From Desulfuromonadales bacterium (GTDB taxonomy: Bacteria; Desulfobacterota; Desulfuromonadia; Desulfuromonadales; JAHYIW01): 64,000 bases of DNA. The stretch is taken from contig JARGFI010000009.1 in assembly GCA_029210745.1 (NCBI GenBank), positions 852 through 64,851 of the forward strand, written 5' to 3'. This document shows positions 1 through 64,000 of this stretch, in pieces. Below the pieces are notes generated by a model that saw nothing but the letters and a program-made list of their open reading frames with translations, did no database searches and was not told the origin of the DNA. Position 1 is the stretch's first letter. Every line of letters begins with the position of its first letter. A program made the position numbers and the translations under genes.

Positions 1-104
1 GGTGGGCGGAGCAGATTGGTTGTGATGTTGAATTTGTGGGCCAGGATGTGGTTCTGCTACACAAACCGCAGCCACTTATACAGCGTTATTCTTTGGGCGC
101 GTAA
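1..104 (+). CDS. Possible 3' end of an upstream CDS (partial, unidentified)
   Basis: Frame 3 is open from the window edge (WAEQIGCDVEFVGQDVVLLHKPQ...) to TAA at 102-104; no recognisable motif. Confidence 0.3.
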   Translation, partial: WAEQIGCDVEFVGQDVVLLHKPQPLIQRYSLGA

Positions 105-189
105 ATGTAAATCACTCGCAATATATAAGAAGCATTATAATCATATCTGTGCTACACTGCGTGAAAATAGTCGATTTAAAAGGAGAAAA

Positions 190-552
190 ATGATGTCAGA
201 AACAAGGAATGCAAAACTTTCTGAAGCAACAAAGTCAGAAGTCAAGGAACAGAAAGAGGCCATAATTAAAGCTTCAACGTTATACGACAAGGCCCATAAT
301 GGCCCGTCCGGTACTCAATTTGAGGTCGGTGTCAAATTTTATAATATAAAAAGCGAGAAGCTGGCTTTCGATTTTTTTAAGAAAGCCGCCAAAAGGGGCA
401 ATGCCAAATCGATGAATCGATTGGGAGAAATGTATTTTCACGGGAAGGGCTGCATCAGATCTTTATCAAGGGCCAAGTCCTGGTGGGAACGCAGTGCAGA
501 ACTTGGCAACCAGAAAGCCCAGAATAATCTGAAATCGATGCCAATAGAGTGA
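190..552 (+). CDS. Sel1-like repeat (TPR) protein
   Basis: Sel1 motifs AFDFFKKAAKRGNAKSMNRLGEMYFHGKG and WWERSAELGNQKAQNNL; start placed at ATG 190 after AGGAG. Confidence 0.8.
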   Translation: MMSETRNAKLSEATKSEVKEQKEAIIKASTLYDKAHNGPSGTQFEVGVKFYNIKSEKLAFDFFKKAAKRGNAKSMNRLGEMYFHGKGCIRSLSRAKSWWERSAELGNQKAQNNLKSMPIE

Positions 553-603
553 ATTTTACCTGAAGCCATTTTGGTGTTCGTTTAATGTTCCATCAATTCA
601 ACG

Positions 604-631
604 GGTTGGCAGTTTTCTGCTGACCTTTTTT
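604..631 (+). terminator. Rho-independent terminator after the Sel1 gene
   Basis: GGTTGGCAG-TTTT-CTGCTGACC hairpin (two G-U pairs) followed by T6. Confidence 0.65.
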
Positions 632-678
632 GCTGTTTCAGTTGTACCAGTAGCTCATTTACCTCAACAAGGTCAGCG

Positions 679-1125
679 ATGAAAGTATGGGTTGACGCGG
701 ACGCATGCCCGGCGGTGATCAAGGAAATATTATTCAAGGCCGCCAACCGTGTTCGCGTGCAGTTGACGCTGGTTGCGAATCATTTTATGCGGATTCCCGC
801 TTCACCACAGATCGATTTTTTGCTGGTCGCCGCCGGGTGCGATGTGGCTGACAACGAAATCATTGCCCGCCTCAGTCGGGGTGATCTGGTGATCACCAGT
901 GATATTCCACTGGCCGCCGAAGTGATAGAAAAGGGGGGGATTGCCCTGAGTCCGCGTGGTGAGCTCTATTCCCCTGACGATATTCGTTCCATCCTGATCA
1001 TGCGTGATTTTATGGATAACCTTCGGGGGAGCGGAATTGACACCGGAGGACCACCGCCGTTAAATAAATCTGACCGCCAGGATTTTGCCAACCAGCTGGA
1101 CAGGATTTTAACCAGATATACCTGA
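679..1125 (+). CDS. yaiI: YaiI/YqxD family protein (UPF0178)
   Basis: N-terminal [19 protein letters not shown] and C-terminal GGPPP...FANQLD family motifs. Confidence 0.9.
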
Positions 1126-1202
1126 ATACAGGATATTGCTCCTGATGGTCTGCTGTGCTACCGTGCGATGCAATACTGACGCCGCCGCCAGGGAGTGCTG
1201 AT

Positions 1203-1946
1203 TTGTCCAAAGAACGTCTTGATAAAATACTTGTGGATCGTGGTTTGACCCCCTCGCGGGAGCGTGCCCGGGCGCTAATTCTGGCCGGGCAAGTGGTGGT
1301 TGATGATCACCGGATCGACAAGGCCGGAACCAGGGTGTCACCGCTGGCTGACATTCGTCTTAAAGGTGCGGATATTCCCTATGTCTCACGGGGAGGACTG
1401 AAGCTGGAGAAGGGGCTCGATGCCTTTGCGGTGGCGGTGCAGGGACGGGTCGCCATCGATGTCGGTGCATCGACCGGGGGGTTTACCGATTGCCTGTTGC
1501 AACATGGCGCGGCCAGGGTTTTTGCCGTGGATGTCGGTTACGGGCAGCTGGCCTGGAAGCTCCGCGATGATCCACGGGTAGTGAACCTGGAGCGTACCAA
1601 TATCCGTGACCTGAGTAGCTCTCAATTGGCCGAACCGCCTTCACTGGCGGTCATCGACGCATCGTTTATTTCCCTCAAGCTGGTTCTGCCGCCAACGCTT
1701 AAGCTGCTGACGCCTGACGCTGAAATCATTGCCCTGATCAAACCTCAATTTGAGGTTGGCAAAGGAAAGGTCGGCAAGGGTGGGGTGGTGCGTGATCCGG
1801 AACAGCACCGTGAGACAGTGGCGGCGATTGAAGCTGTTGCGGTTGAACTTGGTTGCCGGGTTGATAAAGTCATTGCAAGCCCGTTGCTCGGGCCGAAGGG
1901 CAATCGTGAATTCCTGATCCATCTTTATAAAAAGGCGACGCCATGA
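1203..1946 (+). CDS. tlyA: TlyA family rRNA 2'-O-methyltransferase (S4 + FtsJ-like domains)
   Basis: KERLD S4 start, [43 protein letters not shown]; likely TTG start at 1203. Confidence 0.95.
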
Positions 1947-2719
1947 ATCATGTCTGGTTTGTCGGTGCCGGTCCGGGGGACCCTGACCTGCTGACCCGCA
2001 AGGGGGAGCGGTTGTTGCGCGAATGTGTCACGGTTTTTGCTGCCGAACCGTTCGCCGTGACATTTACGGAACTGGTAGCTGGCAAAGAGATACTGAGTCC
2101 TTTTGCCTATTATTTTGATGAGCTGATCGGTGTGGTTGAAGAGCGACTGGTCACTGGATCGGTGGTTTTTCTGATCCCTGGCGACTTGACTTTTTATGCG
2201 CCGTTTCAGGGCCTGATCGAACGTCTCGGTGAGCGCGCCGTGGTGGTGCCGGGGGTCGGGATTGTCAATGCTGCTTCAGCGCTGCTGCGCAAGACCCTCG
2301 ATCTGCCCGGTATTTGTAATCGTGTTATCGTCACTTCGCCACGGACCCTTGGTGATCATCATCAGGCACCGTCTCTGTCTGAACTGGCGGCACCGGGAGT
2401 CACCCTGCTGATCTACATGAACAATCGCCCGTTGTCCGCACTGACCGCCGAGTTGAAGACCGGCTATGGTCAAAACGTCCCGATTGCCCTTCTGCACCGG
2501 GTGGGATTGCCCGGTGAGGAGGTGATCAGCGGGACGCTCGATGATATTGTCCCTTTGGTTGGTGACCGTGAGAACGTTCTGTTCAATCTGGGGGACCCGA
2601 CCGGACGACCGGCATTGACGCTGGTGATTGTTGGCGAGACACTGGCCGCGCGCCCTGACGGTACCTGGTGGGATTATCGCCGTGAACATATCTGGCGCCA
2701 GCGTGAGGGGGAGCAGTAA
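1943..2719 (+). CDS. Tetrapyrrole-methylase-fold SAM-dependent methyltransferase (divergent CobM/CbiF-like)
   Basis: [22 protein letters not shown] and VVPGV motifs; start overlaps the tlyA stop (ATGA). Confidence 0.8.
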
Positions 2720-2722
2720 CCG

Positions 2723-3682
2723 ATGCGGATCATCTCGCCGATCGATAACGCTGCCGAGGTTGTACCGCTGCTTGCTGCCGGTGCTGACGAACTCTATGGC
2801 GGCTATGTGCCGAGCGCCTGGCAGGAACGTTATCGCTTGCTCGCCTCCCTCAATCAACGCACTTTTGCCGGTGCGCAAATTGAGAGCGAGGCGGAATTAG
2901 CGGAGATAATCGCGGCCTTGCATGAGCAGGGGAAAACCTTCTCCCTGACCCTTAATGCCCCCTTTTACGATGACCGGCAGTTGCCGCTGGTACTTGATTA
3001 CGTCGGGCGGATGGCAGAGCTGGGGGTTGACGGGATTATCCTCGCCGATCTGGTTTTGCTTGCCCAGCTTCGGCAACGCTTTCCCGTCTTTGAGTACCAC
3101 GCCAGCACATTGGCCCATCTGACCAACGCGGCGGCCGTGCGTTTTTATGTGCAACAGGGGATTCAGCGAGCCGTCTTGCCGCGCCATCTGACTGTTGCCG
3201 AGCTGGAGGCGATAGCAACCGGTCTGCCGGAAATCCGTTTTGACGCTTTTATGCTGGTCGGAAAATGTGCCAATACTGAAGGACTTTGTTCGTTTCATCA
3301 TAGCAGCCCTGATGAAATCTGGCCGTGCGAAATCCCTTATAGCATCGCACCGTGTCATCCTCCCGGCAGCGCAAATCTCAACCAGGCGATGGAACGCCAG
3401 GCGCTCTGGTCGCGCAGCAATCGCCGTCACGGTTGTGGACTTTGTGCGCTCCCCGCGCTGTCGCGGATCGGTATACACGGGGTTAAGCTGGTTGGGCGTG
3501 GCGCGGCGACGCGAGTTAAAATCCGCAATGTAAAGCTGGTGAAAGAGTTTATCGCGCTGAGTGCGAAAGAAACCGACCCAAAGGTGTTCCAACGCCGTGC
3601 GCGCGACGCTCATTCTGCATCTTTCGGGTCGCCATGTTGCAGAAATGTATGTTACTATCCCGAATTCCTGGAGGAGAAGTAG
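2723..3682 (+). CDS. U32-family protein, probably Fe-S binding
   Basis: AGADELYGG, GVDGIILADL, HASTL, RAVLPRHLT, C-x6-C-x12-C, GCGLC, KLVGRG (KIEGR equivalent) and C-terminal CCxxxCYY. Confidence 0.85.
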   Translation: MRIISPIDNAAEVVPLLAAGADELYGGYVPSAWQERYRLLASLNQRTFAGAQIESEAELAEIIAALHEQGKTFSLTLNAPFYDDRQLPLVLDYVGRMAELGVDGIILADLVLLAQLRQRFPVFEYHASTLAHLTNAAAVRFYVQQGIQRAVLPRHLTVAELEAIATGLPEIRFDAFMLVGKCANTEGLCSFHHSSPDEIWPCEIPYSIAPCHPPGSANLNQAMERQALWSRSNRRHGCGLCALPALSRIGIHGVKLVGRGAATRVKIRNVKLVKEFIALSAKETDPKVFQRRARDAHSASFGSPCCRNVCYYPEFLEEK

Positions 3683-3704
3683 ATGTTTACCAAGGGGGTG
3701 ACTG

Positions 3705-4052
3705 ATGGCTACGAACTGTCTTTTTTGTAAAATAAATTCCGGCGAAATTCCGGGAAAATTTATTTACGAGGATGAGGATCTGATCGCTTTTGCGGATATT
3801 AATCCTCAGGCACCGCATCACTATCTGCTGGTGCCACGTCGTCATATTCCGACCACCCTCGATCTGACTGCTGACGACGCGGCATTGATCGGTCGTATCT
3901 ATCTGGCGGCCGGGAAGATCGCTCGACAGCTTGGCTTTGCTGAAGCAGGATTTCGGGTGGTGAACAATTGTAACGAGGCCGCCGGACAAACTGTCTGGCA
4001 TATCCATTTTCATCTGCTCGCCGGGCGCAACCTGACCTGGCCGCCGGGCTGA
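3705..4052 (+). CDS. hinT: Histidine triad (HIT/Hint) nucleotide-binding protein
   Basis: CLFCKI, DINPQAP, GQTVWHIHFHLL triad, WPPG end. Confidence 0.95.
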   Translation: MATNCLFCKINSGEIPGKFIYEDEDLIAFADINPQAPHHYLLVPRRHIPTTLDLTADDAALIGRIYLAAGKIARQLGFAEAGFRVVNNCNEAAGQTVWHIHFHLLAGRNLTWPPG

Positions 4053-4066
4053 AGCCCCCTTGATCT

Positions 4067-5536
4067 ATGAAGTCGACTGACACAGACATACACAAACGCC
4101 AGCAGCAGCGGCTGATGAGCGAGATCATGGAGCTGCTGGTGACGCACTTCGGTGCCGGGTTGAGCGAAGAGGAACTCGATCGTTCGATTGAACGGTTGCA
4201 GAAGTCGTTCGCTCTGGCGCAGGCCTCGCACGACACGCAAATGCGCAAGTCGGGAGAACCTTATATCTTTCACCCGCTGCGGGTTGCCCATCTGGCGGCG
4301 CGTCACTGGATGGATTTTCCGCCGGTTATTGCTGCGATTTTGCATGATGTTGTCGAAGACACTCCGGTAACACTGGCGCATGTCAGCGAAGAGTTCGGCA
4401 AAGAAGTGGCGTTTCTGGTTAACGGCCTGACCAAGGTGACGGACGATCATCTCAGTCGCGATGCCCTGAAGGCGGAGACGTACCGTAAAACAGTGCTGTC
4501 AGCGGTCGATGATGTCCGTGTCCTGTGTCTCAAATTCTGGGACCGAATTGATAATTTACAAACGATCGGTGCCCTTAAACCGGAAAAACAATCATTGATT
4601 GCCGAGGAAACCCGTACCATCTATGTCCCGCTGGCGCGTCATCTCGGCATGGGGTATGTTGCTTCCGAGCTTGAGGCTTTGTCGTTACAGGTGGTTTATC
4701 CGCGCCTCGCGGCAACCTATCACGCGCTGGTTGAAGAACTGCGCCATGAGTTTACGCCAAAGTTGCGAAAAATTCGTTCCAAGATTCAGACCTCTTTTGA
4801 GCAGCATAAGCTCAATGCAACCTTGCGTGACCGCTGGCGCTCATTTTCGACCGATGCTGCAAAGCAGAGAAAGCGCGGAGTCACGTCGCTGTATACTCTG
4901 GAAATTCAGGTTGATCGCACGATGGACGCCTATGTGGCGCTCGGTTTACTGCACGGTATATATTATCCGATCCCCGGTAAATTACGCGATCATCTCAGTG
5001 TCATGTCGCAGTTCGGTTATCAGGCGCTGAAAACGACGGTCCAGGCGCGCACCACGCGAATTCGCGTCGAAATCACCACTCGCAAGCTGGCGCGTTTCAA
5101 CGCGGCAGGGGTGTTGGCGCCAGGGTTCGAGTTCCGCAAAGATAATTTCCGTGACCTGATGCATTCACTCTCCGACGGCGAATCGGCGTTCGATTCCGAA
5201 CGCTTGCGACTGGCATCGAGTACGATTCAGGTCTATACGCCGATCGGTCAGATCGTGACCTTGCCGGAGGGGAGCAGCGTTCTCGATTTTGCTTTCCAGA
5301 TTCACGAAGCGCTGGGCCTGCATGCTCAACGCGCGCGGGTCAATGGCCAAACCCGCCAGCTGCGATCGCGCCTGATGGATGGTGATCAGGTCGGGATTGA
5401 ACGCGCCGATAAGCCGGTAGTGCTGCCGAAATGGCTCGAATGGACGGTCACTCCGAAAGCACGTAACGCTATCCGGCGTTACCTGCGAACCCGGGTCAAG
5501 GAGAGCGATAAAAATGAGGAACAATCCACCGTTTAA
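4067..5536 (+). CDS. RelA/SpoT homologue: HD hydrolase + degenerate synthetase + TGS, C-terminally truncated
   Basis: RKSGEPYIFHP and LHDVVEDT (HD), TGS VYTP..LPEGSSVLDFAFQIH; synthetase motifs eroded; ends after the helical domain. Confidence 0.85.
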   Translation: MKSTDTDIHKRQQQRLMSEIMELLVTHFGAGLSEEELDRSIERLQKSFALAQASHDTQMRKSGEPYIFHPLRVAHLAARHWMDFPPVIAAILHDVVEDTPVTLAHVSEEFGKEVAFLVNGLTKVTDDHLSRDALKAETYRKTVLSAVDDVRVLCLKFWDRIDNLQTIGALKPEKQSLIAEETRTIYVPLARHLGMGYVASELEALSLQVVYPRLAATYHALVEELRHEFTPKLRKIRSKIQTSFEQHKLNATLRDRWRSFSTDAAKQRKRGVTSLYTLEIQVDRTMDAYVALGLLHGIYYPIPGKLRDHLSVMSQFGYQALKTTVQARTTRIRVEITTRKLARFNAAGVLAPGFEFRKDNFRDLMHSLSDGESAFDSERLRLASSTIQVYTPIGQIVTLPEGSSVLDFAFQIHEALGLHAQRARVNGQTRQLRSRLMDGDQVGIERADKPVVLPKWLEWTVTPKARNAIRRYLRTRVKESDKNEEQSTV

Positions 5537-6578
5537 ACTGTGGTTGACCATGCTGCTCTTGTTACTGTTCGTCGCGCCGGTGTCGGCGGGCGTTAACATC
5601 TTTGTTTATCACCGTTTTGATGATGTCCGTTATCCTTCCACAAATATTTCTGGCGACATATTCTCCCAGCAGCTTGAATGGCTGCGTGCTGAAAACTATC
5701 AAGTGCTGACTTTGGGTGCGGTTGTTGATCACCTGCGTTCCGGACAGAGCATCCCCGAGCGATGCGCAGTGTTGACGATTGACGACGCGTTCAGCTCGTT
5801 TTACACGGCAGGCCTGCCGCTGTTGAAACAATTCGGTTTTCCGGCGACGCTGTTTGTCAACACCGACGGGATTGGCGGTGCCAGTTATATGAGCTGGGCA
5901 CAATTAGGTGAGGTCGCTGCGGCCGGGATTGAGATCGGCAATCACTCGGCTACGCACGACTACCTGGTTGAAAAACGTTCAGGTGAGGACGAGGCGCAAC
6001 GATTGGCCCGGATTCGCGCTGATTTAAGTCGCGCCCAACAGACGCTGCGCAAAAATCTTGGTATCGAACCGAAACTATTTTCCTATCCCTATGGCGAATA
6101 CGACTTGCAGCTGCAACAGTTGGTCGCCGAGCTTGGTTTCTCTGCGGCTGTAGCACAACAGTCCGGGGTGGTGAATGCGGCGACGGACCGCTACGCTCTG
6201 CCGCGTTTTCCGATGGGCGGCCAGTATGCGACATTACGAGGTTTTCGCGATAAGTTGGCGATGGAGGCACTTCAGGTCGAGGTGTCGTCCCCGGTAAATC
6301 CGCTTGCCCTTGTAAATCCCCCGACACTGCGGCTTAAGATCACGGATCCGGAGGTTGACCTGAGAAGGTTGAATTGTTATATCGATGGGAGTCCCCGCTG
6401 TGCAATGACGTGGGAAGGGGATGTCGGCGCTGACAGCTGGTTAACGATTTCAGCTGCCACCCCTTTATCCGGTCGTCGCGGAAAATTTACGCTGACGGCA
6501 CCGAACCGCCGCACCGGTCGGTGGCACTGGTTCAGTCAGTTGTGGATTTTTCCGGTGGTTGCTGATGGCGACCGCTGA
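5514..6578 (+). CDS. Secreted polysaccharide deacetylase (CE4/NodB fold)
   Basis: Signal-peptide-like N-terminus; YHRF, LTIDDA, GNHSATH, FSYPYGE, LPRFP motifs. Confidence 0.9.
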   Translation: MRNNPPFKLWLTMLLLLLFVAPVSAGVNIFVYHRFDDVRYPSTNISGDIFSQQLEWLRAENYQVLTLGAVVDHLRSGQSIPERCAVLTIDDAFSSFYTAGLPLLKQFGFPATLFVNTDGIGGASYMSWAQLGEVAAAGIEIGNHSATHDYLVEKRSGEDEAQRLARIRADLSRAQQTLRKNLGIEPKLFSYPYGEYDLQLQQLVAELGFSAAVAQQSGVVNAATDRYALPRFPMGGQYATLRGFRDKLAMEALQVEVSSPVNPLALVNPPTLRLKITDPEVDLRRLNCYIDGSPRCAMTWEGDVGADSWLTISAATPLSGRRGKFTLTAPNRRTGRWHWFSQLWIFPVVADGDR

Positions 6579-7527
6579 ATTTGGCGGCGGAAAAAAGACC
6601 ATAGGTGGGAGGTTGCACCGCTGCTTCCGGTCGGCGTAGATAAACATCGGTCAGCCGCATCAATTTGTTGCTGCGGATAAGTCGACGGAGTTCTTCCACA
6701 TACGCCTGCCGCCGGGTTGAATAAAGTTCCAGATGTTGTGCCAGATCAAGCCCCCGTAACGGTTGACCGGACGATCTTAACTCAGCACGTTTTTTACGCA
6801 GCTCTCGATAAGCCCAGTGCGTATTGATGTTGTGCAAATATGAGTGAATTGACGCGAGCAGATTTTTAAAGCGTTTGATTTCGTAGGTTTCACCCTCCGG
6901 GCGGTCGCGTGGTGTGATTCCCGTCCCCGGTTTGAAGGTCCACTCACCAAAAAGATTATTGGCCAGTCGGGCAAAACGCGAGGTTCCCCATCCCGACTCG
7001 TTTGCAGCTTGGGCCAGCACCAGCGATGCCGGCACCTGATCAACCCTGCGCAGCAATTTTCCCATCGTTTGCGGGTCGGTTAGCGGGTTTTTTTTGATTC
7101 CGTAATCGCGGGCCAATTGTTGTACCCAGAGGACATCGCGCGCTTTAATTTCATTATGACGCGAGGCGTTGGGTGCTTTCAGTTCAATCAGGCGTTTCCG
7201 GTCAGCGAGAATTTCGTTATTGGCCATCAGCACCATCGGTAACAGGGACAGAAAGAAAATACGTTTTTTGTCTGTAACGTGTGGAACCTTCTCCATATCG
7301 TCCGGCAGGTTGGTCAGGATGAAACGTGGTACACCCCGGCTGAGGGTATCCCAGTCGTAGTTTTTTCCTTGCAGGTAATCGTTCAGTTCGAGATGATTGT
7401 CATATTCGATCTGTGGCAATGGCTGGTCATGGTCTTTAAGTTCGGCACGACAATTACAGGGAGTAGCGATCAGGAATAACCCTGACCACAACAGTACAAA
7501 AAATATCAGACTGGTTTTTAAACTCAT
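6532..7527 (-). CDS. Glucosaminidase-domain (Bax-like) peptidoglycan hydrolase
   Basis: KKRIFFLSLLP, LAQAANESGWGTSRFA, NNLFG, YLHNINTHWAY, YST motifs; signal peptide. Confidence 0.85.
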   Translation of the reverse strand: MSLKTSLIFFVLLWSGLFLIATPCNCRAELKDHDQPLPQIEYDNHLELNDYLQGKNYDWDTLSRGVPRFILTNLPDDMEKVPHVTDKKRIFFLSLLPMVLMANNEILADRKRLIELKAPNASRHNEIKARDVLWVQQLARDYGIKKNPLTDPQTMGKLLRRVDQVPASLVLAQAANESGWGTSRFARLANNLFGEWTFKPGTGITPRDRPEGETYEIKRFKNLLASIHSYLHNINTHWAYRELRKKRAELRSSGQPLRGLDLAQHLELYSTRRQAYVEELRRLIRSNKLMRLTDVYLRRPEAAVQPPTYGLFSAAKFSGRHQQPPEKSTTD

Positions 7528-7627
7528 TTAAGTCCTTTTGGGGCCTTTTTTACGTGCGCTGTTCAGCCTGTTTCAAGTCGTCGTAAAATAGCTGAATCGA
7601 GATACGACCGCAATCCGGAGTTTAAAG

Positions 7628-8047
7628 ATGAAATCATTTCGTAAAGAACTTTGGTTCAACATACCGCAGCGTCGCGGTTTTCTTAATATTACCACAGAGA
7701 TCGCCAAATGTTTGCACGACAGCGGCATTCACGAGGGGCTGTGCCTGGTCAATGCCATGCATATTACCGCCTCGGTCTTCATTAACGATGACGAAAACGG
7801 TCTGCATGGTGATTTTGAACGTTGGCTTGAAGAGCTGGCCCCGCATCAGCCATTATTGCGCTATCAGCATAATCTGACCGGCGAGGATAATGGTGACGCT
7901 CATCTTAAACGCACCGTTATGGGGCGCGAGGTTGTGGTCGCGGTAACCGCCGGCAAGCTCGATTTCGGACCGTGGGAACAGATTTTTTACGGTGAGTTCG
8001 ATGGTCAACGGCGCAAACGGGTGCTGGTCAAGATCATCGGAGAATAG
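7628..8047 (+). CDS. yjbQ: YjbQ/UPF0047 family protein
   Basis: [33 protein letters not shown]. Confidence 0.9.
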
Positions 8048-8052
8048 CCGCC

Positions 8053-9141
8053 ATGGAACCCCCTGTACTTTCTGTTATCGTCCCCCTGCTCAATGATGTT
8101 GCTGAGTTGCCAGGCTTCTTTGCCTCCCTGGCGGGGCAACGTGGAAGCTCCCTTGAACTGCTGATCTGCGATGGTGGCTCGACCGACGCCGGACGGGAGC
8201 GCGTACTCGAACTCGGTTCCACGCTGCCGTTCCCCTGCCGGTTGCTCGCATGTGAGCGGGGCAGGGCGCGGCAACTGAATGCCGGGGCGCGTGCCGCGCA
8301 GGCAGCAACCTTGCTGTTTTTGCATGTCGACTCTCGTTTTGCGGACGAAAATGCGTTGTACCGAGCGGAGCTTGCCCTCAACGATGCGATTGCCGCTGCC
8401 AAAACCGAACGTATCGCCGGGCACTTCCCGCTGCTGTTCAGACGCCGCACCGCCGCACCTTCCTTGCCCTACAGCTATTATGCCTGCAAGGCGCGGCTTG
8501 ATCGTCGCGGCTGCACCCACGGTGATCAGGGGCTGATGTTGCGAGCCAGTTTTTTTACAGAGCTGGGTTCGTTTGACGAAACGCTGCCGGTGCTCGAAGA
8601 TACACGCCTGGCGGATAAAATTCGCGGGGTGGGACAGTGGATGTTGTTTGATGCTGAAATTTCTACTTCGGCACGACGTTTCGAGACCGAAGGGCTGTAT
8701 GAGCGGCAGACACTGAACGCCCTGATCATGAACTTTGCAGCGATCGGCTGGAACGATTTTTTTATCGCCGCCGCCGATATTTATCGCTGTCAGGATCAAA
8801 CCGAACGCTTGCGACTGCTTCCGGTCATTGGATTGATTGGTGAGCTGACCGCCCGGATGAGCTGGCGAAGGCGCTGGTCGCTCTGGTACCGTACCGGGGG
8901 GTACGTGCGTGAGCAGGCGTGGCAGATTGCACTGTATGCCGATGTCCGGAGTAATTTTCGACGGCACATATCGTTTGATCAATATCAGTTGAACTGGCTT
9001 GAACGCTGGGATCGCTACGGGGATCGCTTAACGGATCACGTGCCGGGACGATGTGCCGCAATGCTCTTAACCTGCTTCTGGTTTTACTGGCTATACCGGC
9101 ATCGCCTGCAAATGGAAAAAGACGAGTCGGAGACGGGCTGA
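8053..9141 (+). CDS. GT2 glycosyltransferase, TIGR04283-like, with C-terminal extension
   Basis: SVIVPLLN, DGGSTD, GRARQLNAGA, LFLHVD, GDQG, LED, TSARRF motifs. Confidence 0.8.
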   Translation: MEPPVLSVIVPLLNDVAELPGFFASLAGQRGSSLELLICDGGSTDAGRERVLELGSTLPFPCRLLACERGRARQLNAGARAAQAATLLFLHVDSRFADENALYRAELALNDAIAAAKTERIAGHFPLLFRRRTAAPSLPYSYYACKARLDRRGCTHGDQGLMLRASFFTELGSFDETLPVLEDTRLADKIRGVGQWMLFDAEISTSARRFETEGLYERQTLNALIMNFAAIGWNDFFIAAADIYRCQDQTERLRLLPVIGLIGELTARMSWRRRWSLWYRTGGYVREQAWQIALYADVRSNFRRHISFDQYQLNWLERWDRYGDRLTDHVPGRCAAMLLTCFWFYWLYRHRLQMEKDESETG

Positions 9142-9220
9142 TGTAGCGGAGAGCGAAGAGCGGGGAGCGGGGGTGGCTTATATCGTAGCCACTGTTGTGG
9201 ACCCGCCCGCAGCGCAATTT

Positions 9221-10609
9221 TTATCCGAGTTCGTTGTATTCGCGGGCGCGAAACTTCACCCCTGTCTCGTCTGCCGCGGCACGACATGCCGCCATATCCA
9301 GGCCGGGCAGGGCTACTGCGGTTGCAATCACCTCGGGAATATGCGCCTTCGCCAGAGTCAGAAACTCCTTAACCGCGACGTACCCCTGTTCACCGAAACG
9401 CGAACGGCACCAGTGCTGATACGTCGCGGCATCGGCAGCGTTGAGCGACACCGAAACAGTGTCGATCAGCCCGTGCAATTCCGGCAGAATATTGCGCTGA
9501 TGAACCAGGTTGGCCTGGCCGTCAGTGTTGACCCGCACTTTACACCCTTGCTCCTTGAGCCAGGCGGCAATTTCCTTGACCAGATCAATCCGCAACAATG
9601 GTTCACCGTAGCCGCAGAAAACCACTTCGCGAAAACGGGACGGATCGCCGATGGCGGCACGTACCTCGGCGACCGACGGCTCACGCTCCAGTTTGAGCTG
9701 ATGGCCTTTAACTGTCCAATCCTTGAATTTGGCGCAAAAAGTACAGCTGTTGGTGCATCGATTGGTGATGTTGAGATAAAGGGAATCGCGGATGGCGTAA
9801 GCTATCCGCGCCGATTGATCGATGTCACCAATACCGAACAGGCGATAGGCGTTAAGGCTGGTGATGCGGCTGATGTCGGCGAGCGACAGCCCTTTGATCT
9901 CAGCCAGTTTTTCCGCAGTGTAACGCAGGTAGGCGGGTTCATTGCGTTTACCGCGAAATTTTTGCGGTGACAGATATGGGCAGTCGGTTTCGATCAATAG
10001 ATGATCCGTGGAAATCGACCGCGCCACGGCGCGCAGTGCGTCGTTATTCGGATAGGTGATGGTTGCGGGGAAAGAGATGTAAAACCCGAGCTCAATGCAG
10101 GCGTGAGCCATGGCGATGTCACCAGAGAAACAGTGCAGTACACCGCCGACCGCTGCCGCGTCTTCTTCGCGCAAAATGGTCAACACATCGTCGTGCGCGT
10201 CACGATCATGAACAATGAGCGGAAGATTGACCTCTTTGGCCAGCGCGATCTGGTGACGAAAACAGTTGTGCTGAATGGCGCGCGGTGCGCGGTCACGATA
10301 ATAATCCAGCCCCATCTCGCCGACCGCGACAACCTTGTCAGATGATACAATCAGCTGTTGCAATGCGGCGCGAGTTTCTGCGTTGGCCGTTGCGGCATCG
10401 TGGGGGTGAATGCCAACTGCGGCATAGATGTGCGGGGTGCTCTTTGCCAATTCCACCGCAGCCTGTGAACTCTTCAAGTCGCAGCCGACGGTAAGGATGT
10501 GCGTGACCCCGGCAGCGGTGGCGCGAGTGATCACTGCCGCGCGGTCCGCGTCGTAGCCAGCTCCATCAAGGTGTGCATGGGTGTCTGTCAATTGAACAAG
10601 TGGATTCAT
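9221..10609 (-). CDS. tatD: TatD-family hydrolase fused to a radical SAM domain
   Basis: DTHAHL, GIHPH, GEMGLDY, HDRDA, HCFSG, ETDCPYL, NEP, then YLNITNRCTNSCTFC (CxxxCxxC) and GYGEP. Confidence 0.92.
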   Translation of the reverse strand: MNPLVQLTDTHAHLDGAGYDADRAAVITRATAAGVTHILTVGCDLKSSQAAVELAKSTPHIYAAVGIHPHDAATANAETRAALQQLIVSSDKVVAVGEMGLDYYRDRAPRAIQHNCFRHQIALAKEVNLPLIVHDRDAHDDVLTILREEDAAAVGGVLHCFSGDIAMAHACIELGFYISFPATITYPNNDALRAVARSISTDHLLIETDCPYLSPQKFRGKRNEPAYLRYTAEKLAEIKGLSLADISRITSLNAYRLFGIGDIDQSARIAYAIRDSLYLNITNRCTNSCTFCAKFKDWTVKGHQLKLEREPSVAEVRAAIGDPSRFREVVFCGYGEPLLRIDLVKEIAAWLKEQGCKVRVNTDGQANLVHQRNILPELHGLIDTVSVSLNAADAATYQHWCRSRFGEQGYVAVKEFLTLAKAHIPEVIATAVALPGLDMAACRAAADETGVKFRAREYNELG

Positions 10610-10630
10610 CGTGAGCGTTCCATGGCAGGG

Positions 10631-10660
10631 TTAAACAGGGGACGCCGAAGCGTCCCCTGT
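10631..10660 (-). terminator. Hairpin/terminator between metG and tatD
   Basis: Perfect 11-bp stem ACAGGGGACGC-(TTCG on minus strand)-GCGTCCCCTGT with a short T run on the minus strand. Confidence 0.6.
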
Positions 10661-10702
10661 GGTCGGTTCACATGCAAGTTGCTGTCACCTGCGAAGTGAC
10701 GG

Positions 10703-12232
10703 CTACTCGTGCTCAATGCGCGGAAAAAGCGGCTCAGCTTTGGCGATTCTGGTGCCTGGCTGCAACCCACCCCAATGATCATTCCCGTCAAGCGTAACAT
10801 TGTTTCCGTCACACCCCAGGGTGGTGAGGATTGAGGCGGCACTCCCCGGCATGAACGGTGCGATCAGCAGCGCGATCAGGCGTACCCCTTCGAGCAGGTT
10901 GTACATCACTGTTCCCAGTCGTGTGCGCTGTGATGCATCTTTCGCCAACGTCCAGGGGGCGGATTCATCGATATATTTGTTCGCCGCGCTGACCAGTTCC
11001 CAAATCGTCTGCAACGTTTTATTGAAGGCCATCTCGGTCATCTGCCGATCGATTAAAGTAATTGCCGCCGGAAATTTTTCCTGCAAGAGGCGGTCAATCT
11101 CTGCAAGTTCGCCTGGCGCCGGCAATTCCCCGTCAAAGTACTTGTTGAGCATGGCGGTCGTACGGCTGAGCAGATTTCCCAGATCGTTGGCCAGGTCAGA
11201 ATTAATGCGATGTATCAGCGCCGCATGAGAGAAGTCGCCGTCGAGACCGAACGGAACCTCACGCAGCAGGAAGTAGCGGATCGCATCGACCCCGTATTTG
11301 TCGACCAGCATATGTGGCTCGACAACGTTACGCAGGCTCTTGCTCATCTTTTGACCCTCGACCGTCCACCAACCGTGAGCAAAGATTTTTTTCGGCAATG
11401 GAATCCCTGCGGCGAGCAGGAAGGTCGGCCAGTAAACCGCGTGGAAGCGTAGAATATCCTTGCCAATAACATGTGCGTCGACGGGCCAGAATGCACCATA
11501 ATGACCTTCCAGATCAGGATACCCGAGAGCGGTAATGTAGTTGCTCAGCGCATCGAACCAGACGTAGATGACGTGCTTTTCATCCTCCGGAACCGGAATC
11601 CCCCAGGAGAAAGAGGTGCGGGAGATAGACAGGTCACGTAACCCTTCTTTGACAAAACTGAGGATCTCGTTGCGGCGGGAACGTGGTTGAATGAAATCCG
11701 GATGATCCTCGATGTGCTTGAGTAACTGGTCCTGATATTTGCTCATCCGAAAGAAATAAGACTCTTCCTTCAATTTATCCGTCGGTCGACCGCAATCGGG
11801 ACAACTGCCATCCATCAATTGTTTTTCAGTCCAGAAGGTTTCACAGGGAGTGCAGTACCAGTCTTCGTATTCGCCGAGATAAATATCGCCCTTGCCCTGA
11901 ATGAGCTTAAACAGGTGATGAACCCCTTTTTTGTGTCGCTCCTGAGAGGTGCGAATAAAGTCGTCGTGAGTGATATTAAGCTTTTCCCACAGCGACTGGT
12001 AGCGTTTCATCACCCGGTCGGCCAGTTCGAGAGGCGTCTCACCCTGAGCGTGGGCGGCTTTTTCAACTTTCTGGCCATGCTCGTCGGTGCCGGTGAGAAA
12101 GAATACTTTGTAACCGCGAGCACGTTTGTAACGGGCCATTGCGTCGCAGGCCAAAGTGGTATAGGCGTGGCCAATGTGAGGGACGTCATTCACGTAATAG
12201 ATCGGGGTGGTGACGTAAAAATGCTTGTCCAT
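10703..12232 (-). CDS. metG: Methionyl-tRNA synthetase (short form without the C-terminal OB dimerisation domain)
   Basis: YVTTPIYY, HIGH, CxxC/CxxC zinc knuckle, YVWFDAL, KMSKS; ends LFPRIE. Confidence 0.97.
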   Translation of the reverse strand: MDKHFYVTTPIYYVNDVPHIGHAYTTLACDAMARYKRARGYKVFFLTGTDEHGQKVEKAAHAQGETPLELADRVMKRYQSLWEKLNITHDDFIRTSQERHKKGVHHLFKLIQGKGDIYLGEYEDWYCTPCETFWTEKQLMDGSCPDCGRPTDKLKEESYFFRMSKYQDQLLKHIEDHPDFIQPRSRRNEILSFVKEGLRDLSISRTSFSWGIPVPEDEKHVIYVWFDALSNYITALGYPDLEGHYGAFWPVDAHVIGKDILRFHAVYWPTFLLAAGIPLPKKIFAHGWWTVEGQKMSKSLRNVVEPHMLVDKYGVDAIRYFLLREVPFGLDGDFSHAALIHRINSDLANDLGNLLSRTTAMLNKYFDGELPAPGELAEIDRLLQEKFPAAITLIDRQMTEMAFNKTLQTIWELVSAANKYIDESAPWTLAKDASQRTRLGTVMYNLLEGVRLIALLIAPFMPGSAASILTTLGCDGNNVTLDGNDHWGGLQPGTRIAKAEPLFPRIEHE

Positions 12233-13449
12233 TATTTATCTCCAGAATCCGGTTTGTCGCTCCGCCCGCGGCGGCGCCCGCGGCGACGAATACGTTTTTT
12301 CCCGTCTGTCTGCCCCTTTAGGGGCTCACCGGCTTTTTCGGCGGGCGGGCTATTGTTTGGGGGAGGTTGTTGGCGTTTTGTCTCTTGTTCCTTTGTCCCT
12401 CCCTCGGCGCTGCTTGAGCGACGGCTGCGACGATTACGGCTGCGATTGCGCCGTTGTGGTTTGTCACCGTCCGTGTCGCCGTCAAGCGGGTCCTGTTGAG
12501 GACGATGTTTATCACCTTCGAGCGTCTGATTGCTTTCTGCGGAGGGGGGGAGGGGAGTTGTTCCCGCTGGTGATTCAGTGTGCTTCTGATGTCGTGAACA
12601 GGTGTGACCGGACTCTTTGCCGGAGCGGTGTTTGCCCGCACAGGGAGGGGCATTTCCGGCAGAGAACTGCTCTGCGCTAACCTCGGTACGGGTGCCGTCA
12701 GCGAGCAAGAGGGTGATTGTGCGTTGCAGGATATGGGTGTCGCACACGATGGCATCCTGCCCATCCCAGACAAGCTTGCGACCGCTCTTTGGCAGCCCCT
12801 TTTTAAGATCACAATAGGTTTCGTACTCGTAGCTGAGGCAGCAGAGAAGACGCCCACACTGGCCGGAAATCTTTCCCGGATTAAGCGCCAACCCTTGCTC
12901 TTTCGCCATTTTGACAGAGACCGGGGTAAATTCAGTCAGGAAGGAACAGCAACACAACTCTCGCCCGCATACACCAAGTCCACCAATCATCTTCGCTTCA
13001 TCGCGTACGCCGATCTGGCGCATTTCAATGCGGGTGTGAAAATGGTGGGCAAGGTCCTTGACCAGTTCGCGAAAGTCGATGCGGCCATCTGCCGTGAAAT
13101 AAAAGATGATTTTTGATCCATCGAACAGATATTCGGCGCGCACCAGTTTCATGTTCAGACTACGTTCCTGGATGCGTTTATGGGTGTAGCGCTGAGCTTC
13201 TTCCTCGCGTGCCGTATTTCCGGAAGCCATCGTCAGATCATCCGCAGTCGCGGGGCGCAGGACGGCCTTCAAATTTTCCGGCGCTTCTTCATCGGCGATT
13301 TCGCGTGGGGGAACAACAACCGTGGCGAGAGCACGACCGCGATCAGTTTCAACGATGATTTTATCCCCGCGGCCAAAGCGATAATTTTGCGCGTTAAAAT
13401 CATATTGTCGTCCCGCGTCGCGGAACTTGACAGTAACCAGGCGTATCAT
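12232..13449 (-). CDS. ricT: PSP1/RicT (YaaT) family protein with Arg-rich C-terminal tail
   Basis: FTADGRIDFRELVKDLA, RIEMRQIGVRDEAK, GVCGRELCC, KISGQCGRLLCCL; located between holB and metG. Confidence 0.9.
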   Translation of the reverse strand: MIRLVTVKFRDAGRQYDFNAQNYRFGRGDKIIVETDRGRALATVVVPPREIADEEAPENLKAVLRPATADDLTMASGNTAREEEAQRYTHKRIQERSLNMKLVRAEYLFDGSKIIFYFTADGRIDFRELVKDLAHHFHTRIEMRQIGVRDEAKMIGGLGVCGRELCCCSFLTEFTPVSVKMAKEQGLALNPGKISGQCGRLLCCLSYEYETYCDLKKGLPKSGRKLVWDGQDAIVCDTHILQRTITLLLADGTRTEVSAEQFSAGNAPPCAGKHRSGKESGHTCSRHQKHTESPAGTTPLPPSAESNQTLEGDKHRPQQDPLDGDTDGDKPQRRNRSRNRRSRRSSSAEGGTKEQETKRQQPPPNNSPPAEKAGEPLKGQTDGKKRIRRRGRRRGRSDKPDSGDK

Positions 13450-13475
13450 GGCAATCCTTTATGTTAATCGTCTTG

Positions 13476-14438
13476 TCAGGCCACCAGCTGCAAGAGCAGG
13501 GTTTCCATCGCCAGCTGGCGGTTGACATTGCGTTCGAGACGGTGACGGGTTTCTTTAATTGCAACGAGTTTGTTGAGCAGCTCCAGCGTACTATGTTTTC
13601 CTGCTACGGTCTCTATGTTAGCACGTAAATCAATATTGATAAACTGTGCGGCTCCATCATGTCGGCGCAACAGCGCATCACGATAAAATGCCTGATAAAT
13701 CTCCAGAACTTCGGGCAGGCGATCTTTGTCCGCCGCCAGTCTTTCCGCCAACGCGAAAATTGGCAGGATACTGCCGGACGACAACATCACCAGCGACTGA
13801 ATCAGTTCACGCCGTTCGTTAAGGTAAAGATCACGATCCCTGCCCAGTGCTTTTTTGAAGCTGCCCTCCGAAAGTGCGGCAAGAATGTGGCTTTCCTCGT
13901 CGTTCAAGTCAAGCTGAACACGGAGCTCATCTTCCAGTTGGACAGCGGCAAGGCGATTGAATGGGAGGGGCTGACAGCGGGAACGAATCGTTTGCAGCAC
14001 CCGTTGAGGGTGGGCGGTCAACAGAATAAAAATGGCGTTTCCGGGCGGCTCTTCCAGCGTTTTGAGCAAGGCATTGCCGGATGACCGGTTCAGTTTGTCG
14101 GCGGCTTCAATCAGGCAGATCTTGCGTGAAGCCTCCAGTGCACGATAGGCCAACTCTTTTTGCAAAAGCCGGATTTGCTCGATCTTGATATTGGCTCCAT
14201 CAGCTTCAAGGATATGGAGGTCTGGATGATTGCCGTGATCAATTTTGCGACAGGCCGGGCAGTCACCGCACCCTTGAGCCGGGCAGAATACCGCACGCGC
14301 CAAGGCTAATGCCACCAGTCGCTTGCCAATCCCGTCGGGGCCGGTAAAGAGGTAGGCATTGGCCAGCCGATCACTTTTCAGGGCACGACGTAACAGGTCC
14401 TTTTGCCGTTCGTGGCCGAGGATCCGGGCGAATGTCAT
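13476..14438 (-). CDS. holB: DNA polymerase III subunit delta'
   Basis: AYLFTGPDGIGK, zinc cysteines, HPD, NALLKTLEEPP, TIRSRC; follows tmk. Confidence 0.95.
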   Translation of the reverse strand: MTFARILGHERQKDLLRRALKSDRLANAYLFTGPDGIGKRLVALALARAVFCPAQGCGDCPACRKIDHGNHPDLHILEADGANIKIEQIRLLQKELAYRALEASRKICLIEAADKLNRSSGNALLKTLEEPPGNAIFILLTAHPQRVLQTIRSRCQPLPFNRLAAVQLEDELRVQLDLNDEESHILAALSEGSFKKALGRDRDLYLNERRELIQSLVMLSSGSILPIFALAERLAADKDRLPEVLEIYQAFYRDALLRRHDGAAQFINIDLRANIETVAGKHSTLELLNKLVAIKETRHRLERNVNRQLAMETLLLQLVA

Positions 14439-15082
14439 GGTGTCTCCCGGGTTGAGATGACGTTGTCGACAACCTGTCGAATACGTCCGGCGATGCGTGC
14501 CGGAGAACCTTCGGCAGCAATGATCTGAAAACGTTTGTGCTGCGCCGCCAGCTGCAGGTACCCCTGTCGGACACGATGATGAAAAGCGAGGGATTCACGT
14601 TCAAAGCGATCTTCATTGTCGCCCTCAGCCTGTGCGTTGCGGGCGCGAGCGCGCTGGAGCCCTGCTTCTACCGGAAAATCAAGAAGCAGGGTCAGATCGG
14701 GGACAACGCTGTTGGTTGCAAGGCGGTTGAGGTCGCCGATCAAATCCAGATCAAGCCCCCGTCCGTGCCCCTGATAAGCGACTGTTGCATCGATGTAGCG
14801 ATCACAGATGACAATCGTGCCTGTGGCAAGCGCCGGACGGATGATCTCGTCGACATGCTGGGCCCGCGCTGCGGCGTAGAGGAGAAGCTCCGAACGCTGG
14901 GTCAGGGCGGTATTGGCGGCATCGAGAAGGATTGAACGAATGGCGTCGGAAATAACACATCCCCCCGGTTCACGTGTGGTCAGGACGGAATAACCGCTGG
15001 CGCGCAGATGTTCGGCGAGGTGTTGCGATTGTGTGGTCTTGCCGCAACCTTCGCTCCCTTCAAATGTAATAAAAAAAGGCAT
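14435..15082 (-). CDS. tmk: Thymidylate kinase
   Basis: FITFEGSEGCGKTT, TREPGG, CDRY, AYQG. Confidence 0.97.
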   Translation of the reverse strand: MPFFITFEGSEGCGKTTQSQHLAEHLRASGYSVLTTREPGGCVISDAIRSILLDAANTALTQRSELLLYAAARAQHVDEIIRPALATGTIVICDRYIDATVAYQGHGRGLDLDLIGDLNRLATNSVVPDLTLLLDFPVEAGLQRARARNAQAEGDNEDRFERESLAFHHRVRQGYLQLAAQHKRFQIIAAEGSPARIAGRIRQVVDNVISTRETP

Positions 15083-15329
15083 AGTTAACTGACTGTGAAA
15101 GAGTACTCTTCATCAGGAGTTGACCCTGAATTTTGTGAAAAAACGGGGTCAGTTGAAAATTTGTACGTCACCGGATTTTGTCAAAAGGTCAATCCTTGTA
15201 TTATAGAAAAGCACCGTGGCAAAGATCAAGGAAAATCCTGTAAGCATGTCGCTAAATATTGATAATAAATAGAGATTCAGTTATAGTCTCAAATCGTTTG
15301 CAGTCGATGACAGACAGGTGAGATAGAGG

Positions 15330-16046
15330 ATGGATATAACTTCGGCGATCGCTGCTTTACAGGAACGACTGGACTACCGTTTTAACGATCCAATGCTCCT
15401 GAAAACAGCGCTGACGCACAAATCGTTTCGTAATGAACAGCCAGCGGACATGGCTCCTGACGACAATGAGCGTCTGGAGTTTCTGGGGGATGCGGTCCTT
15501 GATCTGTTTATCGGTGAACGCCTCTACGAAATTGAGCCATCTTTGACCGAGGGCGAAATGACCAGGGTACGCGCCGAACTTGTCAGTGAAGTCGGTCTGG
15601 CCCGGGTTTCACGCACGTTGCAGCTGGGGGAATACCTGCTGCTGGGACGTGGTGAACGCAAAAGTGGCGGACCAGGCAAAGACAGTCTTCAGGCGAATAC
15701 ACTTGAAGCGGTGATCGGCGCGATCTTTCGCGATGGTGGGTGGCAGGCATTGACAACGGTTGCCGCGCGCCTGTTTTTACCGTTGATTATTGATAGCGTT
15801 GCACAATCAGCCGACAGTGCTGACAGTAAAAGCCGGTTACAGGAGCTTTTGCAGGCGCAAGGGAAAAAACCGCCGGAGTATCGGCTGATTGAAACCGAAG
15901 GCCCCGATCATGACCGAAGGTACCGTGTCGAGGTATTGATCGACGGTCAACGCGCCGGTTTTGGAAGTGGTCGTTCAAAGAAATTGGCGCAGCAGGTTGC
16001 TGCCCGGGAGGCGTTGCTCAATGTGCAGAAATTGTGCGATGAATAA
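15330..16046 (+). CDS. rnc: Ribonuclease III
   Basis: ALTHKS, NERLEFLGDAVL signature, C-terminal dsRBD (KSRLQE...GRSKK). Confidence 0.97.
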   Translation: MDITSAIAALQERLDYRFNDPMLLKTALTHKSFRNEQPADMAPDDNERLEFLGDAVLDLFIGERLYEIEPSLTEGEMTRVRAELVSEVGLARVSRTLQLGEYLLLGRGERKSGGPGKDSLQANTLEAVIGAIFRDGGWQALTTVAARLFLPLIIDSVAQSADSADSKSRLQELLQAQGKKPPEYRLIETEGPDHDRRYRVEVLIDGQRAGFGSGRSKKLAQQVAAREALLNVQKLCDE

Positions 16047-16102
16047 AGACTTTTCGACACACAAGGATATCTATTAACAGCCCGACGGCTGTGGAGGGAA
16101 CC

Positions 16103-16999
16103 ATGACAGATCATCTATTTAAATCGGGTTTTGTGGCGATTATCGGTCGTCCCAATGTCGGTAAATCGACGTTGCTGAACCGTCTTCTCGGACAGAAAAT
16201 TGCCATTACGTCGAACAAGCCGCAGACGACCCGAAATCGTATTCTGGGGATATTGACTGACGCAGAAAGTCAGACGCTTTTTCTTGACACCCCCGGCATT
16301 CATCCGGCGCGAGATGACTTGAACCGTTTCATGGTCGAAGAAGCGGTTGATGCCTGTGCCGATGTCGACATGATCCTGCTGACCATCGATGCCGAGCGCC
16401 CCGGTCTGGATCGTCTCGACCAGTTATTCAAAATTCTGGATGGAAGGCGGGCCACGGTATTGCTTGGAATCAACAAGATTGACCGTATTCCACGCCAGCA
16501 GTTGCTGCCGATGATTGCGCAATTGTCGAAACAGTTTTCATTTGCGGAAATTATTCCGTTTTCAGCACATACCGGTGAGGGGGTCGACACGCTACTCGCG
16601 GCGATTCGTTCGCGCTTGCCAGACGGTCCGCGCTATTACCCCGAGGATATTCTGACCGATTTGCCGGAACGTTTTATCGTCGCCGAGATGGTTCGTGAAC
16701 AGTTGTTGAAACAGACACATGAAGAGATTCCGTACGGGGTGGCGATCGTCGTAGAGAGTTTTACTGAACGAACTGATCGCGAGCTGATCGAAATCAAGGT
16801 TAAAATTATTGTTGAGCGGGCTTCGCACAAAGGGATTGTGCTGGGTAAAGGTGGCGAGAAGATTCGCGCCATAGGGACAGCGGCGCGGCATGATATCGAA
16901 CGTTTTATCGGTTCGAAGGTCTATCTGGAATTGTTCGTCAAGGTGCAAAAGAACTGGACCGAATCCGCACGATTACGTCAGGAATTTGGCTACAAATAA
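16103..16999 (+). CDS. era: GTPase Era
   Basis: [22 protein letters not shown] domain; ATG at 16103 after GGAGGG. Confidence 0.97.
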   Translation: MTDHLFKSGFVAIIGRPNVGKSTLLNRLLGQKIAITSNKPQTTRNRILGILTDAESQTLFLDTPGIHPARDDLNRFMVEEAVDACADVDMILLTIDAERPGLDRLDQLFKILDGRRATVLLGINKIDRIPRQQLLPMIAQLSKQFSFAEIIPFSAHTGEGVDTLLAAIRSRLPDGPRYYPEDILTDLPERFIVAEMVREQLLKQTHEEIPYGVAIVVESFTERTDRELIEIKVKIIVERASHKGIVLGKGGEKIRAIGTAARHDIERFIGSKVYLELFVKVQKNWTESARLRQEFGYK

Positions 17000-17035
17000 C
17001 AGCTATTGCCAAGTGTTGGCGAGAAAGAAAAGTAC

Positions 17036-18355
17036 ATGTTGCCAGTTGTAGCTATTGTTGGGCGTCCGAATGTCGGCAAGTCGACCCTTTTTAATCGTCT
17101 TTGTGGAAGTCGACGTGCCATCGTTGAAGATTTTCCGGGGGTTACCCGTGATCGTAATTATGCCGAAGTGACCAGACACGAAAAACCTTTTATGCTGATT
17201 GATACCGGCGGATTTGAGCCGGCCTCACGCGATCGTCTCCTGACGCAGATGCGTGAGCAATCGCAGTTGGCGATCGAAGAAGCGGACGTCATCATCTTTT
17301 TGATGGATGGACGCGAGGGATTGAATGCCTCCGATATAGATGTCGTGGCCATCTTGCGTCAAGTCAAAAAACCGGTGCTCTATGTGGCCAATAAAATCGA
17401 CGGTGGTGGGCTTGAACCCGCGCTGGGAGAGTTCTACTCGCTCGGTGTTGATGAAGTTTTGCCCGCTTCGGCCGAACATGGCTACGGGATCAATGATCTG
17501 ATTGATGCATTGATGAAGTTGCTGCCAGCTCCGGAGGTGGTCGCAGAAGATGAGCGTGAAACACGAATCGCCGTAATCGGTCGCCCGAATGTCGGTAAGT
17601 CGTCACTCGTCAACCGCATGCTTGGCTATGAGCGCGTGGTGGCCAACCCCACCGCCGGAACCACCCGTGACACTATTGATACCCCCTTTCAGTATCATTC
17701 AAAACGCTATGTGTTGATCGATACGGCGGGTATCAGGCGCAAGGGCAAGGTCAGTCAAAAACTTGAAAAGTTCAGTGTTATCCAGGCATTAAAAGGGATG
17801 GAACGGGCTCATATCACACTCGTTCTGATCGATGCAAGTGAGGGTGTTACCGACCAGGATGTGACCGTTGCGGGGTATGCCCATGAGAAGGGACGAGCCA
17901 TTATTCTGCTCGTCAATAAGTGGGATCTGGTCGCCAAAGACAATTCGTCAATGAAAAAATATACTGAAGATTTACGCATTAAATTCAAGTTTCTGGCTCA
18001 CGTTCCGATCCTTTTTATCTCTGCCGCCACTGGTCAGCGCGTGGCGAAGATTATGGATCTGGTTGAATCGGTTGCCGAGGAGTTTAACCGGAAAATTTCC
18101 ACGCCTGAGCTGAACCGGATTCTCAAGGAAGCCGAGGATGCCCATCCGCCGGCATTTTTCCAGGGACAACGCGTGAAATTCTACTATGCGACCCAGTCGG
18201 CAGTTCGACCGCCCACGTTTATCATTTTTGCTAATCGTGCGAAAGGGGTCCATTTTTCATATGAACGCTATCTGGTCAATAAATTTCGCGAAGCTTTCGG
18301 TTTTGACGGCGTGCCGATTCGACTGATCTTCCGTGACCGGGAACGTAATAAATAG
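17036..18355 (+). CDS. der: Ribosome biogenesis GTPase Der (EngA)
   Basis: Two tandem G domains (GRPNVGKS twice, DTGG/DTAG) plus KH-like C-terminus. Confidence 0.97.
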
Positions 18356-18365
18356 GCAATAATGC

Positions 18366-18394
18366 TTTACTTTCCCCAAGCCGTCCGCTATATT
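18366..18394 (+). promoter_or_regulatory. Putative sigma-70 promoter for the chemosensory cluster
   Basis: TTTACT-17 bp-TATATT in the der to che intergenic gap. Confidence 0.5.
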
Positions 18395-18479
18395 TACCTG
18401 TATTTTGCTGGCATCAACCTGGGTCGAGGCGACACGTGCCAGACCCTGCCTGTGATCGACAACCCTGAATGAGTTTTGC

Positions 18480-20225
18480 ATGAGTCTGGTTGGAAATCTT
18501 GAAGACCTCGGTTTAGGTGACATTCTGCAGATTGTCAGTTTGAGTCGCAAGTCAGGTATTTTGGCGTTACAAAGCCGTGAACGCGAAGGCACCGTCGTGT
18601 TTAACAACGGCGAAGTAGTGCGTGCCACGTCAAGTGTCATTCGTGAGAATCTTGGTGATTTACTGCTGCGTAAAGAACTTGTCGATCTTGATACGCTCAA
18701 GCAGGCCATTCAGGTGCAACGGGAAGAAACACCGGATGTTCGTCTTGGCACCATTCTGGCCGAGCGTTTCGGAGTATCCGCCGATGCCATTAATGAAGCG
18801 GTTCGCGAGCAGATTGAACGTATTGTGTACAGTTTTTTCGGGTGGATGGAAGGCACATTCTCCTTTGAACTGGGCGAGTTGAAAGAGCAGGAAACGACGC
18901 GGTTCAACCCACTGCAATTTATTCTCGACAAAGGGTTGAACCCCCAATGGCTGGCAATGGAGGGAAGCCGCATCCTTGATGAGAAACGTCATCAGGGGGG
19001 GGCTCTTGAAGATGAGGTTGTTGAATCAAAAGTTGATCTTGGCGCATTGCTGGGTGAGGGTGATAACGACGCGTCGGCAGCCGTGGATTCTTCACCGGAG
19101 CAGGAGCTGCCACCAGTAACGGCTGATGAAGATCATTCCGCTTCGACAGCACCCTCGTCCGATGCAAAAAATGGTTCCAGTCAAACCGTGTTGATTGTTG
19201 ACGATGATGATCTAACGGTTGAGATGCTTGCCGAACAGTTGAGGGTCCACGGGTTTGAGGTTGTCGGTTGTCGGACCGCCGCTGAATTTGAGACACGACT
19301 GGATGCACTGATCGCCAAGGGGGGTAAGCCGCGGCTGTTGGTTGACATGATCATGCCCCGGGTTGACGGTGGTGGATTGCTCGGTGGCCTTGAATTGCTG
19401 GAAGTTGTCTGTGCCCGTCATCATGGTTTGGATCTCGTGGTCATGACCGATTACGAGAATGCTGAAGCGGCGGCCCGCTTGCGTGAACTGGGGGCCCGGG
19501 AAATTCTTGAAAAACCCAGTAAGGACCAGTTGCAACAAATACAGGGACAGCGCCAGATTGCAGCTTTGGCGACGGCCTATGTCAATTTAAAAACGACCGC
19601 TGCGGCATCGACACTGCCTGCCGGGATGATCAATATCGGTGCCGAATTAATGCTCGAATTTGGTGACGACGAACCATCGTCACTGCCGCAGCGTGGGCCT
19701 GAATCGCCGGGCCTGCATCTGCTCAAGGGGATGTTGCAGGAATTAAACAATCCGGCCCTGGGTGGCGGTATTATTTTGCTCGTTCTGCGTTTTGCCAGTG
19801 AGCTGATGAACCGGGCGGTGATTTTTCTGGTCAAAGAACAGGAGATTGTCGGTCTTGGGCAGTTCGGTATTGAGTTGAACGGTGAAAGTGCCGACGTTCG
19901 CGTGCGTAAAATGCGCATTGTCCGCGGCGAAGAATCAGTTTTTAACCAGGTTGTTTCCAGCATGGCACCGGTCAAGACCCGTCTCACACCGTGTCGATGG
20001 GATCAGTATCTGATCAATGAGCTGGGCGGTGACGACCCGCAAGAAGTGTTTCTGGGCCCGTTGGTCAGCGAAGGGCGGGTCGTCGCGTTGCTGTACGGTG
20101 ATAATCTCCCCGAGCAGAAAAAAATTGGTGACACCGAAGCGCTGGAAGTCTTTCTTTCCCAGGCGGGGCTGGCGATGGAAAAAGCTGTGATGGAACGACG
20201 CATGCAGAACAGGAACGCTGTTTAA
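18480..20225 (+). CDS. DUF4388/PATAN-domain response regulator with C-terminal GAF-like domain
   Basis: MSLVGNLEDLGLGDILQIVSLSRKSG (DUF4388), central receiver VLIVDDDD...LVDMIMP, C-terminal GPLVSEGRVVALLYGDN. Confidence 0.8.
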   Translation: MSLVGNLEDLGLGDILQIVSLSRKSGILALQSREREGTVVFNNGEVVRATSSVIRENLGDLLLRKELVDLDTLKQAIQVQREETPDVRLGTILAERFGVSADAINEAVREQIERIVYSFFGWMEGTFSFELGELKEQETTRFNPLQFILDKGLNPQWLAMEGSRILDEKRHQGGALEDEVVESKVDLGALLGEGDNDASAAVDSSPEQELPPVTADEDHSASTAPSSDAKNGSSQTVLIVDDDDLTVEMLAEQLRVHGFEVVGCRTAAEFETRLDALIAKGGKPRLLVDMIMPRVDGGGLLGGLELLEVVCARHHGLDLVVMTDYENAEAAARLRELGAREILEKPSKDQLQQIQGQRQIAALATAYVNLKTTAAASTLPAGMINIGAELMLEFGDDEPSSLPQRGPESPGLHLLKGMLQELNNPALGGGIILLVLRFASELMNRAVIFLVKEQEIVGLGQFGIELNGESADVRVRKMRIVRGEESVFNQVVSSMAPVKTRLTPCRWDQYLINELGGDDPQEVFLGPLVSEGRVVALLYGDNLPEQKKIGDTEALEVFLSQAGLAMEKAVMERRMQNRNAV

Positions 20226-20249
20226 TGATTATTAATTTGCAACAGGAGT

Positions 20250-20627
20250 ATGTCGCTGGTGGCTAAAAAAATACTGATTGCAGAAGATTCTGCCACAATG
20301 CGATCGTTGATTGTTTCGACGATCAGTGCCATGGGCAATTATGAGACGATTGAGGCCGCCAACGGTTTCGAAGCGTTGCGCATTTTGCCACAGGAAAAAG
20401 TCGACCTGGTTATTACCGATATCAATATGCCGGATATTAACGGGCTTGAGCTGGTCAGTTTTATCAAAAAAAACCCGAACTATCAAACAACTCCGCTTTT
20501 TATTGTCAGTACAGAAGGGAGCGACCGAGATCGCGAAAAGGGGATGGCACTCGGTGCTGATGCCTACCTGGTTAAACCGTTTTCGCCGGTTGAATTGCAA
20601 GCATTAATCAACAAATATCTGGGCTAG
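20250..20627 (+). CDS. cheY: CheY-like single-domain response regulator
   Basis: ILIAEDS, ITDINMP, KPF; immediately upstream of cheA. Confidence 0.9.
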   Translation: MSLVAKKILIAEDSATMRSLIVSTISAMGNYETIEAANGFEALRILPQEKVDLVITDINMPDINGLELVSFIKKNPNYQTTPLFIVSTEGSDRDREKGMALGADAYLVKPFSPVELQALINKYLG

Positions 20628-20636
20628 GAGCTGACG

Positions 20637-22685
20637 GTGTCAGAAATTAAGTCATCCCGTGCAGTTCATGATTTCCTCGCGGAAGCTGAAGAGATTATTG
20701 AGAAACTGAACCTTGATCTTATCGCATTGGCTGATCGTGCGGAGAGCGCCGACTTCAGCCCCGAGTTGCTGAATGAAATTTTCCGTGGCGCACACTCGCT
20801 GAAGGGGCTGGCCGGTATGGTTGGTTTCGATGATATCGGCGAGTTGTCGCATCATATGGAAAATTTACTCGACGGTTTGCGGCTGGGCAAAGTGCAGCTG
20901 ACCGTTGAACTGATTGACACGCTGTTCGTCTCCCTCGAAGTTTTATTGAAAATTGTTCATGGTAAAGGGAAAGATGAGTTATTTACCGTAGATTTGACCA
21001 CCGTGCTGTCGCGTATTGCCGCGCTCGGCAAGACACCTGCGAGTCCCGACGAGTCACTGCTGACGACATGCGGTGTCGATGCAAAGATTCTTGATGTTCT
21101 GACCGAATATGAAGAGCACCGTCTCCTCGAAAACCTGAAGCAGAAGCGCCATCTTTTCCGAGTGAATGCCGTGTTCAATCTGAGTAGTTTCGATCAGGAT
21201 TTATCAGAAATTTCAGAATTGCTGAAACAGCAGGGTGAAATCATCAGCACGTTGCCGAGCTCCGGCGATTTCAGTGACAAAATTGCATTTCAGCTTCTTT
21301 ATGGCACCCGTATCAACCGTGATGAAGTGGTGGCACTCCTTGGACACGATGAAATTGCAGTGATCCCGGTGGGAGATGAACAGCCGTCACAAGAGTTTGC
21401 GGATGCTGCGCAAGCTGTTGCCGTTTCGCCCGCTTCTGCACCGAGCACCGTTGGCAGCGCGGAGGCGGGCAGTGACGCCTCCGCGCGTTCGATCAGTCGT
21501 ACCGTACGCGTCGATATCGACAAGCTTGATTACCTGATGAATATCGTTGGTGACTTGGTCCTTGCCAAAGGAGCGATTGCGACGATTGCTGATCAATTAC
21601 GCGCTCAAGATGATTCTCTCGGTGGCGAGTTGCAGAAGGCAACCCGGTCGCTGGAACGGCGGCTTGATGAACTCCGCGACGGCGTTATGGACGTCAGGAT
21701 GGTTCCGGTCGGTCAGTTGTTCGAAAAAATGGCGCGTATCGTTCGGCGGGTTGCAAACGAACATGGCAAAAAAGTGGTTCTGGAAATCCTTGGTGGCGAT
21801 ACTGAACTCGACAAAATGATTGTCGAGGACCTTTCCGACCCGTTGATGCATATCATTCGCAACTCAATCGATCACGGCATTGAAAGACCTGAAGAGCGTG
21901 TCGCCAAGGGTAAACCGGAAAAGGGGATGGTCAAGCTTCAGGCGATGCAGCGTGGTAACCATGTTGTCATTGCTATCAGTGATGACGGGCGTGGCATAGA
22001 TCCCGACTTGATCCACAGCAAGGCGATCAAGAAGGGGTTGGTCGGCAAGGATACTGTTATGTCGCGCGATGCGATCTTTGACTTGTTGTTCACTCCCGGA
22101 TTTTCCACCCGGGATGAGGTCAGCGACTTGTCCGGTCGCGGTGTCGGCATGGATGTCGTGAAAACAAATATTGGCAACATGTCGGGAATGATCGAGATTG
22201 ACAGTACCGTAAATGCAGGTACGACCATATCGTTAACGCTGCCGATTACCCTGGCCATTATCAAAGCGCTGATTGTCAAGGTGTGTGGCCGCACCTACGC
22301 GATCCCGATTAATTCAGTCCTTGAAACACTCATGATCGAACGACGTGATATTCGGACGATTGAGCGGCGAGAAATGGTTGAGTTACGCAAGATTACTTTG
22401 CCGTTGCTGCGCCTGGGGCATATTTTTAACCTGGAGGAAAAGAAGAGCAGCAGTGATCGGCTCTTTATTGCTGTGGTCGGTCTGGCGGAAAAGCGGATGG
22501 GGATCGTTGTCGATGAGCTGATCGGGCAGCAAGATGTGGTCATCAAGTCGCTCGGTTCCGTACTGTCGTTTGTTCGCGGGGTTGCCGGGGCCGCAGATAT
22601 GGGGAATCAAAAAACGATTCTGGTTCTCGATGTCGGCGGTTTGCTGTCTGATACATTGCGTGGTGACGGTTCGATCCATGTATGA
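20637..22685 (+). CDS. cheA: Chemotaxis histidine kinase CheA
   Basis: Hpt FRGAHSLKG, TVRVDIDKLD, HIIRNSIDHG, DDGRG, SGRGVGMDVV, C-terminal CheW-like P5. Confidence 0.97.
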   Translation: MSEIKSSRAVHDFLAEAEEIIEKLNLDLIALADRAESADFSPELLNEIFRGAHSLKGLAGMVGFDDIGELSHHMENLLDGLRLGKVQLTVELIDTLFVSLEVLLKIVHGKGKDELFTVDLTTVLSRIAALGKTPASPDESLLTTCGVDAKILDVLTEYEEHRLLENLKQKRHLFRVNAVFNLSSFDQDLSEISELLKQQGEIISTLPSSGDFSDKIAFQLLYGTRINRDEVVALLGHDEIAVIPVGDEQPSQEFADAAQAVAVSPASAPSTVGSAEAGSDASARSISRTVRVDIDKLDYLMNIVGDLVLAKGAIATIADQLRAQDDSLGGELQKATRSLERRLDELRDGVMDVRMVPVGQLFEKMARIVRRVANEHGKKVVLEILGGDTELDKMIVEDLSDPLMHIIRNSIDHGIERPEERVAKGKPEKGMVKLQAMQRGNHVVIAISDDGRGIDPDLIHSKAIKKGLVGKDTVMSRDAIFDLLFTPGFSTRDEVSDLSGRGVGMDVVKTNIGNMSGMIEIDSTVNAGTTISLTLPITLAIIKALIVKVCGRTYAIPINSVLETLMIERRDIRTIERREMVELRKITLPLLRLGHIFNLEEKKSSSDRLFIAVVGLAEKRMGIVVDELIGQQDVVIKSLGSVLSFVRGVAGAADMGNQKTILVLDVGGLLSDTLRGDGSIHV

Positions 22686-23493
22686 AGATTTTTACGGATT
22701 TACCGAAAAACCGTTCAGCAAAACGCCCGATCCACGCTTTCTCTATCATGGAAGCAAACATCGAGAGGCTCTGGCACGGTTGCTCTATGCTGTCGAAGAA
22801 CGCGATCTGATTCTGTTGACCGGAGAAATCGGTTGTGGCAAAACAACCCTGTCACGGGCATTGATGGACGAGCTGGATGACAGCTACCGGGTCATGCTTT
22901 TTATTAATCCACGCCTGACACCGATGGAATTTTTACGGACGCTGGCGATCCGGCTTGACATCGCAGAGCCCTCACAGTTCAAAACGGATCTGCTTGAACA
23001 GATCGGTGGTGAGCTGTTCAGCCTTTATCAACGAGGGATTTGTCCGGTACTCATCATTGATGAAGCACAACTTATCCCGCACAGGGAGACGTTTGATGAA
23101 ATCAGGCTGTTGACCAATTTTCAACTGGATGATCAAAACCTGATGAGCGTTGTCCTGATGGGACAACCGGAATTGCGGAAACGGCTGATGCATCGAGCTT
23201 ACGAACCGTTAAGACAACGTATTGGCATGCAATATGATCTCAAACCGTTGACATTGGCAGAAACCTCCGAATACATCGACTTTCGTCTGTCTGTGGTCGG
23301 TGGAGCTGCCGGTTTCTTCACCTTGCCTGCGGTCGAAGTCATTTATACTTACGCTCAGGGTGTTCCGCGCAAGATTAATCATGCGGCATCCCTGGCATTG
23401 CTCGAAGGCTTCGGCTGCGAGGCGACAATGATCGATGTGGAGATTATGGAAGCTGTGATGCGCGAGCTCGATTTATCCGGTGTCTGGAACTGA
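22678..23493 (+). CDS. ExeA/GspA-family AAA+ ATPase (stand-alone ATPase domain)
   Basis: MYEDFYGFTEKPFSKTPDP, GEIGCGKTT, IIDEAQ, GQPEL, LRQRI, GVPRKIN; start overlaps the cheA end. Confidence 0.88.
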   Translation: MYEDFYGFTEKPFSKTPDPRFLYHGSKHREALARLLYAVEERDLILLTGEIGCGKTTLSRALMDELDDSYRVMLFINPRLTPMEFLRTLAIRLDIAEPSQFKTDLLEQIGGELFSLYQRGICPVLIIDEAQLIPHRETFDEIRLLTNFQLDDQNLMSVVLMGQPELRKRLMHRAYEPLRQRIGMQYDLKPLTLAETSEYIDFRLSVVGGAAGFFTLPAVEVIYTYAQGVPRKINHAASLALLEGFGCEATMIDVEIMEAVMRELDLSGVWN

Positions 23494-23506
23494 GCGGGGG
23501 CAACGA

Positions 23507-24298
23507 ATGGATCTGGCTAAAATCAGAAAAAAAGCAAAAAATCAGACCAAAACAGGTGTCCCGGATCCTGCGCCCCCGGTACGAAAGAGTGCGCGTGAAT
23601 CAGCTTCAGTGCAGGCGACACCCAACGGAGCAGAGATGCGGGTGGAAGCGCTTCAACCATTCGTTGCGCCGGACGTGCCACCCAAGGGACAGGCTGCTGC
23701 CACTGTAAACGCGGGGGAGACCGGCGCTGTGCTTGAGGTCGGCGGTAAAGCGTTGCCGTTGTCGAGGGTCAATCCGCTCGACGAATTGTTTCGTCAAACC
23801 CCTGATATTCAGCTGGCAACCGAAGACAGCTATCTTCGTGCCTTGACCGATGTGCACAGTGTCGATGAGGATGTTCGGCAATGGTTGACCTTCTCGTTGG
23901 CTGACGAAGAGTATGCGTTAAACATTGAGACGATCGACGAAATATGCAAGCCACGCGAAGTCACGGAAGTCCCCAATGCTCCGCCGTTCGTTCTTGGCCT
24001 GATTTCTCTGCGCGGCAAGATTGTCCCGGTCTACGATTTGCGGAGCAGGTTGCAACTCGGGGCGGTTGAAGCGACAGCCGCAACGCGCATTATTGTGTGT
24101 CAAACGGAGAATAAAATTGTTGGCCTGCTGGTCGACAGTATCACCCAGGTGGTACGCTTGGCAGACGATGAAATTGAGCCGCCGCCGATGGTGTTGTCCG
24201 GGCTGGATCGTGATATGCTTGACGGAGTCGGCAGAAGTCAGGATCGAATGATCATCCTCCTGAATCTGAATAACGTAATAACCATAGACAGGGATTAA
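23507..24298 (+). CDS. cheW: CheW with long N-terminal extension
   Basis: C-terminal CheW (LTFSLADEEYAL, VPNAPPFVLGLISLRGKIVPV); Pro/Ala-rich N-terminus. Confidence 0.9.
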   Translation: MDLAKIRKKAKNQTKTGVPDPAPPVRKSARESASVQATPNGAEMRVEALQPFVAPDVPPKGQAAATVNAGETGAVLEVGGKALPLSRVNPLDELFRQTPDIQLATEDSYLRALTDVHSVDEDVRQWLTFSLADEEYALNIETIDEICKPREVTEVPNAPPFVLGLISLRGKIVPVYDLRSRLQLGAVEATAATRIIVCQTENKIVGLLVDSITQVVRLADDEIEPPPMVLSGLDRDMLDGVGRSQDRMIILLNLNNVITIDRD

Positions 24299-24317
24299 TT
24301 TCCGGAAGGAGTGGATT

Positions 24318-24692
24318 ATGGCAAAACAAAAGATTCTGATTGTCGAAGATGAAGAGAGTTTGCTCAAACTGGAGAGTATTTTACTCACCTCAAAAGGCTA
24401 TCAGGTCCGTGGCGTGACAAACGGTCAGGCGGCACTTGATGCCATCGAGGAAGACCCTCCTCACCTTGTTCTGCTCGACATTATGCTCCCTGAAATTGAT
24501 GGTTTTGAAGTTTGTCGACGGATTAAAACAAATCCTGCGACCAGGGATATCCCGGTTATCATGCTTACCGCCAAAAAAAGCCGTGAAGATATGGCGCGTG
24601 GCGAAGAGGTCGGCGCTGACTGGTATGTCACCAAGCCGTTCAAATCTGCCATGGTGATTGAGACGATTCAGCGTTTTATTGACAGGTCATGA
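24318..24692 (+). CDS. Single-domain response regulator
   Basis: ILIVEDE, LLDIMLP, MLTAK, KPF. Confidence 0.9.
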   Translation: MAKQKILIVEDEESLLKLESILLTSKGYQVRGVTNGQAALDAIEEDPPHLVLLDIMLPEIDGFEVCRRIKTNPATRDIPVIMLTAKKSREDMARGEEVGADWYVTKPFKSAMVIETIQRFIDRS

Positions 24693-25207
24693 CAAGGGTG
24701 AATATGTCGACATTCCCGCAAAATGAACAGATAGATTCTCAGGAAGTACAGCTGGCGTGTTTTCATGTTGGCGCTGAGATCTATGCCCTTGATATCATGC
24801 GAATCCGTGAAATTATCCGACCGCAGCGCCTGACTCCGGTCCCTAAGGCACCGGCATTCATCGAGGGGGTCATTAACCTGCGCAGTGCGGTTATCCCGAT
24901 TATTGATTTGCGCAAGCGTTTTGATCAGCCGGTGCGTGAAAACAGTCGTAAAACCAGAATCATTATTTGCTCACTGACCGGGCGGATTATCGGTTTGATC
25001 GTTGATGAAGTGCTGGAGGTATGTCGCTATACGCGTAGTGAGATTCAGCCGGCACCGCATTATCTCAGTGGCAGGGGAGCTGATTTCTTTCTCGGCGTCT
25101 GTCGGCGCAGTGATGATCTGGTGATGTTGCTCGATCTGGAGAAAATCCTTACCTCAAATGAAAAAATCAATCTGGAACTTATAAACGATCATTCGGTCGT
25201 TTCCTAA
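24689..25207 (+). CDS. cheW: CheW
   Basis: YALDIMRIREII, VPKAPAFIEGVINLRSAVIPIIDLRKRF. Confidence 0.92.
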   Translation: MTRVNMSTFPQNEQIDSQEVQLACFHVGAEIYALDIMRIREIIRPQRLTPVPKAPAFIEGVINLRSAVIPIIDLRKRFDQPVRENSRKTRIIICSLTGRIIGLIVDEVLEVCRYTRSEIQPAPHYLSGRGADFFLGVCRRSDDLVMLLDLEKILTSNEKINLELINDHSVVS

Positions 25208-25238
25208 TGTCCGCCTTATCCGCTTAAAGGTCTGTTGA

Positions 25239-26180
25239 ATGATAGTCAGTTGTCCTTCATGTCATGCACGGTATCGCCTTGACCGTAACAAGCTCAATGA
25301 CAAACGGGTTACATTGAGATGTGCCAGGTGTCGTCAGGTTTTCAAGGTTGCAACCGGCAACCAGGACAATGGGAAATTTTCCCCTGCCAAGGATTTTCCT
25401 TTTCGTGTGCTGGTCGCTCATGGAGACTCCTTATTGTGCGATGCAGTGGGCGAGATTCTTAAACAGGGACAAATCAGCTATGACGTTGTCAATGACGGCA
25501 ATGTTGCATTTGAAATGGTTCAAAATAAAGTGCCGGATGTTGTGCTGATCGATGTTGCGCTACCGGGACTGTTTGCTTTTGAATTGGTACAAAAAATTCG
25601 CGAAAATGTTCGTCTTGAGAAAACCACGTTAATATTGCTTTCCTCTGTATACAATAAAATGGCTTACAAGCGACGCCCTGATAATCTTTATGGCGCTGAC
25701 GGCTATATAGAAAAACACCATCTTTCCGATGATTTGGTGCCGATGCTGAATCGTATCCAGTTGGGCGTAACGCAGGCTCTTAAGAAACGCCCTGCGGAGC
25801 TTCAGGTCGAGGGAACGGTTGCTGTGGAGAGCCAGGATGTCCCCGCATACAACGACATTGGCGCAATGAATCAGCATATTCAGTCTGCCGAAGAACATGA
25901 GTTGGCGACAGATATTCCTGATCAGGACATCGCTCGTGCGCGCCGGTTGGCGCGGATTATTGTTTCCGATATCGCCCTGTATAACCAGTCGCGGGTTGAG
26001 GAGGGGATCCGTAACGGAAGCTTCATGGAAATCTTTGCCGAAGAACTCGCCGAAGGACGTCGATTATTTGCGGAGCGAATCAGCAAAGATGTCCAAAGCC
26101 GTGAGGATTTTCTTGAAACGGAGATTAAACGTTTTTTGAAACAGAGAATTCTTGATATGCAGGGCAACAAAGACAGGTGA
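25239..26180 (+). CDS. Zinc-ribbon (MJ0042-like) + atypical receiver-domain protein
   Basis: CPSC...CARC N-terminus; receiver with VLVAHGD in place of the acidic pair and VLIDVALPG; C-terminal ARRLARIIVSDIALYN domain. Confidence 0.8.
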   Translation: MIVSCPSCHARYRLDRNKLNDKRVTLRCARCRQVFKVATGNQDNGKFSPAKDFPFRVLVAHGDSLLCDAVGEILKQGQISYDVVNDGNVAFEMVQNKVPDVVLIDVALPGLFAFELVQKIRENVRLEKTTLILLSSVYNKMAYKRRPDNLYGADGYIEKHHLSDDLVPMLNRIQLGVTQALKKRPAELQVEGTVAVESQDVPAYNDIGAMNQHIQSAEEHELATDIPDQDIARARRLARIIVSDIALYNQSRVEEGIRNGSFMEIFAEELAEGRRLFAERISKDVQSREDFLETEIKRFLKQRILDMQGNKDR

Positions 26181-26184
26181 CCCC

Positions 26185-28200
26185 GTGACGGAATGGACTG
26201 AATTGCAAACAATGCTTGCCTCAGCTGATGAGGAAACGCGGCTTGATGCCTTGCGGCGCTTGCCTGCCGGTGATACGGACGCTGCATTGCAACTGATATT
26301 GCAGGCTTTGGGCGATTCGAGCTGGCGCGTTCGCAAACAGGCTGTTGAATTGTACCTGCAACGGACTGATGTTGATCAGAGCGCCGGAAAAGTTGTCGAA
26401 CAACTGTACTCGCCGGACAATGCCGGTTTGCGAAATGCGGCGGTTGAAATTCTTATTCGTCTCGGATCGGTCGTGACCAGACGGATGATTGCTGAAACCC
26501 ACAGCGCTGACCACGATGTACGTAAGTTTGCTATCGATATTCTTGGCGGAATATCTGATTCTGATTGTACTCCTGCATTGATTGATGCCTTGCGTGATCC
26601 AGATGAAAATGTTCGCGCGGCAGCTGCTGAAAATCTTGGAAATATCGGTTCAGACGCTGCCGTACCGGCGCTCCTGAGCGCAATGGAGAGCGCCGATTTG
26701 CTGTCCCGGTTTACGATTCTGGAGGCAATCGGGCGTATCGGCCGACCGGTAGCGATCGCGGAGTTGCTCCCCTATAAGGATGATCAGTTACTGCGCAAGC
26801 CGTTATTTGAATGTCTGGGGCGCGTTGGTGATGCCGAAGCTTTTCCGGTGTTGATGGAGGGGATTATCTCCGGACCGGCGAACGCCAGTGAGGCCGCTAT
26901 CGTGGCATTACAACAACTGGTGGAACGGTGCGGCGCGGGTTTTGACAGCAACCTTTCTGCCGACAATTCGCGTCTTCTGGCACAGACACTCGGCACTTTT
27001 TTCAGCCACAATAAACGAGAAATTCGCCGTTCGGCGGTTAACCTTTTTGGGCTTTTACGCGATTGTGATAATGCCGAAAAGCTTCTCGATCTGTTGTCTG
27101 ATGAAGAGGTTCAGGATAATGCATTCAAGGCACTGGTAGCTCTTGGCAGTGACGGCGCAGAACGTCTGGCGGATATCTGGTCGCGCGTTGATGCCGCTAA
27201 GCAGTCATATATCGCCTATCTTTTTGGACAAACGGCCTATCGCAAAGGGGTGCCATTATTACTCGAAGCGATTTCCTCGTCCGATCCACAATTACGTGAA
27301 ATTGCCGCCGGAGCGTTGGGGAAGGTCGGTGACGCCGATGCATTAAAGTCCCTTGTCAACCTTTTTTCAGATGAAGTCGACCGGGTCAGGGATGCAGCGA
27401 CCGAGGCGGTTATCCGCCTGGGCGGAGCCTATACTCAACTGGCTCTGGAAGAAATTCGCACGTGTCTCGACCATGCTGATGCCGCTACACGCATGGCGGC
27501 TGTTGCCGCGTTAGGCAGGTTGGGGGGTGTCGATGCAACTGAAGTTCTACTGGAATCATTAAAGGATGTCTCCCCCCAGGTCAGACAGGCCGCAGTTCGG
27601 GCATTCACTCCTTCGCGTGATGAAACGACGATTGAGGCAATAGCATTGGCGCTGATGGATGAAGATGCCGGCGTGCGGCGATTGGCTGTTGAGAAGCTCG
27701 GCATGTGCGCCGACCTTGTCACCTTGTCCCCCTTGAAACTGGCATTGGCTGACGATGATGTCTGGGTACGCTCTGCGGCAGTTCGCGCGATCGGACTGAT
27801 CGGCGGCGCAGCACAGCTGCCGGTCATTGAGCGATTGTTGTTTGATCCTGTCGGTCTGGTGAGTATCGCCGTGCTTGATACGGTTGAAAAAATCGTTCCG
27901 GAGCGGGTTAACGATCTTTTCACCCAGGCCCTTGAACACCCAGACCATGAAGTGGTGATCGCCGCGATTCACGGTCTGGTGCGCAACGCCCAAAAAGATG
28001 TGCTCTCTGCCAAGTCGACACTGTTGTCCGCACATCGTTCCGTGGAAGTCAGAACCGCTCTTTACCGCGCCCTCGCTGAATTGTCAGGGAACGAGGCGTT
28101 GCCGATCCTGACCATATATCTGGAACGTGAGCAGGATGCGCTGGCAAGAGAACAGCTGTTGTCGTTGATCGATAATTTAAAAGCAGCTCATGGATTGTAA
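26185..28200 (+). CDS. HEAT/PBS-lyase repeat protein
   Basis: Many repeats of the L-x-D-x3-VRxxAxxxLG type; likely GTG start at 26185. Confidence 0.9.
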   Translation: MTEWTELQTMLASADEETRLDALRRLPAGDTDAALQLILQALGDSSWRVRKQAVELYLQRTDVDQSAGKVVEQLYSPDNAGLRNAAVEILIRLGSVVTRRMIAETHSADHDVRKFAIDILGGISDSDCTPALIDALRDPDENVRAAAAENLGNIGSDAAVPALLSAMESADLLSRFTILEAIGRIGRPVAIAELLPYKDDQLLRKPLFECLGRVGDAEAFPVLMEGIISGPANASEAAIVALQQLVERCGAGFDSNLSADNSRLLAQTLGTFFSHNKREIRRSAVNLFGLLRDCDNAEKLLDLLSDEEVQDNAFKALVALGSDGAERLADIWSRVDAAKQSYIAYLFGQTAYRKGVPLLLEAISSSDPQLREIAAGALGKVGDADALKSLVNLFSDEVDRVRDAATEAVIRLGGAYTQLALEEIRTCLDHADAATRMAAVAALGRLGGVDATEVLLESLKDVSPQVRQAAVRAFTPSRDETTIEAIALALMDEDAGVRRLAVEKLGMCADLVTLSPLKLALADDDVWVRSAAVRAIGLIGGAAQLPVIERLLFDPVGLVSIAVLDTVEKIVPERVNDLFTQALEHPDHEVVIAAIHGLVRNAQKDVLSAKSTLLSAHRSVEVRTALYRALAELSGNEALPILTIYLEREQDALAREQLLSLIDNLKAAHGL

Positions 28201-28203
28201 CCG

Positions 28204-29085
28204 ATGATTTTGTTTGCCCCCGATATTCCCATGAGCGATGACGAGTTTGTTCTGTTGAAGGATCTTGTCTATCAATATTGTGGTTTGCACTTCACTCCTG
28301 AGACCAAGTATTTGCTCGAAAAACGTCTGGCAAAACGGCTTCAACATCATAAGCTGGATTCGTTTCGCGACTACTATTACGTGTTGCGCTACGGTCAGGA
28401 CAAAGAAAAAGAATTTGCTGAAGTCGTCGATTCTTTGACCACGAATGAAACCTATTTTTTTCGGGAAGACTTCCAGCTCAAGTCATTTACCGACGAGATA
28501 TTGCCGGAGATAAGTGAACGCAAGATGAAAACGGGCACGAAACGTCTGCGCATCTGGAGCGCGGGGTGTTCGTCAGGCGAGGAACCTTATTCAATTGCCA
28601 TGCTGCTTCTCGATATGCCTCAATTTAACGACTGGAACATTGATATCATCGGTACCGATATCAGTCATCGGGTTCTGCGCCTGGCGCGCGAAGGAATCTA
28701 TGGCGCGTCGTCATTTCGTTCGACCTCTCCAGATTATCAACAGCGTTATTTTCTCCCTGAGCCGGGGGGGAAGTCGAAGGTTGCTGATCGCGTCAGGAAG
28801 TTGGTCACATTCAGCCATTTAAATCTTTTTGACTCGGCGCGCATTGCGCTGCTGGGCAAGATGGACGTTATTTTCTGCCGCAATGTTATTATCTACTTTG
28901 ATGTGGCCGCTAAAAAACGCGTCGTGGAAAATTATTACGAACGGTTGCATCCGGAAGGGTTTCTGTTGCTGGGACATTCCGAATCCTTAATCAAGGTAAC
29001 CAACCTCTTTCAGTTGCGACACTTCAAGCATGACATGGTTTATCAACGACCAAAACCTTTGCAGGAAATGGTGATGACGCGATGA
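28204..29085 (+). CDS. cheR: Chemotaxis methyltransferase CheR
   Basis: TTNETYFFRE, IWSAGCSSGEEPYS, DVIFCRNVIIYFD, LLGHSE. Confidence 0.96.
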   Translation: MILFAPDIPMSDDEFVLLKDLVYQYCGLHFTPETKYLLEKRLAKRLQHHKLDSFRDYYYVLRYGQDKEKEFAEVVDSLTTNETYFFREDFQLKSFTDEILPEISERKMKTGTKRLRIWSAGCSSGEEPYSIAMLLLDMPQFNDWNIDIIGTDISHRVLRLAREGIYGASSFRSTSPDYQQRYFLPEPGGKSKVADRVRKLVTFSHLNLFDSARIALLGKMDVIFCRNVIIYFDVAAKKRVVENYYERLHPEGFLLLGHSESLIKVTNLFQLRHFKHDMVYQRPKPLQEMVMTR

Positions 29086-30146
29086 CAGACAAAATTCGCA
29101 TTCTCGTCATTGATGATTCGGCGTTCAACCGGCGGACGATTATCAAAATGCTGGAGTCTATTCCCGGCATTGAGGTCGTTGACTACGCTTGCGACGGCGA
29201 AGAAGGGCTGCGCAAGGTTTTCGACCTGAAACCTGACCTGATAACACTTGATCTTGAAATGCCGCGACTTGACGGGTTTTCTTTTTTACGTATTGTCATG
29301 CAAAATCGGCCGACTCCGGTGATCGTTGTGTCGGCGCGTTCTGATAATGAAAATGTATTTAAGGCTCTCGAATTCGGTGCGGTCGATTTTGTCTCAAAAC
29401 CGTCGTCGCGGATTTCACCGGAACTGTTCAATATCAGAGATGATCTGGTCAGTAAAATTCATGAAGCCGCCAACGCCAATATGCTTAAAGTGCTCAAACG
29501 GGCGGCGCGTAGCAAAGATCAGAGCGATACATTCTCCAGTCATTCGCGAGTCAATCGAGGGACGAACAAAAACGCAATCAATCATGTGGTCATCGGTGCA
29601 TCGACCGGAGGACCGCCGGCACTGCAAGCGATTTTTTCGAATATAAAGAACCCTGTCGAGGTTTTTTTTGCGGTTTCCCAGCACATGCCTCCCGGTTTTA
29701 CCAAAGCATTTGCAGACCGTTTGAATAAATATTGCCCTCTGGAAATCAAGGAAGCGGAAGCCGGAGATATTGTCCGTTCTGGCCGGGTTCTTATCGCCCC
29801 CGGGGGGAAGAATCTGGAGTTTCGTCGACATCAGAACGATGTCGTTGCCGTGGTCAGTGAGGCGAGGATCGGTCAGCGTTATGTCCCCTCTGTCGATATT
29901 ATGTTTAATTCCGCGGTTAAAGTGTTTGGTTCCGATCTGCTCGGGGTGGTTCTGACCGGGATGGGGAACGATGGGGCTTTGGGCACCGCCCATATCAAGG
30001 AACATGGTGGACTGACGCTGGCTGAATCTGAAGATTCCTGTGTTGTCTTCGGCATGCCGAAAGAAGCCATCGCCACCGGCAAGGTCGACTGGGTCAAACC
30101 GTTGGCACGGATAAGCGAGAAAATATTAAGCAAATGTGGTTACTGA
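29082..30146 (+). CDS. cheB: Chemotaxis methylesterase CheB (receiver + esterase)
   Basis: Receiver N-terminus; catalytic GASTGG, QHMP, LTGMGND, VFGMP. Confidence 0.96.
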   Translation: MTDKIRILVIDDSAFNRRTIIKMLESIPGIEVVDYACDGEEGLRKVFDLKPDLITLDLEMPRLDGFSFLRIVMQNRPTPVIVVSARSDNENVFKALEFGAVDFVSKPSSRISPELFNIRDDLVSKIHEAANANMLKVLKRAARSKDQSDTFSSHSRVNRGTNKNAINHVVIGASTGGPPALQAIFSNIKNPVEVFFAVSQHMPPGFTKAFADRLNKYCPLEIKEAEAGDIVRSGRVLIAPGGKNLEFRRHQNDVVAVVSEARIGQRYVPSVDIMFNSAVKVFGSDLLGVVLTGMGNDGALGTAHIKEHGGLTLAESEDSCVVFGMPKEAIATGKVDWVKPLARISEKILSKCGY

Positions 30147-30157
30147 CAGGTGTTTTA

Positions 30158-30187
30158 TTGTCGTAATCACCGATCACTTTGTATACT
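30158..30187 (+). promoter_or_regulatory. Putative internal sigma-70 promoter
   Basis: TTGTCG-18 bp-TATACT upstream of the GAF gene. Confidence 0.45.
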
Positions 30188-30245
30188 GTTGACCTGGAAC
30201 CGGGGATAGACTGTTGATATATGACGAATATAATTTTGGAGAGTT

Positions 30246-31067
30246 GTGATGTCCGATAAAGATGAAAAAATAGCCCATAAGGCGGAAGAGTTTCTTCAGA
30301 TATTTAAAAAAGGTGCCGACTTTACTCAGGACCTGTTAAAAGAAAACGAGCGATTGCGTTTTCGGCTGATTGAACTTGAGGACGTTTTTAAAAATACTGC
30401 TGAAGGGGGTCATGACCCCGATTCACAGCAGATGAAACTCAAAATCGCAGAACTTGAGCGTGAAAAACAGGAAATTTTGGATCGAATTAAACAGGTTGAA
30501 GATGAAAATATAGATTTTGCCAACCGTTATGTGGATATTGAAACGGAAAACAATATGTTGGCAAACCTCTATATTGCATCGTATCAGCTCCACTCCACGC
30601 TAGATTTTCGTGAAGTTCTCCAGATTATTACCGAGATTGTGATTAACCTCATCGGCGCAGAAGAATTTGGAATTATGCTCCTTGATGAAAAGACCAACAA
30701 GCTGACTGCTGTTTCTTGCGAGGGGCTGGAATTGGGGGCCTTTCCGTCGATCGCCTTAGGGAACGGCATTATCGGGAAAACGGCAAAGGCCGGTGATAAT
30801 TATTTTATCGATGATATGGAAGGCTACGAACGCGATCTTGAGCACCCGATCGTGTGTATTTCCTTGAAAATCAAAGAGCACGTCATCGGCGTAATCGTTT
30901 TGTATAAACTGTTTGAACAAAAAAGCCGTTTTGCCGATGTTGATTTTGAACTGTTCACACTCTTGGCCGGCCATGCCGCCACGGCGATTTTTTCGTCCAA
31001 GCTCTATTCCGAGTCAGAACGCAAGTTGTCGACAATCCAGGGCTTTATCGATTTAATGACGAAGTAG
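30246..31067 (+). CDS. Coiled-coil + GAF domain protein
   Basis: N-terminal heptad-rich coil; GAF (STLDFREVL...GIIG...IGVIVL...LAGHAATAI); no output domain. Confidence 0.85.
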   Translation: MMSDKDEKIAHKAEEFLQIFKKGADFTQDLLKENERLRFRLIELEDVFKNTAEGGHDPDSQQMKLKIAELEREKQEILDRIKQVEDENIDFANRYVDIETENNMLANLYIASYQLHSTLDFREVLQIITEIVINLIGAEEFGIMLLDEKTNKLTAVSCEGLELGAFPSIALGNGIIGKTAKAGDNYFIDDMEGYERDLEHPIVCISLKIKEHVIGVIVLYKLFEQKSRFADVDFELFTLLAGHAATAIFSSKLYSESERKLSTIQGFIDLMTK

Positions 31068-31079
31068 AGGGAGGCGCGT

Positions 31080-31454
31080 ATGTTGACATATAAAGTTCTG
31101 GTAGTTGAAGATTCACCAACGATGCGGCAGCTGATCGTATTTGCCCTGAAACGGATTCGCGGGGTTGTGATCACCGAGGCCGGAGATGGCGTTGACGGAT
31201 TGAAAAAATTGTCGAGCGACAAGTTCGATTTGATCTTTTCCGATATCAATATGCCGATTATGGATGGTTTAAAACTGGTCAGTCTGATCAGGAACAATCC
31301 TGCCTATAAAGATGTCCCGATCGTCATGGTGACGACAGAGGGGGCCAGTGAGGACCGTGATCGGGCTTTGGCGCTTGGTGCCAACGACTATATCACCAAA
31401 CCGATTCAGACCACGCAGATTCTGGCCGTAGCTAAAAAACTGCTCGACGCGTGA
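31080..31454 (+). CDS. cheY: CheY-like response regulator
   Basis: VLVVEDS, FSDINMP, VTTE, TKP. Confidence 0.9.
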   Translation: MLTYKVLVVEDSPTMRQLIVFALKRIRGVVITEAGDGVDGLKKLSSDKFDLIFSDINMPIMDGLKLVSLIRNNPAYKDVPIVMVTTEGASEDRDRALALGANDYITKPIQTTQILAVAKKLLDA

Positions 31455-31466
31455 TCACGATTCCGG

Positions 31467-31496
31467 TTGACAATAACCGCCAATATTCGTTTTAAT
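31467..31496 (+). promoter_or_regulatory. Putative sigma-70 promoter of infA
   Basis: TTGACA-18 bp-TTTAAT. Confidence 0.55.
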
Positions 31497-31532
31497 CAGG
31501 CAGATTTTAATGAGTACATAGAAGGAGGCCGT

Positions 31533-31751
31533 GTGGCTAAGGAAGAAGCAATTGAGGTTGAAGGAAAAGTTATCGAACCATTGCCCAACGCAATGTTTCG
31601 CGTCGAACTCGATAATGGGCATGTTGTTTTGGCTCATATTTCAGGGAAGATGCGCAAGTACTATATCCGGATTTTGCCGGGAGATCGCGTGACGGTCGAA
31701 CTTTCACCGTACGATTTGACTCGCGGACGGATTACCTACCGCGAAAAGTAG
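31533..31751 (+). CDS. infA: Translation initiation factor IF-1
   Basis: [10 protein letters not shown]...AHISGKMR...[16 protein letters not shown] start after AAGGAGG. Confidence 0.97.
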
Positions 31752-31810
31752 CCGTTTGCAGGCATCCGCAGCGCAACGGAACCTGACCCTTTTACAGTGA
31801 CGTTATTGAC

Positions 31811-31841
31811 GAATACCGGCGGTCAGCCGGTATTCTTGTTT
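31811..31841 (+). terminator. Terminator-like hairpin between infA and leuS
   Basis: GAATACCGGC-GGTCA-GCCGGTATTC perfect 10-bp stem followed by TTGTTT. Confidence 0.6.
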
Positions 31842-31876
31842 GTCTGGTGTGGGGTGATACCCCGGTGGAGGATTTT

Positions 31877-34432
31877 ATGCTGGAACGATTCAACGCAGCC
31901 GCTATCGAGGAAAAGTGGCAACGAATCTGGGACGAGAATAATACCTTCAAGGTGTCGGTCGATAACGACCGGCGCAAGTTTTATCTGCTCGAAATGTTTC
32001 CCTATCCTTCGGGAAGGATTCATATGGGGCATGTGCGCAACTATTCGATCGGCGATGTTATCTCCCGTTTCAAGCGTTTGCAGGGCTTCAACGTGCTGCA
32101 TCCGATGGGGTGGGACGCCTTCGGCATGCCGGCAGAAAACGCCGCAATTCAGCATGGTACACACCCTGCCAAATGGACGTATGAAAATATCGCCAACATG
32201 CGCAAGCAGATCCGCAAGCTGGGGTTCTCGTACGATTGGGATCGCGAATTTGCAACCTGCGATGTTGACTACTATCGTTGGGAACAACTGGTGTTTTTGC
32301 GCATGTTCGAGCAGGGGAGGGCCTATAAAAAAACCTCGGCGGTGAACTGGTGCGAGAGTTGCCAGACGGTTCTGGCCAATGAACAGGTCGACGACAATTG
32401 CTGTTGGCGTTGTGATAATGATGTAACACAAAAAGAACTCGACCAGTGGTTTTTCAAGATCACCGACTACGCTCAGGAATTGCTTGATGAAATCGACAAT
32501 CTGACGGGATGGCCTGAATCGGTATTGACGATGCAGCGTAACTGGATCGGTCGAAGTGTGGGGTGTGAAATTGATTTTCCGGTGGTCGATTCCACTCTGT
32601 CGATTCGCGTTTTTACGACCCGTCAAGATACCCTCTACGGGGCCACTTTCATGAGCCTTGCTCCGGAACATCCGCTGGCACTGCAATTGACTACGGCTGA
32701 ACAGCGCGATGTGGTGACGGCTTTTATCGAAAAAGTGCGTACCCAGGATAAAATCAATCGCACCAGCGACGAGGGGGAGAAGGAAGGGGTTTTTACCGGA
32801 GCCTGCTGTATTAATCCGGTAACCGGACGCAAGATGCCGGTTTATCTGGCAAATTTTGTTTTGATGGATTACGGGACCGGTGCAGTGATGGCGGTTCCGA
32901 CTCACGACCAGCGCGATTTTGAATTTGCGACCAGATATCAGCTCGACAAGATTGTTGTCATTCAACCCGAAGGAGAAACGCTTGATCCGGCGACGATGAC
33001 CGCGGCCTGGACCGGTACCGGCAAGATGGTTCATTCGAAAGAATTTGATGGTCTTGATAATGAGACGGCCAAGATCAGGATTGCCGATTATCTGACCGCT
33101 GAAAATATCGGCGAACGTTGCATTAATTTTCGTTTGCGCGACTGGGGGGTTTCACGTCAACGCTACTGGGGAACGCCGATACCGATCATCTATTGCCCCG
33201 ATTGCGGTGCGGTGCCGGTTCCCGAGGCTGATCTGCCGGTGGTCCTGCCGGTCGATGTCGCTTTCAGCGGCGCAGGGGGCAGTCCGCTGGCAAAATGTGC
33301 AGATTTTCTCAATGTCCCCTGTCCTCAATGTGGTCGCGCCGCCCGACGCGAAACCGACACCTTTGATACCTTTGTCGAAAGCTCCTGGTATTTTGCCCGT
33401 TTTACCTGCCCTGATCATGCCGCCGGTCCGCTTGACACTGCGGCGGCAGATTACTGGTTGCCGGTTGATCAGTACATCGGCGGGATCGAACACGCCGTCA
33501 TGCATCTGCTCTATGCACGGTTTTTTACCAAGATTCTGCGCGATCTCGGCATGCTCAAGCTGGATGAGCCGTTTGCCAATCTGTTGACTCAGGGGATGGT
33601 TTGCAAGGAAACCTTTTCCTGTCCAGAGCATGGTTGGCTTTATCCCGAGGAAGTTGCTGGCGGAAAATGTCTGAAATGCGGGTGCCCTGCGGTTTCCGGG
33701 CGCACAGAAAAGATGAGTAAATCGAAGAAGAATGTTGTTGATCCGGATAACCTGATTGCTCAATACGGTGCCGACACCGCGCGTCTTTTTTCATTGTTTG
33801 CCGCTCCGCCTGAAAAAGATCTGGAGTGGAACGAACAAGGTGTCGAGGGGTGCTTTCGCTTCCTCAATCGTGTCTGGCGTGTGGTCTATGACAATCGTCA
33901 CCTGCTCGGTGGTCCTGAACTGTGCCCCGAAACAGAAGGGGAAGCGCGTAAGCTGCGCTTTGATACGCATCGAACGATCAATAAGGTGACCAATGACATC
34001 GATGGGCGCTTTCACTTCAATACCGCAATCGCGGCGATTATGGAACTTGTCAATGCGGTTTATGCGTTCAGCCCGAAACAGGACTATCCCGGCGCTTTGC
34101 GGGAAGCGCTCGAAACAACAGTGCGCCTGTTGAACCCGTTTGTCCCTCATTTTGCTGCTGAATTATGGCAGGAACTCGGTCATGAGCGCGGTCTTGATGA
34201 ATACGGGTGGCCGGTTTGCGATCCCGCCGCACTGGTTGAGGATGATCGTGTCATCGTTGTTCAGGTCAATGGTAAGGTGCGCAGTAAAATTACCGTTTCA
34301 GTCTCAGCCAGCGAAGATGAAATCAAGGCGACAGCCCAGGCGGATGAAAATGTTGCCCGCTATCTGGAGAATATGACGATTCGAAAAGTTATCGTTGTGC
34401 CTGGCCGACTGGTCAATATTGTTGTGTCCTGA
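31877..34432 (+). CDS. leuS: Leucyl-tRNA synthetase
   Basis: [19 protein letters not shown], editing domain [17 protein letters not shown] at 31877 after GGAGG. Confidence 0.98.
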
Positions 34433-34938
34433 TGCGTTTTCTTCTCTTCATAATGCTGTTTTTTTTGGGCGGATGTGGTTATCATTCCTCCGTGGCGAAC
34501 GACTGTGCGTTGCTCGGCAGCCAGGATCTCGCGATTCAATTATTTACCAACAAGACGGCAGAACCTTTTGTGGAAAACATTCTGGCCAATGCGTGCGTCG
34601 AGGTGTTTTCCGGCGATAACCATACGACAGTCGTTCCCGCTGCTGGCGACCTGGTGCTCGAAGGGGAGATTGCGGGAGTTGATCATATCGCCCTCAGTTA
34701 TGATCTGAATGACGCGATCCGTGAATATCGTGTGACCTTGCGGATCAATGCCCGACTGGTTCGCCGCAGCGATGGCAAGTATCTCTGGCAGGGAAAACTG
34801 TCCCGCAGTGCCGAATACCGGGCAGCGGTGAACCGGACCGTGCAACAGGATCGTCTACGTGCCGCCCTGCGTGAAGCATCCAACTGGCTGGCCGCAGACT
34901 TGCGGGCGGACATCTGCTTAATGTCACGGACGGATTAA
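34432..34938 (+). CDS. lptE: LPS assembly lipoprotein LptE-like
   Basis: Lipobox LGGCGY; conserved position between leuS and holA. Confidence 0.8.
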   Translation: MRFLLFIMLFFLGGCGYHSSVANDCALLGSQDLAIQLFTNKTAEPFVENILANACVEVFSGDNHTTVVPAAGDLVLEGEIAGVDHIALSYDLNDAIREYRVTLRINARLVRRSDGKYLWQGKLSRSAEYRAAVNRTVQQDRLRAALREASNWLAADLRADICLMSRTD

Positions 34939-34939
34939 C

Positions 34940-35935
34940 ATGCAACCAGGGGAACTGAACAAGGCCATCAGTGCCGGTAAAATCCCGAATCTGCTCTGTC
35001 TTTACGGCGAAGAAGACTACTTCATTGCCCGTGCTCTGGAGCAGATTGAACGCATCGTCATCAGCCCCGAGATGCGTGAATTCAATTATCAGCAGATTTA
35101 CGGAAAAGAACTTGATGGTTCACAGGTATGTGATTACGCCCGAACTTTCCCGGTTTTTGCGCCGCAGCGCCTGATTGTCATCCGCCGGATTGATGAGGCT
35201 TCAACGCCGGAACTGGAACGTTTTCGGTCGTACATTACAGAGGCAGTCCCAGAGACGGTCCTGATCGTGACTGCGGAAAAGATTGATGCCCGACGCAAGT
35301 TTTATCAGGAATTTAAAAAGCATGGTCAGCTGGTTGAGTTCAAGCGGCTCTATGAAAATCGGCTGCCCGATTTTGTCCGCGAACGCAGCCGGGAATTCGG
35401 TTTCAAGCTGACCGAGGAGGCGATGGCCCGGTTCTGCCGCCGGGTGGGGACAAACCTTTATGAAGTGACCGCCGAGCTGGAAAAACTGGCGGCGTTTCTG
35501 GGGGAAAGGGATCTCGCTGATAGCGCCGATATCGACGCGGTCATTTCTGATACGCGCACCGAAAGTATCTTTGCTCTGACTGATGCGGTTGGTGCGCGCA
35601 ATGCGCAGGTGGCCATTACCCTGTTACACCGGATTCTTGCTGATGGCACCGCGCCACTGGCGGCGCTGGCGATGCTGGTGAGACATTTTCGACAATTGTG
35701 GAAGGCCCATGAGCTTCTGGTGCAAGGTGTCTCGCGTAACGAAATACCTCGTACAATCGGCATCAATCCCTATTTTCTGGATAATCTTCTGACCCAGGCG
35801 CGACGTTTTGAGCGCGAAGAATTTTGTGCGTTGTTTAATGATTTTGTTGCAATTGATCTCGCGCTGAAGTCGAGTGGATCGCGGCCGGAGGTTTTGCTTG
35901 AACGGCTGCTGCTGAAGATCGTCAGTCAACGATAA
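34940..35935 (+). CDS. holA: DNA polymerase III subunit delta
   Basis: LYGEEDY, TFPVFAPQRLI, ELEKL, IFALTDA; leuS-lptE-holA synteny. Confidence 0.93.
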   Translation: MQPGELNKAISAGKIPNLLCLYGEEDYFIARALEQIERIVISPEMREFNYQQIYGKELDGSQVCDYARTFPVFAPQRLIVIRRIDEASTPELERFRSYITEAVPETVLIVTAEKIDARRKFYQEFKKHGQLVEFKRLYENRLPDFVRERSREFGFKLTEEAMARFCRRVGTNLYEVTAELEKLAAFLGERDLADSADIDAVISDTRTESIFALTDAVGARNAQVAITLLHRILADGTAPLAALAMLVRHFRQLWKAHELLVQGVSRNEIPRTIGINPYFLDNLLTQARRFEREEFCALFNDFVAIDLALKSSGSRPEVLLERLLLKIVSQR

Positions 35936-35963
35936 AAGAGGGGCCGAAAACGGCCCCCCCCTT
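35934..35963 (-). terminator. Terminator between convergent holA and rpsT
   Basis: GGGGCCG-AAAA-CGGCCCC stem; TCTTTT follows on the minus strand. Confidence 0.6.
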
Positions 35964-35994
35964 AACCAGTGATTCTGTCGCAGTGAGTGGCAGA

Positions 35995-36270
35995 TTATTG
36001 TGTTTTTGCCTGCAAGCCATTAACCAGTTTGGTCAATCGCGAGGATTTGCGGCTGGCGGTCGCCTTGTGAATGACGCCCTTGGTCGCTGCTTTGTCGATG
36101 TAAGGAATGGTGCGGCTCAAAGCGGCTTGTGCTGCTTCGCTATCACCAGTGGCAACCGCCTCACGAACTTGCTTGACCAGCGTACGCATGGTTGAGCGGA
36201 TGTGTGTGTTGCGTGCGGCACGTGTTTTGTTCTGCAAATTGCGCTTTGCTGCGGATTTATGGTTGGCCAA
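35995..36270 (-). CDS. rpsT: 30S ribosomal protein S20
   Basis: ANHKSAAKR...[25 protein letters not shown] start. Confidence 0.97.
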
Positions 36271-36305
36271 TGTATTTCTCCTTTTAATGGTATGATTTGC
36301 GCCAT

Positions 36306-36334
36306 ACTATAGTCACAGATGTTGATCATGTCAA
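36306..36334 (-). promoter_or_regulatory. Sigma-70 promoter of rpsT with AT-rich upstream tract
   Basis: TTGACA-17 bp-TATAGT on the minus strand; very AT-rich 36335-36420. Confidence 0.7.
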
Positions 36335-36437
36335 GTTGAATAAATATTAATTATTATAAAAAAAACCATATAATTCATTATGTTGTAGTGATAAATAAAT
36401 GAATTAATAAAAAATAATCCCACATCTGGCGGGTTCC

Positions 36438-38009
36438 ATGAGTGAACACAAAAAAATCGCACGGGCGACAGGAACCATGGGGGTGGCAACCGGTCTGAGT
36501 CGAATTGCCGGTCTGCTGCGCGATATGGTCGTTGCGGCGATCTTTGGAGCCGGGCACGCTACCGATGCGTTTTTTCTTGCTTTTACGATTCCGAATCTGC
36601 TGCGGCGTTTTTTTGCGGAAGGATCATTGACGGCGGCGTTTGTACCGACCTATGCCGAAATCCACCACCAGCAGGGGGCGAAAGAAAGTGCGCGGATTGC
36701 GAATATCTGCTGGACGCTGCTGCTGCTGGTCATGTTTGTCGTTGTGATTGTCGGGATTCTCGCCTCACCGTGGGTGGTGAAAGCGATCGGTTACGGTTTT
36801 ATCGAGGTTGAGGGGAAACTCGCCCTGACCAACCGTCTGAACCAGGTCATGTTCCCGTATATATTTTTTGTCAGTCTGCTGGCGCTGATTACCGGCATTC
36901 TTAACGTTCGCGAGCATTTTTTCTGGCCTTCGTTTTCACCGCTGTTACTGAATGTGTCGATGATCGGCAGTGCGCTGCTGCTCAGCCCTTTCTTTGCGCA
37001 ACCGATCATGTCACTGGCGATCGGTGTGCTGCTTGGCGGCATCCTGCAGCTGGCGCTGCAATTCCCGGTTTTGAGTGCTCACAAGATACAGCTGCGCCTC
37101 GATTTCAATTTTCGCGACCCGGCAGTGCTGAGAATTGCGCGCCTGATGATGCCGGGCATTGCCGGGGTGGCGATCTATCAACTGAATGTGATCGTCACCA
37201 GGTTGCTGGCATCATTTCTCGCTGAAGGGAGCGTTTCCTATTTATACTATGCCCAGCGATTGTTTGAATTCCCGCAGGGAATCTTTGTTGTCTCGCTGGC
37301 TCAGGCCGTATTGCCGACGATCAGTCGCCAGGTGGCCAGTGGTGAAGAGGCGAGCTTCAAGGAGACCTTGCGCTTTTCGGTGGCGCTGATTATGGTGGTG
37401 ATTGTTCCGGCGATCATCGGCCTGATCGTCTGTTCCGAGGCTATTTTCAGTCTTTTTTTCATGCGCGGAGCGTTTGATTACAATGCTGTGCACCAGACCG
37501 CGCTGGCGTTGGCCGTATTTTCTCCCGGTTTGCTCTTCGTCGCTGTCAGTCGCGTTGTGGTCCCAACCTTTTATGCCTTTAAGGATACCCGGACGCCGGT
37601 ACTCATTTCATTCTGGACCCTGCTGGTCAACGTCGCTCTCGGCCTGCTCTTGATGATTCCTTTCGGCCACCTCGGGCTGGCTCTGGCACTGACCCTTTCT
37701 GCTGCATTTAATTGCCTGATTTTACTCGTTGCCTTGCGGCGCAAAATCGGTCCTCTCGGTTGGGGGGTAACATTGGGGCCGATGTGGCGCATTCTGCCGT
37801 CAGTCATTGTGATGGCGTTGGCAAGTCACCTGGTGCTCACTTACGGCGTCTGGGATGGCACCGGCAGCCCTTTGACGAACGGGGTGCTGCTCTTTGTCGC
37901 AGTCATCGGCGGCGGAACGATCTATGCTTTGGGATGCTGGTGGCTGCGCGTGCCGGGGGCCGCTGGTGTGGCCCGCCTGGTGCGGGAAAAACTGGCGCGG
38001 AAGAGATGA
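36438..38009 (+). CDS. murJ: Lipid II flippase MurJ (MviN)
   Basis: SRIAGLLRD, DAFFLAFTIPNLLRRFFAEG, SYLYYAQRLFEFPQG, FYAFKDTRTP. Confidence 0.96.
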   Translation: MSEHKKIARATGTMGVATGLSRIAGLLRDMVVAAIFGAGHATDAFFLAFTIPNLLRRFFAEGSLTAAFVPTYAEIHHQQGAKESARIANICWTLLLLVMFVVVIVGILASPWVVKAIGYGFIEVEGKLALTNRLNQVMFPYIFFVSLLALITGILNVREHFFWPSFSPLLLNVSMIGSALLLSPFFAQPIMSLAIGVLLGGILQLALQFPVLSAHKIQLRLDFNFRDPAVLRIARLMMPGIAGVAIYQLNVIVTRLLASFLAEGSVSYLYYAQRLFEFPQGIFVVSLAQAVLPTISRQVASGEEASFKETLRFSVALIMVVIVPAIIGLIVCSEAIFSLFFMRGAFDYNAVHQTALALAVFSPGLLFVAVSRVVVPTFYAFKDTRTPVLISFWTLLVNVALGLLLMIPFGHLGLALALTLSAAFNCLILLVALRRKIGPLGWGVTLGPMWRILPSVIVMALASHLVLTYGVWDGTGSPLTNGVLLFVAVIGGGTIYALGCWWLRVPGAAGVARLVREKLARKR

Positions 38010-38527
38010 CTAAACCGGTCTACGCCTTTTATCCGTCGCCGTGTGGAATGATTGCACTTTTCGCCGGTGAAAACGGCCTGCAACGGGTGTTGATCGATGT
38101 TGCAACAGATCATGTCGCAGCGCGCTTCGGGGGTGCCGGACGGCTGGCTGAACCGCTCAGCCACCCGCTGATTGCCGAGGTTGTCGCGGCGTTGAATCGC
38201 TATTTTCAGGGACAGTTACAAACCTTTGATCTGCCCCTTGAGCTGCACGGGCTGTCGCCGTTCACCACCACAATTCTGCATGCCTTGCAACAGGTTCCGT
38301 TCGGCACAACGTGTACTTACGGCTCATTGGCCGTCGCTGCTGGACATCGCGGCGCGGCGCGGGCCGTCGGGCGGGTCATGGCAATCAATCCACTGCCACT
38401 GGTGATCCCCTGCCATCGGGTGATCTCGGTTAGCGGCCTTGGTGGCTATTCGGGAGGTCGCGGTTTGCAAACTAAACAGTTGCTGCTTGATTTTGAACGG
38501 TCGATCCTTGGCCGTGACGATGGTTAG
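38006..38527 (+). CDS. ogt: Methylated-DNA-protein-cysteine methyltransferase
   Basis: VPFGTTCTYG, AARAVG, NPLPLVIPCHRV; ATG overlaps the murJ stop. Confidence 0.92.
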   Translation: MTKPVYAFYPSPCGMIALFAGENGLQRVLIDVATDHVAARFGGAGRLAEPLSHPLIAEVVAALNRYFQGQLQTFDLPLELHGLSPFTTTILHALQQVPFGTTCTYGSLAVAAGHRGAARAVGRVMAINPLPLVIPCHRVISVSGLGGYSGGRGLQTKQLLLDFERSILGRDDG

Positions 38528-38532
38528 GACCC

Positions 38533-40140
38533 ATGTATACTGAATTCTTCGGATTCACTGAAAAGCCCTTCACTATTACGCCGAATCCCCGTTTCATGTA
38601 TCTGAGTCACGGCCATAAGGAGGCGCTGGCGCACCTTCTCTACGGGATTCAGAACCATGTCGGGTTTGTTGAGATTACCGGTGAAGTCGGGGCAGGGAAG
38701 ACGACGATCCTGCGTACCCTCTTCGAACAGCTGGAACAGGATTCCTGCCGGTTGGCGTTTATTTTCAATCCCAAACTGTCCACCCTTGAATTGTTGCGTA
38801 ATATCAACCGCGAATTCGCCATCGACTGCACCTCGGTTCACCATGATGCCTTACTGTCCGCGCTCAACGATTTTTTACTGGCTGAAAATGTTGCCGGACG
38901 CACTGTTGTGCTGGTGATTGACGAAGCGCAAAACCTCTCTCCCGAAGTTCTGGAACAGATCCGCCTCCTGTCGAACCTGGAAACAACAACGGACAAGCTG
39001 ATTCAGATTGTTCTCGTCGGCCAGCCAGAACTCAGCGAGATGCTTGACCGTAATGAGTTGCGACAGCTCAACCAGCGGATTACGGTGCGCTATTTTCTCG
39101 GCACGATCAGCCTGGACGAAACCTGCCGCTATATTCAGCATCGCCTGGACGTTGCCGGTGGCCGCGAATTGGCCCACTTTCAGCCTGCGGCGCTACGCAC
39201 AGTCTATCGTCTGAGCCGTGGTCTGCCGCGCATGATCAACGTTCTGTGTGATCGTGCCTTGCTGATCGCCTATGGAGAAGGGCGTCGCGACATTCGTGCG
39301 GCTGATATCCGTCTTGCCCAGTCGGAGCTGCGTCGCGCACAGGCCCCGTTGCTGCCGGGACGCGGCCGGACGCTCATTGCCGTTGTTCTGGTTGTCGTCC
39401 TGGCTGCCTTGGGCGGGCGCGCCGTGCTGTCACTGCCAGCGCCTGGGGAAAAGCCCCCCGCCGTCGCCCGCAAGACACAACAAAGCGACATTGAAACGTT
39501 GCGCAACGCCTTTGCCGGGCAGGATGCCACCCGTAACGCGACTGCGGCGCTGAAGGGATTACTGTCTCGCTGGAAGCTCACGAGCGAAGTCTCATCAAGG
39601 GCAGATCCGCTAGCGAGTCTCGCGGCGACCGCTTCCGCCAACGGGCTCAATCTGTTGCCGCTTAACGGAGGGATTGCGTTGCTTGAAAAACTCAATTCTC
39701 CGGCGCTGGTGCGGCTGCTTCTGCCGGGGATGACCGAACCGCGTTATCTGACGATAGTCAGGCAGGAGGGGGAGTATTTTACGATGATTCCTGCGGTGGC
39801 AAAGCACTCCGTGGTGAGTCGGGATGAACTCGCGGCACTCTGGTCCGGGCAGGCGTGGCTGCTCTGGAAAAACTGGCGCGCCATTCCGACCCTTGTCACC
39901 CCTGACCTGAACGATGCCGGGGTCACCCGACTGCAGGAACAATTGTCCCGCAGCGAAGATCTGTCTGCACCCATAACCGGTGTCTATGACCGGGCAACAA
40001 TTAAAGCGGTGACCGATCTGCAAGCACGCACTGGCCTGGTGCAGGATGGCCGCGTTGGACCGCAAACCCTGGTGAGGCTCTATCAGGAGAGCGGTGATTT
40101 TGCTGTGCCGATGTTGCGTGAAGTGAGAAAACAATTATGA
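38533..40140 (+). CDS. gspA: ExeA/GspA ATPase with TM segment and C-terminal peptidoglycan-binding domain
   Basis: PFTITPNP, GEVGAGKTT, IDEAQNL, TM helix, C-terminal LQARTGLVQDGRVGPQT. Confidence 0.88.
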   Translation: MYTEFFGFTEKPFTITPNPRFMYLSHGHKEALAHLLYGIQNHVGFVEITGEVGAGKTTILRTLFEQLEQDSCRLAFIFNPKLSTLELLRNINREFAIDCTSVHHDALLSALNDFLLAENVAGRTVVLVIDEAQNLSPEVLEQIRLLSNLETTTDKLIQIVLVGQPELSEMLDRNELRQLNQRITVRYFLGTISLDETCRYIQHRLDVAGGRELAHFQPAALRTVYRLSRGLPRMINVLCDRALLIAYGEGRRDIRAADIRLAQSELRRAQAPLLPGRGRTLIAVVLVVVLAALGGRAVLSLPAPGEKPPAVARKTQQSDIETLRNAFAGQDATRNATAALKGLLSRWKLTSEVSSRADPLASLAATASANGLNLLPLNGGIALLEKLNSPALVRLLLPGMTEPRYLTIVRQEGEYFTMIPAVAKHSVVSRDELAALWSGQAWLLWKNWRAIPTLVTPDLNDAGVTRLQEQLSRSEDLSAPITGVYDRATIKAVTDLQARTGLVQDGRVGPQTLVRLYQESGDFAVPMLREVRKQL

Positions 40141-40742
40141 GTTCAATCCTCAAGGCACTCAAAAAAATCGAGCAGGAACGGGCAGGGCAGCGTGACGGGG
40201 TCGTGAATATCACCTTTGATGTGATCAAGGGCGGTGATCAGCCCCGTCGGAATAAACCGCCGTTGGTTCTTGTCTTGCTTGTCGTTATCGTGCTGCTGGT
40301 TGGAGCCACCTTTTTCTGGTGGCGATCCGGTAAAGAGGATGACTCACTCAAAATGACCGCGTCGCCTGAAGTGCTCCGTGAAGTTGTGCTGGCAGTTGAT
40401 CGCCCTCAGGCGGCAAGTTCCCCACCGGCAAAACAGGACACGCCGACAGCGAGCATGGCGGTTACCGCGCCCGCACCGGTTATCCCCGGTGAGTCCCTAA
40501 TCACCACAGCGAAAGATGATGCGACAGACGTTTCAGACTCACCTGTTGCGCCGGTGTCAGCACGTTTCCAGCTCAGTGCGATAGTTTATGACGCTATTCC
40601 TGAAAATCGGCTGGCGGTGATCAACGATCTGCCGGTCATGGAGGGGACGATGATTGCTGACGCGCTGGTGGTCGAAATTGCCGCCGATCTGGTGGTGGTT
40701 GTGATTGCCGGGGAGTTCGTGGAAATTCGTTTGGCCAATTGA
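40137..40742 (+). CDS. gspB: GspB/ExeB-like protein
   Basis: MSSILKALKKIEQER start, one TM helix, C-terminal LSAIVY...RLAVIND; overlaps the gspA stop. Confidence 0.8.
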   Translation: MSSILKALKKIEQERAGQRDGVVNITFDVIKGGDQPRRNKPPLVLVLLVVIVLLVGATFFWWRSGKEDDSLKMTASPEVLREVVLAVDRPQAASSPPAKQDTPTASMAVTAPAPVIPGESLITTAKDDATDVSDSPVAPVSARFQLSAIVYDAIPENRLAVINDLPVMEGTMIADALVVEIAADLVVVVIAGEFVEIRLAN

Positions 40743-40774
40743 TCGATGGTTGTGCATTTCTGCTATGATGGCGC

Positions 40775-41119
40775 TCATCCTTCATTTCCCCATTGCCAAT
40801 TGTTGTCAACAGGTTTTTTTTGCGTTTTTGATGATGCGCGTTGACGCTCTTTGCCGCCCAGTTTCAGCAGATTCATGGGACGCGGGCCGGAACTCGGGAT
40901 GGCGGCATAGAGGGCGTCGAGGATATCAAGCGCCCGCATAACGCGAACCAGCGTCGAGCTCTGCGTTGATTCTCCGGCTTCGATGCGTTCGACGGTCCGC
41001 TTTGAGACCCCTGCTTCCCTGGCCAGGCTGGCTTGTGTGAGTCCACGTTCGATGCGAAGACGGTTCAGTCTGTGCCCGATTTCTTCCAATACGGTCTTGT
41101 CGCTCGCAGTAGTGTTCAT
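40775..41119 (-). CDS. XRE-family HTH regulator (HipB-like antitoxin type)
   Basis: IGHRLNRLRIERGLTQASLAREAGVSKRTVERIEAG; ATG at 41119 after AAAGGAGG. Confidence 0.88.
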   Translation of the reverse strand: MNTTASDKTVLEEIGHRLNRLRIERGLTQASLAREAGVSKRTVERIEAGESTQSSTLVRVMRALDILDALYAAIPSSGPRPMNLLKLGGKERQRASSKTQKKPVDNNWQWGNEG

Positions 41120-41127
41120 GAGCTTTA

Positions 41128-41290
41128 TCGCCTCCTTTGACGACTTGTTGGCTAAATAATAGCTTATTTCGTCAAATATTGCGAGTTGTAATATGTGTGT
41201 AATATGTGTAAAATCATCTATATCGCCATATTTGACGAATAAAAGCTGAAAACAGGACACAAGTCGCTATGTTTGGCGACTTGTGTCCTG
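41128..41290. promoter_or_regulatory. Four 16-bp TCG-N10-CGA operator-like palindromes; the last lies within a 15-bp-arm inverted repeat
   Basis: TCGCCTCCTTTGACGA 41128, TCGTCAAATATTGCGA 41169, TCGCCATATTTGACGA 41223, TCGCTATGTTTGGCGA 41264; inverted repeat 41253-41290. Confidence 0.7.
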
Positions 41291-41391
41291 GTCATGAAGC
41301 TTTCGGGGGTTGAACTGATCAGCGGCAACTACACGGCGGGGAATGATAACAGGAAAATTGTGAAAATCAGCGAATTATCGACAGGGCGGGA

Positions 41392-42024
41392 TCAGTGCCG
41401 CCGACCGCCGGTCGCCCGCTTTTTGAACAGTTTCATTCGGTAATAGGTCTCCCGTTCACGCTCAGCCAGATAGTGGGTAATATCTTTGATCTCACTTTTT
41501 AATGCCGGTTGAACGCGTTCTTCCAGCACCCTGATCCGCCGTGTTACCCGCAGCAACTCCTCGCCGAGCCGCCGGAACATCCCCTCATAACGCGCCATGG
41601 CCAGCATTTCCTCGATAATTGTTTCAAATAGATGCAGCGTTTCATCAAGACGGGGGGTGGTTGACGGGTAATCATAGCCACGCTCAACCAAAGTCCGGCG
41701 CACACTTTCGACCTCCTGCAGATCGTAATAATGCAGCCCGAGGATGTTCGTCTGCGTCACCGTGACTCCCAGATGGCGTTGACTGATCAGTGCCAGCGAA
41801 GCAATATAGTCCTGCCCCTCCAGCCCGATTGAGGTTTGCAGTGCGTCGATTCCCTGCCCGTAATGCTGCCGGGTTTCCTCACGCGAGGTGATCAGGGGAC
41901 GACCGATCTCCAGAAATTTTTTGATCAGTGCCTGACGCCGCCCCTTGAGGATTGTGGTGCAGTTGATCACCGCATGACGACGTTCTTTGAGCAGCAACAG
42001 ATTCGTGCGAGTGGCCTGAATCAT
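41392..42024 (-). CDS. ntpD: V/A-type ATPase subunit D
   Basis: TRTNLLLLK, ILKGRRQAL, TRRIRVLEE, LAERERE; last gene of the operon. Confidence 0.92.
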   Translation of the reverse strand: MIQATRTNLLLLKERRHAVINCTTILKGRRQALIKKFLEIGRPLITSREETRQHYGQGIDALQTSIGLEGQDYIASLALISQRHLGVTVTQTNILGLHYYDLQEVESVRRTLVERGYDYPSTTPRLDETLHLFETIIEEMLAMARYEGMFRRLGEELLRVTRRIRVLEERVQPALKSEIKDITHYLAERERETYYRMKLFKKRATGGRRH

Positions 42025-43346
42025 GGCGTTCCCCGCTTATATTCGTTGAGTAACTCAAGTCCCAGATCAAGGGTTTGCAAGATGTCGCGGCGTTCTTCCC
42101 CCTGATGAACAAAACGCCGCTCGAACTCGTCAGCCATATGCAGAAATTTCCGGTCTTCTTCAAGCAGTCCGTCCGTACCGACGACGGTAGCCAGCTTGCG
42201 CAGTTCCCGCCCCTTGGCGTAATTCTGGTAAAGCTGGTTGGCGATGTCGCGGTGATCGGCGCGGGTCTGGTTGGCACCAATGCCGTGTTGCATCAGCCGC
42301 GAGAGGCAGGGGAGGACGTCGATCGGGGGGAATATCCCTTTTTGATGCATCTCGCGCGACAGGACAATCTGCCCTTCGGTAATGTACCCGGTCAGGTCAG
42401 GGATCGGGTGGGTGATATCATCCTCGGGCATGGTCAGGACCGGGAGCATGGTGACTGAGCCTGGCCGGTCATGCAGCCGCCCGGCGCGTTCGTAGAGTGA
42501 CGCCAGATCGGAATACATGTAGCCGGGATAACCGCGCCGTCCCGGCAACTCTTCGCGTGAGGTTGAAATTTCGCGCAGTGCATCGCAGTAGTTGGTCATG
42601 TCACTGATAATGACCAGCACATCCATCTGATGATTAAATGCCAGATCTTCGGCAACGGTCAGGCCCAAACGCGGTGCCAGAAGCCGCTCGACGACCGGTT
42701 CCCCGGCCAGATTGAAGAAGGCGACAAACCGGTTTGGCATCTGTTCCAGGGTGTTGCGAAAAAAATTGAATTCGTTGAAATGCAGCCCCAGGGCGACAAA
42801 AACCACGACAAACTCGCCGGTCCCCGGCAGTCGGGCCTGGGAGAGAATCTGCGCTACCAGTTGCTGGGCGGGGAGCCCGGCAGAGGAGAAGATCGGCAGT
42901 TTCTGCCCTTTGATCAGGCTGTTGAGGCCGTCGATAGCCGTAATCCCGGTCTCGATCATTTCGCGTGGATAAGCGCGCGCCACCGGATTGATCGGTGCGC
43001 CGGAAACCGCCTCCCAACGCTCCGGGATATACATCGGCGCACCATCGAGGGGCTCGAACGATCCGTTGAATATTCGTCCGAGACAGTGGCGGGAGAGTGG
43101 CGCGCGTTTGACGGTGTCATGGAAAGTGACGCTGGTCTTTTCAAGATCAAGACCGGAAGTTTCACCGAAGACCTGAATCAGCACCTGTTTGGTATCGATC
43201 TTCAATACTTCCCCCTCCAGCCGTTGGCCGTTGGGAGCCAGCAGGGTGACGGTTTCGCCGATTCGCGCTTCAAATACCCGTTCGACAAAAACCAGTGGCC
43301 CACGAATGGCGTCAATCGAACGATAACAGTGCTCAGCCAGGCGCAT
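42021..43346 (-). CDS. ntpB: V/A-type ATPase subunit B
   Basis: GQKLPIFS, DMTNYCDALREIS, PGRRGYPGYMYSDLASLYERAG, PDLTGYITEGQI. Confidence 0.96.
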   Translation of the reverse strand: MRLAEHCYRSIDAIRGPLVFVERVFEARIGETVTLLAPNGQRLEGEVLKIDTKQVLIQVFGETSGLDLEKTSVTFHDTVKRAPLSRHCLGRIFNGSFEPLDGAPMYIPERWEAVSGAPINPVARAYPREMIETGITAIDGLNSLIKGQKLPIFSSAGLPAQQLVAQILSQARLPGTGEFVVVFVALGLHFNEFNFFRNTLEQMPNRFVAFFNLAGEPVVERLLAPRLGLTVAEDLAFNHQMDVLVIISDMTNYCDALREISTSREELPGRRGYPGYMYSDLASLYERAGRLHDRPGSVTMLPVLTMPEDDITHPIPDLTGYITEGQIVLSREMHQKGIFPPIDVLPCLSRLMQHGIGANQTRADHRDIANQLYQNYAKGRELRKLATVVGTDGLLEEDRKFLHMADEFERRFVHQGEERRDILQTLDLGLELLNEYKRGTP

Positions 43347-44958
43347 TATTCCCTCCCTGAAGGATATCCGTCAGCAGCTCACCCTCTTCGAGTCGTTGTA
43401 CCGCCTGATCGTAATCGGCAATAATCGCGGCAATGCGTTGTGCTGTTTGCTGCGGGGATGAAAATGCATCTGCGGTGAAACTGTTCTGACAGAGGAAGTC
43501 GCGCCGGATGCGTTCGGCGGCCGACATCAGCAACTGATCGCGGTCCTGCAACCCTTCCATGCCGACGACCTCCACCACTTCGCGCAGGGCACTTTCCTGT
43601 TGCAGAATATCGCGGCAGCGGTGGTGTAATGTTGGCCACTGCACGTCAATCTCGCGGCTGAAATATGCGGTGCATTCTTTACTGAACAACGAATAACTGT
43701 GGTTCCAGTTGATCGCCGGAAAATGGCGACTGTGAGCGAGTGACGTATCAAGCTGGTAAAAAGCTCCGGCGGCGCGCAGGCACGCCTGGGTGACCGGCTC
43801 GGAAAAATCGGCACCTGGGGGGGAGACCGCAAGGATCATGCTCAGCGAACCGAGTTTTCCGGTAGCGGTTTTGACAACCCCGGAGCGCTCGATAAATCCG
43901 GCCAGCCGCGAGCTGAGGTAGGTCGGGTAACCGTCTTCGCCGGGGATCTCCTCCAGTGCGGCGGAGATTTCACGCAAAGCCTCGGCCCAGCGCGACAAAC
44001 TGTCGGCAAGAAAGAGGACATCGTACCCCATGTCACGATAATATTCCGCCATCGTCACCGCGGTGAAGATCGATGATTCCCGCGCGGCGACCGGCATGTT
44101 GGAGGTGTTGGCGATGATAATGGTTCGTTCCAGCAGCGGCTGCCCGGCAGCGTCGCGCAGTTCATCAAACTCACTCAATAAACCGGCCATTTCGTTCCCT
44201 CGCTCGCCGCAACCGACATAGACGACCACGTCGATATCGGTAAATTTGGCAATCGACTGCTCAAGCACGGTCTTGCCGGTGCCGAATCCGCCAGGAATAA
44301 TAGCTACCGCACCTTTGACCATCGGAAAGAGAAAATCGATGCAGCGCTGGCCGGTAATCAACGGCACCTCGGCGGGACATTTTTCCCCTCCGGGGCGCGG
44401 TCGACGCACCGACCAGTCCTGAAAACCGAACAGCTGCTCCCCCCCCTGCAAGGTGACCAGCGGTTCGTTCAGGCGGATCGGCCCGCTGTGAATATGCTCG
44501 ATTTTACCGGCGCAACGGGCAAAGAGGGGGTGTTCGATATGTCCCTCGGTGACAACGCCGTAGATGTCACCGACCGCCAGCACTGCGCCCACCTCTTTAC
44601 TGGGCGTAAACGGCCAGCTACGTTGCAGGTCGAGAGACGGGATGGTGCCGCAGTTCCTGATGAAAGCGCCACTTTTTTGCTGTAATGCCGGCAAGGGGCG
44701 TTGCAGGCCATCAAAAACGCCGCCCAGCAAACCCGGACCGAGAGTCACCGTCAACGGTGCTTGTGTCCCCTCCGCAGGTTCTCCGATACTGAGCCCATGG
44801 GTATCCTCGAAGACCTGCACAGTGGTGTGATCTTTTTCAAGGTGGACCACTTCCCCGGAAAGACGGGCGTGACCGATATAGACCCGGTCGTACAGTCTCA
44901 ACCCGCGTAGATCGATCGTGACGGTTGCTCCGGAAATGCTTGTCACCACACCTTTCAT
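43333..44958 (-). CDS. ntpA: V/A-type ATPase catalytic subunit A
   Basis: Walker A GGFGTGKT, GCGERGNEM, NTSNMPVAARE, SRWAEALREIS. Confidence 0.96.
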   Translation of the reverse strand: MKGVVTSISGATVTIDLRGLRLYDRVYIGHARLSGEVVHLEKDHTTVQVFEDTHGLSIGEPAEGTQAPLTVTLGPGLLGGVFDGLQRPLPALQQKSGAFIRNCGTIPSLDLQRSWPFTPSKEVGAVLAVGDIYGVVTEGHIEHPLFARCAGKIEHIHSGPIRLNEPLVTLQGGEQLFGFQDWSVRRPRPGGEKCPAEVPLITGQRCIDFLFPMVKGAVAIIPGGFGTGKTVLEQSIAKFTDIDVVVYVGCGERGNEMAGLLSEFDELRDAAGQPLLERTIIIANTSNMPVAARESSIFTAVTMAEYYRDMGYDVLFLADSLSRWAEALREISAALEEIPGEDGYPTYLSSRLAGFIERSGVVKTATGKLGSLSMILAVSPPGADFSEPVTQACLRAAGAFYQLDTSLAHSRHFPAINWNHSYSLFSKECTAYFSREIDVQWPTLHHRCRDILQQESALREVVEVVGMEGLQDRDQLLMSAAERIRRDFLCQNSFTADAFSSPQQTAQRIAAIIADYDQAVQRLEEGELLTDILQGGNNAPG

Positions 44959-45275
44959 AGTTGCAGCCTCACATGATAACCCAGTACCCGCCTGATCAGC
45001 CGTTGCAGATAATCTTCCTCGCCCCGGATATCTCTTTTTGGTGTCGGCAAGGTCACCAACAGTCCTCGCCAGTGTCTTTCGAGTTCGCTGAAACGTCTGG
45101 ACTCAATCGACTGCACCAGTCGCTCGTCGATGACCACGACCACCACGCTACTGTCGCTAATGGTTCGGCAGAGGAGTTCTTCTGCCTGTTCCGGCGCGGT
45201 TGTTAATTGCTGCGTACCGGCCAGGCTGAACCCGTAGCGGGCATCATCGGCAGTGATAAAGACGACCTCGCTCAT
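44955..45275 (-). CDS. ntpF: V/A-type ATPase subunit F
   Basis: GFSLAG motif, about 106 aa, C-terminal IRRVLG; position before A. Confidence 0.85.
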   Translation of the reverse strand: MSEVVFITADDARYGFSLAGTQQLTTAPEQAEELLCRTISDSSVVVVVIDERLVQSIESRRFSELERHWRGLLVTLPTPKRDIRGEEDYLQRLIRRVLGYHVRLQL

Positions 45276-46159
45276 TGTACCCCCTGTCGTGGTTCATTTT
45301 GTGACGTCGCACCGCTCAGGTACAGCCCGCGATCTCTGGCGACCATCCAGCATCTCCAGAGATAATCGAGAACCAGTCCGATCTGCAACGGTTCACGACC
45401 GATGTGGCGCAGGTGCCGGGTTAACCCGCGCAACAGAAACTCTTCGCTGCCGATCGTTTCAGGATCGCCCGGCAAGCCGGTCTGCTGCTGCATTAATTCA
45501 CCGACCTTGTGCAGGTCGCGCGTCGCCCAGATTTTCTCGTACCCAGGTGCGCTCAACGTGCCACCGTTCAGAAACGGCGGGGGCGTTGTCACTTGCCAGT
45601 GCAGGTGTTTGTGGAGCGCCATCAGATTGCGCATATCAAGCAGGTAGACAAGCATTTCGCGCAGCGAAGGGCAGCAATTGCGGGTGACGGCATGCTGAAG
45701 GCAACCACCGAGCAAAGCCTGCTCCAGGCCGCCCGGTCCCTGGCGCAGCCAGATCGTCGACAGCCCGGAAAAATATGGATAGTTATCAGCCAGCTGACGC
45801 TCAAGTGTGCTGATCGCCGCCGCGACATGCGCTGCGTTGCGCACGATTTTTTTCAGTTGCGGATCGAGCAGGCTCAGGCGCAGCTGCGTTTCGACCGCCG
45901 CCGGGTCGTTGGCAGCCAGATAACGCAGGACAATCACCAGGGTGCGCAGCTCGACATATTCAAAAAACGGTAACAGCTGCTGACGCAGACGATGATTGAG
46001 TTGTTGATACACCCAGATATATTCGCCCAGCATGGCTTGTCGCGGCCCGCTGCGCCCCCCCGCTCCGCTGCTGTCAAGGGTCGCTCGCCGGTAACGAATC
46101 CGCGCAAAAAGATAGTCGCTGGGGTAGCCTGCGGTTGTGCTGTCAATCAAGAGATTCAT
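45272..46159 (-). CDS. ntpC: V/A-type ATPase subunit C (divergent)
   Basis: N-terminal YLFARIR, size about 295 aa, position between E and F. Confidence 0.7.
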   Translation of the reverse strand: MNLLIDSTTAGYPSDYLFARIRYRRATLDSSGAGGRSGPRQAMLGEYIWVYQQLNHRLRQQLLPFFEYVELRTLVIVLRYLAANDPAAVETQLRLSLLDPQLKKIVRNAAHVAAAISTLERQLADNYPYFSGLSTIWLRQGPGGLEQALLGGCLQHAVTRNCCPSLREMLVYLLDMRNLMALHKHLHWQVTTPPPFLNGGTLSAPGYEKIWATRDLHKVGELMQQQTGLPGDPETIGSEEFLLRGLTRHLRHIGREPLQIGLVLDYLWRCWMVARDRGLYLSGATSQNEPRQGVQ

Positions 46160-46727
46160 GGTCACCGGCGATCTGCCGCAGCTCATGCATCAGCTCAGAA
46201 AGAAGCTGCGGCCAAAGATGTTCAAGGCGTTTTCCCAGTGTGTTGCAGATATGAATTCTAGCGTCGGCACTGACGACTTCCAGCCCACCGCTGATCTCTT
46301 CGTCGGCCATGATTTCAGCAGCTGGAAATATTTTACGCGCCTGTTCCTGATCACGAGGATGAACCCTGACCTGCTGCCAGGGGTGGTCGGGAAGCTCGAC
46401 TGCCAGCGCTTCGAAAAGGGTGGAACCTTCAGCCCCCGCCAGTTCAAAGAGCAGTTCCAGGGCCAGTGTTTTCATGCGTTGTGCCAAGGCATCCTCGGCG
46501 TGAAGTCGACAGTTCCGGGACTCCCTGCGGGCAACGGAAAGAGCTTTTTCATGCACCATGTTCGCCTCGCGTTGCCATCGCGCGACGGCCGTCTGCCGTT
46601 GTTGCTCAATGTTTTGACGTGTGGCATCGCGCAGTTGTGAGGCTTCCATCTCAATGCGTTGCCAGATGGCGCGCGCCTGATCTTCCCCTTCGCGGCGCAA
46701 GGCATTTTCAAGTTCTTGTTGGGCCAT
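46143..46727 (-). CDS. ntpE: V/A-type ATPase subunit E
   Basis: N-terminal coiled coil, ISGGLEV...ICNTL. Confidence 0.85.
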   Translation of the reverse strand: MAQQELENALRREGEDQARAIWQRIEMEASQLRDATRQNIEQQRQTAVARWQREANMVHEKALSVARRESRNCRLHAEDALAQRMKTLALELLFELAGAEGSTLFEALAVELPDHPWQQVRVHPRDQEQARKIFPAAEIMADEEISGGLEVVSADARIHICNTLGKRLEHLWPQLLSELMHELRQIAGDHESLD

Positions 46728-46731
46728 CGAT

Positions 46732-46944
46732 TCAGAGCACCAGAATCATTGCCGCGACAACAAAACCAAGAATCACCATGGTTTCGGGAATCGCCAGCAG
46801 GATGATGATCGTTCCGGTCAACTCAGGTTTTTCCGCCAGGGTTCCGGCTCCGGCCGCGCCAATGCGTGACTGGGCCCAAGCGGTTGCCAGGGCGGGGAGT
46901 CCTACGGCCAAAGCGGCGGCAAAAGCCATCAATACTTTTTCCAT
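46732..46944 (-). CDS. ntpK: V/A-type ATPase proteolipid subunit K/c (single hairpin)
   Basis: AWAQSRIGAAGAG..AEKPE..AIPETMVILG; ATG at 46944 is best spaced from AAGGAGG. Confidence 0.93.
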   Translation of the reverse strand: MEKVLMAFAAALAVGLPALATAWAQSRIGAAGAGTLAEKPELTGTIIILLAIPETMVILGFVVAAMILVL

Positions 46945-46968
46945 AAACATTCCTCCTTTGCAGGTTAT

Positions 46969-48867
46969 CTATTTATGTGGACCGCTGTTTTTACGGTGCA
47001 GCGGTTTGAACTGCTGTCCCCCCAGATCCAGAAACTTGCTGAAAAATTCGACATAGTGCAGACGCAGGGCATGTACCGTCGGAGCAAAGACCCCGAGCAG
47101 CAGGTTGAAAAAATGCAGGATTCCGGCGACCAGGATACCGGCAAAAACATTGCCGCTCATCCCGCCCAGCTGGTTGGCGATTTGTGCCAGCATCACTGAA
47201 CACAGGCCGATGGCCATGATACGCACGTAGGAAACGATGTTGCCGAAGCTTTTCAGCAGCTCCAGGGGGGCCAGCAGACCGCCAACGACAATCAGCGCCG
47301 GCAGGAGCAACAGAATGGCGGTTAAAAGTGGCACCATCAGTTTGCCCAGGTCGAGGAACTGAAAACCGAGCAACCAGATCCCGCCAAGGATGATCAGCAG
47401 CAAAGTGATGCTTTTCACCAACGCCTCACGTTGCAGATGACGTTTGTAGTCGTAGTGGATGCCGAGCGCCAGCCCGAACAGAATATGCGCGGCGCCGACA
47501 GAAATCGAAAAGGCGATCATCGGCACAATCGCCTGACTGCGTTCAAGCCACAACGGTTGCAGATGCCAGACCCGTTCTCCGAGATCACCGAATAACTCGC
47601 CGAACAACAGCCCGAACACCAGGGTATACGCGGCGGAAGCGCCGAGGATTTTCGCTCCGTCAACCACGTTGGGGTGGGTTGGACAAGAGTAAATCAGCAG
47701 CCCGGCAAGGAGCGCAAGGAGCGCACCGTAACCGATATCGCCGAGGATCATGCCGAACAACAGTGGAAAAAAGAGACCGAGAAAAGGGGTCGGATCATAG
47801 GAGCTGTACCTGGGCAAGGGCAACAGTCGGGCAAAGAGTTCAAATGGTTTAAAATAAAGGGGGTTGCGCAACAGCACCGGAACCCGATCAAGATCCTCCT
47901 GGCACATCTTTTTGACAGTCAACACAACTTCCCCGTGAAAGTGTTCGGTCAGGTGCTGCTGGAGCATTGCAACGTCTTCCGATGGCATCCAGCCGTGAAC
48001 CAGAAAACATTGACGGGTCTCGTAAGCGCTGGCGGTCGATTGATAGAGGGCGATGCGTTCATCGAGCCAGTTAAGAGATTGCCGATAGATCGGCAGCCAG
48101 CGCCGTGCAAAGGTTTCTGTTTCGGCAGTAAGGGTGGTCAAGCGCTGCCGGGCCTGTTGATAGAGGTTGTCCAGGGCGGAAATTTTTTCTCGAAAGGGGA
48201 GTTCGGCCAGTTCTTCGGGCAGGGACAGCTCGGGAACCTGCTCTGACGCGAGTAATTTCCGTAACGGTTCCTCCATCTCCTGGTCGGTGGTGATCAAACC
48301 GACAGTCGATTCATCATCAACGGTTGCGGTGGTCAGTCGGATCCGCCCCTGTGAGTGCTTTTCAAGCAGCGCTTGCAAAGCTGGAATCTCCGCCGGATTG
48401 CGTATCGTGATGCCGAAAAAGATCAGCTGGGAGTTGTCACTGACTTCAGCCACCAATGGTTCGAGCACCATCCAGAAACGTAACTGGCGCGAGAGGTTTT
48501 CGACCTTTTCCTGTAGCTGCTGCGATTCTTTCTGCCAGTTTTTGCAGATCACCAGATGTTTCGTGACCAGTTCGTCCAGCACATCGATGATCGGCAGGGG
48601 ATGCAGGTAACTGGTGCGGGAGGGGAGGTCGGGTAGACACGCCAGCAAAGTGGAGATGCGTTCGTGTAATGATACAAAAAAAAGTTTTTCGCCAACGGTA
48701 GCTTCGTCGAGCAATAATTCCCTGATGTTGACTTCATCTTCACGCGAGACGAAGCTGTGAATATCAGCTTCTGGATGAAAAACCCCCTTATCGCGTAACA
48801 GGTCCAGGGTCGTCAGGAGGCGCTGCTTTGGTCCGACAATTTCAATTTTGGACATCTTGATGATCAT
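46969..48867 (-). CDS. ntpI: V/A-type ATPase subunit I/a
   Basis: YDPTPF, GMILGDIGYG, SYVRIMA, HALRLHYVEFFSKF. Confidence 0.95.
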   Translation of the reverse strand: MIIKMSKIEIVGPKQRLLTTLDLLRDKGVFHPEADIHSFVSREDEVNIRELLLDEATVGEKLFFVSLHERISTLLACLPDLPSRTSYLHPLPIIDVLDELVTKHLVICKNWQKESQQLQEKVENLSRQLRFWMVLEPLVAEVSDNSQLIFFGITIRNPAEIPALQALLEKHSQGRIRLTTATVDDESTVGLITTDQEMEEPLRKLLASEQVPELSLPEELAELPFREKISALDNLYQQARQRLTTLTAETETFARRWLPIYRQSLNWLDERIALYQSTASAYETRQCFLVHGWMPSEDVAMLQQHLTEHFHGEVVLTVKKMCQEDLDRVPVLLRNPLYFKPFELFARLLPLPRYSSYDPTPFLGLFFPLLFGMILGDIGYGALLALLAGLLIYSCPTHPNVVDGAKILGASAAYTLVFGLLFGELFGDLGERVWHLQPLWLERSQAIVPMIAFSISVGAAHILFGLALGIHYDYKRHLQREALVKSITLLLIILGGIWLLGFQFLDLGKLMVPLLTAILLLLPALIVVGGLLAPLELLKSFGNIVSYVRIMAIGLCSVMLAQIANQLGGMSGNVFAGILVAGILHFFNLLLGVFAPTVHALRLHYVEFFSKFLDLGGQQFKPLHRKNSGPHK

Positions 48868-49186
48868 CAGCGTACCCCGGTAAAATTTTTTGCAACTGGC
48901 GGCGTAATATCGTCAGCACTGTCCGCTGATCAATTTTCTCCAGGCTCCGGCAATAGCGGCTTTCGCGCTCGGCCAGTGTCTTGGCAACTTGAGCGGATTT
49001 TTTTTGCGCAGTCAGCAGCACTTTTTCCTCTTCTCTGATCAGCTCCTCTTCTGCCTGTGCAAGCATTTTTTCCTGTTCGGCGCGCACGCCCTCCAGCCAG
49101 GCCTCGGCCTTTTTCTGCTCCGCTTGTAACTGCTGCTGGATGCGTTTTTCCAGTTGAATTACGGAATTAAGGAGTTCGTCGGTCAT
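48842..49186 (-). CDS. V/A-type ATPase subunit G/H (peripheral stalk)
   Basis: Highly charged coiled coil, first gene of the operon. Confidence 0.7.
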   Translation of the reverse strand: MTDELLNSVIQLEKRIQQQLQAEQKKAEAWLEGVRAEQEKMLAQAEEELIREEEKVLLTAQKKSAQVAKTLAERESRYCRSLEKIDQRTVLTILRRQLQKILPGYADDHQDVQN

Positions 49187-49326
49187 CGCATTCATCCACC
49201 ATTGGTGTTCATTCATGCCAAGTATATCAAATGGATGGAGAATTGCGGTAGTGAAAGGATGGATTGTTGATTTGCGCAGACGGCGTGAATATTTTGACGT
49301 ATGACGACGACGGGGGGAGGAGAGGT

Positions 49327-50766
49327 TTAACGTAATAGTTGCAGCATGAAATGACCGCGGAGAAGTTCATGGAATTTATTGATTTCTTCAAAAGCCAGTT
49401 TCAGACGCCCTTTTTCCATGTGATTGAGTCTGTCGATGCTGATGTAATTGTTTGCTTCGCGACCGGCACGCAGAGACTCGACCTGGCAGCGCAGGCGCAA
49501 AAAAACCAGAAAATTGTAACTGGCTTCGAGGTCATCGGCCACACTCTGCTTGAAAACACTTGCCTTGACCAACCCCTGGATGCGTTCGATCGTTCCCCCC
49601 TCCATAACCCCGGCTTCAAGAGCCAATGCCTTGACCCCCTCGGTTACAGTGAAAATGCCGGTTTTTTTGATATCGATTTTGCCCCGATGTTCTCCTTCAC
49701 GTTCGACCTTGATCCTGCCGAAAAGGCCGACCGGCGTCCTGAAGCGGACGGCATTTGCCGCCGCATGCATAAGAAACCGCTTGTCTTTGCTGAAATACGT
49801 TGCCAGCCACGCTTTGATCTCGCGCTCAAATCCGCGATCACCATAGACCGTGCGTAAATCAAAAAACATACTTCCGGTCAGAATGTTTTCAGGGGTCGGC
49901 GTCTCCAGCCATTTTTGCAGAATGGCATTCCAGGCAGAATGACTGCGTCGCCAGAGATCGTTTTTCGCCATGATCCCGCCGGGACATGCAGGAACCCCGA
50001 TATCGATCAGGGCATCGATCAAGGCATGTGAAAACAGCTTGACCTGGTCTACCTCTTCTGGAGTCAGGTCGTCCGCGTAAATAATAGCATTATCCTGGTC
50101 GGTGGTCAGCGTTTGCTCACGGCGGCCTTCGCTGCCGAGGACGATAAATGCAAAGCGGTTGGTCACATTGGCAAACTTCTGGGTGCGCAGCAGGGTAATC
50201 AAACGCAGCAGCAACTGGTCGTTGAGGTGGGCGATCATCGTCACCAGATCACGCGTGGGGACGCCGGTGCCGATCAGATGCAGCACCAACCCCTGAATCT
50301 GGCGGTGGAGCTCCTTCAGCTCATTGATCGACTGTGCCTCTTCAATGTCCCTGACCAGCTTTTGCGGTGAATGGGTCTGCAACTGCAAAATGTCTGAATC
50401 GGTAATGATTCCGACCAGGCGATGATCCTTGTCGACGACACAGACACGGTGAATATTGTTGCGCGAAATGGTGTACAGGGCTTCGAAAATAAAAGCATCT
50501 TCCGGGACGGTGATTAATGGCTGGTTCATGATTTCGCTGGCGGTGAGGGTTGTCGGATCAATCCCCTCCGCCACAATTTTGTTACGCAGATCACGATCCG
50601 TGAGGATGCCGATCGGTTGCGACGCTTCACAGACGACCATGCTCGATATCTTCTGCTCACGCATGGCCGCGGCGACCTGCAATACAGAATCGGTATGCGC
50701 ACAGCTTGCAACGGTATTGCGGCAGTAGTATTTGACAGGCTGAAAAAGCAGGTTCACTTCGGACAT
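49327..50766 (-). CDS. CBS-pair + DUF294 nucleotidyltransferase-like protein
   Basis: Two CBS domains (GILTDRDL, GIITDSD); LGSEGRREQT..TDQDNA; CPGGIMAKN; DUF294_C DIKKTG. Confidence 0.88.
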   Translation of the reverse strand: MSEVNLLFQPVKYYCRNTVASCAHTDSVLQVAAAMREQKISSMVVCEASQPIGILTDRDLRNKIVAEGIDPTTLTASEIMNQPLITVPEDAFIFEALYTISRNNIHRVCVVDKDHRLVGIITDSDILQLQTHSPQKLVRDIEEAQSINELKELHRQIQGLVLHLIGTGVPTRDLVTMIAHLNDQLLLRLITLLRTQKFANVTNRFAFIVLGSEGRREQTLTTDQDNAIIYADDLTPEEVDQVKLFSHALIDALIDIGVPACPGGIMAKNDLWRRSHSAWNAILQKWLETPTPENILTGSMFFDLRTVYGDRGFEREIKAWLATYFSKDKRFLMHAAANAVRFRTPVGLFGRIKVEREGEHRGKIDIKKTGIFTVTEGVKALALEAGVMEGGTIERIQGLVKASVFKQSVADDLEASYNFLVFLRLRCQVESLRAGREANNYISIDRLNHMEKGRLKLAFEEINKFHELLRGHFMLQLLR

Positions 50767-50923
50767 CAGACTCACCGACCTTTCGTGCGGGTATATCAGG
50801 ATTAACTTAGCTTCGAACGGGCCAGCAGACAAGCAGAAAAGAATTTTTTGGATATTTTCACTGGACGCAAGGGGACTTGACCGTTACCATCATGCTGGTA
50901 TCAATTATACAGGAATACGCCTT

Positions 50924-51559
50924 ATGGAAGAGATTCTGAACCGTTATCAGCAGCTACTTGAAACCGTCGACACCTGGTTCGCCCGCTCCCAGGCGCAGGC
51001 CGCTGATCAGGTGCGCTGCTCCCGCGGTTGTTCCGCCTGTTGCCGGGGGCTGTTCGACATTACCCTGCTCGATGCCCGGCTGCTGCAAGCCGGTTTCGTC
51101 CGACTATCCATTGCACAGCAGGAAACAGCGCTGGCTAAGGCGCGGGAGCGGCTGGCACAGTTGCAGGACAAATGGCCCGGCTTCGACCATCCCTTTACTC
51201 TCAACCATCTCCCTGACGAGGAGTGGGTTGAAATGCCGGAAGATGATGAGACGCCATGTCCGTTGCTCGTTGCTGACCAATGTCTGGTCTATGAACACCG
51301 ACCGCTGATCTGCCGTTCGCACGGCATTCCGCATATCGACCACAGTGGCGAAGTCTTTGATGACCGCTGGTGCACGCGTAACTTTCCAGCGACCGACCCG
51401 CTGCACATGACCGAACTGCGATGGCATTTCCGTACCACCTATGCAAACGAAATCCAGCTTTTTCGGCGTTTCACGACGAAGTTGCTCGGTTACCCGGTGG
51501 GTGAGCTGGACACCTTTATCCCCGTCGCATTGCTGATCAACTTCGATGATTTTTCTTAG
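50924..51559 (+). CDS. YkgJ family cysteine-cluster protein
   Basis: CSRGCSACC ... CPLL ... CLVYEHRPLICR. Confidence 0.88.
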   Translation: MEEILNRYQQLLETVDTWFARSQAQAADQVRCSRGCSACCRGLFDITLLDARLLQAGFVRLSIAQQETALAKARERLAQLQDKWPGFDHPFTLNHLPDEEWVEMPEDDETPCPLLVADQCLVYEHRPLICRSHGIPHIDHSGEVFDDRWCTRNFPATDPLHMTELRWHFRTTYANEIQLFRRFTTKLLGYPVGELDTFIPVALLINFDDFS

Positions 51560-51630
51560 CCATCCATTTTTTTGGCGATTACATCAAGAGGTGGAGAGTA
51601 TAGCTGAACCACGCAACCCGGAAGAAGGTT

Positions 51631-52287
51631 ATGAAAAACAATCAATCGACGCATCAATACTCACCGCGAGAAGAGAAAATCAATATTATTTCTCATGCCT
51701 TCGGCCTGATCTTGAGCTGCGGCGCAACAGCGGTATTAGTCACCGCTGCGGCGCTGTACGGCACGGTCTGGCATATCGTCAGTTTCAGCCTGTTCGGTGC
51801 AAGTTTGATCGTCCTTTATGCGGCATCAACCTGTTATCACACCGCGACCAGTCGGGAACGGCGGCACCGCCTCAAGATTTTTGATCACGCGGCAATTTAT
51901 GTGCTCATTGCCGGGACCTATACCCCCTTTACACTGGTCACTCTCAACGGGACAATCGGCTGGATTCTGTTCGGCGTTACCTGGGGCATTGCGTTGATCG
52001 GCGTCACCCTGAAGCTGTTTTATACCGGACGTTATGACATCATCTCGACCCTCATGTACATCCTGATGGGGTGGGTCATTGTTTTCGCGATCAAGCCGCT
52101 GCTGAGCAACTTCCCGTTTCCAGGCTTTCTCTGGCTGCTCAGCGGCGGTATTGCTTACACCCTCGGAGCGATCCTCTATAGCATCAAGCAGATAAAATTC
52201 AATCACGCACTCTTTCACTTTCTGGTTCTTGTCGGCAGTTTCTGCCATTTTATCTCGGTCTTCTTTTACGTTTTGCCCCGCCACTGA
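51631..52287 (+). CDS. Hemolysin III/PAQR family membrane protein
   Basis: EEKINIISH, STCYH, DHAAIYVLIAGTYTP, HALFHFLV. Confidence 0.93.
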   Translation: MKNNQSTHQYSPREEKINIISHAFGLILSCGATAVLVTAAALYGTVWHIVSFSLFGASLIVLYAASTCYHTATSRERRHRLKIFDHAAIYVLIAGTYTPFTLVTLNGTIGWILFGVTWGIALIGVTLKLFYTGRYDIISTLMYILMGWVIVFAIKPLLSNFPFPGFLWLLSGGIAYTLGAILYSIKQIKFNHALFHFLVLVGSFCHFISVFFYVLPRH

Positions 52288-52376
52288 CGCGCCCTCGCGG
52301 CGGTCGTGTTGATTTCAATCGAGTGTGCGCCGGAAGACAGGTTAAAACGGTTGCTGAAACAGAATGGATTATTGTC

Positions 52377-52721
52377 GTGAAATACAGTCCTGATATCCAC
52401 CATCGTCATTCTGTGCGATTGCGGGGTTACGATTATTCCCAGGCTGGTGCGTATTTTGTGACCATTTGCACCCAGAACCGGGAATGCCTGTTTGGGGATA
52501 TCGTAGACAGGGAAATGCGGTTGAATGATGCGGGGGAAATGGTTCAAATGGTTTGGGCCGAAATGCCAGCGAATTATCCAGGTGTCAATATCGATCAAAT
52601 CGTAATCATGCCCAACCATATCCACGGAATTATCGTGATCGTAGGGGCGGCCCCCTGTGGCCGCCCTGATTTAGGGCAACCACAGGGGGTTGCCCCTACG
52701 GTCCGCTGCGCGGTGGATTAA
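52377..52721 (+). pseudogene. Truncated REP-associated tyrosine transposase (RAYT, Y1/HUH family)
   Basis: HHRHSVRLRGYDYSQAGAYFVTICT and MPNHIHGI (HUH); stops shortly after, with no C-terminal catalytic Tyr region. Confidence 0.8.
52641..52699. repeat. Inverted pair of GTAG-type REP palindromes (REPIN-like)
   Basis: GTAG-GGGCGGCC-CCCTGT-GGCCGCCC, a 7-bp spacer, then an inverted GTAG-GGGCAACC-CCCTGT-GGTTGCCC. Confidence 0.85.
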
Positions 52722-52730
52722 CCCCCCGCC

Positions 52731-53663
52731 TCAGCGCAGCAACGCCAGCGTCCAGCAACCAACCACCGTCAGCCAGCATCCTGCCGCCAGCAGTGTGTTG
52801 ACTAAGGGGCTCGGTCGCTGGCGAATATTTAAATACTGGCCGACGCTGACCCCCAGCACCAGACCGCTGCCGAAGCCGAACAGATGCGCGCCGATATCGG
52901 TGGTTTCTTCCCCGACGCCAAGCATCGCCAAAAGCGCGCAACCGGCGGCAAAGGGGAGGAGTTGACGACTGCCGAGGTGGTGGCGGTAGCGCAGAAAATT
53001 GTATGTCGCGACGATGCCGAGAACGCCGAAGACGGCGGTTGATGCACCAATGGAGCGATGCGCTGGATGTTGCAGCCAGGCGTTGAGCAGATTGCCCGTT
53101 GTCCCGACCAGCAGGCACAAGGTCCAGGCCAGACCGTTGCCGAATTCGCGGGCGAGCCAGAAGATGAAAATGCCGCCGACCATTACGTTGCCGAAGAGGT
53201 GAAAACCATCGGCGTGAAGGGTCAGTGCGGTTACGGCGCGCCACCATTCTCCGTTCATGATCAGGTCGGCGTGGGCATTCCCCAGACTGTTCCAGTTGAC
53301 CGGATGATGCCCGGCCAAATTGATCTGCTGGAGGGTCAGGTCATAAAACAGGCCGACAAGGGTGAGTGTCGTCAGGGTGCCGAGGAGGGCCTCCGCCGGG
53401 GCAGAAGGGAGGGGCAGGGGCGGTGGCCAGCCACGATTTTCAGTGCTGTGAAGTTGCAGTTGCCGGAGTGCTTCAGCATAGTGCTCAGCCGGGACACGTA
53501 ATTGATAGCCTTGTTCAGAACGGTCGGTTGAGTGTGGAATCATTCGTGCGGAGAGAACCAGCACGCGCAGACGTGCTTGGCGGCGGGTGATGAAAGGGGA
53601 GCTGTCCTGGTGCAGAAGGTCGGCGGGAAGGGGGGGCCAGTTGGTGGTGTCTGGTGTGTCCAT
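52731..53663 (-). CDS. Rhomboid-family intramembrane serine protease
   Basis: GEWWRAVTALTLH, HLFGN, GASTAVFG (Ser), AHLFG (His). Confidence 0.9.
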   Translation of the reverse strand: MDTPDTTNWPPLPADLLHQDSSPFITRRQARLRVLVLSARMIPHSTDRSEQGYQLRVPAEHYAEALRQLQLHSTENRGWPPPLPLPSAPAEALLGTLTTLTLVGLFYDLTLQQINLAGHHPVNWNSLGNAHADLIMNGEWWRAVTALTLHADGFHLFGNVMVGGIFIFWLAREFGNGLAWTLCLLVGTTGNLLNAWLQHPAHRSIGASTAVFGVLGIVATYNFLRYRHHLGSRQLLPFAAGCALLAMLGVGEETTDIGAHLFGFGSGLVLGVSVGQYLNIRQRPSPLVNTLLAAGCWLTVVGCWTLALLR

Positions 53664-53691
53664 GATTAGAGTCACGTGTTCCGGCGGCGAT

Positions 53692-54627
53692 TCACACCCC
53701 GAGGAGCAACAGGATCAACGTATAGCTGAGCGCCGAAGCCAAGGTAGAGAGCATGATAATCGAACCGGAAAGTTGTGCGTCGCCTTTAAGTTGGTGGGCC
53801 AGAATATAGTTGGCGGTGGCTGACGGTGTCCCGGCAAGGACGATCCCGACCGCCAGGTTGATCCCCTCAACCCCGAGCAGCGTCAACAGAAAAGCGGCAA
53901 GGAGAGGGACACCGATCAATTTGAACAGTGTCGCGATCGACGCTGCAACCAGATCACCGCGTAGCCGCGCGGCGGAAAATGATCCGCCGATGGCGAGCAG
54001 TGCCAGCGGCAGCGTCATGCCGCCGACGATCCGCAATCCACCTTCAACCGCGACCGGCAGCGACCAGTTGAAAAAACTCCAGGCAATGCCGAGAAAAGAA
54101 GCGATGATCAGCGGGTTGAGTGCCAGTTGCCTGACCCAGAATATCGCCGGAGTGCCTGCTTCATTGCCGCGCTGTGGCAGCAGGAGCGCACTGATCGCGC
54201 AGAGGTTGAGGACTGGCACCAGAAAGCCCATCAGAATACCGGCGCGGGTCAGGCCCGGTTCTCCGTAAGCGTTAAACGCAATCGCCAGTCCGACATAAGC
54301 AAGATTCCCGCGAAACGCCCCTTGGCTGAAAGCGCCGCGCATTGCCGGGGCGTAGCCACGCAGGGTGGCATAGCCATAGGAAAGAAAGAAAGCCAGAACA
54401 ATCGCCAGGGACGAGCCAAGAACCAGTCGCGCATCGAAATTTGCACGGAAATCAGCCGTTCCGATCTTGTAAAAGAGGAGCAGCGGGAGGGCCACATAAA
54501 AGACCAGCCGGTTGGTTTGCTGGAGGAATTCCTCATTGATCAGACGCAGATATTTGAGCAGCGCACCGAGACCGATGACCAGAAAAACAGGGAGCACGAT
54601 GTTGAGGATGGCGATGAAATTAGTCAT
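53692..54627 (-). CDS. AEC (auxin efflux carrier) family transporter
   Basis: LPVFLVI, FRGNLAYVGL, NPLIIA, PLALLAIG, PSA; about 10 TM helices. Confidence 0.9.
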   Translation of the reverse strand: MTNFIAILNIVLPVFLVIGLGALLKYLRLINEEFLQQTNRLVFYVALPLLLFYKIGTADFRANFDARLVLGSSLAIVLAFFLSYGYATLRGYAPAMRGAFSQGAFRGNLAYVGLAIAFNAYGEPGLTRAGILMGFLVPVLNLCAISALLLPQRGNEAGTPAIFWVRQLALNPLIIASFLGIAWSFFNWSLPVAVEGGLRIVGGMTLPLALLAIGGSFSAARLRGDLVAASIATLFKLIGVPLLAAFLLTLLGVEGINLAVGIVLAGTPSATANYILAHQLKGDAQLSGSIIMLSTLASALSYTLILLLLGV

Positions 54628-54747
54628 TCAATTACTCCTGAAGGTCTTCACAATACAATGGAAGCCTCACCCTGTCCATGCCAAATAACCAGTTACAAGT
54701 GAGCGATAAAACTTGAATGTCGAATCATCCGGTATTAGTATGAGCGG

Positions 54748-55857
54748 ATGAATAAAGGGAATAATCTGCGCCTTGCGACGTTGGTCGTGCTCGTCATCCT
54801 GATCTCGTCGCTGCACTATTTCACAACCACCCAGTTGCCGCAGTTTCACGACGTCTATCGCCGCCTTTACTATATCCCGATTGTACTCGGCGGGCTGTGG
54901 TTCGGTTTGCGCGGTGGTCTGGGCGTTTCTCTGGCGGCATCCTTGCTCTACGCTCCCCATATCGTCTTCCAATGGGGACACCATCCGACATCCAGCCCCG
55001 AGAAATTTCTTGAAATCATGCTCTACAATATCATCGGGGGCTTGACCGGTTTTCTGGCCGCGCGTGAACGCGAGCAGAAAATCAAATATCAACGGGCCGC
55101 GCAGCGGTTGGAACACAGCTATGACAAGCTGCGCGAACAGGCTGACCAGATTCTCGATATTGAAGAGCAATTGCGTCGCGCTGATCGTTTGTCGGCGCTG
55201 GGTGAATTGTCGGCGGGAATGGCGCATGAAATCCGCAACCCCCTGGGGTCGATCCGCGGGACCGCTGAAATCCTGCGCGACGGGGTCAGGCCGGATGATC
55301 GTCATTACGAATTTGCCAGCATCCTGATTCGTGAGGTCGATCGATTGAATCAGGTTGTCGGTGATTTTCTCAACTTTGCCCGTCCGCAATCAAACGAGCG
55401 CGGTCATTTTGATCTGGTCAATGTGCTGCGCGAGGTGCTGGTGCTGACCGCTCAGCAGGCGAAGGCCAATCATGTCACGCTGAATTTCACGCCGCAAGGT
55501 CCGTGCCCCTTGCAGGGGGACGCCGAGCAGCTCAAACAGGTTTTTTTAAATCTGGTTCTGAATGCACTTCAGGCCATGCCGCAGGGGGGGGCACTCGATA
55601 TTGAGATTGACGTCAGGGAGCTGGTAACGATTCGTTTTCGTGACACGGGTCAGGGGATTCCCGCCGATCAGCTTGACAAGATTTTCAATCCGTTTTTTAC
55701 CTCCCGCAGTGAAGGGACCGGCCTTGGCCTGGCGATCACCCATCGGATTATTCAGGGGCATGGCGGGCGCATTGATGTCGCAAGCAAAGTGGGACAAGGG
55801 ACGACGTTCACTCTTGTTCTGCCGCTCCACACCAACGACAAAGAACGGGCATTATGA
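54748..55857 (+). CDS. Membrane sensor histidine kinase (NtrB-like)
   Basis: 4 TM helices; H-box AHEIRNPL, NLVLNA, DTGQGI, FNPFFT, GTGLGL. Confidence 0.93.
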   Translation: MNKGNNLRLATLVVLVILISSLHYFTTTQLPQFHDVYRRLYYIPIVLGGLWFGLRGGLGVSLAASLLYAPHIVFQWGHHPTSSPEKFLEIMLYNIIGGLTGFLAAREREQKIKYQRAAQRLEHSYDKLREQADQILDIEEQLRRADRLSALGELSAGMAHEIRNPLGSIRGTAEILRDGVRPDDRHYEFASILIREVDRLNQVVGDFLNFARPQSNERGHFDLVNVLREVLVLTAQQAKANHVTLNFTPQGPCPLQGDAEQLKQVFLNLVLNALQAMPQGGALDIEIDVRELVTIRFRDTGQGIPADQLDKIFNPFFTSRSEGTGLGLAITHRIIQGHGGRIDVASKVGQGTTFTLVLPLHTNDKERAL

Positions 55858-57233
55858 GCGAAATTAACGTGCAATCGGGACCGGTGTTGATTGTCGATGA
55901 TGATGATTCGCTGCGGCGGGTTATGGAATACACCCTCACTGAAGCCGGTTATCGCATATTGACCGCTGCCGACGGTGAACAGGGCCTGGACCTTTTTCAC
56001 AGCGTCTATCCGGCGGTGGTCATCACCGATCTGCAGATGCCGAGGAAGAGCGGCTATGACGTTCTCAAAGAGATCAAGAAGACTCGCCCGGAAACCCTTG
56101 TGGTTGTGATCACGGCTTATGGCACGGTCGATAAAGCGGTGGAAGCGATGAAACTCGGTGCCTATGATTTTCTCACCAAACCGTTCAGTCAGGATGAGTT
56201 GCGTCTGGTTATTGCCAATGCCAGCGCTTTTTGTGCGATGCGTGATGAAAATCGCAAACTGAAGGAAAAACTGGCGACCAGAATCGATTTTTCGCGTATT
56301 GTCGGCACGTCCACGGCGATGCGTGAAGTTTTTGATGTGGTACGACGGGTCGCTTCAAGTGAAGCGACGGTGCTGATTTCCGGCGAATCGGGGACGGGTA
56401 AGGAGTTGGTTGCCGCTGCGCTGCATCACGGCAGTGAACGCGCAGCGGAAGCGTTTATTCCTGTCAACTGCGCTGCAATTCCGGCAGAGCTGCTCGAAAG
56501 CGAACTTTTCGGGCATGTCAAGGGCGCTTTTACCGGAGCGATTCGTGATCGCCCCGGTAAATTCGAGTTGGCAAACGGGGGCACGTTGTTTCTTGACGAG
56601 GTCGGAGAATTGCCGTTGGTCCTTCAGCCCAAACTGTTGCGCGCCATCCAGGAGCGCGAAATCACTCCGGTCGGCGGGATGGCAAGGAAGGTTGATGTGC
56701 GGCTGATCGCAGCGACCAATCGAGATCTGGCTACGGCGTGTGCTGAAGGTGATTTCCGCGAAGATCTTTATTATCGCCTGGCGGTCATTCCGTTGCATCT
56801 GCCTCCGTTGCGTGAGCGTCGTGACGATATTCCGTTGCTGGTGCGCCATTTTTTTGATAAACACGCCAAGGGCGTTACGGTGTCGATCAGTGACGATGCG
56901 CTTGCCGAGCTGTGCGCGGCGAACTGGCCGGGGAACGTTCGGGAACTGGAAAACACTATCGAACGGTTGTTGATCATGCGGCGTAGTGACCGCATTGAAC
57001 GCGCCGACCTGTCCGGTTCCAGAGCGCAGTCGCGACATAAAACAGCCAGTACGGTGCTCAACCTTCCCGATGACGGGTTCTCCCTTGAAGAGCTTGAAAA
57101 AATGGCGGTGCTCGAAGCGTTACGCCGCAATCACTGGAACCAGACCCGCGCCGCCGATTTTTTGCGTATTCCACGGCATACGTTGATTTATCGCATCGAG
57201 AAGTATGCATTGAAAAGAAATGGAGAAGAGTAA
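55854..57233 (+). CDS. Sigma-54-dependent response regulator (NtrC family)
   Basis: Receiver domain, [23 protein letters not shown]-terminal Fis-type HTH. Confidence 0.95.
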
Positions 57234-57262
57234 ATGCGCCGTCGTCAAAACAGGAGAACAGC

Positions 57263-57736
57263 GTGAGATATCTGGTCGATGAAAATCTTCAGCGGGTGCC
57301 GGATGAGGAGCAATTTACGTTGGATAGCTGGATCGATCTTGCCCCTTTCGAACGGCTGATTGGCCTTGTCATCGAACGGGCCGAAGCAGGGCAGGCCGTT
57401 TTGCATCTCCCGTTTACGGTCAAGTTATCGCAGGGGGGCGGGGTGATGCATGGTGGAGCGTTGACGACACTGGCGGATACTGCCGTGGCGATGGCCATAA
57501 AATCGTTGCTGCCGGAAGGAACCCGCTTTGCAACCACGGAATTGAGCAGTCGTTTTCTGGCCCCGCTTCTCGCTGGACGGGTCACTGCACATGCGCGGAT
57601 CAGCGCCCCCGAAGGACGCACTTTTAGTGGTGAAGCATTGTTGACGGATGAGGATGGTCGGTCGATCATGACCTTCAGCGCAATTTTCAAGGTGGCCAAA
57701 GGGTCACCGCTGCCCGATTTGACTCTATTTTTTTGA
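57263..57736 (+). CDS. PaaI family thioesterase
   Basis: GVMHGGALTTLAD hotdog motif. Confidence 0.88.
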   Translation: MRYLVDENLQRVPDEEQFTLDSWIDLAPFERLIGLVIERAEAGQAVLHLPFTVKLSQGGGVMHGGALTTLADTAVAMAIKSLLPEGTRFATTELSSRFLAPLLAGRVTAHARISAPEGRTFSGEALLTDEDGRSIMTFSAIFKVAKGSPLPDLTLFF

Positions 57737-57747
57737 AAGGTCGATTG

Positions 57748-58254
57748 ATGAAGCGATTTGTTTTTACTGCCGTTTTGATATTATTGCTCGCCACGATAAC
57801 CCCGTGTCTTTCCGCTGAATTTGCAGTGATCGGCGAAGAAGCCCCGGATTTTTCACTCCTTAGTATGAGTGGCGAGAAGGTTTCTCTGCGTGATTATCGC
57901 GGCAAGGCCGTAGTCCTTAACTTTTGGGCGACCTGGTGTCCCCCCTGTCGCGCCGAAATGCCGTCGATGGAGGAGCTGAGCACGCTGCTGGTTGATGAAG
58001 ATTTTGTGATGCTCGCGGTCAACGTCGAACGTGACGGGCGTAACAAGGTCGCCGCGTTTCTGCGTGACAGCCCTCATTCGTTTCCCATTCTCCTTGATGA
58101 AGATGGCCGCGTCCAGCGCAGCTACGGTGTCTATCGTTATCCCGAAACCTTTATCATTCGCCCCGATGGGATTATTGCCGACAAGGTGATTGGGGCGATC
58201 GACTGGAGTGATGCGAAAATTGTTGAGTTCCTGCGTTTTTTGAGTAAAGGCTGA
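57748..58254 (+). CDS. TlpA/ResA thiol-disulfide oxidoreductase
   Basis: Signal anchor, APDF, NFWATWCPPC, YPETF. Confidence 0.92.
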   Translation: MKRFVFTAVLILLLATITPCLSAEFAVIGEEAPDFSLLSMSGEKVSLRDYRGKAVVLNFWATWCPPCRAEMPSMEELSTLLVDEDFVMLAVNVERDGRNKVAAFLRDSPHSFPILLDEDGRVQRSYGVYRYPETFIIRPDGIIADKVIGAIDWSDAKIVEFLRFLSKG

Positions 58255-58259
58255 AGGAT

Positions 58260-59009
58260 ATGGAGACCGGTGCCGATCTTACCGTCTGGATTGCTTTTAC
58301 CGCGGGTGTCTTGTCTTTTTTTTCGCCGTGTGTCCTGCCGCTGATTCCGTCTTATATCACCTATATCACCGGTCTCTCCTTTGCCGAGGTCAATGCTGAG
58401 CAGCAGAGTCAACGGATTCGGCTGGTTATCTTTCTGCATTCATTCGTCTTTGTGATGGGATTTTCTGTCATCTTTATGACTCTGGGGGGGCTTGCCGGGT
58501 TCGCTTCAGCCAGATTTCAGGCGTATCTGCACGACGGGCTGATCTGGCTACAGCGCGGCGGCGGTCTGTTGATCTTTCTCTTCGGGGTGCATTTGAGTGG
58601 ACTTTTCCACTTTGGGGTACTGCTCGGTGACAAGCGCCTGCATTTACGTAACAAGCCCGGCGGATTTTTGGGGACATTCGTTGTTGGTCTCGCTTTTGCG
58701 GCGGGGTGGACACCGTGCATCGGACCGATTCTGGGGAGTATTCTGGCGGTGGTTGCCGGATCCTCTCAAGGGGTCGGCAGCGGGATCGGTTTGCTGGCGG
58801 TTTATTCAGCCGGTCTTGGTGTACCGTTTATTGTTTCCGGTGTTCTGTTCCATCTGTTTATCACCTTCTTTGACCGTTTTCGCAAACACATCCGGCTGGT
58901 GGAGATTTTTACCGGCGGGCTGCTGATGGTCGTGGGGATTTTGCTCTTCTTCGATTTTTTCAAAGCGGTCACCAACTATCTGCTGCGCTGGCTGCCGGTG
59001 CTGGGCTGA
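58260..59009 (+). CDS. ccdA: Cytochrome c biogenesis protein CcdA
   Basis: SFFSPCVLPLIP and WTPCIGPIL motifs. Confidence 0.93.
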   Translation: METGADLTVWIAFTAGVLSFFSPCVLPLIPSYITYITGLSFAEVNAEQQSQRIRLVIFLHSFVFVMGFSVIFMTLGGLAGFASARFQAYLHDGLIWLQRGGGLLIFLFGVHLSGLFHFGVLLGDKRLHLRNKPGGFLGTFVVGLAFAAGWTPCIGPILGSILAVVAGSSQGVGSGIGLLAVYSAGLGVPFIVSGVLFHLFITFFDRFRKHIRLVEIFTGGLLMVVGILLFFDFFKAVTNYLLRWLPVLG

Positions 59010-59024
59010 AATCGGGTTTTGCGG

Positions 59025-59234
59025 TCAGTCCTCGCTGGGGATGCGGAAGACTTCCAGAACACCCGCCAGCGCTTTCAGCTCTTCAGCGGTAATTTGTGTT
59101 GCGTCACCGATGACACCGATAATAACCCGATTTGTCCCTGTCGATTGATGGAAATCGAAATCGCGATTGACCAGATATTCCTTGACACTGCGCAGTTCAT
59201 CCTCAGCCACGTTTTTTTTCATAATAATCAGCAT
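59025..59234 (-). CDS. Stand-alone DAHP synthase N-terminal ferredoxin-like (ACT-like) domain
   Basis: MLIIMKK...HQSTG..RVIIGVIGD...GVLEVFRI resembles the N-terminus of type I-beta DAHP synthases; no catalytic barrel. Confidence 0.75.
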   Translation of the reverse strand: MLIIMKKNVAEDELRSVKEYLVNRDFDFHQSTGTNRVIIGVIGDATQITAEELKALAGVLEVFRIPSED

Positions 59235-59236
59235 CG

Positions 59237-59509
59237 CTACAAACCTTTCGTACGCAGTCGTTCCAGGCGGCGGGATTCGTCGATAACGCGTTCAAAGAGA
59301 CGAATAATGGCATCATTTTCCAACGGGCCGCCGTTTGCCGCACTCATCGCTTCAAAGATGCGTTTCTCGCGTGCCGGGTCATAGACCGGCAGCCCCTTGT
59401 CTTTTTTGATCTCGCCGATAACCAGCGCCAGCGCCGCACGTTCATTGAAAATGCGCAGCAATTCCCGATCAAGTTCATCTATGCGTTTGCGAACATCGTC
59501 AATCAACAC
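59237..59509 (-). CDS. Chorismate mutase (AroQ class)
   Basis: RKRIDELD...ERA...IGEIK...YDPARE...IIDESR-like pattern. Confidence 0.9.
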   Translation of the reverse strand: MLIDDVRKRIDELDRELLRIFNERAALALVIGEIKKDKGLPVYDPAREKRIFEAMSAANGGPLENDAIIRLFERVIDESRRLERLRTKGL

Positions 59510-59518
59510 AGCCTGCTC

Positions 59519-61117
59519 CTAGAAGGTTTTCCGAATCAGGGTATCCTGTTTGCAACGGATGTCATCGGTTTCGGGATAGTCGATCGTATAATGCAAGCCA
59601 CGACTTTCCTTGCGGGTCAGGGCGCAACGGACAATAAGCTCGGCCACCGTGGTGATATTGCGCAGTTCAATCATGTCCGAAGTCACCTTGAAATCCCAGT
59701 AATAATCGTTGATCTCTTCCTTGATCATCTGGATGCGGCGGAGTGCGCGGACCAGCCGTTTGGTGGAACGCACAATGCCGACATAATTCCACATTGAACG
59801 ACGAATTTCGTCCCAGTTGTGAGCCACCACCACCTCTTCATCACTGTCGACCGCATCGCCGCTGTCCCAGGGAAGGATCAAGGGGTAGGGGGGGCATTTC
59901 TCGCTGAGCCGTGACAATGTGCGTTGTGCGGCACGATCACCGTAGACGGCACCTTCAAGCAGGCTGTTACTGGCCAGACGGTTGGCCCCGTGCAGCCCGG
60001 TACAGGATGTCTCGCCAATCGCGAAGAGATTGAAAATGTCAGTTTCGCCATGTTCATCAACGACGACCCCGCCGCAGAGGTAGTGGGCGGCCGGAACGAC
60101 CGGAATCGGTTCAGATACCATATCGATGCCGAACGAATTGCAGGTTTCATAAATATTCGGGAAACGGTCTTTGATATAAGCGGCTCCGGCATGGGTGATA
60201 TCGAGATAGACGCAGTCATCGCCATGCTTTTTCATTTCGCTGTCAATCGCGCGGGCGACAATGTCACGGGGGGCAAGATCTTTGAGCGGATGATATTCCG
60301 CCATAAATGCAGTTCCGTCAGCGCGCCGCAAAACAGCACCTTCACCGCGCACCGCTTCAGAAATCAGGAATGATTTGGCATGCGGGTGGTAGAGGGTGGT
60401 CGGATGAAATTGCATGAATTCCATATTGGCGATTGTTGCCCCGGCCCGGTACGCCATGGCGACCCCGTCCCCAGTGGCAACATCGGGGTTGCAGGTGTAG
60501 AGGTAAACCTTGCCGGCACCGCCGGTGGCCAGAGTTGTTGTGTGGGCACCAAATGTCACCACTTCACCGGTAGCGATGTTGAGGACATAGGCTCCGAGGC
60601 AGCGATTCGGTTTCATGCGCCGCTGCAAGATCTTGGCTTCAGTAATCAGGTCGACGGCAATATGATTTTCGTACACAGTAATATTCGGGTGAGCGCGCAC
60701 GGCCTCGACCAACGCGCGTTCAATCTCTTGTCCGGTAACATCCTTGACGTAAAGGATGCGGCGATGGCTGTGTCCGCCTTCGCGGGTGAGATCGAAATGG
60801 ATGCCGTCGGAACTGGAAAAACGCACCCCCCACTTGACCAGATCCTGTATCGCTTGCGGCCCGGCGGCGACGATCATTTTGACGATATCGTCGTGAGAAA
60901 GGAAACACCCGGCAACCATTGTGTCGCGTTCATGATCAGCAAAGGAATCGTCCCCGGCAGTAACGGCCGCAATCCCCCCTTGTGCCATGGCGGTTGCGGT
61001 GATATCCATCGTTCGCTTGGTAATAATCGCCACGGTCGCGGCATCTGCAACCTTCAGTGCATAGGAAAGACCGGCAATACCGCTGCCGATAACCAGACAG
61101 TCTGCTGTGATTTTCAT
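59519..61117 (-). CDS. nadB: L-aspartate oxidase
   Basis: [56 protein letters not shown]. Confidence 0.96.
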
Positions 61118-61164
61118 GATTGAATCCTGCTCAGGTTGATGTCGCTGTCAATTCAAGGCTTCCG

Positions 61165-61193
61165 ATTATCGGTCCGTATATCCGCGTTGTCAA
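61165..61193 (-). promoter_or_regulatory. Sigma-70 promoter of nadB
   Basis: TTGACA-17 bp-GATAAT on the minus strand. Confidence 0.6.
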
Positions 61194-61279
61194 GCACTCG
61201 TGGCACCACTTACGGTTTAACTGATTGATATATTGGAAAAGTTTCGATATATTGTCACTTTAGAGAAAGGACTTCAGGG

Positions 61280-61852
61280 ATGTACTTGCGTGTTGCACCG
61301 ATGATTCTGTGTTTTGTTGTTGTCTTTGCCATCTCATCGGCAGGTGCGGATATCTACAAGTATGTCGATGCCCATGGCGTGATTCACTTCACCGACTGTC
61401 CAACGACCAATCGTTTCCGCATATATCGCCCGGATGCCGTTGATTCATTGCAGGCGGTGAGCCGTTGGGTGCGTCATTATGCTTCTATCTATCGGCTCGA
61501 AGCGGCGCTGGTGCACGCTGTCATCAAGGCGGAAAGCAATTACGATCCCCAGGCGGTGTCTTCCAAGGGGGCGTGCGGCATCATGCAGATCGAACCGAAA
61601 ACCGCGCGCCATCTCGGGGTGACCGATCCCTTCGACCCGCGCGAAGCGATTCGCGGCGGAAGCTCTTATCTGCGTCAATTGCTCGATCGTTTCCAGGGCA
61701 ATCTCGACCTGGCTCTGGCGGCGTACAATGCCGGCCCGACCGCTGTCTCCCACTATGGTGGTGTTCCACCGTATCCGGAAACCCGCAATTACATCAAAAA
61801 AGTCAAACGCTTTATGCGTGATTACAAGTCCGGCAAGGACATGATTTTATGA
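61280..61852 (+). CDS. Lytic transglycosylase (SLT domain)
   Basis: AVIKAES, GACGIMQ, ALAAYNAG, PPYPET; N-terminal DIYKYVD..GVIHFTD segment. Confidence 0.92.
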   Translation: MYLRVAPMILCFVVVFAISSAGADIYKYVDAHGVIHFTDCPTTNRFRIYRPDAVDSLQAVSRWVRHYASIYRLEAALVHAVIKAESNYDPQAVSSKGACGIMQIEPKTARHLGVTDPFDPREAIRGGSSYLRQLLDRFQGNLDLALAAYNAGPTAVSHYGGVPPYPETRNYIKKVKRFMRDYKSGKDMIL

Positions 61853-62436
61853 ATCTGCGTACCGGGCGCTTTAATCTGCCGAACCTGCTGACCCTGGCAC
61901 GGATTGCTGCTGTCCCGGTGGTGGTTATCCTGCTCTTCTTTGACAGCCGTCAGAGCGGTCTGTGGGCAGCGGCGGTCTTTTCCCTTGCTGCCATAACCGA
62001 CTGGCTTGATGGCTGGCTGGCGCGCAAATGGCAAGTGGTGTCGGTGCTCGGCAAATTTCTTGATCCGTTGGCCGACAAACTGATCGTCATGGCCGCTTTT
62101 ATCATGATGATTCCGCTGGGGCGCGTTCCGGCCTGGGCCGTTTTTCTGATTCTGGCGCGGGACATTATCGTTTCCGGCCTGCGTTCCATTGCCTCCTCCG
62201 AAGGGGTGGTGATCGATGCGAGTGATCTGGGTAAATACAAGACCATCTTCCAGATGGTCGCGGTAATCGGGCTGATGCTGCACTACGATTACTACTGGCT
62301 GTTCGGGTTGCGGTGGGAAATTTTTCATGTCTCAATGCACAATGTCGGGAGTTTTTTCTTCTATCTTTCGTTTGTCATGACATTATGGTCCGGAATCGAC
62401 TATCTGGTTAAATTCTTTAAGATAATTGACCGTTAA
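61849..62436 (+). CDS. pgsA: CDP-diacylglycerol--glycerol-3-phosphate 3-phosphatidyltransferase
   Basis: NLPNLLTLAR, TDWLDGWLAR...GKFLDPLADK. Confidence 0.95.
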   Translation: MNLRTGRFNLPNLLTLARIAAVPVVVILLFFDSRQSGLWAAAVFSLAAITDWLDGWLARKWQVVSVLGKFLDPLADKLIVMAAFIMMIPLGRVPAWAVFLILARDIIVSGLRSIASSEGVVIDASDLGKYKTIFQMVAVIGLMLHYDYYWLFGLRWEIFHVSMHNVGSFFFYLSFVMTLWSGIDYLVKFFKIIDR

Positions 62437-62465
62437 CGGTTTTTCTTGATGGGGAAACTTTTTGT

Positions 62466-62494
62466 TTGACTTGCCCAGGCTCATTTGTTATAAA
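62466..62494 (+). promoter_or_regulatory. Sigma-70 promoter of tRNA-Gly
   Basis: TTGACT-17 bp-TATAAA with extended TG and a GC-rich discriminator. Confidence 0.7.
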
Positions 62495-62528
62495 CGTCTC
62501 CGCTCGCACGATGGAGCACCCCCATTAC

Positions 62529-62603
62529 GCGGGAATAACTCAGTGGTAGAGTGCGACCTTGCCAAGGTCGAAGTCGCGGGTTCGAATCCCGTTTCCCGCT
62601 CCA
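62529..62603 (+). tRNA. tRNA-Gly (GCC)
   Basis: GCGGGAA/TTCCCGC acceptor stem, GACCT-TGCCA-AGGTC anticodon arm, GTTCGAATC T-loop, encoded CCA. Confidence 0.97.
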
Positions 62604-62609
62604 ACTATT

Positions 62610-62640
62610 AACCCCAGGACCACCGTCCTGGGGTTTTTTG
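62610..62640 (+). terminator. Rho-independent terminator after tRNA-Gly
   Basis: AACCCCAGGAC-CACC-GTCCTGGGGTT followed by a T run. Confidence 0.85.
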
Positions 62641-62658
62641 CTTTACACGAAGGCTGGT

Positions 62659-64000
62659 ATGAACACACTGCGTTTTTTTGCCTCAACGCCGAAACTCATC
62701 GAACAACTCCTTGCTGATGAACTTAAAACGTTTGGCGCACAGGAGGTCCAGGCGACCACCGCCGGAGTCGCTTTCAGCGGTTCGCTGGAGGTCGCTTACC
62801 GGGCCTGTCTCTGGTCGCGTTTTGCCAATCGTATCTTGCTGATTCTCAATGAGTTTGCCGCGCCCGATCCCGATGCCCTCTATGCCGGAGTGATGGCGAT
62901 CGATTGGGATCAGCACCTTTCTCCCGCGCAGACCATGGCGGTCGATGGCGTGGTCTTCTCATCACAGATCACCCATGGCGGATTTGCCGCGCTGCGGGTC
63001 AAAGATGCCGTCGTCGATTACTTCCGCGAACGCTGCGACAGTCGCCCGACGGTCGATACTCAGCGTCCCGATATCCAGTTGAATATCCGTCTGCGCCACG
63101 ATCAGGCGGTGCTGTCGCTCGACCTGTCGGGAGAGAGTCTGCACCGGCGTGGTTATCGTCTCGGGCGTGGTGCGGCACCGCTGAAAGAAAACCTGGCCGC
63201 TGCGGTACTGGCGCGTTCCGGGTGGCCGGAAATCGCTGCCGCCGGAGGTTCTTTTGTCGATCCGATGTGTGGCGCGGCGACGCTGGTGCTGGAGGCCGCA
63301 CTGATGGCGGCCGACATTGCGCCAGGACTTGGGCGGGACTATTTCGGATTTTTAAACTGGCGCGGCCACGATGCCGAACTGTGGGCACGTTTGCGCGAAG
63401 AAGCACGGCAACGCCGCCGCAGCGGTTTGCAAACCTTGCCGTTAATCCGTGGTTTCGATGCCGATGCTGCGGTGGTGCGTCGGGCGCAGACGAATGCGGT
63501 CCGTGCCGGGCTGGAGGGCGCGGTCAACTTTGAGCAACGCTCCATTCGCGAGCTGCATTCCGCTGATTTTTCTCTCCCCGCAAGCGGGTTGCTGGCGATC
63601 AATCCCCCCTACGGCAAGCGCCTCGGTGGCGAGGCGGCGGGGCTTGACGCCCTCTATGCCGACCTCGGGGCCTGCCTGCGCCGCGAGTTTGCGGGGTGGC
63701 GCGCGGCGGTACTGGTGTCGAACCCCGAACTTGGTCACCGCATCGGCCTGCGGGCGGAAAAGGTTCACAGCTTTTTCAACGGAACCCTGCCGTGCAAATT
63801 GCTTCAGTTTCGTATTGAGTCCGATCGCTTTACGGTGGCCGCCGATGCCGGACGCGCTGACGGCGAAAGTGCCGAGATGCTGCGCAACCGGCTGCGCAAG
63901 AACCTCAAATCCCTGGCCCCCTGGCTCAAGCGCGAGCACACCAACGCCTATCGTATCTATGATCGTGATCTGCCCGAGTATGCCGTTGCGATCGACCGTT
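62659..64000 (+). CDS. rlmL: Bifunctional 23S rRNA methyltransferase RlmKL (5' part; runs off the window; absent from the ORF track)
   Basis: Hand translation: MNTLRFFASTP..., AYRACLWSRFANRIL, SLHRRGYR, APLKENLAA, DPMCG, NPPYGKR, then RlmK start NRLRKN...YRIYDRDLPEYAVAID. Confidence 0.93.
   Translation, partial: MNTLRFFASTPKLIEQLLADELKTFGAQEVQATTAGVAFSGSLEVAYRACLWSRFANRILLILNEFAAPDPDALYAGVMAIDWDQHLSPAQTMAVDGVVFSSQITHGGFAALRVKDAVVDYFRERCDSRPTVDTQRPDIQLNIRLRHDQAVLSLDLSGESLHRRGYRLGRGAAPLKENLAAAVLARSGWPEIAAAGGSFVDPMCGAATLVLEAALMAADIAPGLGRDYFGFLNWRGHDAELWARLREEARQRRRSGLQTLPLIRGFDADAAVVRRAQTNAVRAGLEGAVNFEQRSIRELHSADFSLPASGLLAINPPYGKRLGGEAAGLDALYADLGACLRREFAGWRAAVLVSNPELGHRIGLRAEKVHSFFNGTLPCKLLQFRIESDRFTVAADAGRADGESAEMLRNRLRKNLKSLAPWLKREHTNAYRIYDRDLPEYAVAIDR

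Follow-up and report, generated by a model that had tools for sequence, protein, structure and literature searches.

Two genes behind a tlyA-type gene, one for a methyltransferase (MT) and one for a U32 protein (U), raise the question of whether they form one pathway and what such a pathway would modify. The window (the whole 64,000-nucleotide stretch of a Desulfuromonadales contig that was analysed) carries all three on the forward strand, including: (i) a tlyA-type ORF (TTG 1203 to TGA 1946) for a TlyA-family rRNA cytidine 2'-O-methyltransferase, in which Pfam scanning detected S4 and FtsJ domains (TIGR00478, 248.8 bits vs a cut-off of 185.8); (ii) MT (ATG 1943 to TAA 2719), a 258-aa class III SAM methyltransferase of the tetrapyrrole-methylase fold (PF00590, 103.4 bits vs a cut-off of 27.8); and (iii) U (ATG 2723 to TAG 3682), a 319-aa predicted [4Fe-4S] O2-independent hydroxylase subunit (Peptidase_U32, PF01136, 103.5 bits vs a cut-off of 22.4). 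The tight packing reported in a preliminary description of this DNA was borne out by the coordinates, with an ATGA overlap of tlyA and MT at 1943-1946 and a 3-bp gap (CCG, 2720-2722) between MT and U. Hundreds of full-length homologs were found for MT and U each, so neither is a chance ORF. A look for RNA sequencing runs covering the locus turned up none, which has no bearing on its expression. The operon also continues downstream, a point omitted from that description: a gene for a HIT-family nucleotide hydrolase (3705..4052, forward strand, PF01230) starts 22 bp past the U stop codon and is followed by one for a short RelA/SpoT-like protein (4067..5536, forward strand) with HD, partial synthetase and TGS domains.

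Relation of MT and U to known families

MT was compared with CbiF, the precorrin-4 C11-methyltransferase after which its homologs are named. Against the CbiF model TIGR01465, MT scored 98.8 bits, under the cut-off of 259.65, while the true C11 gene (cbiF) of the genome was found within a cbi cluster on another contig and scored 330.2 bits. AU tests on a tree of 25 rows (LG+G4, with sparse outgroups and CbiF sequences from this order alone) rejected the nesting of MT within CbiF in two placements (p 0.002 and 0.016) as well as an MT+CbiF clade (p 0.008); MT formed its own clade (support 99/99), and an MT+RsmI clade was not rejected (p 0.41). None of the 21 NCBIfam models matching MT at E 0.01 was an RsmI or Dph5 family model. 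MT was located outside cob clusters in every locus mapped, and when the 13 cob/cbi-cluster ORFs of the genome were used as tblastn queries, other cob genes being outside this set, only MT was matched in the window. The preliminary view that MT is not the cbiF of this genome is thus upheld, as is, within the reach of these 13 queries, the view that the window has no other cob/cbi gene.

The MT translation contains the stretches [18 protein letters not shown] and [10 protein letters not shown] cited earlier, and the GAGPGD and GD motifs are shared with CbiF/CobM; however, the position of CbiF His100/Thr101 (HTGDP) is occupied by I78/P79 in MT (IPGDL), with P79 invariant in 40 orthologs, and MT has invariant SPR and W-D/N-x-R motifs (for the roles of CbiF/CobM residues, see PMC6478909). 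With the SAM-binding residues of CobM (Pro10, Asp83, Ser112, Leu165, and Ala193) as reference, P11, D81, and M159 of MT were found to be invariant in the 40 orthologs, the SAM-contacting Ser position was I107 (Thr, Ala, Ile, Ser or Val across orthologs), and the Ala193 position was V, L or I in the MT family. CbiF/CobM nonetheless remained the best PDB match of MT (E 2.9e-20; 31% identity to the CbiF of the genome itself), and a predicted model (pLDDT 92) of the two-domain fold gave CobM/CbiF as the best fold matches (Z 13.7, rmsd 14.5 over 224 residues). This deviation, about 14 Å, is most simply put down to misplaced domains where one chain of a dimeric family is modelled as a monomer, and a new fold for MT was set aside on this account. 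RsmI, diphthine synthase, and the borosin N-methyltransferases share the fold and provide precedent for RNA and protein substrates; diphthine synthase and SonM were structural matches at Z 11-12. ESM Atlas clusters for MT and U consisted of PF00590 and PF01136 alone. On sequence grounds, MT is a new class III methyltransferase subfamily, distinct from CbiF.

U was likewise found to be separate from the named U32 enzymes. It scored 85 bits against UbiU (NF047963, cut-off 440) and 65.5 bits against TrhP (cut-off 534), consists of PF01136 alone by Pfam, with neither U32_C nor DUF3656, and forms a separate clade; in a quick U32 tree, other genes of the genome grouped with E. coli TrhP and RlhA. 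Assignment of U to UbiU, TrhP or RlhA was therefore rejected. The top Foldseek match of its predicted TIM-barrel model was the U32 protein Mk0906 (5D88, E 3.6e-7), and a PDB sequence search gave nothing at E 1. Residues of the Fe-S hydroxylase type are retained in U, in keeping with the anaerobic hydroxylase proposed earlier: D174, C182, and C189 are invariant and align with E161/C169/C176 of RlhA, an Asp replacing the catalytic-region Glu, and the RlhA residues are essential (PMC6599085). Overall, seven Cys were invariant in 57 of 57 homologs, arranged as C182-X6-C189-X12-C202 followed by C238, C241, C305, and C310, compared with CX6CX16CX38C or CX6CX15CX3/4C in the U32 Fe-S hydroxylases taken as reference; the third and fourth Cys are out of register with C193/C232 of UbiU, in a loop modelled at low confidence. 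RlhA and TrhP, which share the U32 domain, the acidic residue, and the first two Cys with U, hydroxylate pyrimidines (PMC5727448, PMC6599085). Twelve U32 subfamilies have been described, most without known function (PMC10990095). The supplementary table of Kimura et al. 2017 lists exactly three U32 proteins (PepU32#1, PepU32#6, and RlhA1) for Geoalkalibacter subterraneus, a member of the same order, and three U32 genes are present here (TrhP-like, U, and RlhA-like). By elimination from the rows of this table, rather than by comparison with a PepU32#6 sequence, U is probably a member of PepU32#6, an uncharacterised group that is not known to have a function, a partner or a linked methyltransferase.

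The predicted partner V and the distribution of the three genes

A predicted, strictly co-occurring partner of U was found outside the window on another contig (G000:C77:9115-9909) by profile search (170 bits). This UbiV-like protein, V, retains C41, C200, C211, and C215, a Cys far towards the N-terminus and a CX10CX3C in the C-terminal part that resemble the CXnCX12CX3C motif of UbiV (PMC6747719). Alignment with the U profile showed V to be homologous (probability 90%, E 1.7e-6); its hhalign match to E. coli UbiV was non-significant (probability 0.9%, E 0.063), no NCBIfam model matched it at E 1e-6 (NF047965 included), and a PDB search with the V profile returned a chance-level match alone. 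Among 40 relatives examined in the order, V was present in all 18 with U and absent from the 22 without U, the exception being one copy in a qhp cluster (G016). It was found in none of eight genomes from the same class; in four other families, 12 of the 13 genomes with MT and U carried it, the 13th having a 26-residue match at a contig edge. Two natural V-U fusion proteins (P0329 and P0360) were also identified. UbiU-UbiV (E. coli YhbU/YhbV), the O2-independent ubiquinone hydroxylase, similarly consists of two U32-fold proteins without extra domains, and U has the acidic residue and the CX6C start of its motif. The U-V pair differs in its low scores and separate clade, in its unlinked genes, in three further invariant Cys of U, and in the attached MT gene. 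Thus, U and V very probably form a hydroxylase pair of the UbiU-UbiV kind, as a new variant, and U alone would probably be inactive.

The neighbours of V were mltD, TPR, and Smr genes, with moeA in other families, and no substrate gene turned up in the vicinity of U, V or MT. Eighty metagenomic V loci had varied contexts (lipA/lipB-dnaJ, non-canonical NTPase, and efflux, named by the starts of the sequences or by previous Pfam scans), with no common neighbour and no MT. Plasmid-borne matches in Clostridium and Roseburia, at 23-26% identity, gave no further information. Furthermore, no MT match was obtained in four near-complete genomes (G069, G207, G108, and G347) whose U-V pair falls in the same starred clade. 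By these genomes and the metagenomic loci, MT is not a general requirement of U-V. The two-gene module of MT and U proposed earlier was not supported, the strict partner of U being the unlinked V and the four genomes having the pair without an MT match.

MT and U were found adjacent in several families of the phylum, and the two keep their order even where the flanking genes differ from family to family. Neither of the outcomes that were to refute the preliminary idea, a methylase belonging within CbiF and an adjacency that is not conserved, was thus seen in the computational work. In the order, U was accompanied by MT in 19 of 19 genomes, and U without MT also occurred in none of the 13 genomes of four other MT-bearing families. 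MT was present without U in 10 of 29 order-level genomes, its motifs intact, and at 19 of 80 GTDB loci. In a 401-genome sample of the phylum, 16 of 18 MT genomes had U, two of these with the genes on separate contigs and in different neighbourhoods; in one genome (G062), mnmE precedes MT, and the neighbourhood of U includes dtd, tilS, pheA, and a TrhP-like gene. This one-sided association argues against the hydroxylate-then-methylate (methoxy) route favoured in the preliminary description, MT being retained where every hydroxylase subunit is gone. Fisher's test on the order-level counts (19/0/10/12) gave p 9e-5, a value rejected as evidence since related genomes and adjacent genes do not count as independent observations. 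MT diverged slightly faster relative to TlyA where U was gone (mean identity difference, -14.6 at 20 loci vs -10.9 at 55), in related genomes chosen by MT similarity; only three independent pairs, on starred branches, were available on the TlyA tree (sign test, p 0.25). Of 143 longer MT matches, 120 were listed, and none of these was an MT-U or MT-V fusion, the top ones being tandem PF00590 or cob fusions; this blank weighs little. Taken together, we lean slightly towards MT being functionally tied to the U-V pair.

Competing readings and candidate targets

A possible reading, if on the unlikely side, is that the U-V hydroxylase is real and MT functionally unrelated, both being part of an old operon (tlyA-MT-U32-SbcD-like-AAA-HIT-RelA/SpoT-like) from which members were lost piecemeal. 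The HIT gene is a conserved downstream member of this syntenic block, kept where MT and U are absent, and the RelA/SpoT-like gene is a member in Desulfuromonadales; at 18 loci without MT and U, tlyA had SbcD-like/AAA genes or the HIT gene itself behind it, in one case with an intervening ORF. The SbcD-like and AAA genes come and go within the block as MT and U do, and since MT and U adjoin, their joint loss can be one deletion. The occurrence of MT without U and of same-clade U-V pairs without MT, the non-significant pairs test, and the lack of a fusion among the matches listed fit this view as well. It accounts poorly for a U that is never without MT in the order or the four other families, for the two genomes retaining MT and U after unlinking, and for a gene order that outlasts its flanks. 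Modification of an rRNA or tRNA base by MT and U-V, with TlyA as a co-regulated neighbour, is unlikely, and the methoxy route, taken on its own, very improbable. In favour of RNA are the position of tlyA, immediately 5' of MT at 76 of 80 loci and one gene apart in other families, the surroundings of the split genes in G062, the pyrimidine targets of RlhA and TrhP, and an MT+RsmI clade that the AU test did not reject. However, all 20 genomes without MT and U kept tlyA; it is probably a conserved operon neighbour rather than a part of the pathway, and its proposed role as a functional module member was not supported. No RNA-binding add-on domain was found by Pfam on U or MT, which says little, as E. 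coli RsmI is also acidic. The genome has separate RlhA-like and TrhP-like U32 genes and a gene over the TIGR00452 (CmoB) cut-off; wobble-uridine methoxylation thus appears to be already served by the TrhP-like and TIGR00452 genes. TrmR-type PF01596 was found in none of the five genomes searched.

Tailoring of a tetrapyrrole, corrinoid or quinone by MT and U-V, for instance methylation followed by hydroxylation on a cobamide or menaquinone ring, is quite improbable. CbiF/CobM are the best sequence and structure matches of MT, the substrate of UbiU-UbiV has a quinone ring on which they act (PMC6747719), one relative of U (P0351) carries a fused HemN-like radical SAM domain, and cbiD was detected in 37 of 42 MT genomes, but also in 10 of 12 genomes without MT. 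MT was never found in a cob cluster among the mapped loci, it lacks the His/Thr pair of CbiF, and two genomes rated 100% complete (G025 and G416) keep MT without cbiD, cobQ, and cobS; G062 (95%), with MT, U, and V, has cobS alone. A redundant cbiF beside a collagenase-type U32 protease, as the source names of homologs ('precorrin-4 C11-methyltransferase' and 'putative protease') suggest, is hardly credible, given an MT under the CbiF cut-off and rejected from CbiF by the AU tests, and a U whose seven invariant Cys and co-occurring UbiV-like gene fit Fe-S hydroxylases.

A different target is suggested by a related U-V clade that sits inside qhp (amine-dehydrogenase) clusters, in genomes that gave no QhpG match. 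QhpG is an O2-using peptidyl-tryptophan dihydroxylase (PMC7876137), a flavoprotein of CTQ biogenesis, and the related pair likely does its job in those clusters. The presence of a U32 pair where QhpG is missing hints at an aromatic protein residue as the target, although the present genome has no qhp genes. Literature searches joining QHNDH with U32 or with anaerobes, and peptidase U32 with tetrapyrrole methylase, found no reports; U32 with hydroxytryptophan returned nothing related, and U32 with Desulfuromonas no relevant result (PMC13510729 uses U325 for a selenocysteine). If MT is tied to U-V, a protein would be the likelier target.

Proposed reaction and implications

As the best explanation of the whole, held tentatively and short of an even chance, we propose a U-V hydroxylase and MT acting on a common aromatic target in a protein side chain. 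The observations behind it are the genes, the families they fall into and their distinctness from CbiF, UbiU, TrhP, and RlhA, together with the way the three genes are distributed over genomes and the V-U fusions. Counting against it, besides the U-V pairs without MT, the lack of a fusion among the matches listed, and the missing qhp and substrate genes, are the third and fourth Cys and the Asp of U and the Ile of MT at the SAM-contacting Ser position. By homology to UbiU-UbiV, U and V would be the two subunits of an iron-sulfur hydroxylase, would each bind a [4Fe-4S] cluster and form a heterodimer, and prephenate would supply the oxygen after oxidation of an aromatic ring; a pheA-type gene is present in the genome and indicates only that prephenate can be made. 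MT may methylate the same target first or independently, the common target and the step order being suggested by gene distribution only. The target would most likely be the aromatic ring of a protein side chain, rather than RNA or a cofactor, as judged from the related clade only. In a more specific form, doubtful in its full detail, a housekeeping protein would be methylated by MT on an aromatic side chain, which a prephenate-using, two-cluster U32 heterodimer would then hydroxylate without O2, as an anaerobic three-protein system and the ancestral-type counterpart of the pairs that probably replace QhpG.

Since databases label the MT subfamily as CbiF, calls of the B12 pathway are inflated in Desulfuromonadales. 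For one U32 subfamily, the missing second subunit can now be named, from a gene without family annotation, which makes the enzyme testable; the order provides natural controls in three states (both genes, MT alone, and neither), with cultured relatives. If the proposal is true, U32 chemistry would be extended from quinones and RNA to protein residues, and if the target is an aromatic residue of a protein, O2-independent side-chain hydroxylation would gain an enzyme class.

The locus and a methyltransferase subfamily distinct from CbiF

The three packed open reading frames proposed in the preliminary description were recovered when the sequence was read back: tlyA (1203..1946, +), a tetrapyrrole-methylase-fold gene (MT; 1943..2719, +) joined to it by an ATGA overlap at 1943-1946, and a U32 gene (U; 2723..3682, +) after a 3-bp gap, with the motifs cited for them present in the translations. 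The first gene passed the TlyA model, and MT and U matched PF00590 and PF01136, respectively. The best homologs of the locus genes aligned over full length at about 60-76% identity, and those with a named source were from Desulfuromonadales or unclassified deltaproteobacteria; the locus is real and conserved. tlyA lay upstream of MT in 76 of the best 80 of 100 GTDB loci and was found in all 20 genomes having neither MT nor U; 18 of these loci were fetched, and there tlyA was followed by SbcD-like/AAA genes or by HIT, one locus having an extra ORF in between. The tlyA block predates the MT-U pair or is the more stable of the two. Most relatives have, between U32 and HIT, a metallophosphoesterase and SMC-like AAA ATPase pair (SbcD/SbcC-like; fetched loci L031:8909-11101 and L029:7938-9068) that is missing from the window. 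A short RelA/SpoT-like protein (4067-5536; 489 aa; HD, partial synthetase and TGS) scored below the TIGR00691 cut-off and is conserved after HIT throughout the order, and a TatD nuclease-radical SAM domain fusion (9221-10609, -) scored over the TIGR04038 cut-off.

MT reached 98.8 bits on TIGR01465 against a cut-off of 259.65. A search for a separate true cbiF found one at 330.2 bits on contig C11, within a cluster matching the cbiC, cbiD, cbiL, cbiG, cbiH-cobQ, cbiB, and cobD models. This cluster also holds a second ThiC-like gene (L001:1300-2607), below the BzaB cut-off and presumably a BzaF-type lower-ligand enzyme. Orthologs of MT were detected in 29 of 41 order genomes at E 5e-61 or better, with the next matches at CbiF level, from 3e-25. 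In a tree of 25 rows, with a simple model and few outgroups, MT formed its own clade (support 99/99); AU tests rejected two placements inside CbiF (p 0.002 and 0.016) and a sister position to CbiF (p 0.008), and did not reject an MT-RsmI clade (p 0.41). On these scores and placements MT was rejected as a CbiF, and the distinction from CbiF drawn in the preliminary description was upheld. cbiD occurred in 37 of 42 MT genomes versus 10 of 12 without MT. Two MT genomes rated 100% complete (G025 and G416) had no cbiD, cobQ, or cobS, and a third (G062, 95% complete) had only cobS of the three; the MT of G025 is the most diverged, which could reflect decay. That this subfamily is mislabelled as CbiF is a solid conclusion.

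Residues P11, D81, and M159 of MT were invariant in 40 orthologs, among which the position of CobM Ser112 varies; judged by the roles of CobM pocket residues (PMC6478909, excerpt), the SAM pocket looks largely kept. The structure model (pLDDT 92) had CbiF/CobM as its best fold match, and diphthine synthase and SonM scored some 2 Z units less. Class III methyltransferases include protein-acting enzymes, namely diphthine synthase and the borosins. Three proteins of 584-588 aa (P0399-P0401) contain PF00590 twice in tandem behind a hydrophobic N-terminus, both copies having an insertion, and do not look like cob enzymes.

The U32 protein and a predicted unlinked partner

U scored 85 against the UbiU cut-off of 440 and 65.5 against the TrhP cut-off of 534, and a quick tree separated it, in a starred clade of 52 rows, from UbiU, TrhP, and RlhA; it was thus rejected as any of the three. 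Two further U32 genes of this genome cluster with RlhA and TrhP of E. coli. The profile of U retrieved 598 cluster representatives with E-values of 1e-30 or lower, and seven cysteines were invariant in 57/57 close homologs. D174, C182, and C189 of U correspond in the alignment to E161, C169, and C176 of RlhA, which are essential there (PMC6599085, excerpt), and the later cysteines of U are out of alignment with UbiU C193 and C232. Since one species of this order has three U32 entries, PepU32#1, PepU32#6, and RlhA1 (PMC5727448, supplementary table rows), U is probably PepU32#6, by elimination from the rows searched. Four PepU32#6 entries of Candidatus Methylomirabilis oxyfera (rows 544-547 of that supplement) have near-consecutive accession numbers, which suggests a tandem cluster. 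A 705-aa protein on a single short contig (P0351) joins a U-type domain to a HemN/HemW-like radical SAM domain; it could be either a product of misassembly or a fused hydroxylase and methylase.

In the phylum's other families, most relatives of U have as neighbour a gene of 250-300 aa without a Pfam match. A profile built from 17 such proteins found one copy in this genome (170 bits), a previously unannotated 264-aa, UbiV-like protein without NCBIfam match (V; contig C77:9115-9909, +; L208:7116-7910). The gene upstream of V is mltD-like here and in about 20 loci of the order, and moeA in other families. V shares distant homology with U (hhalign 90%), its direct similarity to E. coli UbiV was not significant in the hhalign comparison, and its C41, C200, C211, and C215 recall the CXnCX12CX3C motif of UbiV (PMC6747719, excerpt). 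Across 62 genomes, V was present in 18/18 order-level relatives having U, in 0/12 order genomes with neither MT nor U, in 0/8 same-class genomes, and in 1/10 MT-only genomes, the single case being a quinohaemoprotein amine dehydrogenase (qhp) cluster copy with its own U. Of 13 genomes with both MT and U in four other families, 12 had V, and the last had a piece of it at the end of a contig. Joint deletion cannot account for this co-occurrence, since U and V are not linked; V-U fusions were found twice among 149 representatives scanned. UbiU pairs with UbiV as a heterodimer in which each subunit carries one [4Fe-4S] cluster (PMC6747719, excerpt) and the two require prephenate as oxygen donor, an aromatic substrate having been proposed (PMC10990095, excerpt). 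An unlinked two-gene U32 pair of this kind is solidly supported, and for the predicted pair a UbiU-UbiV design is most likely, in which U and V would assemble into a heterodimer, bind a [4Fe-4S] cluster in both subunits, and draw oxygen from prephenate. Another U-V clade lies in a lipB-lipA-V-U-dnaJ (or hrcA-grpE) operon (L161, L167, L170, L171, L173, and metagenome loci such as L239, L250, and L255), and in several of its genomes a further U stands by itself close to a radical SAM gene.

Possible coupling of the methyltransferase to the U32 pair

Conservation of the MT-U32 adjacency was borne out: among the 41 order genomes, U stood directly behind MT in all 19 U carriers, and the same order recurred in three further families. 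In 11 genomes of these families the arrangement was ispA-dxs-tlyA-(MglA-like GTPase)-MT-U or an assembled part of it, one having a 2-kb gap before U; in two genomes of a fourth family MT and U were on different contigs. The MglA-like small GTPase between tlyA and MT (L153:7169-8170, -, and nine similar loci) has 300-370 aa and a C-terminal extension. Co-occurrence of the pair within the order held in one direction: U was always with MT, but MT lacked U in 10 of 29 genomes (3 of the 10 being <90% complete), and 12 had neither. In the best 80 of 100 GTDB loci, U followed MT in 58, was a fragment in 2, absent in 19, and undecidable in 1; of 401 genomes sampled phylum-wide, 18 had MT and 16 of these the same U. 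MT motifs were kept in 11 U-less orthologs, whose divergence was only slightly faster. Immediately after an intact MT, two loci (L078 and L083) retain short U32 remnants, as would fit a recent loss confined to U32. A methyltransferase needing a hydroxylated substrate should not outlast the hydroxylase, yet MT does; the proposed hydroxylate-then-methylate (methoxy) order is therefore unlikely. Methylation first, or action independent of U-V, fits the distribution.

Several results speak against any coupling of MT to U-V. Four genomes, 97-100% complete, encode U-V of the same clade without MT, MT was found in 0/80 metagenomic V loci, and no MT fusion to U or V occurred among the longer matches listed. 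A poorly resolved TlyA tree implied 11 changes in MT and 16 in U, with only three independent pairs on starred branches (p 0.25). On balance the odds slightly favour a functional, one-sided tie of MT to U-V. In the openly searchable literature, with most subscription papers outside the search, no description of this MT and U-V combination was found.

RNA or protein as a possible target

An RNA target draws its main support from tlyA next to MT, together with mnmE and tilS neighbours in G062. It is countered by the separate RlhA-like and TrhP-like genes already in the genome, by a gene scoring above the TIGR00452 cut-off here and in four further genomes, and by the lack of a Pfam RNA-binding domain on U. 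A related U-V clade lies inside qhp clusters of anaerobes, between structural/maturase genes and ABC transporter/S8 peptidase genes (L015:3479-12207 of G016; L174-L181; L210 and L212). In the known system, QhpG uses O2 to dihydroxylate the CTQ-precursor tryptophan (PMC7876137, excerpt). The query used for QhpG, which matched PDB 7CTQ at E 3e-153, found no ortholog in 13 genomes (11 with a qhp U-V pair), only two matches of 40-50 residues, and the CTQ-precursor WW motif was present in 9 of 11 qhp loci. The qhp-associated U-V pair is a candidate for making the CTQ cofactor without O2, and since these genomes gave no QhpG ortholog and most of the loci have the WW motif, this U32 lineage can probably hydroxylate protein tryptophan. 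No qhp genes were found in the present genome, so the target here is other than the qhp tryptophan. Given the qhp-associated clade and the protein-acting class III methyltransferases, our leading guess, at modest odds, is that the predicted U-V pair and MT would modify an aromatic residue of a protein.
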